Shown: positions 1 through 64,000, numbered from the stretch's first letter. The stretch is DNA of 64,000 nt from Minisyncoccales bacterium (GCA_049302755.1 JBAQMK010000004.1:36392-100391), one strand, 5' to 3'. Notes: generated by a model not told the origin, from the sequence alone. Made by a program: numbers and translations.

Positions 1-417
1 TTTTTTTCTCATTTCTATTGCTATCTCGGCTAATCTTTTCAAACTCTCTCGATTGGGAGTATCCGGATCTTCAATCATTTCTAAAAGAGTATTTCCTTTG
101 TAATCAAATCTTTTTAATAATTCAAAAAACAAAACTTCGGTCTGAAAAATAGCTTTTTTGTATTTCTTGTCATCCAAAAGAGCAGATATTTCTTTAGCTC
201 GGCTAGAAAAAGATTTCGGCGGGGCATACCTTTGGAAGCTTAAAAAATCCATCGTCCTTCTTCTCACATCTTTAATTATTGTTCCGTCTTTAATATTGTA
301 ATAAACAATGGCGTAGATAAAAATAACGGAAATAGTCAAAGCCACTATCTTAAAAGGAAGCAAGAATTGCGAAAAATCCTTTGATTCAAGAAATATTGTG
401 ATGTCATTTATTGTCAT
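1..417 (-). CDS. hypothetical membrane protein, partial (C-terminus beyond window edge)
   Basis: Frame is open from ATG at 415-417 to position 1. The ATG overlaps the last 14 nt of gatA in another frame. Absent from the ORF track because no stop lies in the window. Translation [40 protein letters not shown]... has one TM-like segment. Confidence 0.35.
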
Positions 418-1837
418 ATTTTTTCTCAAATAACGAAGCGATACTTAATAATTTTTCTTCTTCAAATGGAGCTCCGATTAAATGCATTCCGATCGGCAAT
501 CCTGATTCTGATTTACCGCAAGGAATGGATATACCCGGAAGTCCGGCTAAATTAACAGAAACGGTATAAATATCCGCCAAGTACATTGACATCGGGTCAT
601 CTGACTTCTCCCCTATCTTAAACGGCAAACAAGGGGCAACCGGTCCCAAAATCACATCAACTTTCTCAAAGGCTTTTTCAAAATCATGTTTAATTAATGT
701 TCTCGCTTTCAGCGCTTTTTTGTAATAAGCATCGTAATAGCCCGAAGACAAAGTATATGTTCCGAGCATGATTCTTTTCTTAACTTCTTTTCCGAATCCG
801 TTGGTTCTATTTTTTAAATAAATATCAACTATCTTTTCCGCTTCTTCGTCTTTAATTGTTTTTCCATAACGAAGACCGTCAAAACGAGCCAAGTTGGCAC
901 TGGCTTCAGCCGGAGCAATGATATAATAACAGGCCAAAGCGTATTCACTCATCGGCAAACTAATTTCTACAATCTCCGCTCCCAGTTCTTTATAAACATC
1001 AATCGCTTTTTTAATTGCTTGTCCTACTTCTTTGTCCAACCCTTCGGCAAAATATTCTTTAGGAACTCCGATTCTTAATTTATTTAAATTATTTTCAATT
1101 TCAGAATTAATACTGGTTGAATCCATCGGGTCGCTTCCCTTGATCGCATCAAAAACAATTTTTGCGTCAGTAACATTTTTGGTTAACGGTCCAATCTGGT
1201 CCAAAGAAGAAGCATAAGCAATCAAGCCGTATCGAGAAACGGCTCCGTAGGTCGGTTTTAATCCAGCGATACCGCAAAAAGAAGCTGGTTGCCTGATTGA
1301 GCCACCAGTATCTGAGCCTAAGGCATAAACACACATATCAGCGGCAACAGCTGCAGCCGAACCGCCCGAAGAACCACCGGGCACTCTTTCTAAATCATGA
1401 GGATTCTTAGTCGGAAAAAAGGCTGAATTCTCACAAGAAGAACCCATGGCAAATTCATCGAGATTGGTTTTTCCTAAAAACACCGCCCCCATCTTTTCTA
1501 ATTTTTCAATCACTGTGGCATTATATGTTGCAACATAATTTTCCAAAAACTTAGAACCGGCCGTACATTTAACACCTTTAATCAAAATATTATCTTTGAT
1601 AGCGCAAGGAATACCAGTTAAGGAATATATTTCTTTGTTTTTAATCATCTCATCGGCTTTTTTCGCCTGTTCCATAGCTGTTTCCGGAGTAACGGTGATA
1701 TATGCTTTAACTTCCTTGTCTTTTTCTTTAATCTTATCTAAAAAAGCTTTGGTTAATTCAACCGAAGTGAAATCTCCATTCTTTAATCCGGCACTCGCTT
1801 CCACAATATTTAATTTTGTTAAATCAATTGTCTTCAT
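404..1837 (-). CDS. gatA: Glu/Asp-tRNA amidotransferase subunit A
   Basis: 477 aa with amidase signature [13 protein letters not shown] and [10 protein letters not shown]. Overlaps gatC by 14 nt. Confidence 0.95.
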
Positions 1838-2117
1838 TGTAGAGAATCTTTTTAACCTGCATGTAATTATCTTTTCTTCTTGATAGAGCGCTCAATAAGT
1901 CTTCGGAATCTTTCTCTTTAGCAACGTCTCCCCTAAAAACATTTTCGGTTTTAGAAAGATTGGCTGTTTCGGTAATATCAGAAACATCAAGTTCTTGAAG
2001 CTTTTTAACATATTCCAAAATAGAAGAAAACTTTTCTCTAATTTCATCTATTTCCTCGTCTTTAATCTCTAAATACGAGAGTTTAGCGATATTTTTTATT
2101 TCTTCTTCCGATATCAT
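1824..2117 (-). CDS. gatC: Glu/Asp-tRNA amidotransferase subunit C
   Basis: 97 aa with a GatC-like N-terminus ([14 protein letters not shown]...). Translationally coupled to gatA. Confidence 0.85.
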
Positions 2118-2156
2118 ATGATTAATATATACTAATCTTTGCCTTTGGGCAACTCA

Positions 2157-2447
2157 CTAAAAAAGCTCTTTAGCCTTATTCCAAATATCCTGAATGGCCA
2201 AAGGAACGTCTTTAATAATCTCACTCAATTCCCTTTCAAATTCCTGTCTTACCTCGACTCCAAAGCTTTTCTCTATCCACGGTTTCATGTCGTTATTAAT
2301 CCAATTTAAAAAGATATTCCAGTATTCCGCTATCTTGGGAAACCATTCATCCCAAATAGTTTTTATCGAATTTCCATCAAAAGCAAAACAAAATCCTACT
2401 GATAAAAAGGAAATTATTAAAACGAATAAAAGAATTCTTTTAAACAT
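2157..2447 (-). CDS. small secreted/membrane hypothetical protein
   Basis: 96 aa with N-terminal signal-like segment MFKRILLFVLIISFLSVGFCFA. No recognisable domain. Confidence 0.5.
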   Translation of the reverse strand: MFKRILLFVLIISFLSVGFCFAFDGNSIKTIWDEWFPKIAEYWNIFLNWINNDMKPWIEKSFGVEVRQEFERELSEIIKDVPLAIQDIWNKAKELF

Positions 2448-2448
2448 A

Positions 2449-3969
2449 TTATTTTAATTTATTGATTGCTTCGTCAATTCTTTTGATAGTTTTCTCTTTG
2501 CCTAAAACAAAAGCTATTTCCATTGGCCCAGCGGAATTCTTTTTTCCAGACAAAGCGGCACGCAAAGGCCACAATAGATTACCTCTATTGGTAAGCTTGT
2601 TCGCCTCTTCCAGCAATTCTTTTTCCAGATTTTCTTTATTAAATTCGATATTAGAAATAATCTCTTTGGCTTTATTCAATGAATCAATAATTTCTAAATT
2701 ACTCATCTCTTTCCATTTTAATAAATCGGCAGAATAATCTAATTCTTTTTTAAAACAGAAATCAATTAATTCCACAATCTCGGAAATCTTTTTCAATCTT
2801 TCGTGATACAGAGCAACCATCTTTTCAATTTCTTCAAGATGAATTTCTTCTCCGGTTTCAATAATTGAATATTTTTCTACGGCAATCTCTTTAATTAAAT
2901 CTGCTTTGATTAAATAAGGAACGCATTTAAGAGTTAAATCATACAGTGACATTTTGCGAATATAGAAACCATTTATCCAGTCTAATTTATCAACATTGAA
3001 AATAGCGGCCGACTTCTGTATTTTTTCAATTGAAAAATCGGAAATCAATTCGTCAAAAGAATAAATTTCTTTTTCGGTTCCCGGATTCCAGCCCAAGAAA
3101 GCAATAAAGTTTAATATTGCCTCTGGCAAATATCCTTCATCTTTATAATCAATCAAAGATGTCTTACTCGTTCTTTTGGATAACTTCTTCTTGTCCGTTC
3201 CCAATATTAAGGCTAAGTGAGCATACTTTGGTTCTTCAAAATCCAAAGCACGAATAATCAAAATCTGCTTGGGAGTATTGGGAATATGGTCTTCTCCGCG
3301 AATAACATGAGTGATTTCCATTTCCACATCATCAACCGCACAGGTAAAATTAAACAGAGCATTATCCAAATCTTTGGCTAAAACAAAATCTCCCATGGTT
3401 TCGGTATTGACCTCGATTTCTCCTCTGATTAAATCATTAAAAGAAACCTTAGTATCAATCGGAGTCCTGAAACGAATAACCGAAGGTCTTCCCTCTTTTA
3501 AATATTTCTCTACGGTTTCTTTGGGTAAATCTCGGCATGCTCCTCGATAGACCGGAGATTCACCAAGCGACATTAAATGCTGTTTCTGAGCCTCCACCTC
3601 TTCTTTAGAACAGAAACAGTAATAGGCATGGCCGTCTTTCAGCATCTGCTCTAAATATTTTCTATATATCCCCTTTCTTTCGCTTTGCCTGTAGGGGGCA
3701 TGTTCTCCGATATAATCTCCCGAATTAACAACCGGACCTTCGTCCCAATCAATTCCCATCCAGTTTAGACCCATCAATAATTCATCTTCCCATTCTTTTT
3801 TAGATCTCTCCAAATCAGTATCTTCAATTCTTAAAATAAACGTTCCTTTATTTTTTCTGGCAAAAAGAAAAGGAAATAAAGCCGTTCTGATTGTTCCAAT
3901 ATGAAGATGCCCGGTCGGAGACGGTGCAAATCTGGTCCTTATTCTTTTTTCTTCTTTTTTGGCAATCAT
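2449..3969 (-). CDS. gltX: glutamyl-tRNA synthetase
   Basis: 506 aa with class I HIGH box (PSPTGHLHIGT) and KMSKS-type KLSKR. Confidence 0.95.
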   Translation of the reverse strand: MIAKKEEKRIRTRFAPSPTGHLHIGTIRTALFPFLFARKNKGTFILRIEDTDLERSKKEWEDELLMGLNWMGIDWDEGPVVNSGDYIGEHAPYRQSERKGIYRKYLEQMLKDGHAYYCFCSKEEVEAQKQHLMSLGESPVYRGACRDLPKETVEKYLKEGRPSVIRFRTPIDTKVSFNDLIRGEIEVNTETMGDFVLAKDLDNALFNFTCAVDDVEMEITHVIRGEDHIPNTPKQILIIRALDFEEPKYAHLALILGTDKKKLSKRTSKTSLIDYKDEGYLPEAILNFIAFLGWNPGTEKEIYSFDELISDFSIEKIQKSAAIFNVDKLDWINGFYIRKMSLYDLTLKCVPYLIKADLIKEIAVEKYSIIETGEEIHLEEIEKMVALYHERLKKISEIVELIDFCFKKELDYSADLLKWKEMSNLEIIDSLNKAKEIISNIEFNKENLEKELLEEANKLTNRGNLLWPLRAALSGKKNSAGPMEIAFVLGKEKTIKRIDEAINKLK

Positions 3970-3972
3970 ATA

Positions 3973-5091
3973 TTATGCTAAGAAATCTAACACATATCTG
4001 GCGATAATAATAGCTGCGTACGGTTTAGAGAAAAGCTCCGCTCCCCGGCTCATCGTTTCTTTGTCTTCCTTGAAAATATCTTTTAATTTTTCAAAAAAGA
4101 AATGAGGAGTAAAATTGCCTTCTTCTAATACCAAACAAGCGCCGTTTTTAGCGTAGGAATAAGCATTTCTTACCTGATGGTTCTGAGCGGCATTCGGAAG
4201 AGGTATTAAAATACTGGGTTTTTTTAATAAAGCTATTTCAAATATTGTTCCGGCTCCAGCCCGGGCGACGATACATTCCGCAACAGCATAGGCTAAAGTC
4301 AATTCTTTTTCATCTAAAAAGAACATCGGATGATAATATCTTAATAATTTCTCATCGATCATCGCCATAGATTCATTTTTCACTCTTTTGAATCCTTCTA
4401 TTCCGGTTTGATGAATAATCTCAAAATCCTGAAGTGCGTCGACTAAAACATTTAAAACAACTTCGTTTACTTTCTCGCTACCCTGCGATCCTCCTAAAAT
4501 CAAAACGACCGGCTTTTCTCCGCTTAAATTAAACAAAGTCTTGGCTTCTTCTTTATTGCCGAGGGTTAAGACACTCCTTACCGGGTTCCCGCTTTCAATC
4601 ATCTTGTCTTTAGGAAAATCTTCTATTTCGGAAGCCGGAAAAGAAACAAATATTTTCTCCGAAAGCTTGCCTCCTATTTTATTAGCCAATCCCGCTACAA
4701 CATCTGATTCATGCATAAAAATCGGGATTCTTAAAATCCATCCGGCAACAATCACCGGGAATGAACCGAATCCTCCCTTGCTCACAATCACATCGGGAGC
4801 GATAAAAAACATTATTACAAAAGCTTGAAAAATTCCGAAAGGAATTTTAATTAAAACATCTATGATATTGGCAAAAAAAGCACCGATAGAAAAATATCTT
4901 CTTAATTTTCCGGAAGAAATATAATAGGCTTTAATCTTCGCCTGAGGCAAAAAAGTATTGGAAGTAAAATCAGAGGATCCGATATACTCTAAAATCAAAT
5001 TAGTATCTCTTTTTCTCATTTCTTCAGCAATGGCGATAATGGGAAAAATGTGTCCGCCTGTTCCTCCTCCTGTAAACAATATTCTTTTCAT
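3973..5091 (-). CDS. murG: lipid II synthase, UDP-GlcNAc:MurNAc-pentapeptide-undecaprenol GlcNAc transferase
   Basis: 372 aa with N-terminal GGGTGGHIFP glycine loop typical of MurG. Confidence 0.93.
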   Translation of the reverse strand: MKRILFTGGGTGGHIFPIIAIAEEMRKRDTNLILEYIGSSDFTSNTFLPQAKIKAYYISSGKLRRYFSIGAFFANIIDVLIKIPFGIFQAFVIMFFIAPDVIVSKGGFGSFPVIVAGWILRIPIFMHESDVVAGLANKIGGKLSEKIFVSFPASEIEDFPKDKMIESGNPVRSVLTLGNKEEAKTLFNLSGEKPVVLILGGSQGSEKVNEVVLNVLVDALQDFEIIHQTGIEGFKRVKNESMAMIDEKLLRYYHPMFFLDEKELTLAYAVAECIVARAGAGTIFEIALLKKPSILIPLPNAAQNHQVRNAYSYAKNGACLVLEEGNFTPHFFFEKLKDIFKEDKETMSRGAELFSKPYAAIIIARYVLDFLA

Positions 5092-5133
5092 ACATTAAAT
5101 ATATCATTTTTAGGCTTTAAAACAAGTGGCTCT

Positions 5134-5529
5134 CTACTTGTTTTTGTAGAGTTTGATAATTTGCTCCACCACCTCTAAAACCTCCTTGGTGGTGCAGTCG
5201 CGTTTGAACATAAAGGCAGCCGCTCCAAATTCTTTGTATTTTTTACGGTCTTCCGAGCTATCAAGATTGCTGAAAACTATTACCGGAATATTTTTAGTGT
5301 CCGGATTACTCTTAACTTTTTTTAAATACTCATAGCCCTGTTCGGCGATAACATTGTCCGGCTTAGGAATAACGATATCCAATAAAACAATATCCGGCTT
5401 TTCCAATTCGGTTAAATTCAGCGCTTTTTGGATATCAAAAGTGGTTATGAATTCATATCCATTTTTCTGAAAAACATCTCGATAGATATCGACTAACGGT
5501 TTTTCCTCATCGATAAAAAGTACTTTCAT
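5134..5529 (-). CDS. stand-alone response-regulator receiver domain
   Basis: 131 aa with acidic pocket IDEE, phospho-acceptor LLDIVIP, S at VFSNL and K at FMFK. No output domain. Confidence 0.85.
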   Translation of the reverse strand: MKVLFIDEEKPLVDIYRDVFQKNGYEFITTFDIQKALNLTELEKPDIVLLDIVIPKPDNVIAEQGYEYLKKVKSNPDTKNIPVIVFSNLDSSEDRKKYKEFGAAAFMFKRDCTTKEVLEVVEQIIKLYKNK

Positions 5530-5533
5530 ATTT

Positions 5534-7771
5534 TTAAAATATTTCTATTTTATTTGGCTTATTAACTAAAACCTTAGTTTCTTCTTGATTTTTATAAATC
5601 GGAACCGTAAAGCTGAAAGTAGTCCCCTGGTTTTCTCCTTTACTATAGAAAGATATTTCTCCTCCGTTTCCTTCAACAATCTTTTTAGCAACATATAATC
5701 CAAGACCCGAACCATTAGGATTCATTTTTAAAGCACTGGAACTTCTTGAAAATTTTTGAAAAATCTTGATGCGGTCTTCCTCGGATATCCCCGCCCCGGT
5801 ATCTTTTACATTAATTTTCAAAAAATCATTATCCAATTCATATGAAACAACAATTTTTCCTTTATAAGTATAATTGACGGCATTATCCAAAAGATTGGAA
5901 ATAACGTGGGTTATTTTCTGCAAATCACACCAGACATCGGGAATTTTAAAATCGGGTTTTTCAACTTCTAATTTTAATTTTCTTGTTTTAACATTATTTA
6001 ATTCTTTCTTCTCTTTTATCATCTTCATTACCAAAGAAGACATGCTAACTTTTTCAGGCTCCATTTTCATTTTCTCTCCTTCCAATTTGTAAGCATCCCA
6101 AAAAGCGGACACGGTATCGATAATTCTGTCTAATCCAGATTCAATAATCGGAATGGCTTTTTCCGGAGGATAATCTCCATCCCTCATCATGGAAAAATAA
6201 CCTCTCATAATTGATAAAGGCGTATTTAACTGATGATTGACCACTCTTAAAAAGTCTGACTTCATATTAAGCAACTCCTGCAGGTATTCTTTTTGCTTTT
6301 CAATATTTTTTGTCTGTTCGTCAACTTTATTCTTCAATGTTTTTCCGAACTCTTCAATCTCCTTGTACTGTCTGGCATTTTCTATCGCAATACTGGCCTG
6401 CTTTGACAAAATATCCAATAATTTCAAATCTTCATCGGTATAGGCATCGCCGGAAATCTTCGAACCCAAAACAATAATTCCAATCAGTTTTTTATTAGAC
6501 ATCAAAGGTAAGCATAGAGCGGCTTCGATTTCTCTCATGTGAATATAAAGGCGGAGTAAGTTCTTCTCGTCTTTTTTATCCCCTTCATTGGAAAGGATTA
6601 TCAATTCATCGCTCACCAAAGGCTTTTGGGTCTTGGCAAGATATTTAGTTAAAAAATTATCCTGCACCAAAGAGATGCCGTTTTTTTCATTAAAACCGAT
6701 AACCTTGGCAATTTGATATTTTATCGGATTCTCTTTTGTATTCACCAATAAAACTCCGGCTTTATCCAGTTGCATCGTATCTTTAATCGTATCGACGATC
6801 AATTTAATAATTTTATCCAAATCAATATAATTATTTAATTGAGCAATCAATCTGTTTATCGTTTCCTGATAATTATATAACGATACAAAAAGATATTTAT
6901 TGGCAAAAACTCTCACCGCCCGGTCAATGCTGTAGAAAAACCAAACAAATGACGGCGCCAAGATAATACCGAAAGCATAAGAAGCGCTGTTAAAGACTCC
7001 GCCGAAAGTACGATTGTAAAAACCAATAATGGCGTAAAAAGCAATATAAGTAAAAAAGGAAACCATGAGATAAATGAATATTTTTTGAACCACTACTCTA
7101 ATATCCATCAAGCGATACCTCACCATCGCATAAAATAAAATAAAAACATAAAGTGAAGTGATAACATTTCCAAACGGCAAGATGTTTACATTATACCAAA
7201 GGAAAAAATTGGTTGCCCCGCCCAAGAAACCGATAATCGTTCCGACAATAATGTATCTTATCTGATACTGCTTAAGGCTGTTGGAACGGGAATAATTTCT
7301 GATTAATTCAATCAATCCGAATCCGACCAATCCGCCGTACGAAACTAAAAGATATATCGAATAAAGAATTCCAGCCTTGGGCCAAAAATCAAAAACCAAT
7401 ATTTTCTCCACGTCTTTTATAAATAAAGGAGAAAAAGAAAAAGACAAAAATACTAATGTGGCGATATAGCCAAACCAAAGAACTATCTTTGCTTTAATAG
7501 TTTTAATGTCTAAAAATGATAAAACCCAATGTAAATAAAACACGGGAATAAAAGTTGAACCGATGGAAAGTAATCTAGTATAAAGCAGGGCCGTATCATG
7601 GTCAGTCGATACCTGCCAGAGAAAATAAAAGAGCGACCAGAAAAAAACTGCGCCGCTCAATAAAATAAAAGTATAATTGGTTGTATTCTTACGATTCTTA
7701 AAAAATATTAAAGACCCGAGCGTTAAGCTCGTAATCGCATTAATTAAAGCTGCTAAGGCATAAAAAGTCAT
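5534..7771 (-). CDS. sensor histidine kinase (7TM sensor, GAF-like, HisKA, HATPase)
   Basis: 745 aa with about 7 N-terminal TM helices. H-box NHQLNTPLSIMRGY, N-box LLDNAVNYT, G1 DTGAGI, G2 GSGLGLYV. Confidence 0.9.
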   Translation of the reverse strand: MTFYALAALINAITSLTLGSLIFFKNRKNTTNYTFILLSGAVFFWSLFYFLWQVSTDHDTALLYTRLLSIGSTFIPVFYLHWVLSFLDIKTIKAKIVLWFGYIATLVFLSFSFSPLFIKDVEKILVFDFWPKAGILYSIYLLVSYGGLVGFGLIELIRNYSRSNSLKQYQIRYIIVGTIIGFLGGATNFFLWYNVNILPFGNVITSLYVFILFYAMVRYRLMDIRVVVQKIFIYLMVSFFTYIAFYAIIGFYNRTFGGVFNSASYAFGIILAPSFVWFFYSIDRAVRVFANKYLFVSLYNYQETINRLIAQLNNYIDLDKIIKLIVDTIKDTMQLDKAGVLLVNTKENPIKYQIAKVIGFNEKNGISLVQDNFLTKYLAKTQKPLVSDELIILSNEGDKKDEKNLLRLYIHMREIEAALCLPLMSNKKLIGIIVLGSKISGDAYTDEDLKLLDILSKQASIAIENARQYKEIEEFGKTLKNKVDEQTKNIEKQKEYLQELLNMKSDFLRVVNHQLNTPLSIMRGYFSMMRDGDYPPEKAIPIIESGLDRIIDTVSAFWDAYKLEGEKMKMEPEKVSMSSLVMKMIKEKKELNNVKTRKLKLEVEKPDFKIPDVWCDLQKITHVISNLLDNAVNYTYKGKIVVSYELDNDFLKINVKDTGAGISEEDRIKIFQKFSRSSSALKMNPNGSGLGLYVAKKIVEGNGGEISFYSKGENQGTTFSFTVPIYKNQEETKVLVNKPNKIEIF

Positions 7772-7799
7772 ATTCTTAATACTTTTGCCATATATTTAT

Positions 7800-8765
7800 T
7801 TAACTTTTCTTGGCCACCAATAATCCGTGAACTTTTAACGGCTCGTAAATTAATCTATATTCAGTGAAGCCAGCTTTTTTGGCAACGTCGCCTAAACCTT
7901 CCGGACGACGATAAACCATTGGCCAGTTAATCACCCATTTCAAAAAATGCTGTTCGATATTCGGATGGATATTGCAAGTGATTAAAAAACCATTCGGCTC
8001 CAATATGTCTCTAATCTTGCTAACTACGGAAATCGCCTCTTCTTGACTGATATAATCCAAAAACCCTATCATCTCGACTATTTGCGGTTTGAATTCGCGA
8101 CACAAATCGAACATATCGTAAATGCTTCCTTTATACATTTCTATCTGATCTTCCACTCCATAATGCTTGGCAAACACTTTGGCTCTCTCGATCGCACCGC
8201 CGTCAATATCTACAAATTTTGCCCTGATAATTTTGTTTTTAGCTTTAGCTTCGGCGATTATTTCAATTGCTGATTCGGCCGAACCGCAAGCCAACGATAC
8301 AAGCCTTATCTCCCCCCCTTTATCTACTTTTGAAACAGCTTTACTTAATTCATCTTTGATAAGCTTAAGGCGATTACGAAGCCCCTGGCAATTCAATCCA
8401 AACCAATAAAAATCATCGAGTAATCCGCCGAGAGTTCTTTTAGGAGGATATGGATGATTATAAACTATTTCCATTGCTCTCCAGGTGGTAGCGTATTCTT
8501 TCACCTTTCTACTTTCTTTTCCTAGTCCATCAAAAAAAATAGAATTTATTTTGGGTTGTCCCAGTCCGAGCATTTTATAAACCTGCTTCTTAAGCATCAC
8601 GTAAAAAGTAATCAACCACATAAAAGGCAGAGACAAAACATACGGCGCGGGGCAATTTTCATATCGATCACTCCTCACGGTAAGATACGGCTTCTTAATC
8701 GTTTCTATTTCCGGAGCTTTCGGAACCGAAGCAATTTCTATCTTAACAGGTTTTTTATTATGCAT
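7800..8765 (-). CDS. class I SAM-dependent methyltransferase, substrate unknown
   Basis: 321 aa with motif I-like LVSLACGSAE followed by FVDIDG. Has an N-terminal hydrophobic segment. Confidence 0.6.
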   Translation of the reverse strand: MHNKKPVKIEIASVPKAPEIETIKKPYLTVRSDRYENCPAPYVLSLPFMWLITFYVMLKKQVYKMLGLGQPKINSIFFDGLGKESRKVKEYATTWRAMEIVYNHPYPPKRTLGGLLDDFYWFGLNCQGLRNRLKLIKDELSKAVSKVDKGGEIRLVSLACGSAESAIEIIAEAKAKNKIIRAKFVDIDGGAIERAKVFAKHYGVEDQIEMYKGSIYDMFDLCREFKPQIVEMIGFLDYISQEEAISVVSKIRDILEPNGFLITCNIHPNIEQHFLKWVINWPMVYRRPEGLGDVAKKAGFTEYRLIYEPLKVHGLLVAKKS

Positions 8766-8782
8766 ATGTTTATATTAAAATT

Positions 8783-8811
8783 ATTATAACAATTTAGTAT
8801 TTCTTTGTAAA
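8783..8811 (-). promoter_or_regulatory. sigma70-like promoter upstream of the methyltransferase
   Basis: Minus strand reads TTTACA-17 nt-TATAAT, with TGT immediately upstream of the -10 (extended -10). Confidence 0.45.
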
Positions 8812-8821
8812 ACAAAATAGC

Positions 8822-9910
8822 TTATCTCTTAGCATATTGAGAGATATTTAATAAAACTCCGCAAGCGATCAACTCCATCATCAAATGAGAACCGCCGTAA
8901 CTGATAAAAGGCAAAGGAATTCCGGTTAAGGGAACAACTCCGATCATCGCTCCGATATTTACCAAAGTTTGAACAATAAACCAGGAACCGATACCAATCG
9001 CCATCAATCTTAAATATTCATCATTAATTCTTTTTCCTAAAGACAAAGAAGCGATAAAAAAAGCAAAAAATAAAGCGATTAAAACAACGCAACCAATAAA
9101 ACCGGTTTCTTCGGCAAAAATAGCAAAAATAGAATCAGAAATTGATTGCGGAACAAAGCCAAACTTTTGAACGCTTAATCCCAAACCCGAACCGGTGACT
9201 CCTCCCGAACCGACCGAAATCAAAGCTTGATTAATGTGATAGCTAGTTCCTAGAGTGTCGGTTTCTGGATGAAGAAAAGAGGTAACTCTTTTAAGTCTGT
9301 ACGGTTCAGAAAAAATTAATCCGGCAAATCCCACAATAGCGCTCACCCCAATTAATAGCGTTTGTTTAATCGGAGTTTTAGAACAAAAAAACATTATCAT
9401 CATGGTAGAAAAAAGAACAATCAAAGTTCCCATATCTTTTTGGAAATACAAAGCTGCACAAACTAAAACCAAAAGAATAATGAAAGCGGTAAATTTATTC
9501 CTCGCCTTCTCACTATTCAAAATAACGGCCAAATAAATAATGCAGGCTAATTTCATTATCTCCGATGGTTGAATGCTCGTAAAACCCAAATTAAGCCATC
9601 TGGTGGCACCTAATTGAGTCGTGCTCAATCCCGGAACAAAGACTAAAAGCATTAGAATCACCGCGGCAATAAAAATAAGAAAACTCCATTTCTTGATTCC
9701 GTGCAAAGAAATTTTAAAAGCAACAAAAGCCAGAATCAATCCGGGCAGCAATCCCCATAATAATTGATGAAATAAATAGTAATTAGGATTATTGGTCAAC
9801 TTTAATGATAACGGCGTTGATGAAGTAGCCAGGGCTAAAATTCCCATTACAATCAAGAGAATTATAATCACCAAAAGACTTACATCAAATGTCTTCTTTG
9901 CTTTTATCAT
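8822..9910 (-). CDS. ftsW: SEDS-family lipid II polymerase/flippase (FtsW/RodA)
   Basis: 362 aa, polytopic, with C-terminal PLPFISYGGS motif. Overlaps the murD stop by 4 nt. Confidence 0.88.
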   Translation of the reverse strand: MIKAKKTFDVSLLVIIILLIVMGILALATSSTPLSLKLTNNPNYYLFHQLLWGLLPGLILAFVAFKISLHGIKKWSFLIFIAAVILMLLVFVPGLSTTQLGATRWLNLGFTSIQPSEIMKLACIIYLAVILNSEKARNKFTAFIILLVLVCAALYFQKDMGTLIVLFSTMMIMFFCSKTPIKQTLLIGVSAIVGFAGLIFSEPYRLKRVTSFLHPETDTLGTSYHINQALISVGSGGVTGSGLGLSVQKFGFVPQSISDSIFAIFAEETGFIGCVVLIALFFAFFIASLSLGKRINDEYLRLMAIGIGSWFIVQTLVNIGAMIGVVPLTGIPLPFISYGGSHLMMELIACGVLLNISQYAKR

Positions 9911-11217
9911 TTAAAATCCTTAATATATTTTTTAAATAAATCTCCTCTTTCTTTGTAGTCTCTGAAGACACCGAAACTGGGCGAGGCCGGAGACAAAAGA
10001 CATATTTTATTTTTTGAAGTTATTTGAAAACATTTATCAACCACGTCTTTCATGTTATCAAAACTAAAATGCCTGACCTTGCCTTTCTTTTTTTCAATCT
10101 CTTTCAAAATCTTTTCTCCGGAAACAGGAAGTAAAATCAAATTCTTAACATTGCTTTTAATTATTCTATCCGCCAATTTATCAAACTTAATTCCCCTATC
10201 AAATCCTCCGACAATCAGAGTCTCGACGTCATAGCCTAAAGAATCCAAGGCGAAAATTGCCGCTTCGGGAATTGTGGAAATCGAATCGTCGTAGAATCTG
10301 ATTCCTTTTTTCTCGCCAACAAATTCCAATCGGTGTTCCGGCCTTTTAAACTTTTTAAAAGCTTTGATAATTTTCTCTTCTTTGATTTCCATTATCTTGG
10401 CGACGTTTAAAACCGCGATCAAATTATCAAGATGAGTAATTTCCAAAAATCCTTGGTTGTCTTTTAAAAATTTAGAAAAATCAAGAGAATTGATCTCAAT
10501 TTTCTTTGATTTAGCTTTTTTAGCCAAATCGCTTATTTCTTTAATCTTAGGATTAAAAATAAAATAATCATTCTTCTTTTGGTACTTAACGATATTTGTT
10601 TTAGCCGAGAAATATTCCTTAAAACTTTTATAATAATCCAAATGCTCGGGGTAAATATTTAAAAATACAGCAATATGAGGACTCTCTTCCAAGCTCTGTA
10701 ATTGATGAGAAGATAACTCGTAGACGAAAACATCATTCTTTTTAGCGGTTAAAAGAAAAGATAATGAAGGAGTTTCAATATTTCCCACGAGATATGCTTT
10801 CAATCCCGCTTCTTTTAAAACCGAATAAATCAAAGACGAAGTAGTGCTTTTACCCTTGGTTCCCGTTACTCCAATAATCATCGAGGGGCAATTATCGAAA
10901 AATAAATCCGTCTGTCCCGTTACTTTTGTTTTTTGGCTTAAATATTTTTTAATACTCGCGAAAGATATTCCCGGAGATTTTAGGACAACATCAAATCCTT
11001 TAATGCTTTTCAAATAATCTTCTCCTAAAAACACTTCAACGTTCTTGTCATTCAACAGTTTCCTTGTCTTTAAATCCATTTCTTCAAATTTTTTCTTGTC
11101 CGCAACGAATAATTTCTTTTTAGGAAACTTTTTCCTTAGAAAAACAAAAGAATCGGCACCTTCCCTGCCTATTCCCAAAATTAAAACCTTTTTCTTTTCT
11201 AAAGAATTAATTTTCAT
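9907..11217 (-). CDS. murD: UDP-MurNAc-L-Ala:glutamate ligase
   Basis: 436 aa with Mur ligase P-loop GVTGTKGKSTT and a Rossmann-like N-terminus LILGIGREG. Confidence 0.9.
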   Translation of the reverse strand: MKINSLEKKKVLILGIGREGADSFVFLRKKFPKKKLFVADKKKFEEMDLKTRKLLNDKNVEVFLGEDYLKSIKGFDVVLKSPGISFASIKKYLSQKTKVTGQTDLFFDNCPSMIIGVTGTKGKSTTSSLIYSVLKEAGLKAYLVGNIETPSLSFLLTAKKNDVFVYELSSHQLQSLEESPHIAVFLNIYPEHLDYYKSFKEYFSAKTNIVKYQKKNDYFIFNPKIKEISDLAKKAKSKKIEINSLDFSKFLKDNQGFLEITHLDNLIAVLNVAKIMEIKEEKIIKAFKKFKRPEHRLEFVGEKKGIRFYDDSISTIPEAAIFALDSLGYDVETLIVGGFDRGIKFDKLADRIIKSNVKNLILLPVSGEKILKEIEKKKGKVRHFSFDNMKDVVDKCFQITSKNKICLLSPASPSFGVFRDYKERGDLFKKYIKDFK

Positions 11218-11279
11218 TAGATATAATTTAACATATTTAAGGTATAAAAAAAAGACCTGTCAAACTAAATATCCCTGCT

Positions 11280-12623
11280 CTAATCTTTGAAATAATCGGG
11301 TATAAAGTTCTTTTTGTTCCAAAAATCCATTACCTCAAGAGATATCTTTCCCCAGTCGTCATGCTTAGGCAAAATATTCTTCTCAAAGTATTTCAATAAC
11401 AACGGCAATTCCGGAGACTTTTTATAAGCTAAATACAAAGCCACCAAAGCTTCTTTTCTGGTTCCGACGCATTCAAACGGTTTTACCTCCTTCTCCCCGA
11501 TTAATTCTTTCAAAATCGGCAACAATTCTTTTTTCTCAAACAAGTCTTCGTTAAAAATAGAAATCAATTCTTCTTTGGGTAAAAAAGGATAAAGAACCAT
11601 ATAAACGAATAAACACTTGGGACATGCTCCGCACCATTTTCCGGTTTTCTTTTTCGTTCCCGAATTGGTCTTCTGCGATTCATTGCAGCTTAAAAATACG
11701 GGGAAGTAATTTTTCATGTATGAGAAAATACGAGCAATCTGCAACTCATACATTAGTCTCAAAATACTGAAATATTCTAAACTATCAACTAAATAATCGG
11801 AACAGTATTTTCTGAATTTCTTTTCAAAATCATAGGTCTTGGAATATTGATGGTTTATCTCGCGCCCCAACCATTTAACATTTCCTTCGTCAGAACTGTT
11901 TTCATTAGAAAAAACAATATACTTTTTGTTAAACAAAATAGAAACCAAGACGGTTAAGAAGGACAAATAAGCCACAAAAGGAGTGTGTCCGTTCAAATAT
12001 CCTTTTCGGTTTAACTCCAATAGTTTTTCTTCAATCTTTCTTTCGGCCACGATCATTTTAGAATATCCGGACACCTTAAACATTTCTTCGATGTTTGAAT
12101 TAGGATTTAAAGCAAAACAATCAACGTCTTTTTTGAATTTCTTCATCAATTCCAAAGTCACGGCCGAATCCTTGCCTCCACCAATCGGAATCAAAATTCC
12201 ATTCTTAGTCACCTTTCCTTTTTTAAACAATGATTTGCCGAGAGAAACAATTTCCACAAAATCAGGTTTAATAAAATCAATTTTGTTTTCGTAGAAAAAC
12301 TGGCCCATACCGTTTAATAAAACATCTTTAAACCATTCAATCTGCTTTTTGTCCAATTTGCCGGCTTTAACGATTATCTTTTTTGAACAAGTTGCTTTCC
12401 AATAAGAAAACATTTCAATCATTCCCAAATTGAAAACCAAATTATCCAAAATATGCTTATCAATCTTCCTCACCAAAACATCTTTAATTATGACCGACGG
12501 ATTATATTCCAGTTCCCCGTTCTTAAAACAAAAAGAAAGGTGAAAATCTTTTCCCTTTAATTCCCAAGCATAACTTTCATATACAAACTCCGGATACTTT
12601 TTTCTTAATTCTTTAAATGTCAT
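11280..12623 (-). CDS. PP-loop ATP-pyrophosphatase-like protein; candidate MurL-type UDP-MurNAc-L-Ala-L-Glu epimerase
   Basis: I place the start at ATG 12621-12623, which forms an ATGA overlap with the mraY stop. The track ORF extends further into mraY. About 447 aa with PP-loop-like IPIGGGKDSAV and a CGACPKC Cys cluster. Sits between mraY and murD. Confidence 0.5.
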   Translation of the reverse strand: MTFKELRKKYPEFVYESYAWELKGKDFHLSFCFKNGELEYNPSVIIKDVLVRKIDKHILDNLVFNLGMIEMFSYWKATCSKKIIVKAGKLDKKQIEWFKDVLLNGMGQFFYENKIDFIKPDFVEIVSLGKSLFKKGKVTKNGILIPIGGGKDSAVTLELMKKFKKDVDCFALNPNSNIEEMFKVSGYSKMIVAERKIEEKLLELNRKGYLNGHTPFVAYLSFLTVLVSILFNKKYIVFSNENSSDEGNVKWLGREINHQYSKTYDFEKKFRKYCSDYLVDSLEYFSILRLMYELQIARIFSYMKNYFPVFLSCNESQKTNSGTKKKTGKWCGACPKCLFVYMVLYPFLPKEELISIFNEDLFEKKELLPILKELIGEKEVKPFECVGTRKEALVALYLAYKKSPELPLLLKYFEKNILPKHDDWGKISLEVMDFWNKKNFIPDYFKD

Positions 12624-13699
12624 CTTAATAATTGAATTGATACTCCTAATACGGCACAAACAATGCCGATAATCCAAAATCTCATCGTGATTTGATACGG
12701 CTTCCAGCCGATCGCTTCCAAGTGGTGATGAATCGGCGTCGACTGCCAAATCTTTTTACCTCTGAATTTCTTAGAAAGCAATTGAATAATAACCGAACCG
12801 GTTTCTATCACCAAGACTCCGCAAATAATCGGCAGAACTGCCACTGAATCGGTTAAAAAAGCAATCGCCGTCATCGTCATCGCTAATCCCAAAATTCCCG
12901 TCTCGCCCATATAAAACTTAGCGGGAGGAATATTAAACCACAAGAAAGCGAATAAAGTTCCGAGAATCACCATGCAAAAAGCTGATAAATCAATCATTCC
13001 CAAAGAAAACGCAATCACGGCGAAAGCTCCGAAAATGGCACTGTAAACTCCGCCGGCCAATCCATCTAATCCATCAACCACTCCCGAAGCCCAAGAAGCC
13101 AGACTAACAATAATGTATAAAAGAATAAAATAAATTCCGATATGCCAATCAAATCCGTGCGGAAAATCTCTCAATAAAGGAATATGGATGAAATCCCAGC
13201 CTAATTTGTAATACATCCAGGCTCCACCCACCAAACCGATGAGAGTCACTAACAATAATCTTGTTTTGAATTTCAATCCCCCACCGATATATTTACCCCG
13301 GCCGTAGACAACCGAAATGTCATCAATTAATCCGATCAAAGAAGCAGTAATTAAAGCGAACAAAGGAATCCAAGTTTCTTCACGGGACAAAAAGTTAAAT
13401 CTGTCTATCCACCAAATATCGGAAAATCTTCCAGCTAATAAAAGAATAAATAATAAAATTAAAACTGTTACCCAGATAATTATTCCGCCACCACGGGGAG
13501 TATTGGTTTCTTTTTCTTTATGAAAAGCTAAAAAAACCGTCGCTTCCTGTCCGTCAATTGTTTTTTCTCTGGCTTTCTTTTTCCAAAATTCTATTTTGTA
13601 TAAAAATTTAATTAAAAAGCCGGCCACAATCACGGCGATAATAGAAGCTGTGAAGCCCAAGGACATTATTTTTATTGCATTGAAAGTAAATAAAGACAT
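12620..13699 (-). CDS. mraY: phospho-MurNAc-pentapeptide translocase
   Basis: 359 aa, polytopic, with the VVDGLDGLAGG signature. Confidence 0.95.
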   Translation of the reverse strand: MSLFTFNAIKIMSLGFTASIIAVIVAGFLIKFLYKIEFWKKKAREKTIDGQEATVFLAFHKEKETNTPRGGGIIIWVTVLILLFILLLAGRFSDIWWIDRFNFLSREETWIPLFALITASLIGLIDDISVVYGRGKYIGGGLKFKTRLLLVTLIGLVGGAWMYYKLGWDFIHIPLLRDFPHGFDWHIGIYFILLYIIVSLASWASGVVDGLDGLAGGVYSAIFGAFAVIAFSLGMIDLSAFCMVILGTLFAFLWFNIPPAKFYMGETGILGLAMTMTAIAFLTDSVAVLPIICGVLVIETGSVIIQLLSKKFRGKKIWQSTPIHHHLEAIGWKPYQITMRFWIIGIVCAVLGVSIQLLR

Positions 13700-13702
13700 A
13701 GT

Positions 13703-14653
13703 TTACCAAATAAACGAAGCCTGGAGCCACTCTTCTAATTTTCTAGCTTCTTTAAACCTGTCATCCGCCCCGGTAATCACATTAATGATATAGCCCGAGT
13801 TAACTGACGAATAATTGTTCAGTATTAATATGATACACCCGTTAGCCTCTTTTGTATATCCGGTTTTACCCCAAAGATACCCGGTATTTTCCTTTAAAAG
13901 AATATTGGTATTCTTCAAATTATGAACAACTCCGCTCGCACTCACAATCTTTTTTTCCGACAAAGATAATATTTGCGGGATCAAAGTGTGATTATTAAGA
14001 ATATAGATGACCAACTTCTCCAAATCTTCAACGGTTGAAACGTTTGTTTCCAATAATTCGGTCGCTGAGTCATTGGTAAAGATATCTAATCCGGTCGGAT
14101 TATAAAATCGGGTATTTTCCATACCCAGTTCGGTGGCCTTTTTATTCATCTTGTAAACAAACTCTGTTCGGCCCATTTTCTCCGCCAAAGCTTCGGCTCC
14201 GTCATTACTCGATTCAATCAAGGTAACATACATTAAATCATTAACGGTTATCTTCTCGTCAGCCCTTAATCCTCCCATTGTCCCGGTCGTAGAAACAGCA
14301 GCCGAACTGATAACAACCAAATCGTCTAGATTATAATTCTCCAAAGAAATAACCGCGGTCATTAATTTAGTTAAAGAAGCAATCGGTATCACATCACTGC
14401 TTTTCTTTTCCGCCAAAATAATTTCTTTTTCCCTATTTAAATCAACAAAGGTTGATAAAAAATTATTGGAACTCAGATACAAATCGGCAATCTGTTCTTT
14501 GCTTAACGGCCGCAACAAAGAAACATCGGTCTGTTCTAGGAAAAACAAATCAGACGTTTTATTCAAAACATCCTTAGAACATAGATTGACGATAAAAAAC
14601 AATAAAAATAGGAAAAAAAGACCCGCTAAAAAGAAAATATTTTCTCTCTTCAT
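13703..14653 (-). CDS. serine-type D-Ala-D-Ala carboxypeptidase (PBP5-like, S11)
   Basis: 316 aa with N-terminal TM segment, SxxK (ASLTK), SxN (SSND) and KTG (KTGYT). Confidence 0.8.
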   Translation of the reverse strand: MKRENIFFLAGLFFLFLLFFIVNLCSKDVLNKTSDLFFLEQTDVSLLRPLSKEQIADLYLSSNNFLSTFVDLNREKEIILAEKKSSDVIPIASLTKLMTAVISLENYNLDDLVVISSAAVSTTGTMGGLRADEKITVNDLMYVTLIESSNDGAEALAEKMGRTEFVYKMNKKATELGMENTRFYNPTGLDIFTNDSATELLETNVSTVEDLEKLVIYILNNHTLIPQILSLSEKKIVSASGVVHNLKNTNILLKENTGYLWGKTGYTKEANGCIILILNNYSSVNSGYIINVITGADDRFKEARKLEEWLQASFIW

Positions 14654-14658
14654 ACTCT

Positions 14659-15942
14659 TTAAGGAATTAATCTTTTAACATCTCGAGGAAACAGAATGGC
14701 TTCCTTTATACTCTCTAAATTCAAGATTTGCTTAATGATTCTTTCCGAACCCATTCCCCAGCCACCATGCGGTGGAATCGCATATTTAAAAGTGTCAACG
14801 TAGAATTCCATACCATTAGGCTTGATTCCTTTCTTTTTCATATTACTCAACAATTCATCGTATTTGTGTATTCTCTGTCCACCGGTAGCAATTTCAAGGC
14901 CTTTATAAAGCAAATCAAAACCGCAAGTCTCTTCCGGGTTTGTCGGATCAGGCATAGTATAAAAAGGTCGGTCGCTCCAAGGATAATGAGTAATGAAAAT
15001 AAAATCTGAATCGAATTCTTCTTTGGCATACTTTCCTGCTAACTCTTCACCTTTCGGGTCAATATCCGTTTCTTCGGAAACTTCGTGTCCGTATTTTTCT
15101 TTAATTATTTTCTTGATTTCCGAAAGCTTGATGAAAGGAATACTATCAGGAACTTTTGATAACTCAATATTGTATAAATCCAAATAAGGCTTTCCTTCTT
15201 TTTCAATTTTCGCAAACACTTGTTGCAAAACTCCGTTCAATGTTTTGGCAACCTCATAAAAGTCAGAGATGTATCCCATTTCGGCATCGAGTCCGATATA
15301 TTCGTTAACGTGCCTGGTGGTAAAATGCGGTTCGGCTCTAAAAACAGAACCGACCTCAAAAACTCTTTCCAAGACTCCGACCATAATTTGTTTGTAAAAC
15401 TGAGGACTTTGCGCCAAAGTCGCTTCTTTCTCAAAATATTTTACTTTGAAGAAATTAGCACCGCCTTCGGTCGCCGTTCCCAATATCTTCGGCGTCTTAA
15501 TTTCGGTAAAATCGTATTCTCTCATCACTGTTTCGTAGCTCTTTAATAAAATATCGTATAGTTTAAAAATAGCCTGAACTCTAGGATGCCTTAATGATAA
15601 GGGACGGTAATCTAATAATGTATTTAAATTTAAATTAATATCTTCTTTGCTTAAATCAATCGGCAAATCTTCAATGTTTTCTGAAACAACTTCCAACTTC
15701 TCGCCTTTGATTTCAAAACCGCTCTTGGCTCTCGCATCTTTTTTAACCAATCCGGTAATCACTACCGCATCTCCGTTTTTAACTTCAGTACTTTTATCAA
15801 CCACGACCTGGATGGTTCCGGTATAATCCTGAACGATTAAAAAAACTATATTCCCCAAGTTTCTGATATTAAAAACCCGGCCCTTAATCACGGCTTGCTT
15901 GTCTTCGTATTCAGATATTTTTCCAATTAAAGCTCTTTCCAT
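14659..15942 (-). CDS. aspS: aspartyl-tRNA synthetase, archaeal/type-2 form (possibly non-discriminating)
   Basis: 427 aa with class II motif 2 FRAEPHFTTRHVNEY and C-terminal GGWGMGSERI...FPRDVKRLIP. Confidence 0.88.
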   Translation of the reverse strand: MERALIGKISEYEDKQAVIKGRVFNIRNLGNIVFLIVQDYTGTIQVVVDKSTEVKNGDAVVITGLVKKDARAKSGFEIKGEKLEVVSENIEDLPIDLSKEDINLNLNTLLDYRPLSLRHPRVQAIFKLYDILLKSYETVMREYDFTEIKTPKILGTATEGGANFFKVKYFEKEATLAQSPQFYKQIMVGVLERVFEVGSVFRAEPHFTTRHVNEYIGLDAEMGYISDFYEVAKTLNGVLQQVFAKIEKEGKPYLDLYNIELSKVPDSIPFIKLSEIKKIIKEKYGHEVSEETDIDPKGEELAGKYAKEEFDSDFIFITHYPWSDRPFYTMPDPTNPEETCGFDLLYKGLEIATGGQRIHKYDELLSNMKKKGIKPNGMEFYVDTFKYAIPPHGGWGMGSERIIKQILNLESIKEAILFPRDVKRLIP

Positions 15943-15943
15943 T

Positions 15944-17116
15944 TTATTTTCTTAATTTATCTTCTAATTCTCTTATCCTGTCTTTTAATTCAACCATTTT
16001 ATTTTCTCGATTCACGAAAATATCACTAAACTGTTCTAATTCAACTATTTTTTCCTCCAATTGCTTAGTTTTTCTTTCCAATTCCTTGGTTCGCTCGCTT
16101 ACCAATTTTTCCAAACTGTCATTCAAACCTTGTAAATCGCGGGTCCTTTCTTTAACTTTTTTATCCAAGATGGTATTGGCAACTTCGCAGGCCTGTCTGG
16201 ATTCTTTTAATTGATTATTGATTTCTTCCAACTCCTTAGCTCTTTTCCCTATCTTCTCCTCAAAAACTCCTTTCTCTTCGCTTAATTGATGGGTATACTT
16301 TAAAGCCACAAAAGAAAGAACACAGATGAGGATAAAAATAACCGACTTTTCAGGAAAGGTCACTTCCAGATCCGGAAAAACCAATAATGAAGCCAAAAGA
16401 GTTAATAAAGTTGCTACTAATATATCAGTCGTAATAATTGAAGCTAAAGGATTTTTTTCAATTAAGATATATGCCATTATAAGAGCATAGACGGGAATAG
16501 TCAAATAAAACAAAGGATAAATATTGATTCCGTAAACTGGAAGAAAATCAATAAAAACCAAACCGAAAATAGATATTCCCAAAAGAAGATAAAGGACGGT
16601 ATCTTTCTTAATGCTCTTATCAACTCTGTTTTGCCAAGCCTTAAAAAGATTATACAAAGACATAGATAACAAGGAAATTATAAAAAGAGAAAAAGCGTAA
16701 TGAATAATGCTCACCATGCTCCAATCTCCCCATTTGTAAAAAAACACTCCGTCGATTACCGAATCAACATCAACCACAAAAACTAAAAACAAAGAAAACG
16801 AATAAGCAAGGAATAATTGAATCTTCTGACTGCTTATCTTGCAAAATTCAATTGTGAAGTGATACAAGAAGGTCGGAATTAAAAACACCGACAGAACCAA
16901 GAATTTATTCAATAAGACGCTCTCATTAACCGAGCCCCAAGCATGTCCCTGCCAAATAACAAAAGTTCCGAAAGCCCACAAAAATTGAGCCAGACTCATT
17001 AAAAAAAACAATAAATTAACCTTTCCCCGATTCTTAAAAAATATAAAAGTTCCGACCAGTAAAATAAAAATACTGCTCGGGATAACTAAATAGATTGAAA
17101 ACGGTGTATCGATCAT
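15944..17116 (-). CDS. 7TM sensor-domain protein with C-terminal coiled coil, no kinase domain
   Basis: 390 aa. The N-terminal polytopic region resembles the kinase N-terminus at 5534-7771 (FFKNRGKVNLLFFLMSLAQFLWAF vs FFKNRKNTTNYTFILLSGAVFFWSL). The last ~115 aa are heptad-rich (ERTRDLQ...ERTKELE). No H-box or ATPase boxes. Confidence 0.6.
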   Translation of the reverse strand: MIDTPFSIYLVIPSSIFILLVGTFIFFKNRGKVNLLFFLMSLAQFLWAFGTFVIWQGHAWGSVNESVLLNKFLVLSVFLIPTFLYHFTIEFCKISSQKIQLFLAYSFSLFLVFVVDVDSVIDGVFFYKWGDWSMVSIIHYAFSLFIISLLSMSLYNLFKAWQNRVDKSIKKDTVLYLLLGISIFGLVFIDFLPVYGINIYPLFYLTIPVYALIMAYILIEKNPLASIITTDILVATLLTLLASLLVFPDLEVTFPEKSVIFILICVLSFVALKYTHQLSEEKGVFEEKIGKRAKELEEINNQLKESRQACEVANTILDKKVKERTRDLQGLNDSLEKLVSERTKELERKTKQLEEKIVELEQFSDIFVNRENKMVELKDRIRELEDKLRK

Positions 17117-17496
17117 TGATTTAATAATTCTTTAATTCTTGTCACTATTTCTTTAGGATCGTGATTTGATTTTATCAAATAATCCTTGGCTCCGTATTTA
17201 AGAGCCTCGGTTCTGGTTTGATTATCGTCAAAGTTGGAAAGAACCAAAACCGGAACTGATTTCAAGCTGTCTATCTCTTTCGCCTTAATCAAATAATTGA
17301 TTCCGCTTTCTTTCGGAAGAAGCACATCTAAAACCACCAAGTCCGGGGTTTGTTTTTTAGCCAACTCAATTCCTTCGTCAACTTCAATCGCTGAAATAAC
17401 TTCGAATCCTTCTTTATTCAGTTTGAACTTATACATCTCGGAAAGAATTTTCTCGTCTTCGATGATAAGAATTCTTTTTGTATTTTTATTTTCCAT
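17113..17496 (-). CDS. stand-alone response-regulator receiver domain
   Basis: 127 aa with IIEDE, VVLDVLLP, VLSNF and DYLIK. Overlaps the downstream 7TM gene by 4 nt. Confidence 0.85.
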   Translation of the reverse strand: MENKNTKRILIIEDEKILSEMYKFKLNKEGFEVISAIEVDEGIELAKKQTPDLVVLDVLLPKESGINYLIKAKEIDSLKSVPVLVLSNFDDNQTRTEALKYGAKDYLIKSNHDPKEIVTRIKELLNQ

Positions 17497-17519
17497 ATTT
17501 TTCTAAAATAAAAAGAAGA

Positions 17520-17606
17520 TTAATCTTCTTTGCTTCCGCCTAAAACACACCATAAAACAAGTGTAATAACCGATAGAACTATAAATATTGTCCAAATTGT
17601 TTCCAT
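17520..17606 (-). CDS. putative 28-aa hydrophobic micropeptide (METIWTIFIVLSVITLVLWCVLGGSKED)
   Basis: Not in the ORF track because it is under 60 aa. The ATG lies exactly 6 nt downstream of a consensus -10. Has one TM-like helix. Ends 23 nt upstream of the receiver gene. Confidence 0.3.
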   Translation of the reverse strand: METIWTIFIVLSVITLVLWCVLGGSKED

Positions 17607-17612
17607 ATATAT

Positions 17613-17640
17613 ATTATACTTGATACAGCATTCTTTTCAA
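17613..17640 (-). promoter_or_regulatory. sigma70-like promoter, apparently leaderless
   Basis: Minus strand reads TTGAAA-16 nt-TATAAT-ATATAT-ATG. Confidence 0.5.
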
Positions 17641-17648
17641 GAGAAAAA

Positions 17649-18935
17649 TTAATAACAGGCCCGGATATTGTCCTTGAAATCTTGACTTAAATCATAAATA
17701 TCACCAGCGCCCATAAAGATTATCACTTCTCCCCCCTTGATATTGGAAAATAAATCTTCATTGGTAACATAGATCGCATTAGGGACAGCGGCTGCCAATT
17801 TAATCGAATCAATCTTGTCTTTGAATTCTCCTCCTTCCCTTCCTGCGACATCGTAAATATCGACTAAAAACAATTTATCAATCAACTTGGTTTCAATCAC
17901 TTCTTTAAAAACTTTAATAAAATCATTTAACAATAAAAATGTTCTCTGGTATTGATGAGGCTGAAAAACACAATATATTGTTTTATCCGGATATTTCTGC
18001 CTCGCTCCCTTCAGGGTTGCTAAAATCTCGGTCGGATGATGCGCATAATCATCGATTAAAACAAAATCAGGAAACTGAGTTTCTTCAAACCTTCTCCAAG
18101 AACCAATGTATTTTGATAAAGCATTAAAAGAAACTTCATCTGGTATTTTCAATTCTCTTGCCACCTTGATTGCTGCCAAAGCATCTAAAACATTGTGATC
18201 GCCGGGAATCTTGATTATCTCTCTTAATTTTTTAACATCTCTTTCTTCGTCTAAAGAAAATTCAACCGTTTTTTTATCTGAGCGCACTTCCGTTCCTTTT
18301 AGTTTTACCAAAACTCCGTCATTTCCCAGATGCGAAACAAAAATATTAAAAGCATCTTTGATTTTTTCAATGGTTTGATAGTAATCAAGATGGTCTTCTT
18401 CAATGTTTGTCACAACAGCAATCTTCGGCCAATAATTAAGGAATGACTCTTCGTGTTCGCAGGCTTCAATCACTAAATATTCAGACTGACCCATCCTAAA
18501 ATTAGAATCTCCGAATTCTTTTAATCTGGTTCCGACAATCACGGTCGGGTCAAAACCGGCTTCGGTCAAAATCAAACCGATCATCGCGGTCGTCGTACTT
18601 TTTCCGTGAGTTCCGGAAACAGCGATGGTAAAATACTCTTTAGTTATTTCTCCTAAAGCCTGAGGATAGCTTAAAATCTTAATTCCTTTCAATTCCGCTT
18701 CAAGCAATTCAGGATTATTCTCCCTGACCGCCGGACTATGAATAACCATGTCATAATCTTTGATGTTTTCCGATACGTTAGGACCGATAACAATCTTCGC
18801 TCCTCGTTTAACAAGGTCCTCGGTGATTAAAGACGAAACAACATCGGAACCGAAAATCTCATTTCCTTTTTCTAAATAATATCGGGCAATAGCTGAAACT
18901 CCTATTCCTCCGATGCCAATAAAATGTATTTTCAT
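17649..18935 (-). CDS. murC: UDP-MurNAc:L-alanine ligase
   Basis: 428 aa with GIGGIGVSAIA N-terminus and P-loop SGTHGKSTTT. Confidence 0.93.
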   Translation of the reverse strand: MKIHFIGIGGIGVSAIARYYLEKGNEIFGSDVVSSLITEDLVKRGAKIVIGPNVSENIKDYDMVIHSPAVRENNPELLEAELKGIKILSYPQALGEITKEYFTIAVSGTHGKSTTTAMIGLILTEAGFDPTVIVGTRLKEFGDSNFRMGQSEYLVIEACEHEESFLNYWPKIAVVTNIEEDHLDYYQTIEKIKDAFNIFVSHLGNDGVLVKLKGTEVRSDKKTVEFSLDEERDVKKLREIIKIPGDHNVLDALAAIKVARELKIPDEVSFNALSKYIGSWRRFEETQFPDFVLIDDYAHHPTEILATLKGARQKYPDKTIYCVFQPHQYQRTFLLLNDFIKVFKEVIETKLIDKLFLVDIYDVAGREGGEFKDKIDSIKLAAAVPNAIYVTNEDLFSNIKGGEVIIFMGAGDIYDLSQDFKDNIRACY

Positions 18936-18936
18936 A

Positions 18937-19509
18937 TTATTTTAATGGAATTGATTTTAATATTGCGTAATCGGCTCCTCCCTTTCCCAAGTTGCTTTCC
19001 ATGATTTCAATTGAATTAACGGAAAAGGATAAAGAAATATCTTTAAAAATATCTGGTCTTTCTTCCGGCTCGATTCTGTTGAATTGCCACTGAATTACCT
19101 TACCCAGGGTAATGTGCGGGATAAAGCTACTGTCTGGTTTTCTAACCCCTAACATTTCTTTTTCTAAATCAGTTTGTAATTTTCCTAATGGTAAAGAATT
19201 GTCTCCCGTTGCCCATACCATTTTAGGGGCACTAGCCTTTGGTCCGTAAGAAATATCCTTTAAGTCGATTACAAAAGAACCATGATTGGCAACTATTTTT
19301 TCGATTTTCTCAATTACCGGAACTAATTCTTCTAACTCAACATAACCGATAAAAAGCAAGGTGATATGCAGATTATGCTTCTTGCTCCACTTAATCGGAC
19401 AGAAATCGTTAAAATTAGTGAAAGAACGAGCAATCTCTTCCTGATATTCTACAAGCTTATTTTTGGTTTTTTCCGGCAACGCAATACTGATAAATATTCT
19501 CTTTTGCAT
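18937..19509 (-). CDS. thpR: 2H phosphoesterase (RNA 2',3'-cyclic phosphodiesterase / LigT family)
   Basis: 190 aa with two HxTx motifs (HITLLF and HITLGK). Confidence 0.8.
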   Translation of the reverse strand: MQKRIFISIALPEKTKNKLVEYQEEIARSFTNFNDFCPIKWSKKHNLHITLLFIGYVELEELVPVIEKIEKIVANHGSFVIDLKDISYGPKASAPKMVWATGDNSLPLGKLQTDLEKEMLGVRKPDSSFIPHITLGKVIQWQFNRIEPEERPDIFKDISLSFSVNSIEIMESNLGKGGADYAILKSIPLK

Positions 19510-19553
19510 ATTTAAAGAATATCACTTTATGCATCAGCGGGCAATATATAAAA

Positions 19554-19573
19554 AAGAAACCTTATGGTTTCTT
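19554..19573 (-). terminator. intrinsic terminator after the 77-aa ORFan
   Basis: Minus strand reads AAGAAACC-ATAA-GGTTTCTT followed by TTTTAT. Confidence 0.6.
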
Positions 19574-19581
19574 TTATTGAT

Positions 19582-19815
19582 TCAGCAGGATGCTGACTGT
19601 TTTGTTTCCTTACTTATCCCGTTTCCGAGCAACACGATCAACCTTTCTTCCTGATCAGGAGTAGTGCAGCAAACCTCGATATTACCATGCCGATGTTTAA
19701 TCTGATTCCTCCCTATTTCAATAAAAAGGTTATCTGCTTTCAGCGCGCGATACGCCCAATTCGGATATATCCGTTTTGAGAAGTTTCCTTTTTTCTTTGT
19801 TTCTCGATCTGTCAT
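19582..19815 (-). CDS. hypothetical protein (77 aa), GC-elevated cassette
   Basis: I prefer ATG 19813-19815, which is preceded by AGGAGA at 7-nt spacing. The track ORF extends to 19941 through AT-rich promoter DNA. Confidence 0.45.
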   Translation of the reverse strand: MTDRETKKKGNFSKRIYPNWAYRALKADNLFIEIGRNQIKHRHGNIEVCCTTPDQEERLIVLLGNGISKETKQSASC

Positions 19816-19861
19816 CAGATGATCTCCTAATAAATTATTAAAATACTGTTTTGATATAATT

Positions 19862-19890
19862 ATGATATATAAATTAAGATTCTTTGTCAA
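19862..19890 (-). promoter_or_regulatory. sigma70-like promoter for the 77-aa ORFan
   Basis: Minus strand reads TTGACA-17 nt-TATCAT. Its -35 overlaps the -35 of the divergent plus-strand promoter. Confidence 0.4.
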
Positions 19891-19911
19891 AATAATCATA
19901 TTGTGTATAAT
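19884..19911 (+). promoter_or_regulatory. sigma70-like promoter for the PHP gene, apparently leaderless
   Basis: Plus strand reads TTGTCA-16 nt-TATAAT-TAAAAC-ATG, with the ATG at 19918. Confidence 0.5.
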
Positions 19912-19917
19912 TAAAAC

Positions 19918-20568
19918 ATGAAAATAGATTTGCACTGCCATACTAAATATTCCTACGATGCTTCTTCGGATATAGAAAAGATAATCACTTACGCTAAAAA
20001 CGTTGGTTTAGACGGAATAGCCATTACTGACCACGAAAACACTAAAGGCTGGACAGAAGCTATTGAATTAGGAAAAAAACATAATTTTCTGATTATTCTT
20101 GGAGAAGAAATAAAAACAACCAAAGGAGATGTTTTGGGACTGTTTTTGAAACAACAAATTGACGGATACAAAAAAGACCCCCGCTGGGTTATGGAAGAGA
20201 TAAAAAAACAAGGAGGATTAGTAATTATCCCCCATCCTTTTCACGGAGCCGAAGGATTCAGAGATGACATCACTAAATATCTTGATTTGGTTGATGCGCT
20301 CGAAGTCTTCAACGGCAGAAAACCGGGAAAAAATCATGATGATAAAGCAATGGAATTCGCCAAACAACATAATTTGGGGATGACAGCTGGAGGCGATTCT
20401 CATTATTACAAAGGAATTGGATACACATATACCGAATTTGTCGGAAACACAATAGAAGAATTAAAACAAGCTATTTTAAACAAACAAACAAAAATCAATG
20501 GGAAAAAAGCTCCATTGATTTATATCGTAACTCCACTATTAGCTAAAATAAAGCTACTTAAAAATTAG
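19918..20568 (+). CDS. PHP-domain metal-dependent phosphoesterase
   Basis: 216 aa with N-terminal MKIDLHCHTKYS and later DHEN, IPHP and GGDSH metal-ligand motifs. Confidence 0.8.
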   Translation: MKIDLHCHTKYSYDASSDIEKIITYAKNVGLDGIAITDHENTKGWTEAIELGKKHNFLIILGEEIKTTKGDVLGLFLKQQIDGYKKDPRWVMEEIKKQGGLVIIPHPFHGAEGFRDDITKYLDLVDALEVFNGRKPGKNHDDKAMEFAKQHNLGMTAGGDSHYYKGIGYTYTEFVGNTIEELKQAILNKQTKINGKKAPLIYIVTPLLAKIKLLKN

Positions 20569-20581
20569 TTTAAATAAAAAA

Positions 20582-20605
20582 GGTGTAAGAATTTAATCCT
20601 ACACC
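20582..20605 (-). terminator. intrinsic terminator between convergent PHP and HAD genes
   Basis: Minus strand reads GGTGTA-12 nt loop-TACACC then TTTTTTATTT. The 5' arm overlaps the HAD stop codon. Confidence 0.55.
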
Positions 20606-21297
20606 ATAAGTCCGATCTTGCCGAAGCAGTATTCTGCCCACACAAGACAGACCGGTTTTCGAGAAACGATTGCCGCTCCGCTATCCAAGAAGATAGCATT
20701 TTTGTCCGTCGGAACATTCACTCCGAAGGTCATATCCGCAGGAAGACTCATGTCTCCGTAAGAATCACTCACGAAAACGATGACCGCTCCCGGAATATTC
20801 TCCTTAATCTTGGAGATATGGTCAATCTTTGACCCACTTTCCCGACCAAGAACCATATAGACATCATTTCCGGTTTTCTTCACCCACTCGTTAATGATAC
20901 TTTCTTCGGTGGAAGAAGAAATGACCTGAATGATGTTCGGATGATTCCGAAGCCTTTTGATAACCTTTGCTACCTGGGGGAACTCTTTCGGATTCTTGTA
21001 GACATAGGTCATCTTTCTTTCATGATATTCCTTAATACAAGCCTCTCTTTGAAGAGACGTTGATTTAGGAAATATCTTTTCCAGTTGGCAGTCGAAAGGA
21101 ATGCCGGCTGTGTTCAGATACTCTTCTCTTGCTTCAGGAATACTCATTCCAAAGTGCGTGTTAATACATGCTCCCGCAAGATCAGCGTGAGCCGGCATAG
21201 TATCCGCAACGGTACCATCATAGTCGTACATTACAACCACTTTGGTTATCGGTCTTACCCTGAAGATTTTTTTCTGAATAACAATACAGTCTTTCAC
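20599..21297 (-). CDS. HAD-superfamily phosphatase/hydrolase, GC-elevated cassette
   Basis: Has DxDGT motif (VVVMYDYDGTVAD) and later SDSYGD. The 21297 start is GTG preceded by GAAGG. An internal GTG at 21240 is also possible. Spot GC is 50% at 20701-20760. Confidence 0.7.
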   Translation of the reverse strand: MKDCIVIQKKIFRVRPITKVVVMYDYDGTVADTMPAHADLAGACINTHFGMSIPEAREEYLNTAGIPFDCQLEKIFPKSTSLQREACIKEYHERKMTYVYKNPKEFPQVAKVIKRLRNHPNIIQVISSSTEESIINEWVKKTGNDVYMVLGRESGSKIDHISKIKENIPGAVIVFVSDSYGDMSLPADMTFGVNVPTDKNAIFLDSGAAIVSRKPVCLVWAEYCFGKIGLMV

Positions 21298-21342
21298 TTC
21301 TTCGCCTTCTTAAGTTTTTCACATAATAAATGTGCTACGTAT

Positions 21343-21371
21343 ACTATAATTAATTTAAATCATTTTGTCAA
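21343..21371 (-). promoter_or_regulatory. sigma70-like promoter for the HAD gene
   Basis: Minus strand reads TTGACA-17 nt-TATAGT. Confidence 0.5.
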
Positions 21372-21381
21372 TATAACAAAA

Positions 21382-21399
21382 CACCCCCTTTCGAGGGTG
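21382..21399 (-). terminator. intrinsic terminator after the CDP-alcohol phosphatidyltransferase gene
   Basis: CACCC/GGGTG stem followed on the minus strand by TTTTGTTAT. T-runs are present on both strands. Confidence 0.55.
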
Positions 21400-21416
21400 C
21401 TTTTTTTACTTTTTTA

Positions 21417-22019
21417 CTATTTGTTTATCGAAATCGCCGAATGAAATCTTTGAATCGCAGTGAAGTTTGATGATACGGCAATTATCGCTATCACGTAAGT
21501 CATGTATAAATAATTCGGATACATGACTCCTAGAATCAAAGCGACAAAAATTAAAATTAATCTCTCTCCTCTTGATAATAATCCTCCTTTTAATTCTTGA
21601 TTAACTAAATCTTTTTCTTTAGCTGCCGCTTTAACGTAAGTTGTAACTACTGAACCGAAAATTGCTAAATAGACCCAGGCATATCCGGGAATAAAAACAG
21701 TCGGAAGGCTTAAGAACAGCATTCCAAAGAATACTATCCCCTCAACGTATCTATCAAAAACAGTATCCAAATATGCTCCAACCTTACTCGACATATTTTT
21801 TGCCCTCGCCACTGCCCCATCAACAAAATCCAATCCTCCGGCAATTAAAAAGAATATAATCGCTAAAATTAAATTTTCCTGAATCATATACCACAATCCA
21901 ATTAAAGCAAAAACTCCGGAAAGATATGTATATTGATTGGGAGTTAAAGGTAAAGCACCAAAAATCTTACCAACTAATTTTTCCAAATCCTTAAACCAAT
22001 GTCTTTTTGTGTCTAACAT
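21417..22019 (-). CDS. CDP-alcohol phosphatidyltransferase (candidate phosphatidylinositol-phosphate synthase)
   Basis: 200 aa, polytopic, with full signature DFVDGAVAR-x8-G-x3-D-x3-D (DFVDGAVARAKNMSSKVGAYLDTVFDR). Lies downstream of ino1. Confidence 0.85.
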   Translation of the reverse strand: MLDTKRHWFKDLEKLVGKIFGALPLTPNQYTYLSGVFALIGLWYMIQENLILAIIFFLIAGGLDFVDGAVARAKNMSSKVGAYLDTVFDRYVEGIVFFGMLFLSLPTVFIPGYAWVYLAIFGSVVTTYVKAAAKEKDLVNQELKGGLLSRGERLILIFVALILGVMYPNYLYMTYVIAIIAVSSNFTAIQRFHSAISINK

Positions 22020-22061
22020 TTTAATAAATAATTATATTAAACTAAAACAGCTAAAAAGCTG

Positions 22062-22361
22062 TTATAGTTTCTGTATTAAATCTGAAGAATAACTCTTCAT
22101 CGCTTCCAATTCTTTTTTTCCTTTTTCGGTGATTTTGTAAGCCTTCTTTCCGGCTAATTTTTCTCTGCTTACATATCCGTCGTTCTTCAATCTAAATAAA
22201 ACACTTTTAACCATTAACTCATTAGGAAGAAAACCGAACTTTTCAAAAATCAATCTTGAAACATCTTCTTCTTGAATTTCAGCTTCTTTTCCGAGTGAAA
22301 GAATGTATGTCCAAATATTTCCCTCGGTCACTGAATTGATGAATCTTTTAATTGGTTCCAT
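22062..22361 (-). CDS. PadR-like winged-helix transcriptional regulator
   Basis: 99 aa with ...FRLKNDGYVSREKLAGKKAYKITEKGKKEL, typical of short PadR proteins. Confidence 0.7.
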   Translation of the reverse strand: MEPIKRFINSVTEGNIWTYILSLGKEAEIQEEDVSRLIFEKFGFLPNELMVKSVLFRLKNDGYVSREKLAGKKAYKITEKGKKELEAMKSYSSDLIQKL

Positions 22362-22380
22362 AGTTTTTTATTTTATTGTA

Positions 22381-23523
22381 TTATCTTTCTCTTTTGTTGG
22401 CAATGAATTCTTCAATCATTTCCCTGGCTTTCTCATCGGTAAACTGAGTCATCGGATGTTTCATGAAGTAAGCCGAAGAAGATAATAAGGTACCGCCGAT
22501 TCCCCTGTCCAAACCGATCTTCAATAACCTGATAGCATCGATAACACAACCGGCTGAGTTGGGAGAATCTTCAACTGACAATCTTAATTCCAATTCAATC
22601 GGAACGTTGCCGAACTTTCTTCCTTCCATACGAATAAAGCAAACTTTATTATCCTTTAAGAAAGGAACCCAGTCTGACGGACCGACGTGTAAATTGTCAT
22701 AGCTTAATCTTTTGGCTAATTGAGATTCAACTGCCTCGGTCTTTGATAATTTTTTAGATTTCAATCTGTTCTTTTCAAGCATGTTTAAGAAATCTGTGTT
22801 TCCGCCGACATTCAATTGATATGATCGGTCGATAGTTACACCTCTCTCGGCAAACAAGTGAGACAAAACTCGGTGAGTGATGGTTGCTCCGATTTGTGAT
22901 TTAATATCGTCTCCGATACAAGGAATTCCCTTGTCTCTGAATTTCTTTTCCCATTTAGCATCAGAACAAATGAAAATCGGCATACAGTTAACAAGAGCAA
23001 CGCCAGCGTCCAAAGCTGCTTGAGCATAATATTCAACTGCTTTTTGCGAACCGACCGGCATGTAGTTAACCAAAACATCGGCTTTTGTTCTCTTTAGTTC
23101 TTCAACAATATCAACCGGCTTCTTGTCTGAAGGCAAGAAAGTCTGGTCATCGGGATAATTCTTCATGTGGTCAGCAACTCCGTCTAATATTTTTCCCATC
23201 TTCACTGTAACTCCGGTCTTGGGAATATCGCTGCAAAATATTTTTGTACAATTCGGCTTTTCAAATATCGCCTCGGAAACATCTTTTCCCACCTTTCTTT
23301 TATCAATATCGAAACAAGCGACAATTTTAATATCCGATATCTTGTATCCTCCTAAAATGTTGTGCATCAAGCCAGGAACTATTTCATCATCATCTTTGAC
23401 GTTCTTGTAGTAATAAATTCCCTGAACTAAAGAACTGGCGCAGTTGCCTAGCCCGGCAATCGCAATCCTGATTTCCTTTTTATTTCCCGAAGCCTTAACT
23501 GACTTCACTGATTTTTTTGCCAT
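22381..23523 (-). CDS. ino1: myo-inositol-1-phosphate synthase
   Basis: 380 aa with NAD-binding IAIAGLGNCASSLVQG, plus NVGGNTDF and SKKLSKTEAV motifs. Confidence 0.9.
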   Translation of the reverse strand: MAKKSVKSVKASGNKKEIRIAIAGLGNCASSLVQGIYYYKNVKDDDEIVPGLMHNILGGYKISDIKIVACFDIDKRKVGKDVSEAIFEKPNCTKIFCSDIPKTGVTVKMGKILDGVADHMKNYPDDQTFLPSDKKPVDIVEELKRTKADVLVNYMPVGSQKAVEYYAQAALDAGVALVNCMPIFICSDAKWEKKFRDKGIPCIGDDIKSQIGATITHRVLSHLFAERGVTIDRSYQLNVGGNTDFLNMLEKNRLKSKKLSKTEAVESQLAKRLSYDNLHVGPSDWVPFLKDNKVCFIRMEGRKFGNVPIELELRLSVEDSPNSAGCVIDAIRLLKIGLDRGIGGTLLSSSAYFMKHPMTQFTDEKAREMIEEFIANKRER

Positions 23524-23562
23524 ATTTGATAAAAACTATTATAATTAATTATATATACCTGT

Positions 23563-23590
23563 ATTTTACACCGGTAAAATAGTTTGTCAA
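23563..23590 (-). promoter_or_regulatory. sigma70-like promoter for the ino1 operon
   Basis: Minus strand reads TTGACA-16 nt-TAAAAT. The -35 sits 10 nt from the divergent PadR start codon. Confidence 0.5.
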
Positions 23591-23599
23591 TATATATTT

Positions 23600-23902
23600 A
23601 TGACTCCTTTTGAAAGACTAACCAAATCAAACACCAAAGAAAATCTTTGGATCTATATCTTAGCCACCCTAAAAAAGCATTCTAACTATGCCTGGGATTT
23701 GCATTCTTCAATTGAAAAAGATTTCGGCTTCAAGCCGGGCAATATTACTCCCTATCGCGTCCTTTATCGATTAGAAGAACAAGGTTTTGTTAAAAGCGAA
23801 GCCGAAGAAAGGAGAAGGGTTTACAAAATCACCGAAATGGGCGAAAAGGAATTAGACAAGGTAAAAGACTTCTATTCGGAAGTCTTAAAAAAGATAAGCT
23901 AA
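23600..23902 (+). CDS. PadR-like winged-helix transcriptional regulator
   Basis: 100 aa with YRVLYRLEEQGFVKSEAEERRRVYKITEMGEKEL. Paralogue of 22062-22361. Confidence 0.7.
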   Translation: MTPFERLTKSNTKENLWIYILATLKKHSNYAWDLHSSIEKDFGFKPGNITPYRVLYRLEEQGFVKSEAEERRRVYKITEMGEKELDKVKDFYSEVLKKIS

Positions 23903-23904
23903 GT

Positions 23905-24348
23905 ATGGAAAAAGAGAAAAAAACAAAAGAAGAAAAAGAGACCGACATCCAGCAAATCGTCAATCATTTTTTCTATACCAAGGGCTTCTCTCTTGACGAA
24001 ATCAAAGAATCAGCTAAAAAGAAGAAGATAATCTATTCTAGGTTTACCAGGCCGGGCAAGGAATTGCTTGATTTGGCCGGTTCGGTAGAAAAAGCCAAAG
24101 AAGCGATGACGACGGTTGCTAATTGGGCCAAATCCCGTAATCTTGATTATTCAATCGAAACGGTTTTCAAGAAATGGTTGGAATTGGGAAAACTGAAACC
24201 TAAGGAAATCGTTAAGAAACCTTATTATCGAAACCAGCCCATGATTTGGTCACAAACCAAAAGAAAATGGTATGTCATCGATGATGGAGGAGAATGGCTT
24301 GAATATGCCGACAAAGAAAACAAGATTGAATGGAGAATCGAAAAATAA
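23905..24348 (+). CDS. hypothetical protein
   Basis: 147 aa, Lys/Glu-rich, no motif recognised. Starts 2 nt after the PadR stop and lies upstream of efp. Confidence 0.5.
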   Translation: MEKEKKTKEEKETDIQQIVNHFFYTKGFSLDEIKESAKKKKIIYSRFTRPGKELLDLAGSVEKAKEAMTTVANWAKSRNLDYSIETVFKKWLELGKLKPKEIVKKPYYRNQPMIWSQTKRKWYVIDDGGEWLEYADKENKIEWRIEK

Positions 24349-24366
24349 TAAATTAAAAATAAAAAA

Positions 24367-24927
24367 ATGTTGTCATACGCAGAATTAAACAGAGGAGTAA
24401 TTATTGTTATCAATGATCAGCCTTACGAAATAGTCGAAGCCTTGAATACATTTAAAGGCAGGGGTCATTCTTATCTTCAAATGAAATTAAGAAACTTAAT
24501 AAACGGCGCTGTTATTTCAAAAACAGCTCAACCAAGAGACACCTTTGAAGAAGCTGATGTTGAAGAAAAGGAAGCTAAATTCATTTTTGGAAATAAAGGA
24601 AAATATACTTTTAGCGATATTAAAGGTAAAAGATTCGAATTAACTGAAGAGCAAGTCGGAGAAAAAGCTAAATTCCTCAAAGCTAATGAAGAGGTAAAGA
24701 CTATTCTTTTTGATGACAAAATTATTAATGTAATTATTCCCATCAAAGTCCAATTAAAAGTTACTGAAGTTCCGCCGGGAGTAAAAGGAGATCGAGCTCA
24801 ATCGGGAACCAAATTAGTAACCTTGGAAACCGGAGCAAAGATAGACGCTCCTTTGTTTGTAAATGAAGACGATGTGATTGAAATAAATACCGAAAGCTCA
24901 ACCTACGTCAGAAGAGTGAATGAATAA
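24367..24927 (+). CDS. efp: elongation factor P
   Basis: 186 aa. Colinear with E. coli EF-P from memory. The loop reads FKGRGHS, with Arg at the position of E. coli K34. Confidence 0.92.
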   Translation: MLSYAELNRGVIIVINDQPYEIVEALNTFKGRGHSYLQMKLRNLINGAVISKTAQPRDTFEEADVEEKEAKFIFGNKGKYTFSDIKGKRFELTEEQVGEKAKFLKANEEVKTILFDDKIINVIIPIKVQLKVTEVPPGVKGDRAQSGTKLVTLETGAKIDAPLFVNEDDVIEINTESSTYVRRVNE

Positions 24928-24932
24928 CAAAA

Positions 24933-24951
24933 CCGCCGATCATCTCGGCGG
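24933..24951. terminator. bidirectional intrinsic terminator between efp and the FTR-like gene
   Basis: CCGCCGA-TCATC-TCGGCGG with a T-run on both strands. The plus-strand T-run overlaps the FTR-like stop codon. Confidence 0.8.
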
Positions 24952-24957
24952 CTTTTT

Positions 24958-25227
24958 TTATTTTACAAATAAATTACAAAGACAGTGTCCGTCTTTTGCA
25001 ACTTCGTCCTCGTGATAAATGCAAGGACAAATTATCTTTTTATCCTCTTCCTTATCCCCCGTTACTTTTCGGCAAGGACAATATATTTCTCCGAACTTTT
25101 CTTTACGCATTAATAATCCTTTAACTAACCCTAAAACAATAGCATCGTTGGGATTAAGCTTGAATCCTTTGCTCTTAGCATGCTCATCGCTTTTTTTTGT
25201 TAATTCTTCAATATCTTTTTCTTCCAT
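24958..25227 (-). CDS. ferredoxin:thioredoxin reductase catalytic-subunit-like protein
   Basis: 89 aa with CPC...CPC...HCLC, six Cys in the FTR-beta arrangement. Starts 1 nt after the trx stop. Confidence 0.75.
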   Translation of the reverse strand: MEEKDIEELTKKSDEHAKSKGFKLNPNDAIVLGLVKGLLMRKEKFGEIYCPCRKVTGDKEEDKKIICPCIYHEDEVAKDGHCLCNLFVK

Positions 25228-25228
25228 A

Positions 25229-25543
25229 TTAAATTTTTGAATTTATCCAGTTCTTAATTTCTTCTTCCTGTTTTAAACCGACAAATTTATCTTTAACTTC
25301 CCCGTTGATAAACAAAACAACGGTAGGAATCCTATCAACTCCGAACATGTCTCCAGTTTTAGGATTCTTATCCAAATCCATCTTATAGAAATCTACTTTA
25401 CCGGCATATTCTTCCGAAAGCTTTTCGATAATCGGTCCCAACATTTTGCAAGGAGGACACCATTCGGTAAAAATATCTACCAAGACCGGTTTGTCATTGC
25501 TTTTTACCGCTGATTCAAAAGTATCATCTGTTAAAATATTCAT
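25229..25543 (-). CDS. trxA: thioredoxin
   Basis: WCPPC active site. I prefer ATG 25541-25543 (MNILTDDTFESAV...), giving about 104 aa. The track extension would run through the promoter and the HNH gene 3' end. Confidence 0.88.
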   Translation of the reverse strand: MNILTDDTFESAVKSNDKPVLVDIFTEWCPPCKMLGPIIEKLSEEYAGKVDFYKMDLDKNPKTGDMFGVDRIPTVVLFINGEVKDKFVGLKQEEEIKNWINSKI

Positions 25544-25570
25544 CTTTTTGTCTATTATTTTTATAACCAT

Positions 25571-25599
25571 ATTATACATGGAAATAAAAAAAGGGGCAA
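25571..25599 (-). promoter_or_regulatory. sigma70-like promoter for the trx-FTR operon
   Basis: Minus strand reads TTGCCC-17 nt-TATAAT. Confidence 0.45.
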
Positions 25600-26040
25600 T
25601 TAATTTTGCTCTTTTTTCCCTCCGCGGTCTCCCACAGATACAGCTTTTGTCCGGATTCTTTTTTCCAGCCAAGGATTGATATTTTTCTCGTTAAGTTTTC
25701 TAAATCCTTGAAGGACGATTTCCATGATTTCTTCCGTGGAAATTTCTTTTCCGCTCAAAGTACCTTTATTTATTTTGCGATAGCAATAGATAAAGGCTCT
25801 GAGTATCGCATTTTCCATTTCTCGAATAAGTACTTCGATTTTATCATGGCAATCCCTACAGACGTAAACAATGATTTTATTGTTTCCGAACACGGCTCGC
25901 TTGTATACGTGGTGTTCCGATAAGGCAATGTTTTCTTTTTTACAGATTGGACATCTTCCTATCTTGAAAAAATGGTAACCATTTCCGTTCCCATTTCCAT
26001 TGCCATTGTTCCCATTACGTTTCTTTCCGTTTCTAGTCAA
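25600..26040 (-). CDS. small HNH-endonuclease-like zinc-ribbon protein with N-terminal Asn-Gly repeat
   Basis: 146 aa. TTG start preceded by GGAGGA at 6-nt spacing. The CPICKK...SEHHV...NN...CRDCHDKI layout matches HNH. Confidence 0.55.
   Translation of the reverse strand: MTRNGKKRNGNNGNGNGNGNGYHFFKIGRCPICKKENIALSEHHVYKRAVFGNNKIIVYVCRDCHDKIEVLIREMENAILRAFIYCYRKINKGTLSGKEISTEEIMEIVLQGFRKLNEKNINPWLEKRIRTKAVSVGDRGGKKEQN
25978..26016 (-). repeat. imperfect (AAY-GGN) hexanucleotide repeat encoding NGNNGNGNGNGNG
   Basis: Read directly: AAT GGG AAC AAT GGC AAT GGA AAT GGG AAC GGA AAT GGT. Confidence 0.7.
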
Positions 26041-26099
26041 ACTAAATCCTCCAAAATTAATAAATGTAATGGAACCTGAATTATCAAGATTCCAAGTAT

Positions 26100-26128
26100 A
26101 ATTTAAACCCTTAAGAAGGATATGTCAA
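26100..26128 (-). promoter_or_regulatory. sigma70-like promoter for the HNH-like gene
   Basis: Minus strand reads TTGACA-17 nt-TAAATT, immediately after the xseB stop. Confidence 0.4.
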
Positions 26129-26129
26129 A

Positions 26130-26330
26130 CTACTCCTTTTCTATATCCTTTTTAATCTCCTCAAACTCATTTTCAATCTCTTTAAATTGTTTCTTAGCTT
26201 CTTTGATGATTCCAGCTGCTTCCTTCACCTTTTCAAGACCTTCTTCAACATCAACCTCCTCCTGTTTTTCAAACCACTCGGCAATTAAAGATAACTTTTT
26301 AAGACTTTGGTTAAGATTTTTTTCCTTCAT
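26130..26330 (-). CDS. xseB: exodeoxyribonuclease VII small subunit
   Basis: 66 aa, helical and acidic, with LKKLSLIAEWFEKQEEVDVEEGLEK. Overlaps the xseA 3' end. Confidence 0.75.
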   Translation of the reverse strand: MKEKNLNQSLKKLSLIAEWFEKQEEVDVEEGLEKVKEAAGIIKEAKKQFKEIENEFEEIKKDIEKE

Positions 26331-27546
26331 TTTTTTGTATTTTTTTAATCTGCGTATTAATTATTCCGTTAAATACTTTTAAATCAATAATGTCTTCGAC
26401 TTTCACATCATTGATGTTTTTAATCACTCCTTTTTTGTTTGTCGCGATGCAGTATCCTAATTTCAAATTCCTTTCCGGGTCGTTTTGATTAATTATCTTC
26501 TCAATGTTCTCTAATTTATCTCTCATTTTATCAATTTCATTCTCAAGAATTTTAGGAATCACCGACTTAATCCTGTATTCAATCATTTTAAATAAAGAAA
26601 TTACTTTCTCTAATTTATCTTTTATCTTTAAAAATAAATTATTGATTCTGTATTTCGAACTTCTCAAAGAAGAAGAAAAAGAATTGAAGATTTCCCTTTC
26701 TCTGGCTTTTAATTCCGACTCTGCTTCCTGCCAGGATTGATTCAAAAGGTTCGCCGCCGCAGTCGGAGTCGAAACCATCTTGTCGGCTGCCAAAGCTAAT
26801 AACGGCACATCCTTGTCGTGGCCAATGGCTGCAATTACCGGAAAAGGAAGACTATTGACTTCCCTTATCAATACCTCATTATTAAAGGCTAAAAACGACT
26901 CCAGAGAGCCTCCGCCACGCATAATGACAAGAACATCAATATCAGCCTTCTTTATCGTCTTAACACTGTTTAAGAGGTCCTTGACCGCCTCCAATCCTTC
27001 GACTCGGGAGTCGATAAACTTGATTTGGAAACCGAATCTTCCCAAATTGTTCAAGAAATCGGAAATAACCGCTCCCTGCTTAGAAGTAATGATCCCCACT
27101 CTTTTAACAAAAGAAGGAATTTCTTTCTTTTTTTCCAAATCAAATAATCCCTCGTCTTCTAATTTTTTCTTTAATTTCTCGTATTCCTTTTTCAGTTCTC
27201 CCTCACCCATCAACTGGATTGTTTTCGCCTTGAAGCTTAGTCTTCCGGTTGGAGGATAAACATCGGGAATTCCTCTAGCGGTAATTTCTAATCCTTCTTT
27301 CAATTCCACTCCGCATAATCTGTAATCGTTATTCCAAATAACGCAAGACAAAACACTTTTGTCTTTTTTGTCTTTCAAAGAAAAATAAACATGCCCGACC
27401 GAGCTGATTTTAACTTCCGAAACTTCTCCTACTATTCTGGCTTCAAAAGAATTAAGGATTCCGTTCAATAATTTAAGATAAGCGGAAATAGAAAGAATAT
27501 TATTCTCCAAAAGTTCTTTTACCGCTGATTTGCCTTTTTGTTCCAT
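26311..27546 (-). CDS. xseA: exodeoxyribonuclease VII large subunit
   Basis: 411 aa with N-terminal OB fold (VGEVSEVKISSVGHVYFSLKD), catalytic core (RGGGSLE, AIGHD) and a C-terminal coiled coil. Confidence 0.9.
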   Translation of the reverse strand: MEQKGKSAVKELLENNILSISAYLKLLNGILNSFEARIVGEVSEVKISSVGHVYFSLKDKKDKSVLSCVIWNNDYRLCGVELKEGLEITARGIPDVYPPTGRLSFKAKTIQLMGEGELKKEYEKLKKKLEDEGLFDLEKKKEIPSFVKRVGIITSKQGAVISDFLNNLGRFGFQIKFIDSRVEGLEAVKDLLNSVKTIKKADIDVLVIMRGGGSLESFLAFNNEVLIREVNSLPFPVIAAIGHDKDVPLLALAADKMVSTPTAAANLLNQSWQEAESELKAREREIFNSFSSSLRSSKYRINNLFLKIKDKLEKVISLFKMIEYRIKSVIPKILENEIDKMRDKLENIEKIINQNDPERNLKLGYCIATNKKGVIKNINDVKVEDIIDLKVFNGIINTQIKKIQKNEGKKS

Positions 27547-27555
27547 AAACTCCTC

Positions 27556-28317
27556 TTATTTCTTCTCGTGTTTCATTTTCGCGACTACCGCATTCTTTCT
27601 GTAATTACAAAAATCACACTCGGAATTCATTTCCGGAATCTTGTCGCTCATTAAGCATTTTTTAATATCCATCAAAGCTCCTTCTATCCAAGAGTCGTCT
27701 CCGGTATACGGAATAACCTTGATATCAAATTCTAATTTCTTGTCAAAATAAGGCTTACCCGTATCTCCGTTGCAATAAACAAAATATCCGGTCGGAGAAA
27801 CATCAAATCCGTTCTTCCTAAAAAGCCATTGATAGATTTCCATTTGTCGCTTGTATCCTCTCTGCCACTCGGCATCCAAATTGACTTCGCTGGTCTTGGA
27901 AGTTGCTTTATAATCGACAATAATTACCTCCCCTTTCGGATTAATCCAAATATCATCAATCGCTCCAGTAATCAAAAGATTGGTCGGAGCATGCAAATAC
28001 TCAATTCCTTTAAAAGTATTTCTCCAAGTATCAATATCTTTGTGCTGATATGGAATCGCATCAATGCCAAATTCCTCGATAAAAGGATGAATGGTCTGAT
28101 CTTTTCTGTATAAATCAAATTCTTTTTTTAATAAAGAATCGACAGCACTGTTTAAGGTAAAAGGAAAACCGGGCGGTCGGCCCACTCCTAATCGCCTATC
28201 CAAATAGAAGCACTGCGGACATTCCATAAACAAGTCGATTTTGGAACGGCTCAACTTGAACGGAGTTTTTGATTCGGGATTGAAAATATTATTTGATTTT
28301 TTGTAATATTGTGACAT
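27556..28317 (-). CDS. PD-(D/E)XK nuclease, Cas4/AddB-like with terminal Cys pairs
   Basis: 253 aa with GAIDDIW...IIVDYK (D...D/ExK), QMEIYQW, an N-terminal CPQC and a C-terminal CDFC. Confidence 0.7.
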   Translation of the reverse strand: MSQYYKKSNNIFNPESKTPFKLSRSKIDLFMECPQCFYLDRRLGVGRPPGFPFTLNSAVDSLLKKEFDLYRKDQTIHPFIEEFGIDAIPYQHKDIDTWRNTFKGIEYLHAPTNLLITGAIDDIWINPKGEVIIVDYKATSKTSEVNLDAEWQRGYKRQMEIYQWLFRKNGFDVSPTGYFVYCNGDTGKPYFDKKLEFDIKVIPYTGDDSWIEGALMDIKKCLMSDKIPEMNSECDFCNYRKNAVVAKMKHEKK

Positions 28318-28327
28318 GTAATATATC

Positions 28328-28885
28328 TTAACTTAAAAGAATCTTGATTGCCTCGTATTTGGGTTTAATTATTTTCTTTGAATTTTCAAAATTAAGCTGA
28401 TTCCATTTATTTTCAAGCTTTCTTCTTACCGCTTCTTTGGCTTCTCCCTGATTTAAATTTTCATAAATGAAAGCGGCTTTGAATATTCCCGGAACATTGT
28501 CGAAATTGCTTAAAGCATCGGCATCGGCAATTATCTTTTCTTCGATGCTCAGCGGATTATTCTTTTGTGAACCACGATGGTTTAAAATACAATTCTTAAC
28601 CATTTCTATCTTCTCAATTGGATAATTCAATTCTTTTAATTTTTCTTCGGCGATCTTTGCTCCGGTAAGATGATGGTCTTCTCGGCCATAAATGACCGAA
28701 CCGATATCGTGGAGCCAGGCCGAAATCTCAACCACCTCTTTGTCAGCCCCCAATTCCTCGGCTAATTCAAGAGCATATTTAACCGTCGGAACAAAATGAA
28801 AAGCAAAAGGCTCCTCGCCATATTTACTGCTTGGCTTTAGTGATTCTTTCTCAACAAAATTTCTGACCTCTTCAATTATGTTCAT
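28328..28885 (-). CDS. HD-domain phosphohydrolase
   Basis: 185 aa with H...HDIG (AWLHDIGS) and downstream HH/DAD residues. Confidence 0.8.
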   Translation of the reverse strand: MNIIEEVRNFVEKESLKPSSKYGEEPFAFHFVPTVKYALELAEELGADKEVVEISAWLHDIGSVIYGREDHHLTGAKIAEEKLKELNYPIEKIEMVKNCILNHRGSQKNNPLSIEEKIIADADALSNFDNVPGIFKAAFIYENLNQGEAKEAVRRKLENKWNQLNFENSKKIIKPKYEAIKILLS

Positions 28886-29219
28886 CTTTATTCAACAAGA
28901 AAAGCGCTCCTACCAACAATAAAGGAAAAGATATTAGCATAAAGGTATCTAATCTTTCGTAAGTTCCGTAGAAAAAACTGAAAGCGATACCTAAGATTAT
29001 AAAAATAATTCCTCCGGTTCTTGTCTTTTTCCAAGCATAAGCCAAAGAAACGATAAGAAGGATAGTTGGGATATTATGCATCAAGAATCCTCCCATTTTC
29101 TCCAACGCTGTTGCGGTTGAATTAAAAACATCTAGAGACAAAAGAACAAAGAAAGAAATGTAAACGATAGTTAATACTCTAGGAAGCCAAACGGTTAACA
29201 TTTGTTTTGCTTTTATCAT
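28872..29219 (-). CDS. small polytopic membrane protein
   Basis: 3-4 TM segments. The start is uncertain: ATG 29219 (MIKAKQML...) or ATG 29315. The stretch between them is an AT-rich run encoding KKIIRIIKIIKNN. Confidence 0.5.
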   Translation of the reverse strand: MIKAKQMLTVWLPRVLTIVYISFFVLLSLDVFNSTATALEKMGGFLMHNIPTILLIVSLAYAWKKTRTGGIIFIILGIAFSFFYGTYERLDTFMLISFPLLLVGALFLLNKDEHN

Positions 29220-29398
29220 ATTATTTTTTATTATTTTTATTATTCTTATTATTTTTTTCCTGTTCGGACTTCTGAGAAGATTTACCTCCCTTATATTTGC
29301 CCACTTGTCTTTCATAGGAGTTCATCTTCCCGATATTTCTTACTGGATGCCTTACAAATAATGTCATGTCTCTATTATATCTCTAAAAACAAAAAACG

Positions 29399-29416
29399 CC
29401 AACAGTGTCGGGTTGG
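29399..29416 (-). terminator. second of two tandem intrinsic terminators after the 88-aa ORFan
   Basis: Minus strand reads CCAAC-8 nt-GTTGG then CGTTTTTTGTTTTT. Confidence 0.55.
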
Positions 29417-29427
29417 GTATAAAAAAA

Positions 29428-29441
29428 AGAGGTTATCCTCT
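29428..29441 (-). terminator. first tandem intrinsic terminator after the 88-aa ORFan
   Basis: Minus strand reads AGAGG-ATAA-CCTCT then TTTTTTT, starting right after the stop codon. Confidence 0.6.
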
Positions 29442-29708
29442 TTATTGTGTTGTTCTTTTTTCCATTTTATCCAAGTCCATTTGATGGGCTCGGCTTCTTT
29501 TGTTTGCAAGCTCAGTATAATAAGCTTTTCTTTTTTGAGGAGTCATTTTTAATGCTGCCTCAACATCCAGGTTTAAAGATGGATGAAATTCGTTTCCACG
29601 AAGCCATACATTGAACCATAGCCACCAATAAGCTTTTTTCGCAATTGCCGCTACGGATCTTTTAGCTGACATTAGCCAGTGATATATTTTAAATAGCAAG
29701 GGAGACAT
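29442..29708 (-). CDS. hypothetical protein (88 aa), Trp-rich, own cassette
   Basis: ATG preceded by AGAGGAA at 5-nt spacing. Has its own promoter and tandem terminators. No domain recognised. Confidence 0.45.
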   Translation of the reverse strand: MSPLLFKIYHWLMSAKRSVAAIAKKAYWWLWFNVWLRGNEFHPSLNLDVEAALKMTPQKRKAYYTELANKRSRAHQMDLDKMEKRTTQ

Positions 29709-29750
29709 TTTAATTCCTCTGGGTTGTGAACGAACACAAAACCTATTTAA

Positions 29751-29779
29751 AAAATATAATTAATTAATAATTTTGTCAA
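29751..29779 (-). promoter_or_regulatory. sigma70-like promoter for the 88-aa ORFan
   Basis: Minus strand reads TTGACA-17 nt-TATTTT. Confidence 0.4.
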
Positions 29780-29822
29780 GCATGAAAAAAGTTCCAAAAT
29801 TATTTATGGTTATCATAAAAAG

Positions 29823-29837
29823 CCTTACAGAATAAGG
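29823..29837 (-). terminator. intrinsic terminator after pyrH
   Basis: Minus strand reads CCTTA-TTCTG-TAAGG then CTTTTTAT. Confidence 0.5.
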
Positions 29838-29877
29838 ATTTTTGGATTTGCAGAGCGTAAAGGATTCGAACTCTTAA

Positions 29878-30588
29878 TTAATTTACCAAAGTTCCGAACT
29901 TCTCCCCTTTTAAGGCTTTGGATATATCTTTAATGTTTTCAATATTAAATACGATAATCGGTTTTTGATTGTCGGAACATAAGGCAAAAGCCGTTAAATC
30001 CATAACATTCAATTTCTTTTCTAAAGCTTCCTCAAAAGTTAAATTATCATATAGCTTAGCATCGGAATACTTTTTTGGATCCTTGTCATAAACTCCATCA
30101 ACATTGGTTGCTTTTAAAATCAAATCGCAATCAATTTCGCAAGCTCTTAAAGCTGCCAAAGTGTCGGTGGTGAAATAAGGATTACCGGTTCCGCCGGCAA
30201 AGACAACCACCTTACCCTGATTCAAATAATCAACCGCTCTCTTTTTGGAAAAAGATTCGCAGACCTTATCCATCTCTATCGATGACATTAATTTCGCTGG
30301 AACATTCAAAGATTCCAACGCTTCTTCTAATCCTAAACCATTGATAATAGTTGATAACATTCCCATATAATCGGCTGTTACCTTGTCAAAATGTTCTTCT
30401 CCCACTTCACGTCCTCTGAAAATATTCCCCCCGCCGATAACAACGGATAAATCAATATCGTTCTTCTTTTTAATCTCGGCAATCTGTTTAGCTATTTCCA
30501 AATAAGAAATCAGAGAAACTCCTTTGCCGTTTTCTTGGCCGAATGACTCCCCGCCTATTTTCAATAAAACTCTTTTGTATTTTTTCAT
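29878..30588 (-). CDS. pyrH: UMP kinase
   Basis: 236 aa with VLLKIGGE N-terminus, VIGGGNIFRG and an amino-acid-kinase fold. Confidence 0.95.
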   Translation of the reverse strand: MKKYKRVLLKIGGESFGQENGKGVSLISYLEIAKQIAEIKKKNDIDLSVVIGGGNIFRGREVGEEHFDKVTADYMGMLSTIINGLGLEEALESLNVPAKLMSSIEMDKVCESFSKKRAVDYLNQGKVVVFAGGTGNPYFTTDTLAALRACEIDCDLILKATNVDGVYDKDPKKYSDAKLYDNLTFEEALEKKLNVMDLTAFALCSDNQKPIIVFNIENIKDISKALKGEKFGTLVN

Positions 30589-30617
30589 TTGAGGTAATAA
30601 AAATTATTATCACCGGT

Positions 30618-30646
30618 ATTATATTCTATTTATTAAAACCAGGCAA
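30618..30646 (-). promoter_or_regulatory. sigma70-like promoter for pyrH
   Basis: Minus strand reads TTGCCT-17 nt-TATAAT. Confidence 0.5.
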
Positions 30647-30661
30647 ATAAAAAAAGGTATG

Positions 30662-31138
30662 CTATTTGCAAACCTCATCTTTTTCGATTACCTCGGTCAT
30701 TCTGAAGATACACCAGTTGAAAAGTGTACCAGAGTACTTAACTTTGCCGAAAGCTTTGATATCTTCTTTTCTTTTAAAATAGAGAGTACCGAGCAAGCAA
30801 GAAGAATAATCGCTCCCAGGAACACCCCAGTCAGGATTCATGTTGTCGTTGGAAAAGGAATAAGATCCTCTTTTACTCTTTGTTAAAATATTCAGAGCTA
30901 AAAGAACCGAATAAACATACTGTCTGATAGCTTCGCGAGCCCGATAGTCGGCAATGTTGACAACTTTTTCCATTTTCTGCCAGTCGACAATAATTTTCCC
31001 GTTCTGCTTTTTTAGAATTTTAACCAAATATCTTTTATAAGCCTTGAAAGTTTTCTTAGTCTCCTCCTCATCACACCTTTCTAGGGTATTATCCATAGGG
31101 ATAACGATCTTTCCGCCCTCAACAGTAATCTTAAACAT
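30662..31138 (-). CDS. hypothetical protein (158 aa), own cassette
   Basis: I prefer ATG 31136-31138, preceded by AGAGGT at 6-nt spacing. The track start at 31144 is TTG. No domain recognised. Confidence 0.5.
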   Translation of the reverse strand: MFKITVEGGKIVIPMDNTLERCDEEETKKTFKAYKRYLVKILKKQNGKIIVDWQKMEKVVNIADYRAREAIRQYVYSVLLALNILTKSKRGSYSFSNDNMNPDWGVPGSDYSSCLLGTLYFKRKEDIKAFGKVKYSGTLFNWCIFRMTEVIEKDEVCK

Positions 31139-31173
31139 AGTCAAACCTCTTTAAATTTAAAAAATCTAAGGAG

Positions 31174-31202
31174 AATATAGCAAAAATAGGAATATTATGC
31201 AA
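31174..31202 (-). promoter_or_regulatory. sigma70-like promoter for the 158-aa ORFan
   Basis: Minus strand reads TTGCAT-17 nt-TATATT, with TGC upstream of the -10. Confidence 0.4.
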
Positions 31203-31208
31203 TCAACT

Positions 31209-32189
31209 CTAATCTTCTGTCGTCGTTGCCAATTGTCCACAAGCTGCCTTTATCCCTCTTCCGAATTCGTATCTTTGGGTGGTAAAAATTCCTTCTTTCT
31301 CCAAATACTCTTTAAATTTCTTAATTGTTTTAGAATCCGAAGCTTTAAACTTTCCTGTCGGATTATAGACTATCAAATTAACCATGTATAACGGTTTTTT
31401 CATTATCAAAGCCAATTCTTTGGCACACGATAAAGAATCATTTTCTCCTTTTATCATCAAATACTCAAACATTACCTTTCGTTTGGTTTTTAAAATATAA
31501 TCATCAACTGCTTTCAAAACATCCTTTAAAGGATATTTTTTATTCACCGGCATTAACTTGCTTCTCAATTCATCATTGGGAGCATGGAGAGAAATGGAAA
31601 GATTTACCTGCAAATCCTCGTTAGTAAATCTTTCGATTCCTTCAATTATTCCCGAAGTGGAAACAGAAATTTTACGGCTGCCGATATTGAAATATTCCGG
31701 ACTGTTTAAAGTATGAATCGCCGCCAGCACATTATTGTAATTCAAGAACGGCTCTCCCATTCCCATAAAGACAATATTGGTCACTTTCTCAATTCTCATA
31801 AATAACAAAACCTGAAGAACTATCTCTTCAGCCGTTAAATTCCTCTTCAATCCCATTGTTCCGGTGGCACAAAAAGAACAGGCCAAAGGACAACCGACCT
31901 GAGAAGAAACGCAAACCGTGGAACGGTTATCAGTGTGCTTCATCAAAACCGACTCAATCTTCAATCCGTCCGATAACTCAATCAAAGCTTTGAGGGTATT
32001 CCCTTCGTCAAACATTTTGTGTTTAATTATTAAAGGACATTCCTTTTTTAATTCTTCGCGCAAAGATAAGGGCAAGACCGTCGCTTGATCCCAATCTTCG
32101 ATTAAATCCTGAAAAATCAGCTTGCGCACCTGCTTAATTCTGTATTTAGGCTGAGATTCTAACTTTTTTTCAATTAAAGACAAGTTCAT
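31209..32189 (-). CDS. rlmN: radical-SAM 23S rRNA/tRNA adenine-C2 methyltransferase
   Basis: 326 aa with CPLACSFCATG radical-SAM cluster motif and a C-terminal conserved Cys (AACGQL). Confidence 0.9.
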   Translation of the reverse strand: MNLSLIEKKLESQPKYRIKQVRKLIFQDLIEDWDQATVLPLSLREELKKECPLIIKHKMFDEGNTLKALIELSDGLKIESVLMKHTDNRSTVCVSSQVGCPLACSFCATGTMGLKRNLTAEEIVLQVLLFMRIEKVTNIVFMGMGEPFLNYNNVLAAIHTLNSPEYFNIGSRKISVSTSGIIEGIERFTNEDLQVNLSISLHAPNDELRSKLMPVNKKYPLKDVLKAVDDYILKTKRKVMFEYLMIKGENDSLSCAKELALIMKKPLYMVNLIVYNPTGKFKASDSKTIKKFKEYLEKEGIFTTQRYEFGRGIKAACGQLATTTED

Positions 32190-33277
32190 TATTTGTTTTC
32201 TATCACCTTAACTTCTTCCTTAGTCAAAACGTTTTCGTTCTTTATTTTATCAACGATGGTTGAAAGTTTTTTAGTTCTGGTAAGCGACACTTCGTCGAAC
32301 TGGGTCGAGACCGCCCTGATTTTCTTACCCAAAGAATCAACCTCTTCGTTGTATTTATTGTATTCAATTTCGAATTTCTTAATCAATTTGATGATCTCGT
32401 GAAGATTCTCCTGATATTTGAAACTTTTATACGACTGGAAAACCATTCGTAAAATGGCGGTAAAACTGAAAGGTCCGGCCAAAACAACTTTTTTTATCAT
32501 GGCATCATTCCAGGCTTCATTCATCTGGTCATAAATGAAACTGAAAATCATTTCATTGGGAACGAATAAAATAACGAAATCAACCGTATCTTCTTCGGGA
32601 TTAATATATTCACGTCCCGATATTTCTTTTATTCGGTTTTTTACATCCTGCTCGAAAGCTTTCTTGAACTGCTTTTTCTTTTCCTTGTCTTCTTCGTCGT
32701 TAAATTTAATGAAATTATTCAAAGGAAATTTAACATCAATATTTATTTTTGTTCGGTCGGGTAAAAAAATAGTGAAATCGGGACGATTGGCATTATTATC
32801 TTGGGCAGTATTGGCTTCGTAGTTTTCTCCTTTAACGAATCCGATTGTCTTTAAAAGATTCTCGGCAATCTCTTCTCCGTATTTTCCTCTCAATTGATTA
32901 TTCGACAAGACATTTCTTAATCCTTCGGTTGAATCTTTCAAACTACCGGTAACAGTCTTGTATTCTTCCAAGACCGTTCTTAAAGTATTAAATTCTCCGA
33001 TTCTTTCTTTTTCCACTTCATCCAATTGCTTCTTACTCTTATCCAATTCTTCGTGAACCCGATCAATTAAATCTTTAATCGTGTCTTTGTTGTGTTGAAT
33101 TGATTCGCTGATTATCTCTTTTTTAGAATCAAATTGCTCTAATAATCTTTTTCTTTCTTCTTCAAATAATTCCTTGCTTCTTTTGACGTTCTCGTTCATC
33201 AATTTTTGAAACAAAAGATAGGTAAAAACAAGAATGATAAACAATGAAGCTATTAAAGTGATGGTTTCATTTGTCAT
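32189..33277 (-). CDS. rmuC: DNA recombination protein RmuC
   Basis: 362 aa with N-terminal TM segment, coiled coil and RPDFTIFLPDRTKINIDVKFP core. Confidence 0.85.
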   Translation of the reverse strand: MTNETITLIASLFIILVFTYLLFQKLMNENVKRSKELFEEERKRLLEQFDSKKEIISESIQHNKDTIKDLIDRVHEELDKSKKQLDEVEKERIGEFNTLRTVLEEYKTVTGSLKDSTEGLRNVLSNNQLRGKYGEEIAENLLKTIGFVKGENYEANTAQDNNANRPDFTIFLPDRTKINIDVKFPLNNFIKFNDEEDKEKKKQFKKAFEQDVKNRIKEISGREYINPEEDTVDFVILFVPNEMIFSFIYDQMNEAWNDAMIKKVVLAGPFSFTAILRMVFQSYKSFKYQENLHEIIKLIKKFEIEYNKYNEEVDSLGKKIRAVSTQFDEVSLTRTKKLSTIVDKIKNENVLTKEEVKVIENK

Positions 33278-33291
33278 ATATATTCAATATA

Positions 33292-34491
33292 TCACACTTT
33301 CCTCTTTTGCAGGAGAAACACTTTGTCGTTTTTTCGAACAACATCTTTGAAAACAATTGCCACTTCTTCTCCTTTCTTTCCTTTTTGTATATTTTTGTTT
33401 TCGATTTGTATCGATTCAACTGCTTGCTCAATATAGGTATTATTTCCTTCAATAATAATCTTGTCTCCGACTTTCAAATCCAAATGATTTAAAGTCACTG
33501 AGCCCGATTTAACGCGAGGATAATAATGAGTGATATAGCCGACCAATAATTTCTTATCGGTTGAAACATTGTCCGCTTTATCATAGCTAATTCCCTCTTT
33601 TCCCGGAGTTCCGAAATAAAAGCCAGTCGAAAATCCTCGATTATAAACCGAACTCAATTCTTCCTTCCATTTCTTAATTTTTTCAACGGTAAATGTTTTC
33701 TCAAAATACGCATCAATCGCTTCCCGGTAACATCTCGAAACAACTTCAATATATTTAGGATCCCTTCTCCTTCCTTCAATCTTAAAAGAATCTATCCCGG
33801 CTTTGATTAATTCGGGAACGAATTCAATCATGCATAAATCTTTGGCACTCATGAAATATTTTCCTTCGTTTGAAATCGCATTACCTTCTTCATCCGACAG
33901 CATCCATTCTTTTCGACAAGGCTGAGCGCAACTTCCGCAGTTAGCCGACTTACCGTATAGATAGGCCGACAAAATACAACGGCCGGAAATAGCCATACAC
34001 ATTGCTCCGTGAACAAAAACTTCAACTTCAATCTTTACCTTCTTTTTTAATTCCTTGATTTGCTTCAAAGTCATCTCTCGAGCCAAAACCACTCTTTTCG
34101 CTCCCAGCTTTTTATAGAATATTGCTGACTCGTAATTAGAGATATTGGCCTGGGTGGAAACGATAAAAGGCAGCTTGATTTTCTTGGCTATCTGGATAAC
34201 CGCCGGGTCCCAAACGATAATGGCATCCACGCCCTCTTTTTTGGCCTTTTTAAGCAGCTTTTCGGCTTTTTTGATGTCCTGGTTATAGACTACAGTATTG
34301 ACCGTCAGATACCCTTTTATGCCATATGAATGGCATTTCTTAATAAAGGCAGAAAGCTCTGAAGCTTTAATGCCCGAAGCCGCTCTCATACTCAATTCAT
34401 CAACGCCAAAATACACTGCATTAGCATAGTTTTTACAGGCTTCCAAGCTGGCCCAATCACGGATCGGGCTCATTAATTCTGGTTTCTTCAT
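33292..34491 (-). CDS. U32-family peptidase-like protein
   Basis: 399 aa. TIM-barrel-like N-terminus (PELMSPIRDW...AVYFG) and a Cys-rich centre typical of the U32 family. Confidence 0.8.
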   Translation of the reverse strand: MKKPELMSPIRDWASLEACKNYANAVYFGVDELSMRAASGIKASELSAFIKKCHSYGIKGYLTVNTVVYNQDIKKAEKLLKKAKKEGVDAIIVWDPAVIQIAKKIKLPFIVSTQANISNYESAIFYKKLGAKRVVLAREMTLKQIKELKKKVKIEVEVFVHGAMCMAISGRCILSAYLYGKSANCGSCAQPCRKEWMLSDEEGNAISNEGKYFMSAKDLCMIEFVPELIKAGIDSFKIEGRRRDPKYIEVVSRCYREAIDAYFEKTFTVEKIKKWKEELSSVYNRGFSTGFYFGTPGKEGISYDKADNVSTDKKLLVGYITHYYPRVKSGSVTLNHLDLKVGDKIIIEGNNTYIEQAVESIQIENKNIQKGKKGEEVAIVFKDVVRKNDKVFLLQKRKV

Positions 34492-34529
34492 ATTTAAAAT
34501 TTATCATATTTTGGTATAAAAAAATAGGG

Positions 34530-35435
34530 TTAGAGATAGTTGCGTTTTAATGGATAAGCTGCTTCCAGCTTTTTTGCAACTAGTTCATAACTCCATTTAA
34601 TTTTTCCCATGTCTTTGTTTTGTCGGAACAATTCCTTGCTGAGTTCCTGCCATTTGGAGGTTCTCAGTCTCCAGCTGTCATTATCAATGACATCGGCGAC
34701 GAGCAATTCTCCGTCTGGTCCGATTCCGAACTCAATCTTGAAATCAATGAGACGCAGATTGAGAAGAATCAACGCATCCTCAAGGATGAGGAATGTTTTG
34801 CGGGCAATGCCTTCAATCTCTTCGATTGACACTCGGTCCGGTAGAATATCTTCTGGAGAGAGCGTGCAAAGGAACGAGAAAGAATTAGTGCTCGGCAGCT
34901 TGGGATGATTGATTACCCAGTCCAAAGACTTGGGATTAATAATCAGTGGATCATCAATCGGCTTGCCAGTCTTCTGATCAACCAGTTTTTCGATTTCTTT
35001 TCCTTTTTTGGAAAGAACGACTCCTCCTGTGGTCTTCAAGAAAAACTCGACATACGGTTCATCGAACTTTGCAGGAATCTTGCCCGAATTTTCAAGCCAA
35101 GGATTGCGCAAAAGAATACTGCCAACGGCATACCTTCTTCCCACGACTTCAAGAGGAATCATTTGGCATTTCTTTGCCAAAAATTTGGTCTCGCTGATTC
35201 TCTTCTGATAAGCAACGGGTATCCCGGCGCTTTTCAAAAGTTCAAAGTTGATGCAAGTAATGGTCGTCGACAATTTTGCTTTGTCGATCATTTTTCTTGT
35301 TTGTGTCGGATCATCATTTTTGGTGATATCATCTTTGTTTTCGATGATTACCAAATCGTCGTTTTTAACGACCCCATAGACCTTCTTGGTCTTCCCTTCG
35401 TTCAGTAGTTTTCCTTCTTTGGTCAAGATAGCCAC
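34530..35435 (-). CDS. purC: SAICAR synthetase-family protein (PurC-like), GC-elevated
   Basis: 301 aa with GTG start. EGKTKKVY, IENKDDITKND, IPLEVVGRRYAVGS and LVADVIDNDSWRL match PurC blocks. Spot GC is 48% at 34681-34740. Confidence 0.7.
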   Translation of the reverse strand: MAILTKEGKLLNEGKTKKVYGVVKNDDLVIIENKDDITKNDDPTQTRKMIDKAKLSTTITCINFELLKSAGIPVAYQKRISETKFLAKKCQMIPLEVVGRRYAVGSILLRNPWLENSGKIPAKFDEPYVEFFLKTTGGVVLSKKGKEIEKLVDQKTGKPIDDPLIINPKSLDWVINHPKLPSTNSFSFLCTLSPEDILPDRVSIEEIEGIARKTFLILEDALILLNLRLIDFKIEFGIGPDGELLVADVIDNDSWRLRTSKWQELSKELFRQNKDMGKIKWSYELVAKKLEAAYPLKRNYL

Positions 35436-35477
35436 CTAGCCCTTCAACGTATTAAATTGTGTTAAAAAGCTGTCTAT

Positions 35478-35505
35478 ACTATACTATTAATTAAAAAGTT
35501 GTCAA
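35478..35505 (-). promoter_or_regulatory. sigma70-like promoter for the PurC-like gene
   Basis: Minus strand reads TTGACA-16 nt-TATAGT. Confidence 0.5.
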
Positions 35506-35524
35506 TAAAAAAAGAGGGTTAGCA

Positions 35525-36220
35525 TTAGCTTAATTCCTCTATTTCTTTTTTGTATACGCTGGGTGGAAAAATCCTCTCAGCCAGATATTTAGAGTCTTTA
35601 ATTAATTCACTCCCCTTAAAAATACTGGCAGTTTGAGGGGTGATACCTTCCCCTACCCAAACGGGAACGATTTCCTTGCTTTCTTCGTCGATCTCCATTC
35701 CGAGACCAATTTCGAAATATCTTAAATTAAGATTTCTTGATTTAAAATAATTATTGATAATCTCAGCGGCAGAAAGAGTCCTTTCGGTTGCATCGAGAAG
35801 AAAATGAGCTGGATTCACCCTGTATTGTTTGTGAAGCGAAAGCCAATTTTTTAAAACACTAACCGCTTCATAGAATTTCAGTGTCTTGTCGGTTTGAAAA
35901 ATACAATCGTCTCCTGACAAGACACAACTGATAGGTATTTTATCAACCCTCCTAACAAAAAGAACTCTTCCCAGATGAACCATCCGGTCCTCACCTGTGA
36001 TCTCGCTTAAAGCGACAATTCTTGATTGAGAAGATTCTTCAATATTGTTTCTGATTCTCTTCCTCACCAGGCTTTTGGTAAACACGGTGAGCGCTCTCAT
36101 AGCAATACCATCTCCGTTCGTGTATTCTTTTAAAACAAAACTTTCGACTGTTTTAGAATGATTCGGAGTCGTGTAGTAACGGCAAAATTGATCTTTACCG
36201 ATAAGAGTAAGGTTTTCCAT
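35525..36220 (-). CDS. hypothetical protein (231 aa), GC-elevated
   Basis: ATG preceded by AGAGGT at 4-nt spacing. No motif recognised. Confidence 0.5.
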   Translation of the reverse strand: MENLTLIGKDQFCRYYTTPNHSKTVESFVLKEYTNGDGIAMRALTVFTKSLVRKRIRNNIEESSQSRIVALSEITGEDRMVHLGRVLFVRRVDKIPISCVLSGDDCIFQTDKTLKFYEAVSVLKNWLSLHKQYRVNPAHFLLDATERTLSAAEIINNYFKSRNLNLRYFEIGLGMEIDEESKEIVPVWVGEGITPQTASIFKGSELIKDSKYLAERIFPPSVYKKEIEELS

Positions 36221-36233
36221 AATGACCTCTATT

Positions 36234-36250
36234 CAGTTCTCAAAGAACTG
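36234..36250 (-). promoter_or_regulatory. perfect 7-bp inverted repeat (CAGTTCT-3 nt-AGAACTG) upstream of the 231-aa gene SD
   Basis: Read directly. Lies 8 nt upstream of the SD of the 231-aa gene. Candidate operator or 5'-UTR hairpin. Confidence 0.4.
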
Positions 36251-36286
36251 ACTATATAATCTATATAACAATTATAATAAAAAAGC

Positions 36287-36301
36287 AACGGACTTGCCGT
36301 T
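36287..36301 (-). terminator. intrinsic terminator after obg
   Basis: Minus strand reads AACGG-CAAGT-CCGTT then GCTTTTTTATT. Overlaps the obg stop codon. Confidence 0.6.
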
Positions 36302-37253
36302 ACTTCTTTTTCATTATCTCGTTTAGTATTTCTTTGACTTTTTCAATGCTGTCGTAATCGTAAATGGAAATCGGAATCTTCTTCTTTCTCCACTTACTCA
36401 TTCTTTCTTTTAAAACATCTTTATCCACCATATCGGTCTTAGTGATGAAAATATATTCTTCTTTTTTCAATAATTCGGAATTGTAATCTCCCAGTTCTTT
36501 TTTAATCGTTTCGTAATCTTTTTTGAAGTCTTCCGATTCGGCCGAAATCAAGTGGAATAATATTTTAGTTCTTTCCACGTGTCTCAAAAATTTAATTCCC
36601 AATCCTTTTCCTTCCGAAGCTCCTTCAATCAATCCAGGAATATCGGCTAAAATTAAATCATAATAAACTCCCAAATGAGGCTCCAAGGTTGTAAAAGGAT
36701 AATTAGCGACCTTGGGATTAGCATTGGTCAATTCTTTTAATAGGCTGGATTTGCCAACATTAGGCAACCCGATAAAACCGACATCGGCAATCATTTTCAA
36801 TTCCAATCTTAAAGCATAAGCTTCTCCTTTGATTCCCGGCTGACATTGCATCGGAGTCGTATTAGTTGAAGATCGAAAAAGAAAATTACCTCGACCTCCT
36901 TTTCCTCCTTTGGCAATTAAAACCGGCTCACCGATTTTAACAATTTCTATTTTTTCATTTTTGTCTAGATTATAAACTACGGTTCCAACTGGAATCTTAA
37001 AAATAACATCTTTGCCGTTCGGTCCGTCAACAAACTCTCCCTTGCCGTTTCCTCCGTCTTCCGCCTGAACCGCTTTTTTAAAACGAAATTGTTTTAAAGC
37101 GCTTAAATCAGAAACTCCGACAAAGTAAAAACTGCCTCCTTCTCCTCCGGAGCCCCCAGTCGGACCCAAGGCAAATCTACTCTTCTGGAATGCGACGCAT
37201 CCCTTGCCTCCGTTTCCCGCTCTCACTCTAATTGTTACATCATCTATAAGCAT
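36300..37253 (-). CDS. obg: GTPase Obg (short form without C-terminal extension)
   Basis: 317 aa with Gly-rich Obg fold (AGNGGKGCVAF, GGSGGEGG, GGKGGRGN) and G1 GLPNVGKSS. Confidence 0.93.
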   Translation of the reverse strand: MLIDDVTIRVRAGNGGKGCVAFQKSRFALGPTGGSGGEGGSFYFVGVSDLSALKQFRFKKAVQAEDGGNGKGEFVDGPNGKDVIFKIPVGTVVYNLDKNEKIEIVKIGEPVLIAKGGKGGRGNFLFRSSTNTTPMQCQPGIKGEAYALRLELKMIADVGFIGLPNVGKSSLLKELTNANPKVANYPFTTLEPHLGVYYDLILADIPGLIEGASEGKGLGIKFLRHVERTKILFHLISAESEDFKKDYETIKKELGDYNSELLKKEEYIFITKTDMVDKDVLKERMSKWRKKKIPISIYDYDSIEKVKEILNEIMKKK

Positions 37254-37329
37254 ATGTTTACACTAACCTAAATAAGCCCATAAATCAAATGAAAAGATGG
37301 TTAAACTAAAACTTAGTAAAATATTTTTA

Positions 37330-38592
37330 TTATAAAAATCTCAAAAAATAAATAATAAATAACACCGCGGAAGCTATCCACAAACAATAAGCACACTTAA
37401 TATAATAGCTACCCTTTACCCCGCCTTCTTTTTTTCCTTTCCTCCAGGACATATAACCAAGGATAGCAAGGATTATTGCTAAAATAGGCCAAATATTATC
37501 GCCGAACCAAGCAGGAAGCGCTGATGCTAAAGATGCCATATTAAAAGCACTGCTTAATACTTTTTCTTGATTTTCTGTATTTGTTAAATCTTGTAAACCG
37601 TTGCCATCTTCGCCATTTACCGGCTCATTTGAACCAGATTGCCCTCCTGTATTTATCGAAAATCCTCCTGTGACACCACCCGTTGTTGATTGAGAATCAT
37701 CATTTGAATCTTCTCCAATTTCTATTTTAGAATGATCCGCCACGAAACTATATTCTCTTCCAATAGTTGCCGGAGAAGCATGAGAAACAACTCTGTAATA
37801 ATAAGTCTGTCCAAATACTAGATCTGTTAAAGTTACTTTATGAGAAATTACTTTTTCTAATCCAGAATCATCGCCTGATTTATAAAAAGCATAACCAAAA
37901 GATGGTTCACCTTTTGAAAAATCAAAGGTATTCGGTTTGTCGTCATAAATTACCGCACTAGTTGAAGCATAATTTGTTTGCCAAACTATTTCAACTTCAT
38001 TCACATCATTAAAAACTTGTTTACTTAGTTCCCCAGTTATAATTAAACCGGGAGGAAGATCACCTGATCCGCCACCACCGCCACCTCCGCCATAAATAAC
38101 TGTGCCGCCACCGCCACCGGGATTATCGGTTGTACCCTCTCCTTCAAAGCCAACCAGTAAATCAAATCCAACTACCGCGTCTTGGAAAGAATTGTTCGCG
38201 TCTGTATCAAAAGACATCTTAAGATCGTACTGTTCTGTTGAATTATTACTTACTTGAGACAAATCTACTTCACCGGCCGCAAAAAATTCATTCAACGTAC
38301 CGCTGAAAACCACGCTCGCACCATGTTTTATTTCTAAATTCAACTTTTTAGAGAATTCAGACGGATCGCTTTTATTAATAGCTTCAATGATTGCTTTTTG
38401 TTCTCCACCACTCGTATTTGTTATCTTTATAAATCTATCTATCGCGCCACCTGGAACGAATGATGCTTCTTTAAAAAGTGGTGTTTGTTCAAACTGAACC
38501 TCAAGCCCGGCTGAAAACGCCAAACCAGGCATAACTACAAAACCAAATATGATTGCGGAAAACAATGTTTTAAATAATTTCATCTGTTTCAT
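37330..38592 (-). CDS. secreted, membrane-anchored protein: TasA-like beta-sandwich N-domain, Gly-rich linker, FN3-like domain, C-terminal TM segments
   Basis: 420 aa with signal peptide ...PGLAFSAG. FVPGGAIDRFIKITNTSG resembles the family PGD block. Has a GGGGG linker, an FN3-like VEIVWQT...YYYRV region and 2 C-terminal TM segments. Overlaps the upstream gene by 23 nt. Confidence 0.6.
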   Translation of the reverse strand: MKQMKLFKTLFSAIIFGFVVMPGLAFSAGLEVQFEQTPLFKEASFVPGGAIDRFIKITNTSGGEQKAIIEAINKSDPSEFSKKLNLEIKHGASVVFSGTLNEFFAAGEVDLSQVSNNSTEQYDLKMSFDTDANNSFQDAVVGFDLLVGFEGEGTTDNPGGGGGTVIYGGGGGGGGSGDLPPGLIITGELSKQVFNDVNEVEIVWQTNYASTSAVIYDDKPNTFDFSKGEPSFGYAFYKSGDDSGLEKVISHKVTLTDLVFGQTYYYRVVSHASPATIGREYSFVADHSKIEIGEDSNDDSQSTTGGVTGGFSINTGGQSGSNEPVNGEDGNGLQDLTNTENQEKVLSSAFNMASLASALPAWFGDNIWPILAIILAILGYMSWRKGKKEGGVKGSYYIKCAYCLWIASAVLFIIYFLRFL

Positions 38593-40066
38593 TTAATGTA
38601 ATATTATTTTGATCTGTGTTAGCGCCATCAGTGTTTGTGTCTCCTGAATCTTGCGCTCCATCATCTGTTATTTGATTTTCCAATACTATCTCTGGTTCTG
38701 AGTTGTCATCAGTTCCTTCTTCTTGATCCTCTAAAACTAGCGGCTCTTCTGGTTTTATTTCAGCAGTCTCTGGCGTATCGACAACTTCATCAACTCCTTC
38801 ATTATTCTCCTCTTCTTCAATTGGAGGTGTTTCTGATAGCATTAAACTACCTGACGGTTCAGACATTAACAACAAACCATCATCTTGCCCTATTTCCAAA
38901 TCCGGAACATATTCTTTTTCAGCTAATAATTCCTGTTCTCTTTCAATAAAGGATGCTAAATCGGCATCCGATTCGTCTGATAAGTTGCGATCATTTGGAG
39001 TTCCAAGGTTAAATAGATCTGGATGATCCCAATAGGGTCTTGTACCTAACAATTCAAGACAGGTATGCCAGCTTGATTCATTGGCACCATTACCCGGAAT
39101 ATCGTTTCTTTCCATTGAAAGATGGAAGAATAAACGTTCAAAACCGGCAGCGGGCAAACCATTGCCATCGTCCGCTGTATCAATCAAGTTAGAAGAGTTG
39201 TTCCAGTCCGCTTTATATACTTTTATTTGCAAATTAGCATCACGTAAATCAACGTTTGTATCAATTAGATTTGGAGTAATGCTAATTCTAGAATCACTTT
39301 CGCTGAAACGGGATATTAAGAAAAATCCATTTGCCGGAATTACTGTTCCATTTGGAATTGTAAGCATCAAAACTTCTTGTTTAGTGAATCCGTATCCAAT
39401 TAATTTAGTGATTTGAAATCCTGAAATATCCAAATCATATGATGTAGTATTTTTTAATTCTATCCATTCATCTTTACTCTTCAGATAACTACCCATCCAC
39501 ATCAATTCGTTTATAACAATGTCACCCGGATTGATTATCCACTTATCGCTTGTTACGGTAGAAGAAATTCTTTTTTCATCAACAAAACCACCGGAAGTTA
39601 ATCCTTTTTGACTAGCCTTGAAAACTAATTCAAAAGAACAGCTTTTGTTTTGCCACTCGGCGGCATCAGAAATAAGTTCGGCTGAAAATATTTCGCTTGG
39701 CTTTACAGAAAAATCTATTTTATCGGTTAAAAAGCTTGTTAAATCTTGGGGTGTATTAGTTGTATCATCCTTCAAATTCAAATTACTACATAGATCGCCG
39801 GAAACGTTTTCCACACTAACAGTATAAACAAAATCAATTGTGCCAGCTTTTTCTAATTCAATTGTCCTTATACTAGGAACACCTGGTTTTACTTTCGGAG
39901 CAAAATCTGACGAATCCTTTAGATTAATCTTCAATGTTCCGGTTACAATCTTTGATTCCGATGCCTCTGTATCAGAATAATGGGCATACACAGGAAAAAC
40001 AAAAGATAAGCAAGCAATAAAGCTGACTGTCAGGCAAACTATTATTTTGTTTATTTCTCTTTTCAT
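38570..40066 (-). CDS. TasA/camelysin-like secreted protein with lamin-tail domain (LTD) and acidic C-terminal tail
   Basis: 498 aa. N-terminus ...VYAHYSDTEASESKIVTGTLKINLK is a SipW-type signal peptide pattern. LTD-like INELMWMG...DEWIELKNTTSYDLDISGFQI. The last ~130 aa are rich in D/E/T/N. Confidence 0.7.
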   Translation of the reverse strand: MKREINKIIVCLTVSFIACLSFVFPVYAHYSDTEASESKIVTGTLKINLKDSSDFAPKVKPGVPSIRTIELEKAGTIDFVYTVSVENVSGDLCSNLNLKDDTTNTPQDLTSFLTDKIDFSVKPSEIFSAELISDAAEWQNKSCSFELVFKASQKGLTSGGFVDEKRISSTVTSDKWIINPGDIVINELMWMGSYLKSKDEWIELKNTTSYDLDISGFQITKLIGYGFTKQEVLMLTIPNGTVIPANGFFLISRFSESDSRISITPNLIDTNVDLRDANLQIKVYKADWNNSSNLIDTADDGNGLPAAGFERLFFHLSMERNDIPGNGANESSWHTCLELLGTRPYWDHPDLFNLGTPNDRNLSDESDADLASFIEREQELLAEKEYVPDLEIGQDDGLLLMSEPSGSLMLSETPPIEEEENNEGVDEVVDTPETAEIKPEEPLVLEDQEEGTDDNSEPEIVLENQITDDGAQDSGDTNTDGANTDQNNITLNETDEII

Positions 40067-40578
40067 AATGTGGTTTCTTGTTTTTTCGTTTTAATTTCTT
40101 TTCTAATTTGCATTAATTGATCTCCGATAATTATAAATACTGGGACAATGATAATTAAGATAAAGCCAATGGGTTTTTTAATAAAATCAACTACATAACC
40201 AAGGAACGGAATGGAAAATAAAACCTTACCCTCAATTATATTCTTGGAAACTAATGCTTGGTCAACAGAATCATTAGCATCTCCTTTGGTGATATAATAA
40301 GGAACTCCTGAATTGACTTGCATGTCTTTAATTCTATGCGTAGTCGGTATTTGATTTTTGCCAGTTTTCCCAAAAGTGATGATATCACCAATCTTATAAT
40401 CACTAAAAGGTTTGATAACCACTATACTGCCGGTATGAATAGCTGGCTCCATAGAACCGGATAACACAGACAAAACTTTGAAATCACCAATCAAAGAAAA
40501 TGTGGAAAGAATTAATAATACCGCTACGATAATAATAATTCCTAAAATAATATTATATAAATATTCAAAAATTTTCAT
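40063..40578 (-). CDS. sipW: signal peptidase I, ER/archaeal (SipW) type
   Basis: 171 aa with N-terminal TM, SGSMEP Ser box, TTHRI His box, TKGDAND box and a C-terminal TM. ATGA overlap with the next gene. Confidence 0.85.
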   Translation of the reverse strand: MKIFEYLYNIILGIIIIVAVLLILSTFSLIGDFKVLSVLSGSMEPAIHTGSIVVIKPFSDYKIGDIITFGKTGKNQIPTTHRIKDMQVNSGVPYYITKGDANDSVDQALVSKNIIEGKVLFSIPFLGYVVDFIKKPIGFILIIIVPVFIIIGDQLMQIRKEIKTKKQETTL

Positions 40579-40688
40579 TTGGTTGATTTTTATTACCCCT
40601 CTAAAACTTTTATAATCCCTCCCATTTTAAGAATGAGAAGGACTAAAAAGTTTTAAACTTTTACGAAAACTTAATAAGTTTTTCCCGG

Positions 40689-41900
40689 TTATTCTTCTGA
40701 TGCAATAGGAGTATTAGAACAATCAAAGTTTGGATTGTTCCTCCACTGTTCTGCATAAGTTGTTAATGTTGCACTTAAAGTATCTCCTTGTGCCTCATTA
40801 CCAACACTTGAACCGTCACAACTAATAGTGTCACCACTTATTGTTTGTGTACCAAAACACCATGCTAAACCAATATATTGCGTAGTTCCACCCGTAATTG
40901 GAGGTAACCCTTGTTCAGCTAATGCAATATTGGTATCAATTAAATTTCCATTATGTAAAATGGCTTCACCATCTTGATAAGTTCCATTTTGATTAGCATC
41001 ATTCCAGATGATTACATTCAAGTCTTCTGAAATATCTTCGTCAACATCGTCTGACTTTTTAGCATAGAAACAAGACCAAGCGTCATTGCCGTTAACATGT
41101 ACGCTGATCAAATTAGTTCCGTAATCACCAGGCTTAACATCATCAAAGTCAAAGAAAGTATCACCTTCTACTAAATCTTTGGCTTGCCAAAGTTTACAGT
41201 TAGTTTTGAAATAATCATCACCACAATTACCATTAATTGTGAACTTGTAGATTAGTCCAGCAGGATTTGTCTGATAATTACTGCCTGCTACACCCTTATT
41301 TGTAACTACAAATTTCAAAATATTAGTTCCTTGAATGAAATAAGATGGATTAACGACAATAGAATCAGCAGAAGAATAATTAAATTCTCCGGGATCCTGA
41401 CCAAGTGGATTTCCGTTTAAATAAACTTGGTAACCGTTATCACTAGCCAATGCTAAATTAAGAGTAGCTCCGTTAATTTCTCCCATCCACTCAAAAGTGT
41501 TCTGGAAACCGTAGCTAGTATTAACTTGAGTATCCGCTTGTTGAGTTTGACTACTTTCCCAAATCCATTTAGCTTCACCAGTAGGATCAAATACGGCTGC
41601 TTTTAACCAAACAGGGTGTACCCAAGCTAGAGCTGCTGAATACGGAGTTTCTACCGCTACGCCATTTTTTTCCACTACCATGTCATGACCATCAGAACTA
41701 TATACCTCAACACTACAGGTCTTACAATCCATAATACCGTAGGTCTGTTTTAGATGATCAATTTTTAAATTCATTGTTCCGGCCACAATTATGTTGCCAG
41801 CAGAAGTTTGTGTATCATTGAAATAAGCAATTGTACCGCCGATAGCAATCAGCGAAACAAGAGCAATCAAAGAAACACTAGTTAAGATTTTTTTATTCAT
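40689..41900 (-). CDS. TasA/camelysin-like secreted protein with inserted lectin-like beta-sandwich module
   Basis: 403 aa. Has GGTIAYFNDTQTSAGNIIVAGTMNLKI. FFDFDDVKPGDYGTNLISVHVNGNDAWSCF and GDTLSATLTTYAEQWRNN align with the 260-aa paralogue. An insert of about 150 aa lies between these blocks. Confidence 0.75.
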   Translation of the reverse strand: MNKKILTSVSLIALVSLIAIGGTIAYFNDTQTSAGNIIVAGTMNLKIDHLKQTYGIMDCKTCSVEVYSSDGHDMVVEKNGVAVETPYSAALAWVHPVWLKAAVFDPTGEAKWIWESSQTQQADTQVNTSYGFQNTFEWMGEINGATLNLALASDNGYQVYLNGNPLGQDPGEFNYSSADSIVVNPSYFIQGTNILKFVVTNKGVAGSNYQTNPAGLIYKFTINGNCGDDYFKTNCKLWQAKDLVEGDTFFDFDDVKPGDYGTNLISVHVNGNDAWSCFYAKKSDDVDEDISEDLNVIIWNDANQNGTYQDGEAILHNGNLIDTNIALAEQGLPPITGGTTQYIGLAWCFGTQTISGDTISCDGSSVGNEAQGDTLSATLTTYAEQWRNNPNFDCSNTPIASEE

Positions 41901-41947
41901 ATTTTTCGTCTCTTTTAAACTTTTCTAATTTCTAATTAAAAATTTTA

Positions 41948-42730
41948 TTATTCTACAGGTTCACAAGTATAACTTGCATTATTTCTTGATTGAACTGCGG
42001 TAAAAGTAATATCTCCCTGGATGCTGTCTCCTTGAATTTCATTTTCTACATCTGCAGGAACTGTCCATTTTACTCCAATACAAGTCTTATCTAAAGGATC
42101 ATCACTTCCAGGAATCGGTTGTCCGCCATTTTGGCTGTCAGCAATCGCCCAGCTTAATTCACTAGCCGGCTGATTAGTAACAACAACGGTTTCGGTATCA
42201 TCTAAATCATTCTCACAATCAGAATCTCTCCAAACTGTGAAAAGTAAATTATTTTTTAATTCACCTGTTGTTTCAGTTTCACAATCAGAATCATCTTTCA
42301 TTTCCGCGTTATTAGCACAACCATTCTCTTTGGCCTCTAAATTAGAAATAGAAGCACAAACCCAGGCTGGGTTGTTGTTAATATGTAAACTGATGGTGTT
42401 TTCTCCTACATCGCCCGGTTTGACGTCATTATAATTAAAAAATAAATTATCTGAGGTAAGTGATTTTGCTAACCAAGTACAAGAACAAGCTGTTCCAATC
42501 ATGCTTGGTTCAGCAACTGTAGTTGATTCATCTTCATCCGCTGCCCATAAATTACTAGCACAGATCATGCCATTGTAATGGCAAGTACTACCAACCTCTA
42601 AAGATAAATTGCCCGCTGTAATTATATTGCCGATACTAGCTTGTGTACTAGTAAAATAAGCTGCTGTTGTTCCAATACCAATAGCAGCAACAACTGCAAT
42701 AATACCTAAACTAACTAATATTTTATTCAT
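41948..42730 (-). CDS. TasA/camelysin-like secreted protein (candidate major subunit)
   Basis: 260 aa with GTTAAYFTSTQASIGNIITAGNLSLEV, FFNYNDVKPGDVGENTISLHINNNPAWVCA and C-terminal IQGDSIQGDITFTAVQSRNN. About 11 Cys. First gene of the operon. Confidence 0.75.
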   Translation of the reverse strand: MNKILVSLGIIAVVAAIGIGTTAAYFTSTQASIGNIITAGNLSLEVGSTCHYNGMICASNLWAADEDESTTVAEPSMIGTACSCTWLAKSLTSDNLFFNYNDVKPGDVGENTISLHINNNPAWVCASISNLEAKENGCANNAEMKDDSDCETETTGELKNNLLFTVWRDSDCENDLDDTETVVVTNQPASELSWAIADSQNGGQPIPGSDDPLDKTCIGVKWTVPADVENEIQGDSIQGDITFTAVQSRNNASYTCEPVE

Positions 42731-42837
42731 GTTATTAAATTATTATATATCCTTATTGAACTTACCGACCTTTTAGGTTTTTATACACACTGTTTCCAGC
42801 GTGGAAAGAACTCAAAACTAAACCCCATAAAACAAAC

Positions 42838-42865
42838 GAACGAACCCCATTCGCGGAATCCGTTC
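42838..42865 (-). promoter_or_regulatory. terminator-like hairpin inside the 5' leader of the TasA-like operon
   Basis: Minus strand reads GAACG GATTCC GCGAAT GGGGTT CGTTC, which gives about 11 bp including G-U pairs, followed by GTTTGTTTTAT. Lies about 105 nt upstream of the ATG. Confidence 0.4.
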
Positions 42866-42943
42866 TTTAACACTAAGTTATAGATTGTATCTTGTTTTGC
42901 CTATAATTCATAAATAATAAATCTATCCATGACTTCTGCCTAA

Positions 42944-42972
42944 ATATTAAAGACTTTAAAAACTTTTGTCAA
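42944..42972 (-). promoter_or_regulatory. sigma70-like promoter for the TasA-like/SipW operon
   Basis: Minus strand reads TTGACA-17 nt-TAATAT. Implies a leader of about 200 nt. Confidence 0.45.
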
Positions 42973-43098
42973 ATCTGAGTTATGCACATGCATTTTATGA
43001 TATAAATATATAATATTGTCAAATTACAAACTTTTTCAAATTTTAAACCATAATTTTTGGTTAAAAATATTTCAAATTAATTAAAATGATTTATAAAT

Positions 43099-44310
43099 TT
43101 ATTCTTTCAAATATTTTCTCCCCTTTAATTTGTCGGGCATATATTCCTGTTTTTCTTTATACTCAAAACTTGGACTGTATTTATATCCCTTTCCGTATCC
43201 AACTTCATCCATTAATTTAGAAACCGCATTTCTTAAATGCAAAGGAACGGGAAGATTTCCGTATTTTCTCACATCATCGGCCACTTTTCCGTAAGCTAAA
43301 TATAATTCATTTGATTTTTTGCACTTGGACATATAAACAACGGCTTGCGCTAAAATCACATTACATTCCGGATAACCGATGAAATGACAGGCCTGGTAAG
43401 CGGCTACCGCTTGCTCTAAGGCTCGAGAATTGGCGAGTCCGATATCTTCGGAAGCGAAACGAACCAAGCGACGGGCAATAAATAGTGGATCTTCGCCCGA
43501 TTCAACCATTCGGGACAGCCAATACAGAGCAGCATTGGCATCCGAGCCTCTCATTGATTTATGTAAAGCGGAAATAATATTGTAATGCTCTTCCCCGTCT
43601 CGGTCATACATTAAAGCCGCCTTCTGAGTGGCTTCTTTTATCAATTCAACATTGATTTTGTTTGAAACCGAAGCCGCATATTCTAAAATATTCAAAGCAA
43701 TACGAGCATCGCCGTTACTAACCAAAGACAATAAATCAACCGCCTTCTTATCAATCTTAATTTTCAATACTCCCAATCCTTTCTTTTTGTCTTTCAACGC
43801 TCGTTTAATAATCAAAGCAATACTTTCTTTGGTTAACTGTTTAAAAACAAAAACTCGGGAACGTGATAACAGCGCTCCCCTAACTTCAAAGCTGGGATTT
43901 TCGGTTGTCGCACCGATTAGAGTAATCAATCCGCTTTCAATGTGCGGCAATAATCCGTCCTGCTGTGTTTTGTTCCAGCGATGAATCTCATCGATAAAAA
44001 GAATAGTTCTCTTTCCTAATCTCTGATTAACTTTCGCTCTTTCAATTATTTCTCGTAAATCTTTGAGTCCGCTCGAAACCGCACTCACCCGGACAAATTC
44101 CGATTTGGTTTGTTTGGCAATTATGAAAGCCAGAGTTGTCTTGCCGGTGCCGGGCGGACCCCAAAAAATCATCGAAGGAATCTTGTCGGTCTTAATCGCC
44201 TCCCTTAATAATTTCTTTTCGCCCACAATTTCATCCTGACCCAAAAACTCCTCCAGTGTTTCCGGACGCATCCTATCGGCAAGAGGATTGTTAATGTTTA
44301 AAGTGGACAT
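43099..44310 (-). CDS. rarA: replication-associated recombination protein A (AAA+ ATPase)
   Basis: 403 aa with Walker A GPPGTGKTT, Walker B LFIDEIHR and the MgsA C-terminal helical domain (HYNIISALHKSMRGSD). Confidence 0.92.
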   Translation of the reverse strand: MSTLNINNPLADRMRPETLEEFLGQDEIVGEKKLLREAIKTDKIPSMIFWGPPGTGKTTLAFIIAKQTKSEFVRVSAVSSGLKDLREIIERAKVNQRLGKRTILFIDEIHRWNKTQQDGLLPHIESGLITLIGATTENPSFEVRGALLSRSRVFVFKQLTKESIALIIKRALKDKKKGLGVLKIKIDKKAVDLLSLVSNGDARIALNILEYAASVSNKINVELIKEATQKAALMYDRDGEEHYNIISALHKSMRGSDANAALYWLSRMVESGEDPLFIARRLVRFASEDIGLANSRALEQAVAAYQACHFIGYPECNVILAQAVVYMSKCKKSNELYLAYGKVADDVRKYGNLPVPLHLRNAVSKLMDEVGYGKGYKYSPSFEYKEKQEYMPDKLKGRKYLKE

Positions 44311-44357
44311 ATTCCTTTTCTTTTATTATAATGAAAAAGCAATAAAAAAACAACGAA

Positions 44358-46700
44358 ATGGAAAATATAGACGAAACATTCCCTAAGAACTACGACTTTA
44401 AGTCAATTGAAGACAAATGGAGAAAAGCTTGGGACCAAAAAGAACTCTTTAAATTCTCTTATCTCCCTGGAGACAAGCTTTTTACCGTTGACACTCCCCC
44501 TCCCTACGTTTCCGCCGACCACTTACATGCCGGACATATCATGAGTTACACTCAGGCCGAATTTATCGTCCGCTACAAAAGAATGCAAGGATACAAAGTA
44601 TTCTATCCGATGGGCTTTGACGACAACGGATTGCCAACCGAAAGATTCGTTGAAAAGAAATATAAAATCGATAAATCAAGAACTACCAAGAAAGAATTCA
44701 TTGACCTTTGCTTGAAAGAAACCGAAAAAGGAATTGAAACATATAAGAATCTTTGGAACATGCTCGGAATTTCCGTTGACTGGTCTAAGACATACAGCAC
44801 GATTGCCCCTTTGCCGACCAAAGTTTCCCAATGGTCTTTAATCGATTTATACAAAAAAGGATTATTGTATCGACAAGAACTGCCGATTCTTTGGTGCCCG
44901 ACCTGCCAAACCGCTATTTCCCAGTCTGACCTGGAAGACAAAGAAAGAGATTCCAAAATGAATTATTTAAGTTTCCCGATTAAAGACGGCGAAAGCGTTG
45001 TCATCGCTACCACCAGACCGGAACTGTTACCGGCCTGTGTCGCTTTGTATTTCAATCCAACCGACGACCGATACAAAGAATTAACTGATAAGAAAGCAAT
45101 TGTTCCGCTTTTCAATCAAGAAGTAACATTCAAAACCAGTGAAGCGGTAGATAAAGAAAAAGGAACTGGTCTAATGATGGTTTGTACTTGGGGTGACCAG
45201 GAAGATTTGGAAAAATGGAGAATTGATAGCTTAGAAACCAAGAGTCTTTTGACTCCCGACGGAAGATTAAACGAGCTGGGACAAAAATACCAAGGAATGA
45301 AAATTGAAAAAGCCCGAGAAGAGATAATCAATGATTTAAAAGAACAAGGATTTTTAATCAGACAGGAGGATTTAAGTCATTCGGTTAATGTCCACGAAAG
45401 ATGCGATACTCCAGTCGAATTGATTTTGAGCAAGCAATGGTTCATCAAAATTTCCGACCAAAAAGAAAAATGGTTAGAAATGGGAGAAAAGATAGACTGG
45501 CATCCCAAAGAAATGATCGAACCGTACAAACTCTGGGTTAATTCCTTAAAATGGGACTGGTGTGTTTCACGCCAAAGATACTACGGTGTGCCCTTCCCCT
45601 TCTGGTACTGTAAAGATTGCGGAGAGGTAATCTTACCCGATGAAAAAGATTTACCGGTTTCTCCGACCGAACAAGAAGCTCCAGCAAAAGAATGTCCTAA
45701 ATGCGGTAGTAAGGAAATCATTCCCGAAACCGATGTCATGGACACCTGGGCCACTTCTTCCTGTACGCCATTCCTTTTAAGAGAACTAGCTAACAACCAA
45801 GAACTGTTCCCGGTTGATTTGCGACCCAATGCCCACGAAATCATCAGAACTTGGGATTTCTATTCCATCGTTAAAAGCTTCTATCATTTCAATGATATCC
45901 CTTTTAAAAACATTATGGTTTCCGGCCACGGCTTAGACGAGCACGGAAAGAAAATATCGAAAAGACTGGGCAACTATGTTCCTTCTGATCAATTAGTTGA
46001 AGAATTTGGAGCCGATGCCATCAGATACTGGGCCACCGGCGCCGGATTAGGACAAAACTTAAGATTCAATCCCAAAGAAATCAAAAAAGGAAAACAGATT
46101 ACCACCAAGCTTTGGAACGTTGCCCGATTCATTATTATGAATTTAGACAACTACGAAGAAAAAGATATTAATCTCGAATATCCTGATCTTTGGATTCTAA
46201 AAGAAATGAACGAAACGATAAAAAAAGCGACGGAAAACTTTGAATCATATCAATACGCCAAAGTCAAAAATGAAATCGAAGAATTCTTCATGTCCAAATT
46301 CTGCGATTACTATGTTGAATTTATTAAATACCGACTATACGGAGAAAACGAAACATCAAAAAGAGCTGCTCAATACACAATGAAAACCGTATTCACTAAT
46401 ATCTTAAAAATGTTTGCTCCGATTCTCCCCTTTATCACCGATGAACTATATACCAACTTCAGTACTGAAGAAAGTATTCATATCTCAAATTGGCCAACAA
46501 TTCAAACAATTAAAACAAAGCTAGATGATTCTGATTTCAATGAAGCCATCTCGGCTATTGATGAGGTAAGAAAATACAAATCGGAAAATCAAATCTCTCT
46601 CGGCGCGGAAATTGAAGAATATAAACTCCAAACTAAAGTCAATTTAGATAAATACGGAGAATTTATCTCTAAAGCTATCAGAGTAAAATCACTATCTTAA
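44358..46700 (+). CDS. valS: valyl-tRNA synthetase, short archaeal-like form
   Basis: 780 aa with DTPPPYVSADHLHAGH (HIGH region), a CP1 editing region, a Zn knuckle CPKCGS and KMSKS as KISKR. Confidence 0.88.
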   Translation: MENIDETFPKNYDFKSIEDKWRKAWDQKELFKFSYLPGDKLFTVDTPPPYVSADHLHAGHIMSYTQAEFIVRYKRMQGYKVFYPMGFDDNGLPTERFVEKKYKIDKSRTTKKEFIDLCLKETEKGIETYKNLWNMLGISVDWSKTYSTIAPLPTKVSQWSLIDLYKKGLLYRQELPILWCPTCQTAISQSDLEDKERDSKMNYLSFPIKDGESVVIATTRPELLPACVALYFNPTDDRYKELTDKKAIVPLFNQEVTFKTSEAVDKEKGTGLMMVCTWGDQEDLEKWRIDSLETKSLLTPDGRLNELGQKYQGMKIEKAREEIINDLKEQGFLIRQEDLSHSVNVHERCDTPVELILSKQWFIKISDQKEKWLEMGEKIDWHPKEMIEPYKLWVNSLKWDWCVSRQRYYGVPFPFWYCKDCGEVILPDEKDLPVSPTEQEAPAKECPKCGSKEIIPETDVMDTWATSSCTPFLLRELANNQELFPVDLRPNAHEIIRTWDFYSIVKSFYHFNDIPFKNIMVSGHGLDEHGKKISKRLGNYVPSDQLVEEFGADAIRYWATGAGLGQNLRFNPKEIKKGKQITTKLWNVARFIIMNLDNYEEKDINLEYPDLWILKEMNETIKKATENFESYQYAKVKNEIEEFFMSKFCDYYVEFIKYRLYGENETSKRAAQYTMKTVFTNILKMFAPILPFITDELYTNFSTEESIHISNWPTIQTIKTKLDDSDFNEAISAIDEVRKYKSENQISLGAEIEEYKLQTKVNLDKYGEFISKAIRVKSLS

Positions 46701-46709
46701 GTAAAACAA

Positions 46710-46732
46710 AACACTCCCAAATCGGGAGTGTT
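46710..46732. terminator. bidirectional intrinsic terminator between valS and the 1069-aa gene
   Basis: AACACTCCC-AAATC-GGGAGTGTT, a 9-bp stem, with TTTTGTTTT following on the minus strand. Confidence 0.75.
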
Positions 46733-46752
46733 CTGCTTGTTTTCTTTAACCT

Positions 46753-49700
46753 CTATTTAATATTAAAGTATTTGCTTTTTTCAACCTTAGTTGAAGCCTC
46801 TCTTTCGGCTAAGCATTCTCTCTCTTTTTTTCTTTCGATTAAAAGATACATTACGATAATACATAGGATTAAGAATAACAGAGTTAGTAATCCAGCATAA
46901 GCCTGTAGATTAACTAAAGAAATCAATCCAGCACCGGCTTCAGCACCTCTGATTACATTAATAGTTGCAGTTCTCTTAACTGTATCAGCACCCTTAGCTG
47001 AAACTTCGATGGTGTTGATTAATTCATTAGAACCGTAGCTAAAGCTGCTTACATCATCAACCTTTCCTTTGAAAGTAATGACTTTTGATTCGCCTAAAGC
47101 AATTGTTCCAATATCCATATTAAGCGATAATGAACCACTGTATGATTGATTATCAATCTTAATATCGTTAATAGCAGTAATCTTGTCAGAAACAATAGTT
47201 TTCAAAACAACATTTTCTAACAATTTTGTTCCGGTAGAAGTAATGATAACTCTAAACTCTACCTCATCTTTTGGATTTGCAGTGATTGAATTCTGCCAAG
47301 CAGTTTCTTTTTGAGTGACATTACGAACCAATCCTTCAAGAGAAATTTCTGCCTTGGTCGGAGTTACAACCGGTACGTATCCGCCAGTGGTATAAGCTCG
47401 AGAGTATTGAGCGTCAGAATATGAATACATTCCTTCGTCGCAACCAACAGCCCATGCTTTGTAGTAATACCAAACATTATTAGCTAAATTGCTATCAACA
47501 ACAGATGAACCTGTTCCGTAATAAACAACTGTGCCGTCGGCAGAATTGTTCGGATAGCTTCCTGTTTTTCTGGTAACGATTGTGTAGCAAGAAGAAGCAC
47601 TCTTATTCCAGTTCAATGAAATCTGGTTGCTTCCGGCGGCAAGAGCGGTAAAACCTGTTACTGCATCCGGCTTAGTTACAAAAGTAACATCTTGTCCGAC
47701 AACAGTCTCTCTTCCGTTTGAAGCTTCGGCTCTGAAGTGGTAAGCTTTTCCTTTTTCTAATCCAGAAACATAGTAATCAAATGTCTGGCCGGTATATCTA
47801 TTAGTAGTCCAAGGAGTAGAATTACTGTATGAAGAAAGTCTTCCCCAGTTAAATCTAACCGATGAATACTGTCCTCCGTCGTTAGTTAAGATTCCATTCA
47901 AAGTTGCTGAAGTTGTTCCAACAACCGGAGTGTTGGTTGTAACCGCTAATCCGTTTGAATAACCTGAACCATAATTTCTAACCACGATATTTACCGTGTC
48001 AGAATTGCTGTATCCGCGAGAATCAGTTACGTATAAAGTACAAGTGTATGTAATATCTGAATTAACTGAAGGAGCGTAGTAAGTAGGATTCAATGAGTTT
48101 GAATTAGACAAACTTCCACCGTTACAAGACCAATATTGATTTAAAGAATATCCGTATTGGCTGTATGCATATCCGTTCAAAGTTGTTGATTGATTTTCCT
48201 GAATATCCTTATTTGTGCCTGCATCAACGGAAATACCAGAATATGTATTTTGTCCGCCAACAACAATTGTAGCTTGGGCATAAGCAACGTATCCGCCTCT
48301 TTCAACTTTTACTTTAGCGGTATATGTACCATCATTGTAGTAATTACACATATCATAAGCGGTATAGTTTGTGTTGTTTGAATTTGCTACGATATCCCAT
48401 GAATTATCATTTTGACAATCAAATCTATAAATAACAGGATAATCTGACAAACCAATACTATTAACGTTTGCTGTTAAATCTACTCCATTCAAAGGAGCTG
48501 ATCCTGATGACGGACTAGCTGACAAGCTAACATTTAATTCCGGTGAAAACCATCCACCATTATTAACTGTTACCATCACAGTATCGCTACCAGTATATCC
48601 TTTATTATCTCTGGCAGTTAGCGTACAAGTATATGATGTTGTTGAGCTAACTGAAGGAGCGTAGTAGGTGGTTGATAAAGAATTGTAGTTAGATAAACTT
48701 CCACTGGTGCATGACCACGCGTAAGTCATTGGATCGCCCTGAGGGTCGTTAGCATAACCAGATAAAATAGCATTTCCTCCGCTGGTAACTGAAATATTTG
48801 AACCAGCTTCAACTGTTGGATTTTCGTTACTATTACCACTGTCTATTACTGTAACGTTCATAGTATCGCTACCAGTGTGTCCACTATTGTCTCTAGCAGT
48901 TAGCGTACAAGTATATGTTGTAGTTGAGCTAACTGAAGGAGCGTAGTAAGTAGGATTCAAAGCAGTAGAACTAGATAAACTTCCACCTGTGCATGACCAT
49001 GTATAAGTCATTGGGTCACCTTGAGGGTCATTAGCAGAACCTGATAAATTAACAGAATTTCCTTCATTAACGGTTACATCATTTCCAACATTTGCAGTTG
49101 GATTTTCACTAGGATTACCAGTATTTACTACTGTAACACTCTTAGTATCAGTATCGCTATTTCCTTTATTATCTCTAGCAGTTAACGTACAAGTATATGT
49201 TGTAGTTGAGCTAACTGAAGGAGCAGAATATGTAGGATTCAAAGCAGTAGAACTAGATAAACTTCCACCTGTGCATGACCATGTATAAGTCATTGGGTCA
49301 CCTTGAGGATCAGTTGCTGTAGCTGAAAAAGCAACAGACTGTCCTTCGTTAACGCTAATATCTGAGCCAGCATTAACTACCGGATTTTCATTTACAACAG
49401 TATTTGAAATGTTTGCAAAGAAGGTTACGTGACCTTGTGATGGCCATCCTCCGGCAATACTTCCGATATTAACCTGAACACTGTTTCCGTTGTTAGTAAC
49501 CGGAATCATTGTGCCTCCTGATGTTGATTGGTTAGGAAGCCATCTGGCAGTGTTTTCAAAAGTAATAGACTGAGAAGAAGTAATATTAAGGGTTGCTGAA
49601 CCAGAAACCTGGGCAGCGTTGTCGGCCCATAAAAGTCCAGAAAAAACCTTTTGTGTGCCGGCTGATGTGCTCGGTACACTTACTTTCACTTTTGTGTTGG

Positions 49701-49962
49701 TAGCATTTGTGCCATCAACAGTGTTGTGGTAATAAACATCAATTGCAATTCTGTCTCCGGTCTGACCAGTAACTGAACTTGCCCAGCTGTATGTTCCGGC
49801 TGAAGTTGTAGAATTACCGATTCTTACCGTATCTAAATCATTGCTAGCATTGTTGAATTGAGGAACAGCAGCAATAGCGCTATTAACTCCAACAAACAAT
49901 ACAGAAACTAAAGATAAAAGACTCAAAACTATCGAACTATAAGATACTTTTATTGTATTCAT
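46753..49962 (-). CDS. large repeat-rich surface protein (signal peptide, PKD-like repeats, FN3-like domains, C-terminal TM anchor)
   Basis: 1069 aa with N-terminal signal peptide. Contains three ~94-aa repeats plus one degenerate copy, FN3-like LNWNK.../YYYKAWA, and a C-terminal hydrophobic helix followed by ERKKERE. Confidence 0.8.
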   Translation of the reverse strand: MNTIKVSYSSIVLSLLSLVSVLFVGVNSAIAAVPQFNNASNDLDTVRIGNSTTSAGTYSWASSVTGQTGDRIAIDVYYHNTVDGTNATNTKVKVSVPSTSAGTQKVFSGLLWADNAAQVSGSATLNITSSQSITFENTARWLPNQSTSGGTMIPVTNNGNSVQVNIGSIAGGWPSQGHVTFFANISNTVVNENPVVNAGSDISVNEGQSVAFSATATDPQGDPMTYTWSCTGGSLSSSTALNPTYSAPSVSSTTTYTCTLTARDNKGNSDTDTKSVTVVNTGNPSENPTANVGNDVTVNEGNSVNLSGSANDPQGDPMTYTWSCTGGSLSSSTALNPTYYAPSVSSTTTYTCTLTARDNSGHTGSDTMNVTVIDSGNSNENPTVEAGSNISVTSGGNAILSGYANDPQGDPMTYAWSCTSGSLSNYNSLSTTYYAPSVSSTTSYTCTLTARDNKGYTGSDTVMVTVNNGGWFSPELNVSLSASPSSGSAPLNGVDLTANVNSIGLSDYPVIYRFDCQNDNSWDIVANSNNTNYTAYDMCNYYNDGTYTAKVKVERGGYVAYAQATIVVGGQNTYSGISVDAGTNKDIQENQSTTLNGYAYSQYGYSLNQYWSCNGGSLSNSNSLNPTYYAPSVNSDITYTCTLYVTDSRGYSNSDTVNIVVRNYGSGYSNGLAVTTNTPVVGTTSATLNGILTNDGGQYSSVRFNWGRLSSYSNSTPWTTNRYTGQTFDYYVSGLEKGKAYHFRAEASNGRETVVGQDVTFVTKPDAVTGFTALAAGSNQISLNWNKSASSCYTIVTRKTGSYPNNSADGTVVYYGTGSSVVDSNLANNVWYYYKAWAVGCDEGMYSYSDAQYSRAYTTGGYVPVVTPTKAEISLEGLVRNVTQKETAWQNSITANPKDEVEFRVIITSTGTKLLENVVLKTIVSDKITAINDIKIDNQSYSGSLSLNMDIGTIALGESKVITFKGKVDDVSSFSYGSNELINTIEVSAKGADTVKRTATINVIRGAEAGAGLISLVNLQAYAGLLTLLFLILCIIVMYLLIERKKERECLAEREASTKVEKSKYFNIK
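48559..49389 (-). repeat. three tandem ~282-bp coding repeats (PKD-like modules) with near-identical ~130-nt cores
   Basis: Protein residues 192-468: ENP..N.G.D..V.EG.S...S..A.DPQGDPMTYTWSCTGGSLSSSTALNPTY.APSVSSTTTYTCTLTARDN. DNA cores such as gataaacttccacctgtgcatgaccatgtataagtcattgggtcaccttgagg recur verbatim in two of the three copies. Confidence 0.85.
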
Positions 49963-50040
49963 ATATTTTTTATTATTTTTTTGATTATTTTTTATTATTT
50001 ATTAAAAACGAATGATTAAAATAAGTGGTGGAGGGAAAAT

Positions 50041-50799
50041 TTAAATGACGATATCAACTGGACCACCGGGAACGGGGTCGTCAGTCGGACCTCCGGGAAT
50101 AGGTGCATCCACGGGACCACCAGTACTTTCACTGATCATTCCACCACTGCTGTCGTTGTTGTTGTTGCCGTCGAAGTTTAAACCTCTAACGACTTTAACT
50201 GCCTTGGCGTCTGTCCAGATAAGAGCGACAAGCTCTTTCTCTTTATTGAACACCTCAACGATGGCGATTCGCTGTTCTCCTCTCCTGTCCATTGGAGATA
50301 TCCTCTCATCGATAAGATAAGAAGCAAATCCTTCGGGCATGGGTCCGGCAATCACGTTTTCTTGTGATACCAGTTCCCCTTTTGGAGAATAGACGATTTC
50401 GTCAATGATTTCTCCTGAAACGAAGATAACCGGATGTCCTTTGTCGTTATGGTTTCCCCTAATGACTTGATCCATCTCGCCTTCAGCGTTCAGGACATTG
50501 ATTTCGCAATTCAGACACCGACCTCTCCATGACTCAAAGAAGTTTAATTTTGCAATTGCCTTCTCTAGGTCAATAGGATACAGTTTTCCGGCAAAAATGT
50601 CCACCAGATAAACCTTTCCTGCGGGGTTCGGCGTTGGTGTTTCAGTAGGCGTTGCGTATTTAATGTCCGCAAAATTACCTGCTGTATGTGTGTTCTCTTG
50701 CGGTGCATCTTCCTGATTGATCATTACATACTGACCAATAACCACAGCGATTAATACCACTGCGATTACAATTAATCCAAGTTCTAATTTGGTTGCCAT
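50041..50799 (-). CDS. membrane-anchored hypothetical protein with Pro/Gly-rich C-terminus, GC-elevated
   Basis: 252 aa with N-terminal TM (LGLIVIAVVLIAVVIG) and C-terminal GGPVDAPIPGGPTDDPVPGGPVD. GGAGGA lies 7 nt upstream of the ATG. Spot GC is 52% at 50101-50160. Confidence 0.55.
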   Translation of the reverse strand: MATKLELGLIVIAVVLIAVVIGQYVMINQEDAPQENTHTAGNFADIKYATPTETPTPNPAGKVYLVDIFAGKLYPIDLEKAIAKLNFFESWRGRCLNCEINVLNAEGEMDQVIRGNHNDKGHPVIFVSGEIIDEIVYSPKGELVSQENVIAGPMPEGFASYLIDERISPMDRRGEQRIAIVEVFNKEKELVALIWTDAKAVKVVRGLNFDGNNNNDSSGGMISESTGGPVDAPIPGGPTDDPVPGGPVDIVI

Positions 50800-50910
50800 T
50801 CAATGTTCCTCCACCATGATATATAAGCTCATGGCGCGTGTTTAGCCTCGTAAATACAAGGATAAACAGACACCATGGGCAATTTAAAAGAGCCCATTTA
50901 AAGCTCCTGT

Positions 50911-50938
50911 ATAATAACACCATTGTTAAATTTGTCAA
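50911..50938 (-). promoter_or_regulatory. sigma70-like promoter with extended -10 for the 252-aa gene
   Basis: Minus strand reads TTGACA-16 nt-TATTAT with TGT immediately upstream. Implies a leader of about 100 nt containing several hairpins. Confidence 0.5.
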
Positions 50939-50950
50939 GACCCCAATAGA

Positions 50951-51790
50951 CTACTCTGAATCACACTCAGATCCTATCTTACAGATATTAGTTTTGTTGC
51001 CGAACCTCAAATCTATATACTTTAAGCTGTTTAAATCTCCAGCATATTTCCCATCATTCAAAACAATACCTAATTTCTCGATTTGCCAATCTAAATCGGC
51101 ATATCCCCTATCTTCTCCGATATAAAAAATAATTTCGCAAGACAAAACAGTCTGAATAATCGTTTTTGTCTTATAAATATCAAAATTATTGATATTGATG
51201 GAATATTTAGTAAGTCCTTCTTTGATTTTAGACAAATTTTCTAAAACGTTTTTTTTGTCAATATTTTCAATCTCTTCTTTTTGATTAATCTTAATTAAAG
51301 AAGTATACTCTTCCCTATCTTCAAAATTTTTAATATAACTTCCATTCTTGTCAATTAAGTATTTTTTTGCATCATCGAAACTATCGGTCCAAACAGCATA
51401 GGGAGTCTTTTCCACTATTTGCAAAGAAACCCCGTTAGGAAAATCCTTTTTGACTGTAATTTTTTCTATTTCCGGAAAAGATTCCATTAAATCATTGACT
51501 CCGTTTCCCATCGAAAGAAAAATACTCTCCGTGCTGATATCAAATCCCAATAAAGAAAATGAAGTTTTAAATTTTTCTCCGGCGGCTTTTTCTAAGTCTT
51601 CGGTTAAAATATTATTATTTCCGCTGATATTAAGTTCTGAAACTTGAAATCTCGGAGAAAACAATAAAAAACCGGCTGCCGACAAAACAATAATTGAAGC
51701 AAAAATGGAAAAAGAGAAATAAAAATTAGTGAAGATGCTTTTCTTTCTTCTTTTCATTGTTCTCCTTTTTGCTTTTATTCTTCTTTTCAT
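50951..51790 (-). CDS. ftsQ: cell-division protein FtsQ/DivIB-like (POTRA)
   Basis: 279 aa with a basic N-terminus, one TM segment and a POTRA-like RFQVSELNISGNNNILTEDLEKA. TAATG overlap with the upstream gene. Confidence 0.65.
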   Translation of the reverse strand: MKRRIKAKRRTMKRRKKSIFTNFYFSFSIFASIIVLSAAGFLLFSPRFQVSELNISGNNNILTEDLEKAAGEKFKTSFSLLGFDISTESIFLSMGNGVNDLMESFPEIEKITVKKDFPNGVSLQIVEKTPYAVWTDSFDDAKKYLIDKNGSYIKNFEDREEYTSLIKINQKEEIENIDKKNVLENLSKIKEGLTKYSININNFDIYKTKTIIQTVLSCEIIFYIGEDRGYADLDWQIEKLGIVLNDGKYAGDLNSLKYIDLRFGNKTNICKIGSECDSE

Positions 51791-52809
51791 TATAGGTGGC
51801 GTTTTCTTTTTCTTAATTCTTCAAAAATATAAGTTAGCCAATATATCGGAGATAAAATATAATCCTGGGTTTTGACATACTGTTTTTCGCTCCCTCCGAA
51901 TCCTTTTTTGAATAAGCTTAGTCCGGCCCAGGGATGGTTCTTTTCCGATTCCGGAATCACTCCCCAAAAATTATATATCTCCGCTTCTCTTTTTTTCGCT
52001 TCTTTGATCGCTTCCCACTGTAATAAATACGAAACCGGAATCTTAGCATATTTAGAAGACGAAGCTCCCTGATGATAAAAAGCTCTTTTACTCCAATAAA
52101 CAATCATTGCCGAGGAAACCGTTTCCCCTTTGTATTTTCCAGAAAAAATAACAATCTCATTATCATTTTTAAAAGCATCTAATTCCCTTTTCAGATATTT
52201 AGGCGGAAAAGGGGTGAAAGAATGCCTACCTGCGGTTTCAAGATAAACCCTTTCGAATTCAGCCAAATCTTTTTCGTCCATACTTTTGACAATTTCCACG
52301 TCTGGATTCTTTTCGGCCTGCTTAACCAAATATCTGGTTGTTTTTCTCATTCCTTTCAATAATTCATCTTCAATAGGAATAAGATTCAATTCCCAAGTTA
52401 ATTCAGGATGCATATGAATCGGAGCATTTCTAAAACCTAATTCTTTAAACATTTTAACATTTTCTTCATTCAATGTGAAGACAGGACTAAAACGGATAAA
52501 GCTGGCTTTTTCCTTTAATCCTAATTCTTTTAAATAATCAAGTAGTGTTTTTACAATCTCCTTATTGTCGCCCGATAAAATTACCGGACCATGAGGAACA
52601 AAAAGAAAAGTACCTCTTTTGGCTTTGATTTTAATAATCTGCGCTACAGCAATCAATTTTTCATTATCAAATATTCCGAATCGGTATACCTTATCCCCCA
52701 TTGATTGATTGAATTCTCCCCAATTAAAAGACTGGCAAAAAGTCTTTTCAACGCAATTCAAAAGGAAGTCCTCCCATATTTTCTTTTCGCTTATCTCTTT
52801 GATTGTCAT
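51790..52809 (-). CDS. FemAB-family peptidoglycan interpeptide aminoacyl-transferase (FemX/MurM-like)
   Basis: About 339 aa counted from ATG 52807-52809. Has FCQSFNWGEF N-terminus and a FemAB-like duplicated GNAT architecture. Confidence 0.75.
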   Translation of the reverse strand: MTIKEISEKKIWEDFLLNCVEKTFCQSFNWGEFNQSMGDKVYRFGIFDNEKLIAVAQIIKIKAKRGTFLFVPHGPVILSGDNKEIVKTLLDYLKELGLKEKASFIRFSPVFTLNEENVKMFKELGFRNAPIHMHPELTWELNLIPIEDELLKGMRKTTRYLVKQAEKNPDVEIVKSMDEKDLAEFERVYLETAGRHSFTPFPPKYLKRELDAFKNDNEIVIFSGKYKGETVSSAMIVYWSKRAFYHQGASSSKYAKIPVSYLLQWEAIKEAKKREAEIYNFWGVIPESEKNHPWAGLSLFKKGFGGSEKQYVKTQDYILSPIYWLTYIFEELRKRKRHL

Positions 52810-52870
52810 TATTGTATTATATTCAAAAATTAACAAAAAAGCAAAATAAAAAAAGGATTAATTCCATATA

Positions 52871-53095
52871 TCAAGTTAATTTTCCTGATATCTGGTCATC
52901 TAAATCCTTTTTCATAATAGCAGCAAAGAAAGGATGAAGCGCTGATTGCATCAATTTTTCTGCCACCGCTGCGGTTAAATAATTAGTTTCTTCTTCGCTT
53001 CCATCGGAAGCATCCAGAATGATTCTGTGTGCTGCATCAACCGCTTCTTTAACTGCCTTTTCTCTTAGGCAATCATTCTCTAATTTTGTCACCAT
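52871..53095 (-). CDS. hypothetical protein (74 aa), own cassette
   Basis: ATG preceded by GGAGGT at 8-nt spacing. Helical and acidic, no domain recognised. Confidence 0.45.
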   Translation of the reverse strand: MVTKLENDCLREKAVKEAVDAAHRIILDASDGSEEETNYLTAAVAEKLMQSALHPFFAAIMKKDLDDQISGKLT

Positions 53096-53116
53096 TTCAA
53101 TGTACCTCCGAAAAAC

Positions 53117-53144
53117 ATAATAACAGATATAATAATAAAATCAA
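53117..53144 (-). promoter_or_regulatory. sigma70-like promoter with extended -10 for the 74-aa ORFan
   Basis: Minus strand reads TTGATT-16 nt-TATTAT with TGT immediately upstream. Confidence 0.45.
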
Positions 53145-54233
53145 CTATCTCTTTATCGCCTCTTCATTATAATAATTAGTCGGACTCCAAAGCATATAGC
53201 CGTAATATTTATCGGTTAAAATCTCCCTAACTGCTTTAATTTGAAGATATACTTTTTCCGTATCGTATACGGCGCCCAAATTAAAATCCTGGAGCCAAGG
53301 CCTGAGCTTGGAATCATAATTATTAATCCTAATTTTCGCTTTTGCCATTGAATAAGCCACCACTTCGAAAGGATGATCAGCTGGATTATCAAATCCGATA
53401 AAGCCATCGGCATAGTGAGAGGGATAAACCATTGGACAGACAAAATCAAAATACTCGTAAGCATCTTCAATAATTTGACCGATTCCTAATCCGTCAAAGT
53501 TGACCGTCGTCAATCCGAACATATCGGCGGAAATTATTTCTCCTTTTAATTCATTTCTCAAATATTGATAAAAACTTCTAATCACCTCTCTTTCAGTTGA
53601 AAAATCAACATCCATATCGTTTAAGTTTCCGTCGGAAGGAAAACGAATATAATCAAAATTAATCTCATCGAATCCATTACTTAATACATCCTTGGCAATG
53701 GAAATATTATAATCCCAACCTTCTTTTTTAGTCGGGTCTATCCAAGCCAGCCCATTATAATCATACCAAGTTGCACCGCTTAAGGTCTTAACCGCTAAAT
53801 CACTTCTATTTAAAGCCAAAACCGGATCTTGAAAAACCGTAATCCTAGCAATCACATATAATCCATTATTATGCAGTCTCTCAACCAATCCGCTCATATC
53901 TTTAACGATTATTCTTTCTGCTCCATAATCTTTAGCCAATTGAACATTGGTAACATAAGGAATTCTTCCCGACCAGTCTTTGACATCAATCACCACCGCA
54001 TTGATTTCCGTTCTTTTGGCCAAATCAATAACATAATCAATTTTTGTTTGATTACTGGCCGACCAACTAGTCAAATATACCGCCATGACTTTATCGGGCA
54101 CGACTTTTTCCTTCTTAATGTTATTTATCTCGGTTTCTTCTCCCTTCTCTTTGGGAATAAAAATAAATACCCCGCAGGATATTAAAACTATAAAAAAAAT
54201 CAATAAAAACCGCTTATTCATTTTAGTGCTCAA
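53145..54233 (-). CDS. membrane-anchored putative glycoside hydrolase (DUF4015-like TIM barrel)
   Basis: 362 aa with N-terminal TM. The blocks AVYLTSWSA...INAVVIDVKDWSG...FDEINFDYIRFP resemble the GH-like DUF4015 family. Confidence 0.6.
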   Translation of the reverse strand: MSTKMNKRFLLIFFIVLISCGVFIFIPKEKGEETEINNIKKEKVVPDKVMAVYLTSWSASNQTKIDYVIDLAKRTEINAVVIDVKDWSGRIPYVTNVQLAKDYGAERIIVKDMSGLVERLHNNGLYVIARITVFQDPVLALNRSDLAVKTLSGATWYDYNGLAWIDPTKKEGWDYNISIAKDVLSNGFDEINFDYIRFPSDGNLNDMDVDFSTEREVIRSFYQYLRNELKGEIISADMFGLTTVNFDGLGIGQIIEDAYEYFDFVCPMVYPSHYADGFIGFDNPADHPFEVVAYSMAKAKIRINNYDSKLRPWLQDFNLGAVYDTEKVYLQIKAVREILTDKYYGYMLWSPTNYYNEEAIKR

Positions 54234-54948
54234 GCATTTTATTTATAAACTTGTTCCTCGCTCCCATAAATTCATTAATGTAATTTATCGCCTCCAGCTG
54301 TTCTTTGATTTTATTATCCAATTCAATGGCGCAATAATCGGAAAAATAGTTAACCGGATAGTTTTTCAAATAATCCAATTCTGATAAATCATCCATGTGA
54401 TGACTGTCGTATTTCAATTTCAACTTTTTAGCATCAACAAAAGAAAAATCTTTCTTGACTACACTCACGTGATTGCACTTGATAGGAAATTTAGATAAAA
54501 CTTCTACTTCTTTATTGTATTTATCTTTAGCCAATAACCTTAAATTTTCCAAATGGGCAAAATCAAGACAAATGCCTCCGTATTTTTTAATTTCTTCCGG
54601 GTCCAAGGGACATTTTTCAGTATTCTCGATACAAATCAATTCCCTGTATTTTACCAACCACTCATTATTAATCGGAAAATCTCGCTCCGAATGAGTATTG
54701 AATATTTGAGTGTCGTATTCCTTGGCTAAAAACTCCAGTTCTTCAACATCCATATCATCTCTTAAATGAACAAAAGGAATTCTTTTAATGCCGGAATTCT
54801 TTATCATGTCGTAAAGAGTGTTGCGATGCTCTTTGGTTAAACAGGTCGGAAAAAGAGCGATTTCTTCAATCTTTAATTCTTGTATCTCCCTGAATTTCTC
54901 TTTCCAGTTCGAACCTTTTGTAGTTGTTAGTGCGGGAATAAATTTCAT
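54223..54948 (-). CDS. hypothetical protein (possible TIM-barrel/xylose-isomerase-like fold)
   Basis: 241 aa. Only a weak GICLDFAHLEN cue. Overlaps the downstream gene by 11 nt. Confidence 0.4.
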   Translation of the reverse strand: MKFIPALTTTKGSNWKEKFREIQELKIEEIALFPTCLTKEHRNTLYDMIKNSGIKRIPFVHLRDDMDVEELEFLAKEYDTQIFNTHSERDFPINNEWLVKYRELICIENTEKCPLDPEEIKKYGGICLDFAHLENLRLLAKDKYNKEVEVLSKFPIKCNHVSVVKKDFSFVDAKKLKLKYDSHHMDDLSELDYLKNYPVNYFSDYCAIELDNKIKEQLEAINYINEFMGARNKFINKMLEH

Positions 54949-54950
54949 AA

Positions 54951-55208
54951 TTAAAATCCAAAACCGGTTATTTCGGCGGCTTTCTTGGCCATAATCATCT
55001 TGGCATCGCGAGAAGCCTCGTTAATACAGTCTTTTAAATATCTCTCCTGGTCTTCCTTGCTTAGTTCCGAATTCAAAGAAATGCTTTCTATTTCGGCTCT
55101 TCCGTTAACTACCACCTTAATTCCGTTCTTTTCTTTTTCTACCCTTTCTTTTCCTAAAGAACTCTCCAAATCTTTTAACTTTTTTAAATCTTTTAGTTTA
55201 TCAAACAT
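54951..55208 (-). CDS. ybaB: nucleoid-associated protein YbaB/EbfC
   Basis: 85 aa. Layout fits YbaB: KKLKDLESSL...GIKVVVNGRAEIESISLN...L.D.INEA. Confidence 0.75.
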   Translation of the reverse strand: MFDKLKDLKKLKDLESSLGKERVEKEKNGIKVVVNGRAEIESISLNSELSKEDQERYLKDCINEASRDAKMIMAKKAAEITGFGF

Positions 55209-55249
55209 ATCCTTTTCTTTATTATTACCCTCTTATTTTGCCTTAAATA

Positions 55250-56482
55250 CTATAAACAGTCAAATACCATTTTTGCATCTTCTCTTGAAATATTGATATG
55301 AGTGGGAAGACAAACAATTCTCTTGGCCACTTCCTCTGCCTGGGGACAACTATTAACAACATAGCAAACTTTTTTGAGTGAAGTTAAAGATGGAACCACT
55401 GCCGAGCCAAACCATCCGTCGTTTAAATATATTCCCTTCTTTCTGGCTTCCCTCACTACTTTAGCCGGATTAACATTTAAAACCGGATACTTCAAAAATA
55501 TCGGCTGTCTATCTTTGTCTTTTTTAAAAATAACTTTGAATTCTTTTTTATTAACCAACATTGAATCATATAGTTGAGCGATTTCTCTTCGGTGTAGATT
55601 GAAACGGTCTATTTTTTTTAACTGATTCATTGCCAAAAATGCTAACTCATTGGGCATTCTTTCGGGAAAATAATTCGGAAGCTCACCCTGATTTTCTTTA
55701 GAGGTTACCGCCTTACTTAAAATATTCAAATTAAGGAACAGGGCTAAAAGTCCTCTTCCTAATTTAGAATTATATAAAGGCAAGATTATTTTATTCATCA
55801 AAATCGGATGCAATAATTGCTGTAATGTCCAAAAACAAGAAGGATAATCAATTTCCTTCTGGAAATGAGATACTTTTTCCAATAGAACATCGTTATTAAC
55901 CGTTACCATTCCTCCGTAGACCGAAGAAATAACCTTATCTCTTCCAAAACTAAAGAAACTGGCATCGCCGAAAGATCCGCAAAAAGAATCTTTGTATTTT
56001 GCTCCCAGAGCATGGGCGCAATCTTCAATTAAATAAAGATTGTTGGCCATGCAAATCTTTCTAATTTCATCGATATCTCCCGGATAACCGAAAGTGTGTT
56101 GAATCATTATTGCCTTAGTTTTCTTGGTAATCTTCTTAACAACATCATCGGGAGAAATATTTAAACTTTCATCAATATCGGCAAAAACAGGAGTAGCTCC
56201 GACGTAAATAATCGGATTAACAGCCGCATTACAGGTAAAAGCCTGAAGAATGACTTCATCTCCTTTTCCGATTTCCATGGCTTTTAAGATGGCAATCAAG
56301 GAACTTCTTCCGGAATTAAAACTGAAAGCATTTTTAAAACCGAAATAATTTCTGAACATCCTTTCTAAATCTTTTGTTGCTTTTTTCCCTTTCCATTTCC
56401 ATGGTTGAAAAATCAAACTAAAAGCTAAAGATACATCATCTTTTTCCGTGTTGGGCGATAAAGAAATAGAAATAGTTTTCAT
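55250..56482 (-). CDS. DegT/DnrJ/EryC1/StrS-family PLP-dependent aminotransferase
   Basis: 410 aa with the fold-type I pattern ...IEDCAHALGA...SFFSFGRDKVISS, including the Lys. Confidence 0.8.
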   Translation of the reverse strand: MKTISISLSPNTEKDDVSLAFSLIFQPWKWKGKKATKDLERMFRNYFGFKNAFSFNSGRSSLIAILKAMEIGKGDEVILQAFTCNAAVNPIIYVGATPVFADIDESLNISPDDVVKKITKKTKAIMIQHTFGYPGDIDEIRKICMANNLYLIEDCAHALGAKYKDSFCGSFGDASFFSFGRDKVISSVYGGMVTVNNDVLLEKVSHFQKEIDYPSCFWTLQQLLHPILMNKIILPLYNSKLGRGLLALFLNLNILSKAVTSKENQGELPNYFPERMPNELAFLAMNQLKKIDRFNLHRREIAQLYDSMLVNKKEFKVIFKKDKDRQPIFLKYPVLNVNPAKVVREARKKGIYLNDGWFGSAVVPSLTSLKKVCYVVNSCPQAEEVAKRIVCLPTHINISREDAKMVFDCL

Positions 56483-58182
56483 TATTTTATCAATTTATCA
56501 ATTAAAAGACGAGGAACTCGGCTTTCCAATAAAACAACACTGTCTTCTCTGGCTACCGCAAATATCTTTTTTAATATCTTATCTCCGTTTTGAACAAACA
56601 GAACGTCTTCGGCCTTCATTCCCGATTCAACCGCTCCTTTTTCTAATTCTTTAAAATAATCTCTTGAAGTGATGATTGCCAAATCACAAACTTCTCCAAT
56701 TTTTCTTCCAATCTTACGATGAGTCTCCTTACCTTCGTCTCCCAATTCAATCAAGCACGGCATCACCAATATCTTTCGGCCGTTCCAATTTTTCAAATAT
56801 TCGAGATGGGAAATAATGCCATCAAAATTAGAAGAATAAGTTGCATCAATCAAATCAAAATCATCAACTTTTTTAACTGTAATTCCTCCTTTAATTTCTT
56901 TAACTTTGTCGGCAATCGTTTCCAATTCCATGCCTAATTTTTTCGCTACGGCAATAGCCAATAAAAGATTATACACATTATGAATACCGTGAATATTAGT
57001 TTTTAAATTATGACTTTCTCCAGTTTTAAAAACAACCTTAAACGATACACCCTCCTTATCTTCCTTGATTTCTTCCGCCCAAAGATCCTGTTTTTCAGAA
57101 ATTGAACATTTAACACTATTAATTGTCGAATTAAAATTATCTTTAATTAAATCACTATCCCAATTCAAAACCGCTAATCCTTCGCTGGGCAAAGAATCAA
57201 TCAGTTCGAATTTTCCTTTAACGATATTTTTCTGCGAGCCGAAAGTGGCCAAGTGCTGATTATTAATTCCCGTCAATATTCCTATTTTCGGTTTGGCAAT
57301 ATCGCACAATAACTTTATCCCACCTCGGTTATATGCTCCCATTTCGCAAATAAATATTTCGTATTCGTCGTTAAGATGATTTAAAATGCACTGCGATATT
57401 CCTATTTCTGAATTTTCATTTCTTTCGGTTGAAATAACTTTGAAGTCAGCTGATAAAATCTCTTTCAAAAATTCCTTAGTCGAACTCTTGCCGTAACTGC
57501 CGGTAATTCCGATGACTAAAAGATTTTCCAAAGCTGCCAGTTTTTTCATTGCTCTCTTAATTATTCTATTTCTCATGAAGACGGTGATGGGTTGGAAAAG
57601 AAGAATAATAAAAGAAACTATCAAGGGAGTCAAAATATCAAAAGCCAAGATGGCGACGGCAAAATAAATCAATTCAAACATTATCCATTCCGTTGGATTC
57701 ATATAGCTTTGATAGAAACCAAATGCTATGACCGCGGTGATTATTCCTAAAGGAACAAAGACTACCGGCAAGAGAAGAGATACTTTCGAAGTCATCTCCG
57801 GCCTCTTTATCATTCTTCTTAATAAGCCGACGATTGATAAAAATCCTTCGACGATATAAATAACAAAAACCACGGGAATGCAAGCGATAATGAATAAACT
57901 AATTTCATTTAAGAATTCATTGAGATAATCGGGATAGAAATAAATCGTTGAGCCGATTAAAAACATTATTCCCAAAAAGACAAAACATTTGAAAAACAAT
58001 CCCCAGTTTCCGATTATTTTCCTTCCGCCGTAAGTATCAAAATGCGCCAAGAATCGGCCGATATGATAATTCTTCAACTGCCACAGATAAGACCAGAATA
58101 AAAAATTCTTAACTTCTTTAAAGAACCAAAAGAAGAGAACTATCGAACCGGTTAAAATTATCATCCAAGGCTGTATAACCAT
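56482..58182 (-). CDS. murF: UDP-MurNAc-tripeptide:D-Ala-D-Ala ligase fused to an N-terminal polytopic membrane domain
   Basis: 566 aa. Residues ~1-200 form about 6 TM helices. These are followed by P-loop GITGSYGKSSTKE, the MurF-type TERNENSEIG block and ICEMGA. Confidence 0.75.
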   Translation of the reverse strand: MVIQPWMIILTGSIVLFFWFFKEVKNFLFWSYLWQLKNYHIGRFLAHFDTYGGRKIIGNWGLFFKCFVFLGIMFLIGSTIYFYPDYLNEFLNEISLFIIACIPVVFVIYIVEGFLSIVGLLRRMIKRPEMTSKVSLLLPVVFVPLGIITAVIAFGFYQSYMNPTEWIMFELIYFAVAILAFDILTPLIVSFIILLFQPITVFMRNRIIKRAMKKLAALENLLVIGITGSYGKSSTKEFLKEILSADFKVISTERNENSEIGISQCILNHLNDEYEIFICEMGAYNRGGIKLLCDIAKPKIGILTGINNQHLATFGSQKNIVKGKFELIDSLPSEGLAVLNWDSDLIKDNFNSTINSVKCSISEKQDLWAEEIKEDKEGVSFKVVFKTGESHNLKTNIHGIHNVYNLLLAIAVAKKLGMELETIADKVKEIKGGITVKKVDDFDLIDATYSSNFDGIISHLEYLKNWNGRKILVMPCLIELGDEGKETHRKIGRKIGEVCDLAIITSRDYFKELEKGAVESGMKAEDVLFVQNGDKILKKIFAVAREDSVVLLESRVPRLLIDKLIK

Positions 58183-58183
58183 A

Positions 58184-58969
58184 TTATTTGTTTAAAAATT
58201 TAATAATAGATTCGCTCACCTCAACAGAATCTGTTTTATAGGGATTATGTCTTGCTCCCTTTATTATTTTTAATTCAGAATTATCGATTTCCTGATGAAA
58301 AAGAACTCCATCTTCTACCGGAGTGACGGGATCGTCTTCTCCCCAGATAATCAAGCAAGGCATATCAACTTTAAGTAATAAATGAGTTAAATCTTCACTT
58401 ACCACTTTTTTAAATATCTCTTTCATCAAAGGGTTGGCCCGATAGTAATCATATGTTCCGGATAATCTATAAGCCATCTTTTCAAAAAAAGAATACATCC
58501 GGGAATCTTCAGCAATAACTTTGGAACCTATTTTTGCTAAAAACTTTGAAATTCTTTGTCTTAAATTTAACCTTTCTTCTCTGACAATCGCCGCATCACA
58601 AAATATTAATTTTAAAGGTTTAAAATTCTTCTCGGTCGCCATTTTTAAAGCAATTCCTCCACCGAAAGAATGACCTAGGAGATAAAAATCGGAAAGACCT
58701 AACTTCTTAATAAAAGCAACAATCAAATCAGCATAATCGCCTACTCCCCAGACAGTTTTTGGAGTTTCTGTTTTTCCAAACCCGGGCAAATCAGGAATAA
58801 TCAATTCAAATCCCTTGTCCGCCATTTCATCAATCAGCCTCAACCAGGAAACAGAAGATGCTCCCCAACCATGAAGAATTAAAAACGGCTTACCCTTCCC
58901 GGCAGTTTTATAATATAATTCAACACCATTAATGTTGATTTTATTTTCCTTGAATTCAAATAGCTCCAT
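58184..58969 (-). CDS. alpha/beta-fold hydrolase
   Basis: 261 aa with HGWG, nucleophile elbow GHSFGG, and C-terminal D and H residues. Confidence 0.8.
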   Translation of the reverse strand: MELFEFKENKININGVELYYKTAGKGKPFLILHGWGASSVSWLRLIDEMADKGFELIIPDLPGFGKTETPKTVWGVGDYADLIVAFIKKLGLSDFYLLGHSFGGGIALKMATEKNFKPLKLIFCDAAIVREERLNLRQRISKFLAKIGSKVIAEDSRMYSFFEKMAYRLSGTYDYYRANPLMKEIFKKVVSEDLTHLLLKVDMPCLIIWGEDDPVTPVEDGVLFHQEIDNSELKIIKGARHNPYKTDSVEVSESIIKFLNK

Positions 58970-58972
58970 TAA

Positions 58973-60241
58973 CTATTTTCTTTTAATTTCTTTAAAACTC
59001 AAATACTTATGTAAAACCTTAGGAATTTTAATGCTTCCGTCTTTTTGTTGGTTATTCTCCAATAAAGGAATTAAAATTCTAGGAGTAGCAATTCCCGTAT
59101 TATTTAATGAATAGGTGTATTTGGTTTCTCCATCCTTGGTTTTGTATTTAATTCCCAATCTTCTAGTCTGAAAATCAAAGAAATATGAAGAAGAGTGAGT
59201 TTCTCGATATTTATTCTGTGAAGGAACCCAGGCTTCAATATCATATTTCTTCACCTGTCCTAATCCCAAATCAGCAGCACAATTTCGGACAACGTGATAT
59301 GGAATATTTAATCCCTGTAATATTTCTTCTGCATTCTTAGTTATTTCTTCGTGCAACCTAACCGATTCTTCTTTATCATTCTTGCATAAAACAACCTGCT
59401 CTATTTTCATAAACTCGTGAACTCTCAAGATTCCTTGAGTATCTTTTCCGTAGCTGCCAATTTCCGTTCTGAAGCAAGGAGAAAAACCCATATATTTAAT
59501 CGGCAAATCTTCTTCTTTTAATGTTTCATTGGAATGATAGCTCATCATTGCCACTTCTGAAGTTCCAGCTAAATATGTTCCATCATCATTTTTGTAAACT
59601 TCATCCTTTGATTGAGGTAAATAACCGGTTCCGGTCATAGCTGCTTCATTAACTAAAGACGGAGCTCCAACCGGAATAAATCCTTTCTTGGTTAAAACAT
59701 CGGTCGCATACTGCCAAATAGCCATGCAGATAAGAAAAGCCTCCCTTTTTAAAAAGTATCCTCTGAATCCAACTACTTTAGCTCCGCGGTCAAAATCAAC
59801 TAAATCTAAATCTTTGGTTAATTGAACGTGGTCTTTGATGGGAAACTTGAATTCCGGAATCTTACCCCATTTTCTCACTTCGACATTGTCGGCATCGGAA
59901 TCACCGTCAGAAACAGATTCATCTGGAATATTGGGAACCAATAACATAAGCCTCTCGAATTCTTCATTGATCTTCTTGTATTCATCTTCTTCATTGTCAG
60001 AATTCCTGTCTAATTCCCTCATTTGAGCAATCACTGCTTCCCTATCTTCTTTCGTCTTAGCTTCCTGAATTCTTTTGTTCGCCTGATTTTTCATCGCACT
60101 CTTATTCTCGATCGCGATAATTAATTCCCTTCTTTTGGTATCAATATTTAAAAGGTTATCAACATCAAAATTAACTTTCTTTTTTCGGCAAGCTTCTTTA
60201 ACTTTTTCCGGATTTTCTCTAATAAATTTAATATCTAACAT
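58973..60241 (-). CDS. serS: seryl-tRNA synthetase
   Basis: 422 aa with N-terminal coiled-coil arm and class II motifs (FRTE, GTGIATPR). Confidence 0.93.
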   Translation of the reverse strand: MLDIKFIRENPEKVKEACRKKKVNFDVDNLLNIDTKRRELIIAIENKSAMKNQANKRIQEAKTKEDREAVIAQMRELDRNSDNEEDEYKKINEEFERLMLLVPNIPDESVSDGDSDADNVEVRKWGKIPEFKFPIKDHVQLTKDLDLVDFDRGAKVVGFRGYFLKREAFLICMAIWQYATDVLTKKGFIPVGAPSLVNEAAMTGTGYLPQSKDEVYKNDDGTYLAGTSEVAMMSYHSNETLKEEDLPIKYMGFSPCFRTEIGSYGKDTQGILRVHEFMKIEQVVLCKNDKEESVRLHEEITKNAEEILQGLNIPYHVVRNCAADLGLGQVKKYDIEAWVPSQNKYRETHSSSYFFDFQTRRLGIKYKTKDGETKYTYSLNNTGIATPRILIPLLENNQQKDGSIKIPKVLHKYLSFKEIKRK

Positions 60242-60305
60242 ATGTTCAAATCTCTATTATTTTAAGTACATAATACCAATTTGAAGGAAAAAAAGCAATA
60301 AAAAA

Positions 60306-60329
60306 GGAGGCTCTTAATTTAGTTCCTCC
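60306..60329 (-). terminator. intrinsic terminator overlapping the 3' end of the Cys-rich micro-ORF
   Basis: Minus strand reads GGAGG-14 nt-CCTCC then TTTTTTATTGCTTTTT. Confidence 0.45.
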
Positions 60330-60454
60330 TCCTCGCGAGAAGCGCTTGGCGCAATCTCTTTTTTCTCTATCGGAATCTTGATAGAATCCGATATTCTTTG
60401 AATGGCCTCGATTGTTAATCCGCCACACCTACCGCAACATCCAGACAGACACAT
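60314..60454 (-). CDS. 46-aa Cys-rich micro-protein (MCLSGCCGRCGGLTIEAIQRISDSIKIPIEKKEIAPSASREEEELN)
   Basis: Not in the ORF track. GAGGA lies 9 nt upstream of the ATG. Has a TTGACA-16-TATAAT promoter upstream and a terminator downstream. Replaces the out-of-frame track ORF 60246-60428. Confidence 0.5.
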   Translation of the reverse strand: MCLSGCCGRCGGLTIEAIQRISDSIKIPIEKKEIAPSASREEEELN

Positions 60455-60476
60455 ATTAACACATCCTCTAGTGTTT

Positions 60477-60504
60477 ATTATACTTCAAAATATTATCGTG
60501 TCAA
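60477..60504 (-). promoter_or_regulatory. consensus-hexamer sigma70 promoter for the Cys-rich micro-ORF
   Basis: Minus strand reads TTGACA-16 nt-TATAAT. Confidence 0.6.
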
Positions 60505-60514
60505 AAATAAAAAA

Positions 60515-60531
60515 AAGAGGTGTTAACTCTT
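60515..60531 (-). terminator. intrinsic terminator after the 169-aa ORFan
   Basis: Minus strand reads AAGAG-7 nt-CTCTT then TTTTTTTTATTTTT. Confidence 0.5.
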
Positions 60532-60533
60532 AT

Positions 60534-61043
60534 TTAAGGATAGATATAATCGTAGTCGATTAAACTGAACACCTCCAAGTGGTTTTCATAAGGAAGGAAC
60601 CTTCCGTCGGCAATCGCCGCCACAGACATGATTTGAACATTTTCATTGATCCGAGGTAAATGATACCATTCATCCATCTCGACATCGCTGACCAATGCTT
60701 TTACCAAGAGGACGTTTACCTCCTTGGAATCATCGAATCTCTTAAGGACTACTCTGACATCATTGTCCTGAGGGACAAAATAATGCTTTGCCCTTAAAGA
60801 TTCAGCAACAGACCTGGAGAGACCACTATTGTCAGATATGAAGCCGATAACAACGTTGCAGCGATGAGGAATTTTTTTAACCAGATATCTGGCTAATCCG
60901 TCAATTGCCTTTTCGTTTTCAATTTTCGAAAAGTCGAATTGTACATTTCCCCCCATTACTCCCTTTCTTCGGAGCATTCGCGCTATGTCTTCTTTAGACG
61001 GCGCCTTATTAGTCACATTAGGTTTCATAACAATCACGCTCAA
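60534..61043 (-). CDS. hypothetical protein (about 164-169 aa), GC-elevated
   Basis: The track start at 61043 is TTG. ATG at 61028 (MKPNVTNK...) is an alternative. No motif recognised. Spot GC is 47% at 60601-60660. Confidence 0.5.
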   Translation of the reverse strand: MSVIVMKPNVTNKAPSKEDIARMLRRKGVMGGNVQFDFSKIENEKAIDGLARYLVKKIPHRCNVVIGFISDNSGLSRSVAESLRAKHYFVPQDNDVRVVLKRFDDSKEVNVLLVKALVSDVEMDEWYHLPRINENVQIMSVAAIADGRFLPYENHLEVFSLIDYDYIYP

Positions 61044-61093
61044 TGAGCTAAGAAAGTCATAGCAAAAAAAGAAATCTGTGTCAAAACAAAAAA

Positions 61094-61109
61094 CCCGGGT
61101 TTCCCCGGG
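61094..61109 (-). terminator. intrinsic terminator after lysS
   Basis: CCCGGG-TTTC-CCCGGG (GAAA loop on the minus strand), followed on the minus strand by TTTTTTGTTTT. Confidence 0.7.
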
Positions 61110-61115
61110 CCTTAT

Positions 61116-62576
61116 TTATTCTTTATCCTTCATTAATGGAAACAGTATTACTTCTCGCAACGAACCTGAATCGGTCAACATCGAAACAATCCTGTCGATT
61201 CCCATTCCGAATCCGGCAGCCGGAGGCATTCCGTACTCCAAGGCTTCGATAAACTCTTCATCTGACCTCTGAGCTTCTTCAAATCCGCCTTTGAATAATT
61301 TCTCTTGTCCTCGCAATACATCTCCCTGATCCAACGAATCATTCTGTTCGGAAAAAGCATTAATAACTTCTGCTCCGGCAACTACCAACTGAAAATTAGC
61401 TAATTTTTCTTTATCCAATCCCTTGGCTAAAGGCTGAAATCCTCTAGGGTGATGAATAATGAAAGTCGGCTGGATAATATTCGGTCGACAATATTTCTTG
61501 TAAATCTCATCGGCGATATTCGGCTTATCAGCTCCCTCAGGAACATCAATTCCCATTTCTTTGGCTTTTTCAAGTAAAGCCTTTTCATTTAATTCTTCAT
61601 ACTTGATTCCGGTATGCTTTTCCAATAAAGCAAAAAATTCTATTCTTTCAAACGGTCCCTTGAAATTCAAAACACTGTCTCCGTATTTGATATCGGTTGT
61701 TCCTAAAACTTTAGTTAAAATAACTTCAAACATTCTTTCTGTCATTTTCATTAATTGTTTGTAGTCGGCATAGGCCCAGTAAAATTCAATCATGGTAAAA
61801 TCGGGATTGTGGAATTTATCCACTCCTTCGTTCCTGAAACATTTTCCTATTTCGTATATCTTCTCGAATCCTCCAACTAACAATCTCTTTAGATATAATT
61901 CCGGAGATATTCTCAAAAACACATCGACATCCATGGCATTCAAATGAGTTTTAAACGGCTTGGCCCTGGCTCCACCGTATAATGATTGAAGAATCGGAGT
62001 TTCCACTTCAAAAAATCCATCCTCATTTAAAAAGTTTCTTAATTCTTTGATAAAGTTGGAACGAATAACAAACTTCTGCTTCACCTCCGGAGAAAACATC
62101 AAATCAAGATATCTTTTTCTGTATCTCTCTTCAACATCTTTCAAACCGTGCCATTTTTCCGGCAACGGAAGCAAAGATTTACAAATCATCTTATAGTCCG
62201 TTATCTGAAGCGTCTTTTCTCCCCTCTTGGTTTCAAATAAAGTTCCGTGGGCTTCAATAAAATCACCCATATCAAAATTATCTAAAAATGAATCATAATT
62301 AACTTCACCCATTTTGTCTTTTGCCAATAGTCCTTGAATTTTTCCTGTTCCGTCTTCGAAATCAATAAAAGTCAAAGCACCGTGAGTTCTAATAGTCCTC
62401 ACTCTTCCGACTAAAATAACCTCTTCTTCTTTTTGCGACAAAGATGCAAAATCCTCTAAAACCTTCTTGATTTCGTGAGTGCGTTTGACTTCAATAGGAT
62501 AAACATCAACTCCGTTCTTGCGAAGCTTATTTAATTTTTCAATCCTATTTTGTCTTATTTCGTCTGAGGTAGACAT
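61116..62576 (-). CDS. lysS: lysyl-tRNA synthetase, class II
   Basis: 486 aa with N-terminal OB fold, motif 2 FRNEG and motif 3 GFGMGIDR. Confidence 0.93.
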   Translation of the reverse strand: MSTSDEIRQNRIEKLNKLRKNGVDVYPIEVKRTHEIKKVLEDFASLSQKEEEVILVGRVRTIRTHGALTFIDFEDGTGKIQGLLAKDKMGEVNYDSFLDNFDMGDFIEAHGTLFETKRGEKTLQITDYKMICKSLLPLPEKWHGLKDVEERYRKRYLDLMFSPEVKQKFVIRSNFIKELRNFLNEDGFFEVETPILQSLYGGARAKPFKTHLNAMDVDVFLRISPELYLKRLLVGGFEKIYEIGKCFRNEGVDKFHNPDFTMIEFYWAYADYKQLMKMTERMFEVILTKVLGTTDIKYGDSVLNFKGPFERIEFFALLEKHTGIKYEELNEKALLEKAKEMGIDVPEGADKPNIADEIYKKYCRPNIIQPTFIIHHPRGFQPLAKGLDKEKLANFQLVVAGAEVINAFSEQNDSLDQGDVLRGQEKLFKGGFEEAQRSDEEFIEALEYGMPPAAGFGMGIDRIVSMLTDSGSLREVILFPLMKDKE

Positions 62577-62580
62577 ATTT

Positions 62581-63039
62581 TTATTCTATTTTTAGTATTT
62601 TGTATTTAAGAGATCCTTTGGGAGTTTTAATCTCCACTTCGGCTCCTTTAGGCTTATTCAATAAAGCTTGTCCTAAAGGTGATTTGAAAGAAATTCTGTT
62701 TTCCATTGGATTGGCTTCTTCCTCTCCAACAACATGGTATCTTTCTTCGTCGTCGCCTTGTTTGATTGTAACATAGGAACCGATTTGAACCCAGCCCGTA
62801 TTCTCATTATCCTGAATTACTTTGGCCGAACTGATTAATCTTTCTAAGTCAAGGATTTTACCTTCAATCGCAGCTTGGTTATCTTTCGCTTCATCGTAAG
62901 CGGCATTTTCAGACAAATCACCGAAAGAAATAGCTTCTTTTAATTGTTCAGCTACCTCAATTCTACCTTCTTTTTTAAGGTATTCAAGTTCTTTTTTTAA
63001 TTTATCTAAACCTTCTTGAGTTAAATATTTACTGTCCAT
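62581..63039 (-). CDS. greA: transcription elongation factor GreA
   Basis: 152 aa. N-terminal coiled coil carries the acidic tip (GDLSENAAYDEAK). C-terminal globular domain. Confidence 0.92.
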   Translation of the reverse strand: MDSKYLTQEGLDKLKKELEYLKKEGRIEVAEQLKEAISFGDLSENAAYDEAKDNQAAIEGKILDLERLISSAKVIQDNENTGWVQIGSYVTIKQGDDEERYHVVGEEEANPMENRISFKSPLGQALLNKPKGAEVEIKTPKGSLKYKILKIE

Positions 63040-63153
63040 ATATTTTTATTATTCCACGATTCCATTTAGTCAAAAGACAAAAACCGAACGGCGGATGTTA
63101 TTTATTCAATTTAGAAAAAAGGCCTAATCGCCTAGATCAATCCTTTTGGTGAT

Positions 63154-63181
63154 AGTATAGCATATATATCTGAGAAATCAA
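63154..63181 (-). promoter_or_regulatory. sigma70-like promoter with extended -10, about 115 nt upstream of greA
   Basis: Minus strand reads TTGATT-16 nt-TATACT with TGC upstream. A weaker proximal TTGACT-16-TAATAA lies 6 nt from the greA ATG. Confidence 0.4.
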
Positions 63182-63186
63182 GACTT

Positions 63187-64000
63187 TTAGTTACCACCTT
63201 CATTAATTATCTCCTCTTTATTTTGCTGAATTTCCTTTTCCCCGAAGTAGTACCCCAAGGTCTCCCTGGCCACCAAATTGGCTAAACCGGTGTTTTGAGG
63301 CACGCTTTCCACGATAACGGTCAAAACTATCTCCGGGTCGTCATAGGGGGCGAAAACGGTAATCCAGTTGTGATAAATCTCATTCTTTCCGGTCTGGGCA
63401 GTTCCGGTCTTAGCACCAGAAGAAACGGGCAAATACTGCAATGAACGGGCGGTTCCCGCCGAAGATAAAACCGTTTCTCTCATTCCCTCCCTCACCGATT
63501 CAATCGCCGACAAAGAAACAAAATCTTTACTCACAATCTCCGGCTCAAATGTTTTAATTGTCTGATTGTTGTTGTCCAAAACACTTTTCACAACCTGCGG
63601 TTTCATTAATTTACCTCCATTAGCAATTGAAGAAATGGCCATAGTTAATTGCAAAGGAGTTGCTTTAAAATAACCTTGTCCGATTGAAACATTGTAGGTG
63701 TCTCCCGGATACCATGAAGTTCCGGTTCTGTCTTCCTTCCAAGTTGGATCGGGAACCAAACCGACACTCTCTTCCGGCAAATCAATATTTGTTTTTGCTC
63801 CAAAGCCAAACTTTTCCAAATACTTTTCAATCTTGGCGATTCCTAAACCATTAAAATTTTTATATCCCCCGCCAACCATATAAAAGAAAACGTCGCAAGA
63901 TTCAGCAATGGCTTTTTTCAAACTGGTCCAGCCGTGCGTCGCCCAGTCTTTTTTAAACGTATCATCGTTTAATTCAATTCCCCCTTCACAATATATTTCC
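63187..64000 (-). CDS. class B penicillin-binding protein transpeptidase domain (PBP2/FtsI-like), N-terminus beyond window
   Basis: The frame stays open to position 64000, and the track M at 63921 is an internal TTG. Has SCDVFFY, the KTGTAQ box and a Ser/Asn box region. Confidence 0.85.
   Translation of the reverse strand, partial: EIYCEGGIELNDDTFKKDWATHGWTSLKKAIAESCDVFFYMVGGGYKNFNGLGIAKIEKYLEKFGFGAKTNIDLPEESVGLVPDPTWKEDRTGTSWYPGDTYNVSIGQGYFKATPLQLTMAISSIANGGKLMKPQVVKSVLDNNNQTIKTFEPEIVSKDFVSLSAIESVREGMRETVLSSAGTARSLQYLPVSSGAKTGTAQTGKNEIYHNWITVFAPYDDPEIVLTVIVESVPQNTGLANLVARETLGYYFGEKEIQQNKEEIINEGGN

Follow-up and report, generated by a model that had tools for sequence, protein, structure and literature searches.

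A SipW-type signal peptidase gene among four TasA-like paralogues in a Minisyncoccales bacterium: a candidate surface fibre or adhesin system

Gene organisation of the locus

The window analysed, a 64,000-nt stretch of a Minisyncoccales genome, contains five co-directional open reading frames on the minus strand at 37330-42730, in the order A, B, signal peptidase, C and D, at the places given by an earlier note made from the sequence alone. The features identified are listed below, with residue numbers referring to the protein named.

42944..42972, minus strand: promoter-like TTGACA-17-TAATAT upstream of gene A, with a leader of ~210 nt following (consensus scan only)
41948..42730, minus strand: gene A, 260 aa, minimal TasA-like protein, a candidate for the major subunit (TIGR04088, AlphaFold2 model)
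42659-42730, minus strand: signal peptide of A (residues 1-24)
42599-42658, minus strand: conserved post-cleavage stretch of A (residues 25-44)
Residues 45-260 of A, minus strand: cysteine-rich jelly-roll core
40689..41900, minus strand: gene B, 403 aa, a TasA-like subunit carrying an inserted lectin/CBM-like domain (TIGR04088, family profiles)
41193-41753, minus strand: lectin/CBM-like insertion of B, ~190 aa (residues 50-236), placed after the N-terminal stretch and before the DVKPGD core
40063..40578, minus strand: ER/archaeal-type (SipW/Sec11-like) signal peptidase I, 171 aa (TIGR02228, motif boxes, N- and C-terminal membrane segments)
38570..40066, minus strand: gene C, 498 aa, TasA-like with a lamin-tail domain (PF12389, LTD); its start overlaps the peptidase stop (ATGA)
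Residues 1-50 of C, minus strand: SipW-type N-terminus
Residues 51-175 of C, minus strand: TasA-like domain
38972-39529, minus strand: lamin-tail domain of C (residues ~180-365; PF00932)
Residues 366-498 of C, minus strand: acidic tail, 32% Asp+Glu
37330..38592, minus strand: gene D, 420 aa (profile comparison with the C family, Pfam, structure model)
Residues 1-28 of D, minus strand: ordinary signal peptide
38143-38508, minus strand: TasA-like beta-sandwich of D (residues 29-150), without the N-terminal donor-type stretch
Residues 151-182 of D, minus strand: Gly-rich linker
37738-38046, minus strand: FN3-like domain of D, then linker (residues 183-285; Pur_ac_phosph_N)
Residues 361-381 and 396-420 of D, minus strand: two C-terminal hydrophobic segments

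The ATGA overlap reported between the peptidase gene and C lies at 40066-40063, and the reported 23-nt overlap of C and D holds when counted from the first ATG of D, shrinking to 14 nt should translation begin at the second ATG (Met4). The upper limit previously drawn for the system, 42972, corresponds to the first hexamer of the promoter-like sequence. The 368-nt intergenic region upstream of A shares 92% identity with the relative L001 over the whole region; it gave no Rfam match, and its folding energy showed nothing unusual (z -1.6). The genes flanking the cassette are housekeeping genes, and no modification enzymes are encoded within it. The closest relative is a complete chromosome of 655 kb and most related loci carry Patescibacteria-type names, in agreement with the CPR-like genome that had been suspected.

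The signal peptidase

Identification of the 171-aa product as an ER/archaeal-type signal peptidase I is strongly supported by the TIGR02228 profile (110.8 bits, cut-off 51.85; E 5.5e-32, spanning residues 5-155 on a model of 158 positions). The Bacillus SipW equivalog model NF046067 scored 110.9 bits, under its cut-off of 190; judged by sequence, the protein is a member of the wider family without an orthologue-level match to Bacillus SipW. The predicted motif boxes SGSMEP, THRI and KGDAN begin at residues 40, 80 and 98, and hydrophobic segments cover residues 1-39 and 125-159, the second being the C-terminal membrane segment also foreseen. Box D has a His (not Lys), accompanied by the Ser in the SGSMEP box and the Asp in the GDxN box; on family grounds we take Ser42, His81 and Asp100 to be the catalytic residues.

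N-terminal motif and predicted processing of A, B and C

Each of A, B and C starts with a hydrophobic segment followed by AYFTSTQASIGNIITAGNLSL (A), AYFNDTQTSAGNIIVAGTMNL (B) or AHYSDTEASESKIVTGTLKI (C), the SipW-cognate N-terminus that had been ascribed to three neighbours of the peptidase. This segment is the only hydrophobic one in each of the three proteins, which have no anchor of their own. The SipW-dependent signal peptide model TIGR04088 was passed barely by A (19.4 bits; cut-off 19) and readily by B (30.5 bits, E 2.7e-7), and gave no match to C at E<=0.1, where the motif is visible by eye and with the C-family profile. With the camelysin/TasA family PF12389, C exceeded the cut-off of 22.5 bits (23.3 bits), B fell narrowly under it (21.2 bits), and A and D gave no match at E<=0.1. 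Among relatives, PF12389 matches 23/25 members of the B family, 11/27 of the C family and 1/22 of the D family, and is present in precomputed form on most of 50 A homologues.

Two statements of the earlier note stand only in part. Its title counted four substrates, which is overstated given that D lacks the conserved N-terminal stretch: A, B and C have it, while D has an ordinary signal peptide, and neither TIGR04088 nor profile searches found a SipW-type N-terminus there. The DVKPGD and C-terminal QGD blocks, described as common, are present in A and B (QGD...A(V/E)Q) but degenerate in C (KVKPGV; FELVFKASQ).

The TasA chain in 8AUR begins at Ala28 (AFNDIKS), and in hhalign the motif of the A/B/C type falls on TasA residues 28-46, the Thr at -3 and the Ala at -1 being conserved. 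Since the N-terminus of mature TasA is known, this alignment predicts that SipW cuts A, B and C after an invariant T-x-A, namely after Ala24 in A, Ala25 in B and Ala28 in C. In TasA, residues 28-38 form the donor strand (PMC9674648). Within the A and B families, no part is better conserved than the 20 residues that follow the cleavage site (3.6 bits vs 2.5 bits elsewhere), and this conservation exceeds the needs of a peptidase recognition site; the stretch could have a role in SipW recognition or folding instead of strand exchange. Overall, the placement of A, B and C in the TasA/camelysin superfamily, with a SipW-cognate N-terminus, is strongly supported.

The TasA-like proteins and their modules

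The AlphaFold2 model of A has a pLDDT of 81.5, with the core above 90 and residues 18-33 below 50. Searched against 350,542 PDB chains, it returned the TasA fibre 8AUR_A at rank 1 (E 5.4e-5, probability 1.0) and the TasA monomer 5OF2 at rank 2, with the third-ranked match already at E >0.02. The TasA jelly-roll, whose absence from the predicted folds the earlier note would have counted against its own proposal, is seen in A as the top two structure matches, albeit with modest Foldseek TM-scores (0.37/0.41). The A family profile reached an hhalign probability of 80% against B. subtilis TasA. Sequence profiles linked the core of A to those of C and D at only 2.4% and 0.4%, with 13% in another comparison and no link outside the N-terminal motif; given that profiles cannot join these cores, their superfamily link rests on structure prediction.

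The insertion in B, which answers to the lectin-like module named beforehand for the subunits, matches by family profile the PDB lectins 6KBJ, 6T1D and 6T0Q (E ~5e-4) and the carbohydrate-binding region of rhamnosidase 3W5M, and relatives of B carry DUF642, MAM, GH2_N (GH2 sugar-binding) or PA14 at the same insertion point. A homologue of B at locus L012, PMX.50_00003, has been described with a 'galactose-binding domain fold' and placed among the five most strongly expressed secreted proteins with unknown function in Ca. Microsyncoccus (PMC10936435, 2024), an archaeon-parasitising relative. The gene adjoins sipW (PMX.50_00004). Since lepB is also present in that genome (PMC10936435), SipW is an additional, dedicated peptidase there.

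The lamin-tail module proposed for the cassette is borne by C, of which residues 180-290 match LTD (PF00932) with 41.5 bits (cut-off 34.3); the domain recurs in 26/27 of the relatives' proteins at the C position.

That D contains a homologue of C's TasA-like domain is strongly supported. The N-terminal domains of D and the C family align with 97.4% probability (hhalign, E 1.1e-11) and the C-family HMM also matches D (E 5.4e-8). The alignment starts at C position 14, past the donor-type motif, and D is without the ~13-residue N-terminal stretch that is the donor strand in TasA. The D family comprises 938 cluster representatives; among the best 150 of these, none (0/150) has the donor-type motif, the core motif sits at median residue 41, and a C-terminal hydrophobic segment is found in 127/131 proteins of >=330 aa. 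The structure model of D (pLDDT 72) matched 8AUR_A at rank 5 (E 1.1e-5) with modest TM-scores of 0.35/0.44 (0.44 target-normalised), outranked in Foldseek by WxLIP and generic two-domain Ig/FN3 proteins. The FN3-like module that had been called in the cassette is recovered in D as Pur_ac_phosph_N (PF16656; residues 198-283, 35.3 bits, cut-off 30), a match shared by 18/22 family members.

Distribution of the cassette

The cassette recurs in hundreds of CPR genomes. The order of one to four TasA-like genes, SipW, C and D is repeated across Patescibacteria, in dozens of other genomes, so the synteny check suggested earlier came out in favour of a conserved unit, and conservation of the cassette in this group is strongly supported. 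SipW lies downstream of one to four TasA-like genes in 65/80 related loci; in loci with >4 kb of downstream sequence (n=42), a C-like gene occurs in 30/42 and a D-like gene in 32/42. In at least nine loci from at least nine species, SipW and C are fused in frame. Given the profile matches of the peptidase (E 5.5e-32) and B (E 2.7e-7), together with a gene order repeated in dozens of genomes, the observation lies far beyond chance.

Proposed assembly and alternative explanations

Our main reading, to which we assign a probability of roughly 60%, is that the cassette encodes a SipW-processed TasA-type filament or adhesin complex, assembled by donor-strand exchange on the patescibacterial cell and tied to the membrane by an acceptor-only D. 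Here, the 20 residues exposed by cleavage (YF-x-D-T-E-x-S-x-G-N-x-F-x-A-G) would act as the donor strand, completing the following subunit's beta-sandwich in the manner of residues 28-38 of TasA. The shaft would be made of A. B, presenting its lectin-like module, and C, presenting the lamin-tail domain and acidic tail, may each serve as an adhesive or initiating subunit, and C is possibly a functional analogue of TapA. With a groove-bearing domain, no donor strand and a C-terminal membrane anchor, D could sit only at one end of a chain, where it would take the last free donor strand, fixing and perhaps terminating the fibre on the membrane while holding it at the tip of a flexible Gly-linker/FN3 stalk. 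Attachment to host cells or surfaces would be its likely purpose. We infer the polymerisation itself from the analogy with TasA.

The same genes could instead encode SipW-processed surface adhesins (lectin, LTD, FN3) that do not polymerise, acting singly or in a small complex, such as one subunit docked on D. Their adhesin-type modules are real, the TasA monomer is stable and self-complemented (PMC9674648), and D resembles enterococcal WxLIP, a membrane-anchored two-domain holder of secreted partners, both in architecture and in Foldseek (ranks 1-3). What makes this account unlikely, at about one chance in four in our judgement, is that two to four paralogues per locus retain the donor-type stretch as their most conserved part, of which one-to-one docking on D has no need, and that A, being entirely without an adhesin module, fits poorly as a stand-alone adhesin. 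A two-dimensional surface layer or matrix of TasA-like proteins, in place of discrete anchored fibres, is considerably less probable again. Bacillus TasA fibres do bundle into a matrix (PMC9674648), extracellular material is seen at the attachment sites of related cultured Patescibacteria, and the B homologue is highly expressed, but no lattice-forming family was detected, and an anchored, acceptor-only D suggests linear chains attached at points.

Two further explanations stem largely from names. The Pfam family matched here is called Peptidase_M73, 'Camelysin metallo-endopeptidase', which would make the proteins camelysin-like secreted metalloproteases; however, the PF12389 matches are confined to the signal peptide, N-terminal stretch and first strands (B 3-49, C 25-80), the HExxH metal-binding motif, sought in A, B, C and D, is absent from all four, and the TasA fibre and monomer, the nearest structures, are not enzymes. 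We regard this as very improbable. Still less credible, and close to negligible, is that the genes encode precursors of ribosomally synthesised peptides, as could be read from the JGI label 'predicted ribosomally synthesized peptide with SipW-like signal peptide' on P0001, P0010, P0012 and others. The label is merely the name of the signal-peptide model, the proteins reach 260-498 aa and have globular beta-sandwich domains predicted with confidence, and modification enzymes are missing from the cassette with its housekeeping flanks.

Extending the anchored-filament reading to the group as a whole, Patescibacteria might tentatively be credited with a second adhesive filament beside type IV pili, SipW-processed and TasA-type, with modular lectin and lamin-tail subunits, capped and membrane-tied by D, for attachment to bacterial or archaeal hosts, although we consider this broader proposal more doubtful than not. 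If true, capping and tethering of the D type would be a solution to anchoring and termination that is undescribed for any TasA-type system.

Comparison with known systems

The closest parallel is the tapA-sipW-tasA operon of Bacillus subtilis (8AUR, 5OF1/5OF2), in which a dedicated ER-type signal peptidase gene likewise adjoins its substrate genes and which has in common with the cassette the T-x-A cleavage region, the conserved stretch at the N-terminus and a jelly-roll core bearing the PGD block, at a sequence identity of only 10-14%. Bacillus pairs TasA with the unrelated TapA, whereas the cassette has four paralogous proteins and no Pfam or NCBIfam match pointing to TapA. Unlike those of Bacillus, the subunits bear lectin-like, LTD and FN3 modules, the acceptor-only anchored paralogue D has no counterpart, and the host is a reduced-genome patescibacterium in which the cassette lies between housekeeping genes.

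The archaeal bundling pili from Pyrobaculum calidifontis (ABP; AbpA/AbpB) are likewise of the TasA superfamily outside the Firmicutes, with a subunit assembled by donor-strand complementation and a larger accessory protein proposed as fibre initiator or adhesin (PMC9245690). Their operon is without a dedicated SipW and uses a generic peptidase, whereas the cassette has its own; descriptions of these pili include no acceptor-only subunit anchored in the membrane, and the cassette proteins are far nearer in sequence to bacterial PF12389 than AbpA is.

Chaperone-usher pili (Pap/Fim, with the terminator PapH and the tip adhesin FimH) follow the same logic of strand exchange among specialised subunits, and their end subunits make one of the two contacts, defining chain ends and anchoring, as proposed for D. 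They are evolutionarily unrelated, periplasmic, usher-dependent and diderm; D, in contrast, would be an end subunit without a donor strand that is itself an integral membrane protein.

The enterococcal WxLIP (DUF916-DUF3324-TM; 9I1Y) has the architecture of D, in which two beta-sandwich domains lie between a signal peptide and a C-terminal membrane helix, and has been proposed to hold secreted partners at the surface via beta-strand insertion (PMC10599100). In Foldseek it ranks first for the D model, at TM-scores of only 0.21-0.26 and an rmsd of ~18 Å, and no Pfam match to DUF916 or DUF3324 was found in D or 22 relatives. The partners of WxLIP are WxL proteins, not TasA-like, and the WxLIP anchor itself is predicted to donate a hairpin.

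PF12389 homologues in Patescibacteria have been reported previously (PMC9245690), and our literature search found no paper characterising a SipW-TasA-like system in these lineages. New here are D as a donor-less, anchored TasA-like paralogue, the recurrent cassette order, the SipW-C fusions and the highly expressed B homologue. Some homologues already carry the NCBI label 'TasA family protein'.

Organization of the cassette

As the earlier note had described, the cassette comprises five co-directional, tightly packed genes. All lie on the minus strand, and they encode a SipW-type signal peptidase, three TasA-like proteins (A, B, and C, the latter also carrying a lamin-tail domain, LTD), and a TasA-like protein with an FN3-like domain and a membrane anchor (D).

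Features of the cassette (coordinates in the window, strand, description)
42972-42944, minus: promoter-like TTGACA-17-TAATAT site in the intergenic region upstream of A
41948-42730, minus: gene A, 260 a.a
40689-41900, minus: gene B, 403 a.a
40063-40578, minus: peptidase gene, 171 a.a
38570-40066, minus: gene C, 498 a.a
37330-38592, minus: gene D, 420 a.a

The stop codon of the peptidase gene and the start codon of C overlap in an ATGA (40066-40063), and the overlap of C with D is 23 nt, shortened to 14 nt if D in fact starts at Met4. Upstream of A lies a 368-nt intergenic region (nt. 42731-43098, minus), and the promoter-like site within it accounts for the upper limit of 42972 assigned to the operon in the earlier note. 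This region is 92% identical to nt. 7634-8000 of L001, the locus of the closest relative, with the highest conservation from the TTGACA hexamer onward. The implied leader of A is ~210 nt and includes a 12-bp stem-loop with a T-run (nt. 42838-42865); a riboswitch or attenuator was considered here and dropped, given no Rfam match even at E<=1 and a folding z-score of -1.6. The neighbors on one side are an AAA+ ATPase of the MgsA/RarA type and a large ORF resembling, by eye, a class-I aminoacyl-tRNA synthetase; on the other side lies a GTPase that looks Obg-like, likewise by eye. Elsewhere in the 64-kb window, no further proteins that are TasA-like or carry a SipW motif were found.

The signal peptidase

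The peptidase scored 110.8 bits against the NCBIfam model TIGR02228 (archaeal/ER-type signal peptidase I; cut-off 51.85), bearing out its initial reading as an enzyme of this type, and carries the SGSMEP, THRI, and KGDAN boxes (from residues 40, 80, and 98, respectively) and hydrophobic segments at both the N- and C-terminus, which together place it in the SipW/Sec11 family. Against the equivalog model of the Bacillus SipW it reached 110.9 bits, below the cut-off of 190, and it is thus not an orthologue-level match to that enzyme.

A, B, and C are members of the TasA superfamily

Kinship with TasA and camelysin, claimed from sequence motifs at the outset, was supported by profile comparisons and, for A, by its predicted structure. 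The SipW-dependent-type signal peptide model TIGR04088 (cut-off 19) matched A (19.4 bits) and B (30.5 bits), while Pfam Peptidase_M73 (cut-off 22.5) matched C at 23.3 bits, with B slightly below at 21.2 bits. Most of 50 database homologues of A carry a precomputed PF12389 assignment, and one already bears the name "TasA family protein [Patescibacteria group bacterium]". Sequence searches of the PDB with A, B, and the A-family profile gave no matches, so the link to TasA required Foldseek and hhalign. An AlphaFold2 model of A (pLDDT 81.5; 48-sequence input alignment) had as its top two PDB matches the TasA fiber (8AUR_A; E 5.4e-5, probability 1.0) and the TasA monomer (5OF2), with modest TM-scores to TasA of 0.37 and 0.41, and every other match had an E-value >0.02. 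Consistent with this, hhalign aligned the A-family profile with the Bacillus subtilis TasA from the signal peptide through the PGD block (80% probability). Without its N-terminal motif, the A core showed no significant profile similarity to the C and D domains (2.4% and 0.4%), and full-length D-family and A-family profiles matched at only 13% probability, confined to the last strand; beyond the motif, the relation of A to C and D therefore rests on predicted structure.

No hydrophobic segments other than the N-terminal one were detected in A, B, or C. Two other readings of these proteins were set aside: a protease role is unlikely given that the HExxH motif of metalloproteases is missing from A, B, C, and D, and a reading as RiPP precursors was rejected because of protein size and predicted fold.

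Predicted cleavage sites and the post-cleavage stretch

The deposited chain of the TasA fiber begins at Ala28 (AFNDIKS), and residues 28-38 form the donor strand inserted into the following subunit, while residues 48-61 self-complement the monomer (PMC9674648). The hhalign register places the N-terminal motifs of the window proteins on this donor-strand stretch and, carried onto the mature TasA N-terminus, predicts cleavage after Ala24 in A (TTAA|YFTST), Ala25 in B (GTIA|YFNDT), and Ala28 in C (PVYA|HYSDT). The Thr at -3 and the Ala at -1 are invariant or almost so across the families. The earlier proposal that three neighbors of the peptidase have a SipW-cognate N-terminus is upheld.

Conservation in the A and B families peaks in the 20 residues following the predicted site (3.6 bits/column vs 2.5 elsewhere), at a level higher than signal peptidases usually need on the prime side. 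The monomer model of A has low confidence over these residues, against >90 for the core. Both features are consistent with a donor strand, short of proof.

Protein D is an anchored TasA-type paralogue

D was originally counted as a fourth SipW substrate, and this is the part of the claim that did not stand: A, B, and C have the SipW-type N-terminus, whereas D begins with an ordinary signal peptide, with a family-wide A-x-A-type site 2-4 residues before the first core strand, and lacks a donor-type stretch. The N-terminal domain of D is nonetheless homologous to its TasA-like counterpart in the C family (hhalign 97.4%, E 1.1e-11, 113 columns), the alignment starting at C-profile position 14, immediately past the AYYNDTExSxxN stretch, and the C-family HMM detects D at E 5.4e-8. 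A model of D residues 1-300 (pLDDT 72) matched 8AUR at E 1.1e-5 with a target-normalized TM-score of 0.44. Generic two-domain proteins and an enterococcal WxLIP ranked above it; the two-domain model attracts generic Ig/FN3 matches, which makes its ranking less specific than the one obtained for A.

An exhaustive search with the D domain returned 938 cluster representatives, of which 469 have E<=1e-10. In the top 150 of these 938, the core motif lies at a median position of residue 41, and a donor-type motif upstream of it was seen in none (0/150). A C-terminal hydrophobic segment is present in 127 of the 131 proteins of >=330 a.a in this set, and a poly-Gly run in 96 of the 131. Given the homology to C, the missing donor motif, the C-terminal segments, and the poly-Gly runs, D is a conserved TasA-type domain without the N-terminal stretch, borne on a flexible, membrane-anchored stalk. 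It is thus an anchored paralogue rather than a SipW-type substrate, with a probable acceptor-only role.

Add-on modules

The lectin-like, lamin-tail, and FN3-like modules recognized in the initial reading were all recovered. C carries an LTD (41.5 bits vs a cut-off of 34.3) followed by a tail of 32% Asp+Glu, and an LTD was found in 26 of 27 proteins at the C position in relatives. D carries an FN3-like Pur_ac_phosph_N domain (35.3 bits vs a cut-off of 30). In B, an insertion of ~190 residues separates the N-terminal stretch from the DVKPGD core; a profile of the B family matched PDB chains named "Lectin" (6KBJ, 6T1D, 6T0Q; E ~5e-4) and a rhamnosidase, and the insertion point is occupied in relatives by a DUF642, MAM, GH2 sugar-binding, or PA14 domain. 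Since relatives hold different domains of this kind, the site appears to accept interchangeable carbohydrate-binding-type jelly rolls.

Within the B-family alignment (columns ~60-345), two unrelated jelly-roll modules share one insertion point, a lectin/rhamnosidase-like type (KWIW...DNxYxVxLNG), as in B of the window, and a DUF642/MAM-like type (LAELD...GGYLDD), a pattern suggestive of modules being exchanged at a permissive loop. The closest homologue of A (nt. 8001-9791 of L001; 596 a.a, 83% identical over 256 residues) bears a ~340 a.a C-terminal extension of repeated ~55 a.a Cys-containing units (GxCG...FPAQGGxTxWxC...). The window A is without this extension; given the L001 extension and the many A-like ORFs of 450-700 a.a at other loci, the C-terminus of A also seems open to add-on modules.

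Conservation and expression in Patescibacteria

A single A-family peptide pattern matched at least 329 species-representative genomes, and the names of most of the top 80 are of Patescibacteria type. In the closest relative, L001, a complete chromosome of 655 kb (its "Ca. Saccharibacteria" label may be approximate), all five genes are found together with their flanking genes, at 83-87% protein identity. The gene order also holds more widely, as the synteny check suggested in the earlier note confirmed: among the best 80 of the 329 loci, the SipW gene lies downstream of one to four TasA-like genes in 65, and where >4 kb of downstream sequence is available (42 loci), a C-like gene abuts or overlaps SipW in 30 and a D-like gene occurs in 32.

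At no fewer than nine loci (L026, L035, L037, L043, L047, L064, L071, L072, L073), SipW is fused in frame to a C-like TasA-type protein in ORFs of 474-560 a.a, in which a charged linker and a membrane segment join SipW to the C-like part, which retains the T-x-S/A|YF motif. As peptidase and presumed substrate here form one polypeptide, these fusions tie the peptidase directly to this substrate class. The linker has a recurring MMDI/MMEIxxPV motif before the second membrane segment, and other long SipW ORFs with C-terminal extensions occur at L014, L021, L023, L029-L031, L045, L052, L056, and L078. A minority of loci (L025, L036, L040, L044, L046, L053, L061, L074, L078) come from third-party co-assembly MAGs labeled as Gammaproteobacteria, Bdellovibrionales, Desulfobacterales, Pseudomonadales, or an archaeon; all carry the cassette, and the labels look unreliable given its resemblance to those at Patescibacteria-named loci.

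PMX.50_00003 ("galactose-binding domain fold") ranks in the top five by expression among the secreted proteins of unknown function in Ca. Microsyncoccus PMX.50, in which PMX.50_00004 is listed as sipW and PMX.50_00208 as lepB (Table S4; Kuroda et al. 2024, PMC10936435). Contig 1 of this organism begins with L012, and the gene directly upstream of SipW there is a B homologue (46% identity, E 4e-105); from this gene order, we infer that PMX.50_00003 is that homologue.

Proposed assembly and significance

The initial observation is thus confirmed and its interpretation as a SipW/TasA-type system essentially right, with D corrected and fiber formation as a candidate function. Beyond the family memberships, domain architectures, missing N-terminal stretch of D, synteny, and fusions, which the comparisons show, an assembly can be proposed. 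SipW would cut A, B, and C after T-x-A, and the stretch thereby exposed would act as the donor strand, as in TasA. A would build the shaft, to which B would add lectin-like and C LTD/acidic modules. Being able to accept but not donate a strand, D would sit at the chain end and tie the chain to the membrane. In the assembly proposed for TasA, a complemented subunit frees its own strand, which invades the next subunit (PMC9674648). In a TasA-like order, a strand-bearing initiator would start the chain, with the last free strand captured by D at the membrane; C is a possible initiator, given its translational coupling or fusion to SipW. Growth in the opposite order, outward from D by addition at the distal tip, may also be envisaged.

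In the chief alternative, A, B, and C would be non-polymerizing adhesins docked on D, comparable to the WxLIP/WxL arrangement. The WxLIP match of the D model would fit such docking, while the conservation of the post-cleavage stretch fits donor-strand polymerization.

Homologues of PF12389 in Patescibacteria were noted in a phyletic survey, within a study demonstrating donor-strand pili built from an archaeal TasA homologue (Wang et al. 2022, PMC9245690). That remark was all our search recovered on TasA, SipW, or camelysin in the literature on CPR, Patescibacteria, Saccharibacteria, and Parcubacteria, and we found no paper treating these CPR genes as a TasA/SipW system. SipW plus TasA-like cassettes, and the presence of TasA-like homologues in Patescibacteria, are already known; none of the papers searched describes the arrangement of five genes, the D subunit, the modular nature of B and C, or the fusions of SipW.

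Patescibacteria are ultrasmall and host-dependent, and how they recognize and attach to hosts is a central question, for which, to our knowledge, only type IV pili have experimental support so far. The cassette is widespread, lies among housekeeping genes in a small genome (655 kb in the relative), and, in one archaeon-parasitizing relative, belongs to the secreted gene sets with the highest expression, making a core surface structure likely. For the TasA field, it would offer a natural dissection into a shaft subunit, two module-bearing subunits, an acceptor-only membrane anchor, and SipW-substrate fusions, making fiber polarity, nucleation, and anchoring directly testable.

Other features of the window

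No tRNA or Rfam RNA genes were found across the 64 kb. Some 4 kb upstream of the cassette, a gene (nt. 46753-49962, minus) encodes a further candidate surface protein, 1069 a.a long and with several PKD and bacterial Ig-like repeats. The FemAB-family and FtsQ-type POTRA proteins (nt. 51790-52836 and 50951-51790, minus) fit a monoderm, peptidoglycan-containing envelope, which bears on how a membrane-anchored fiber base would span the wall. GC content is ~36%. Of the 32 2-kb bins, 31 show a negative GC skew (the exception being +0.008), and the minus strand carries almost every long ORF, consistent with a single replichore with genes co-oriented with replication.
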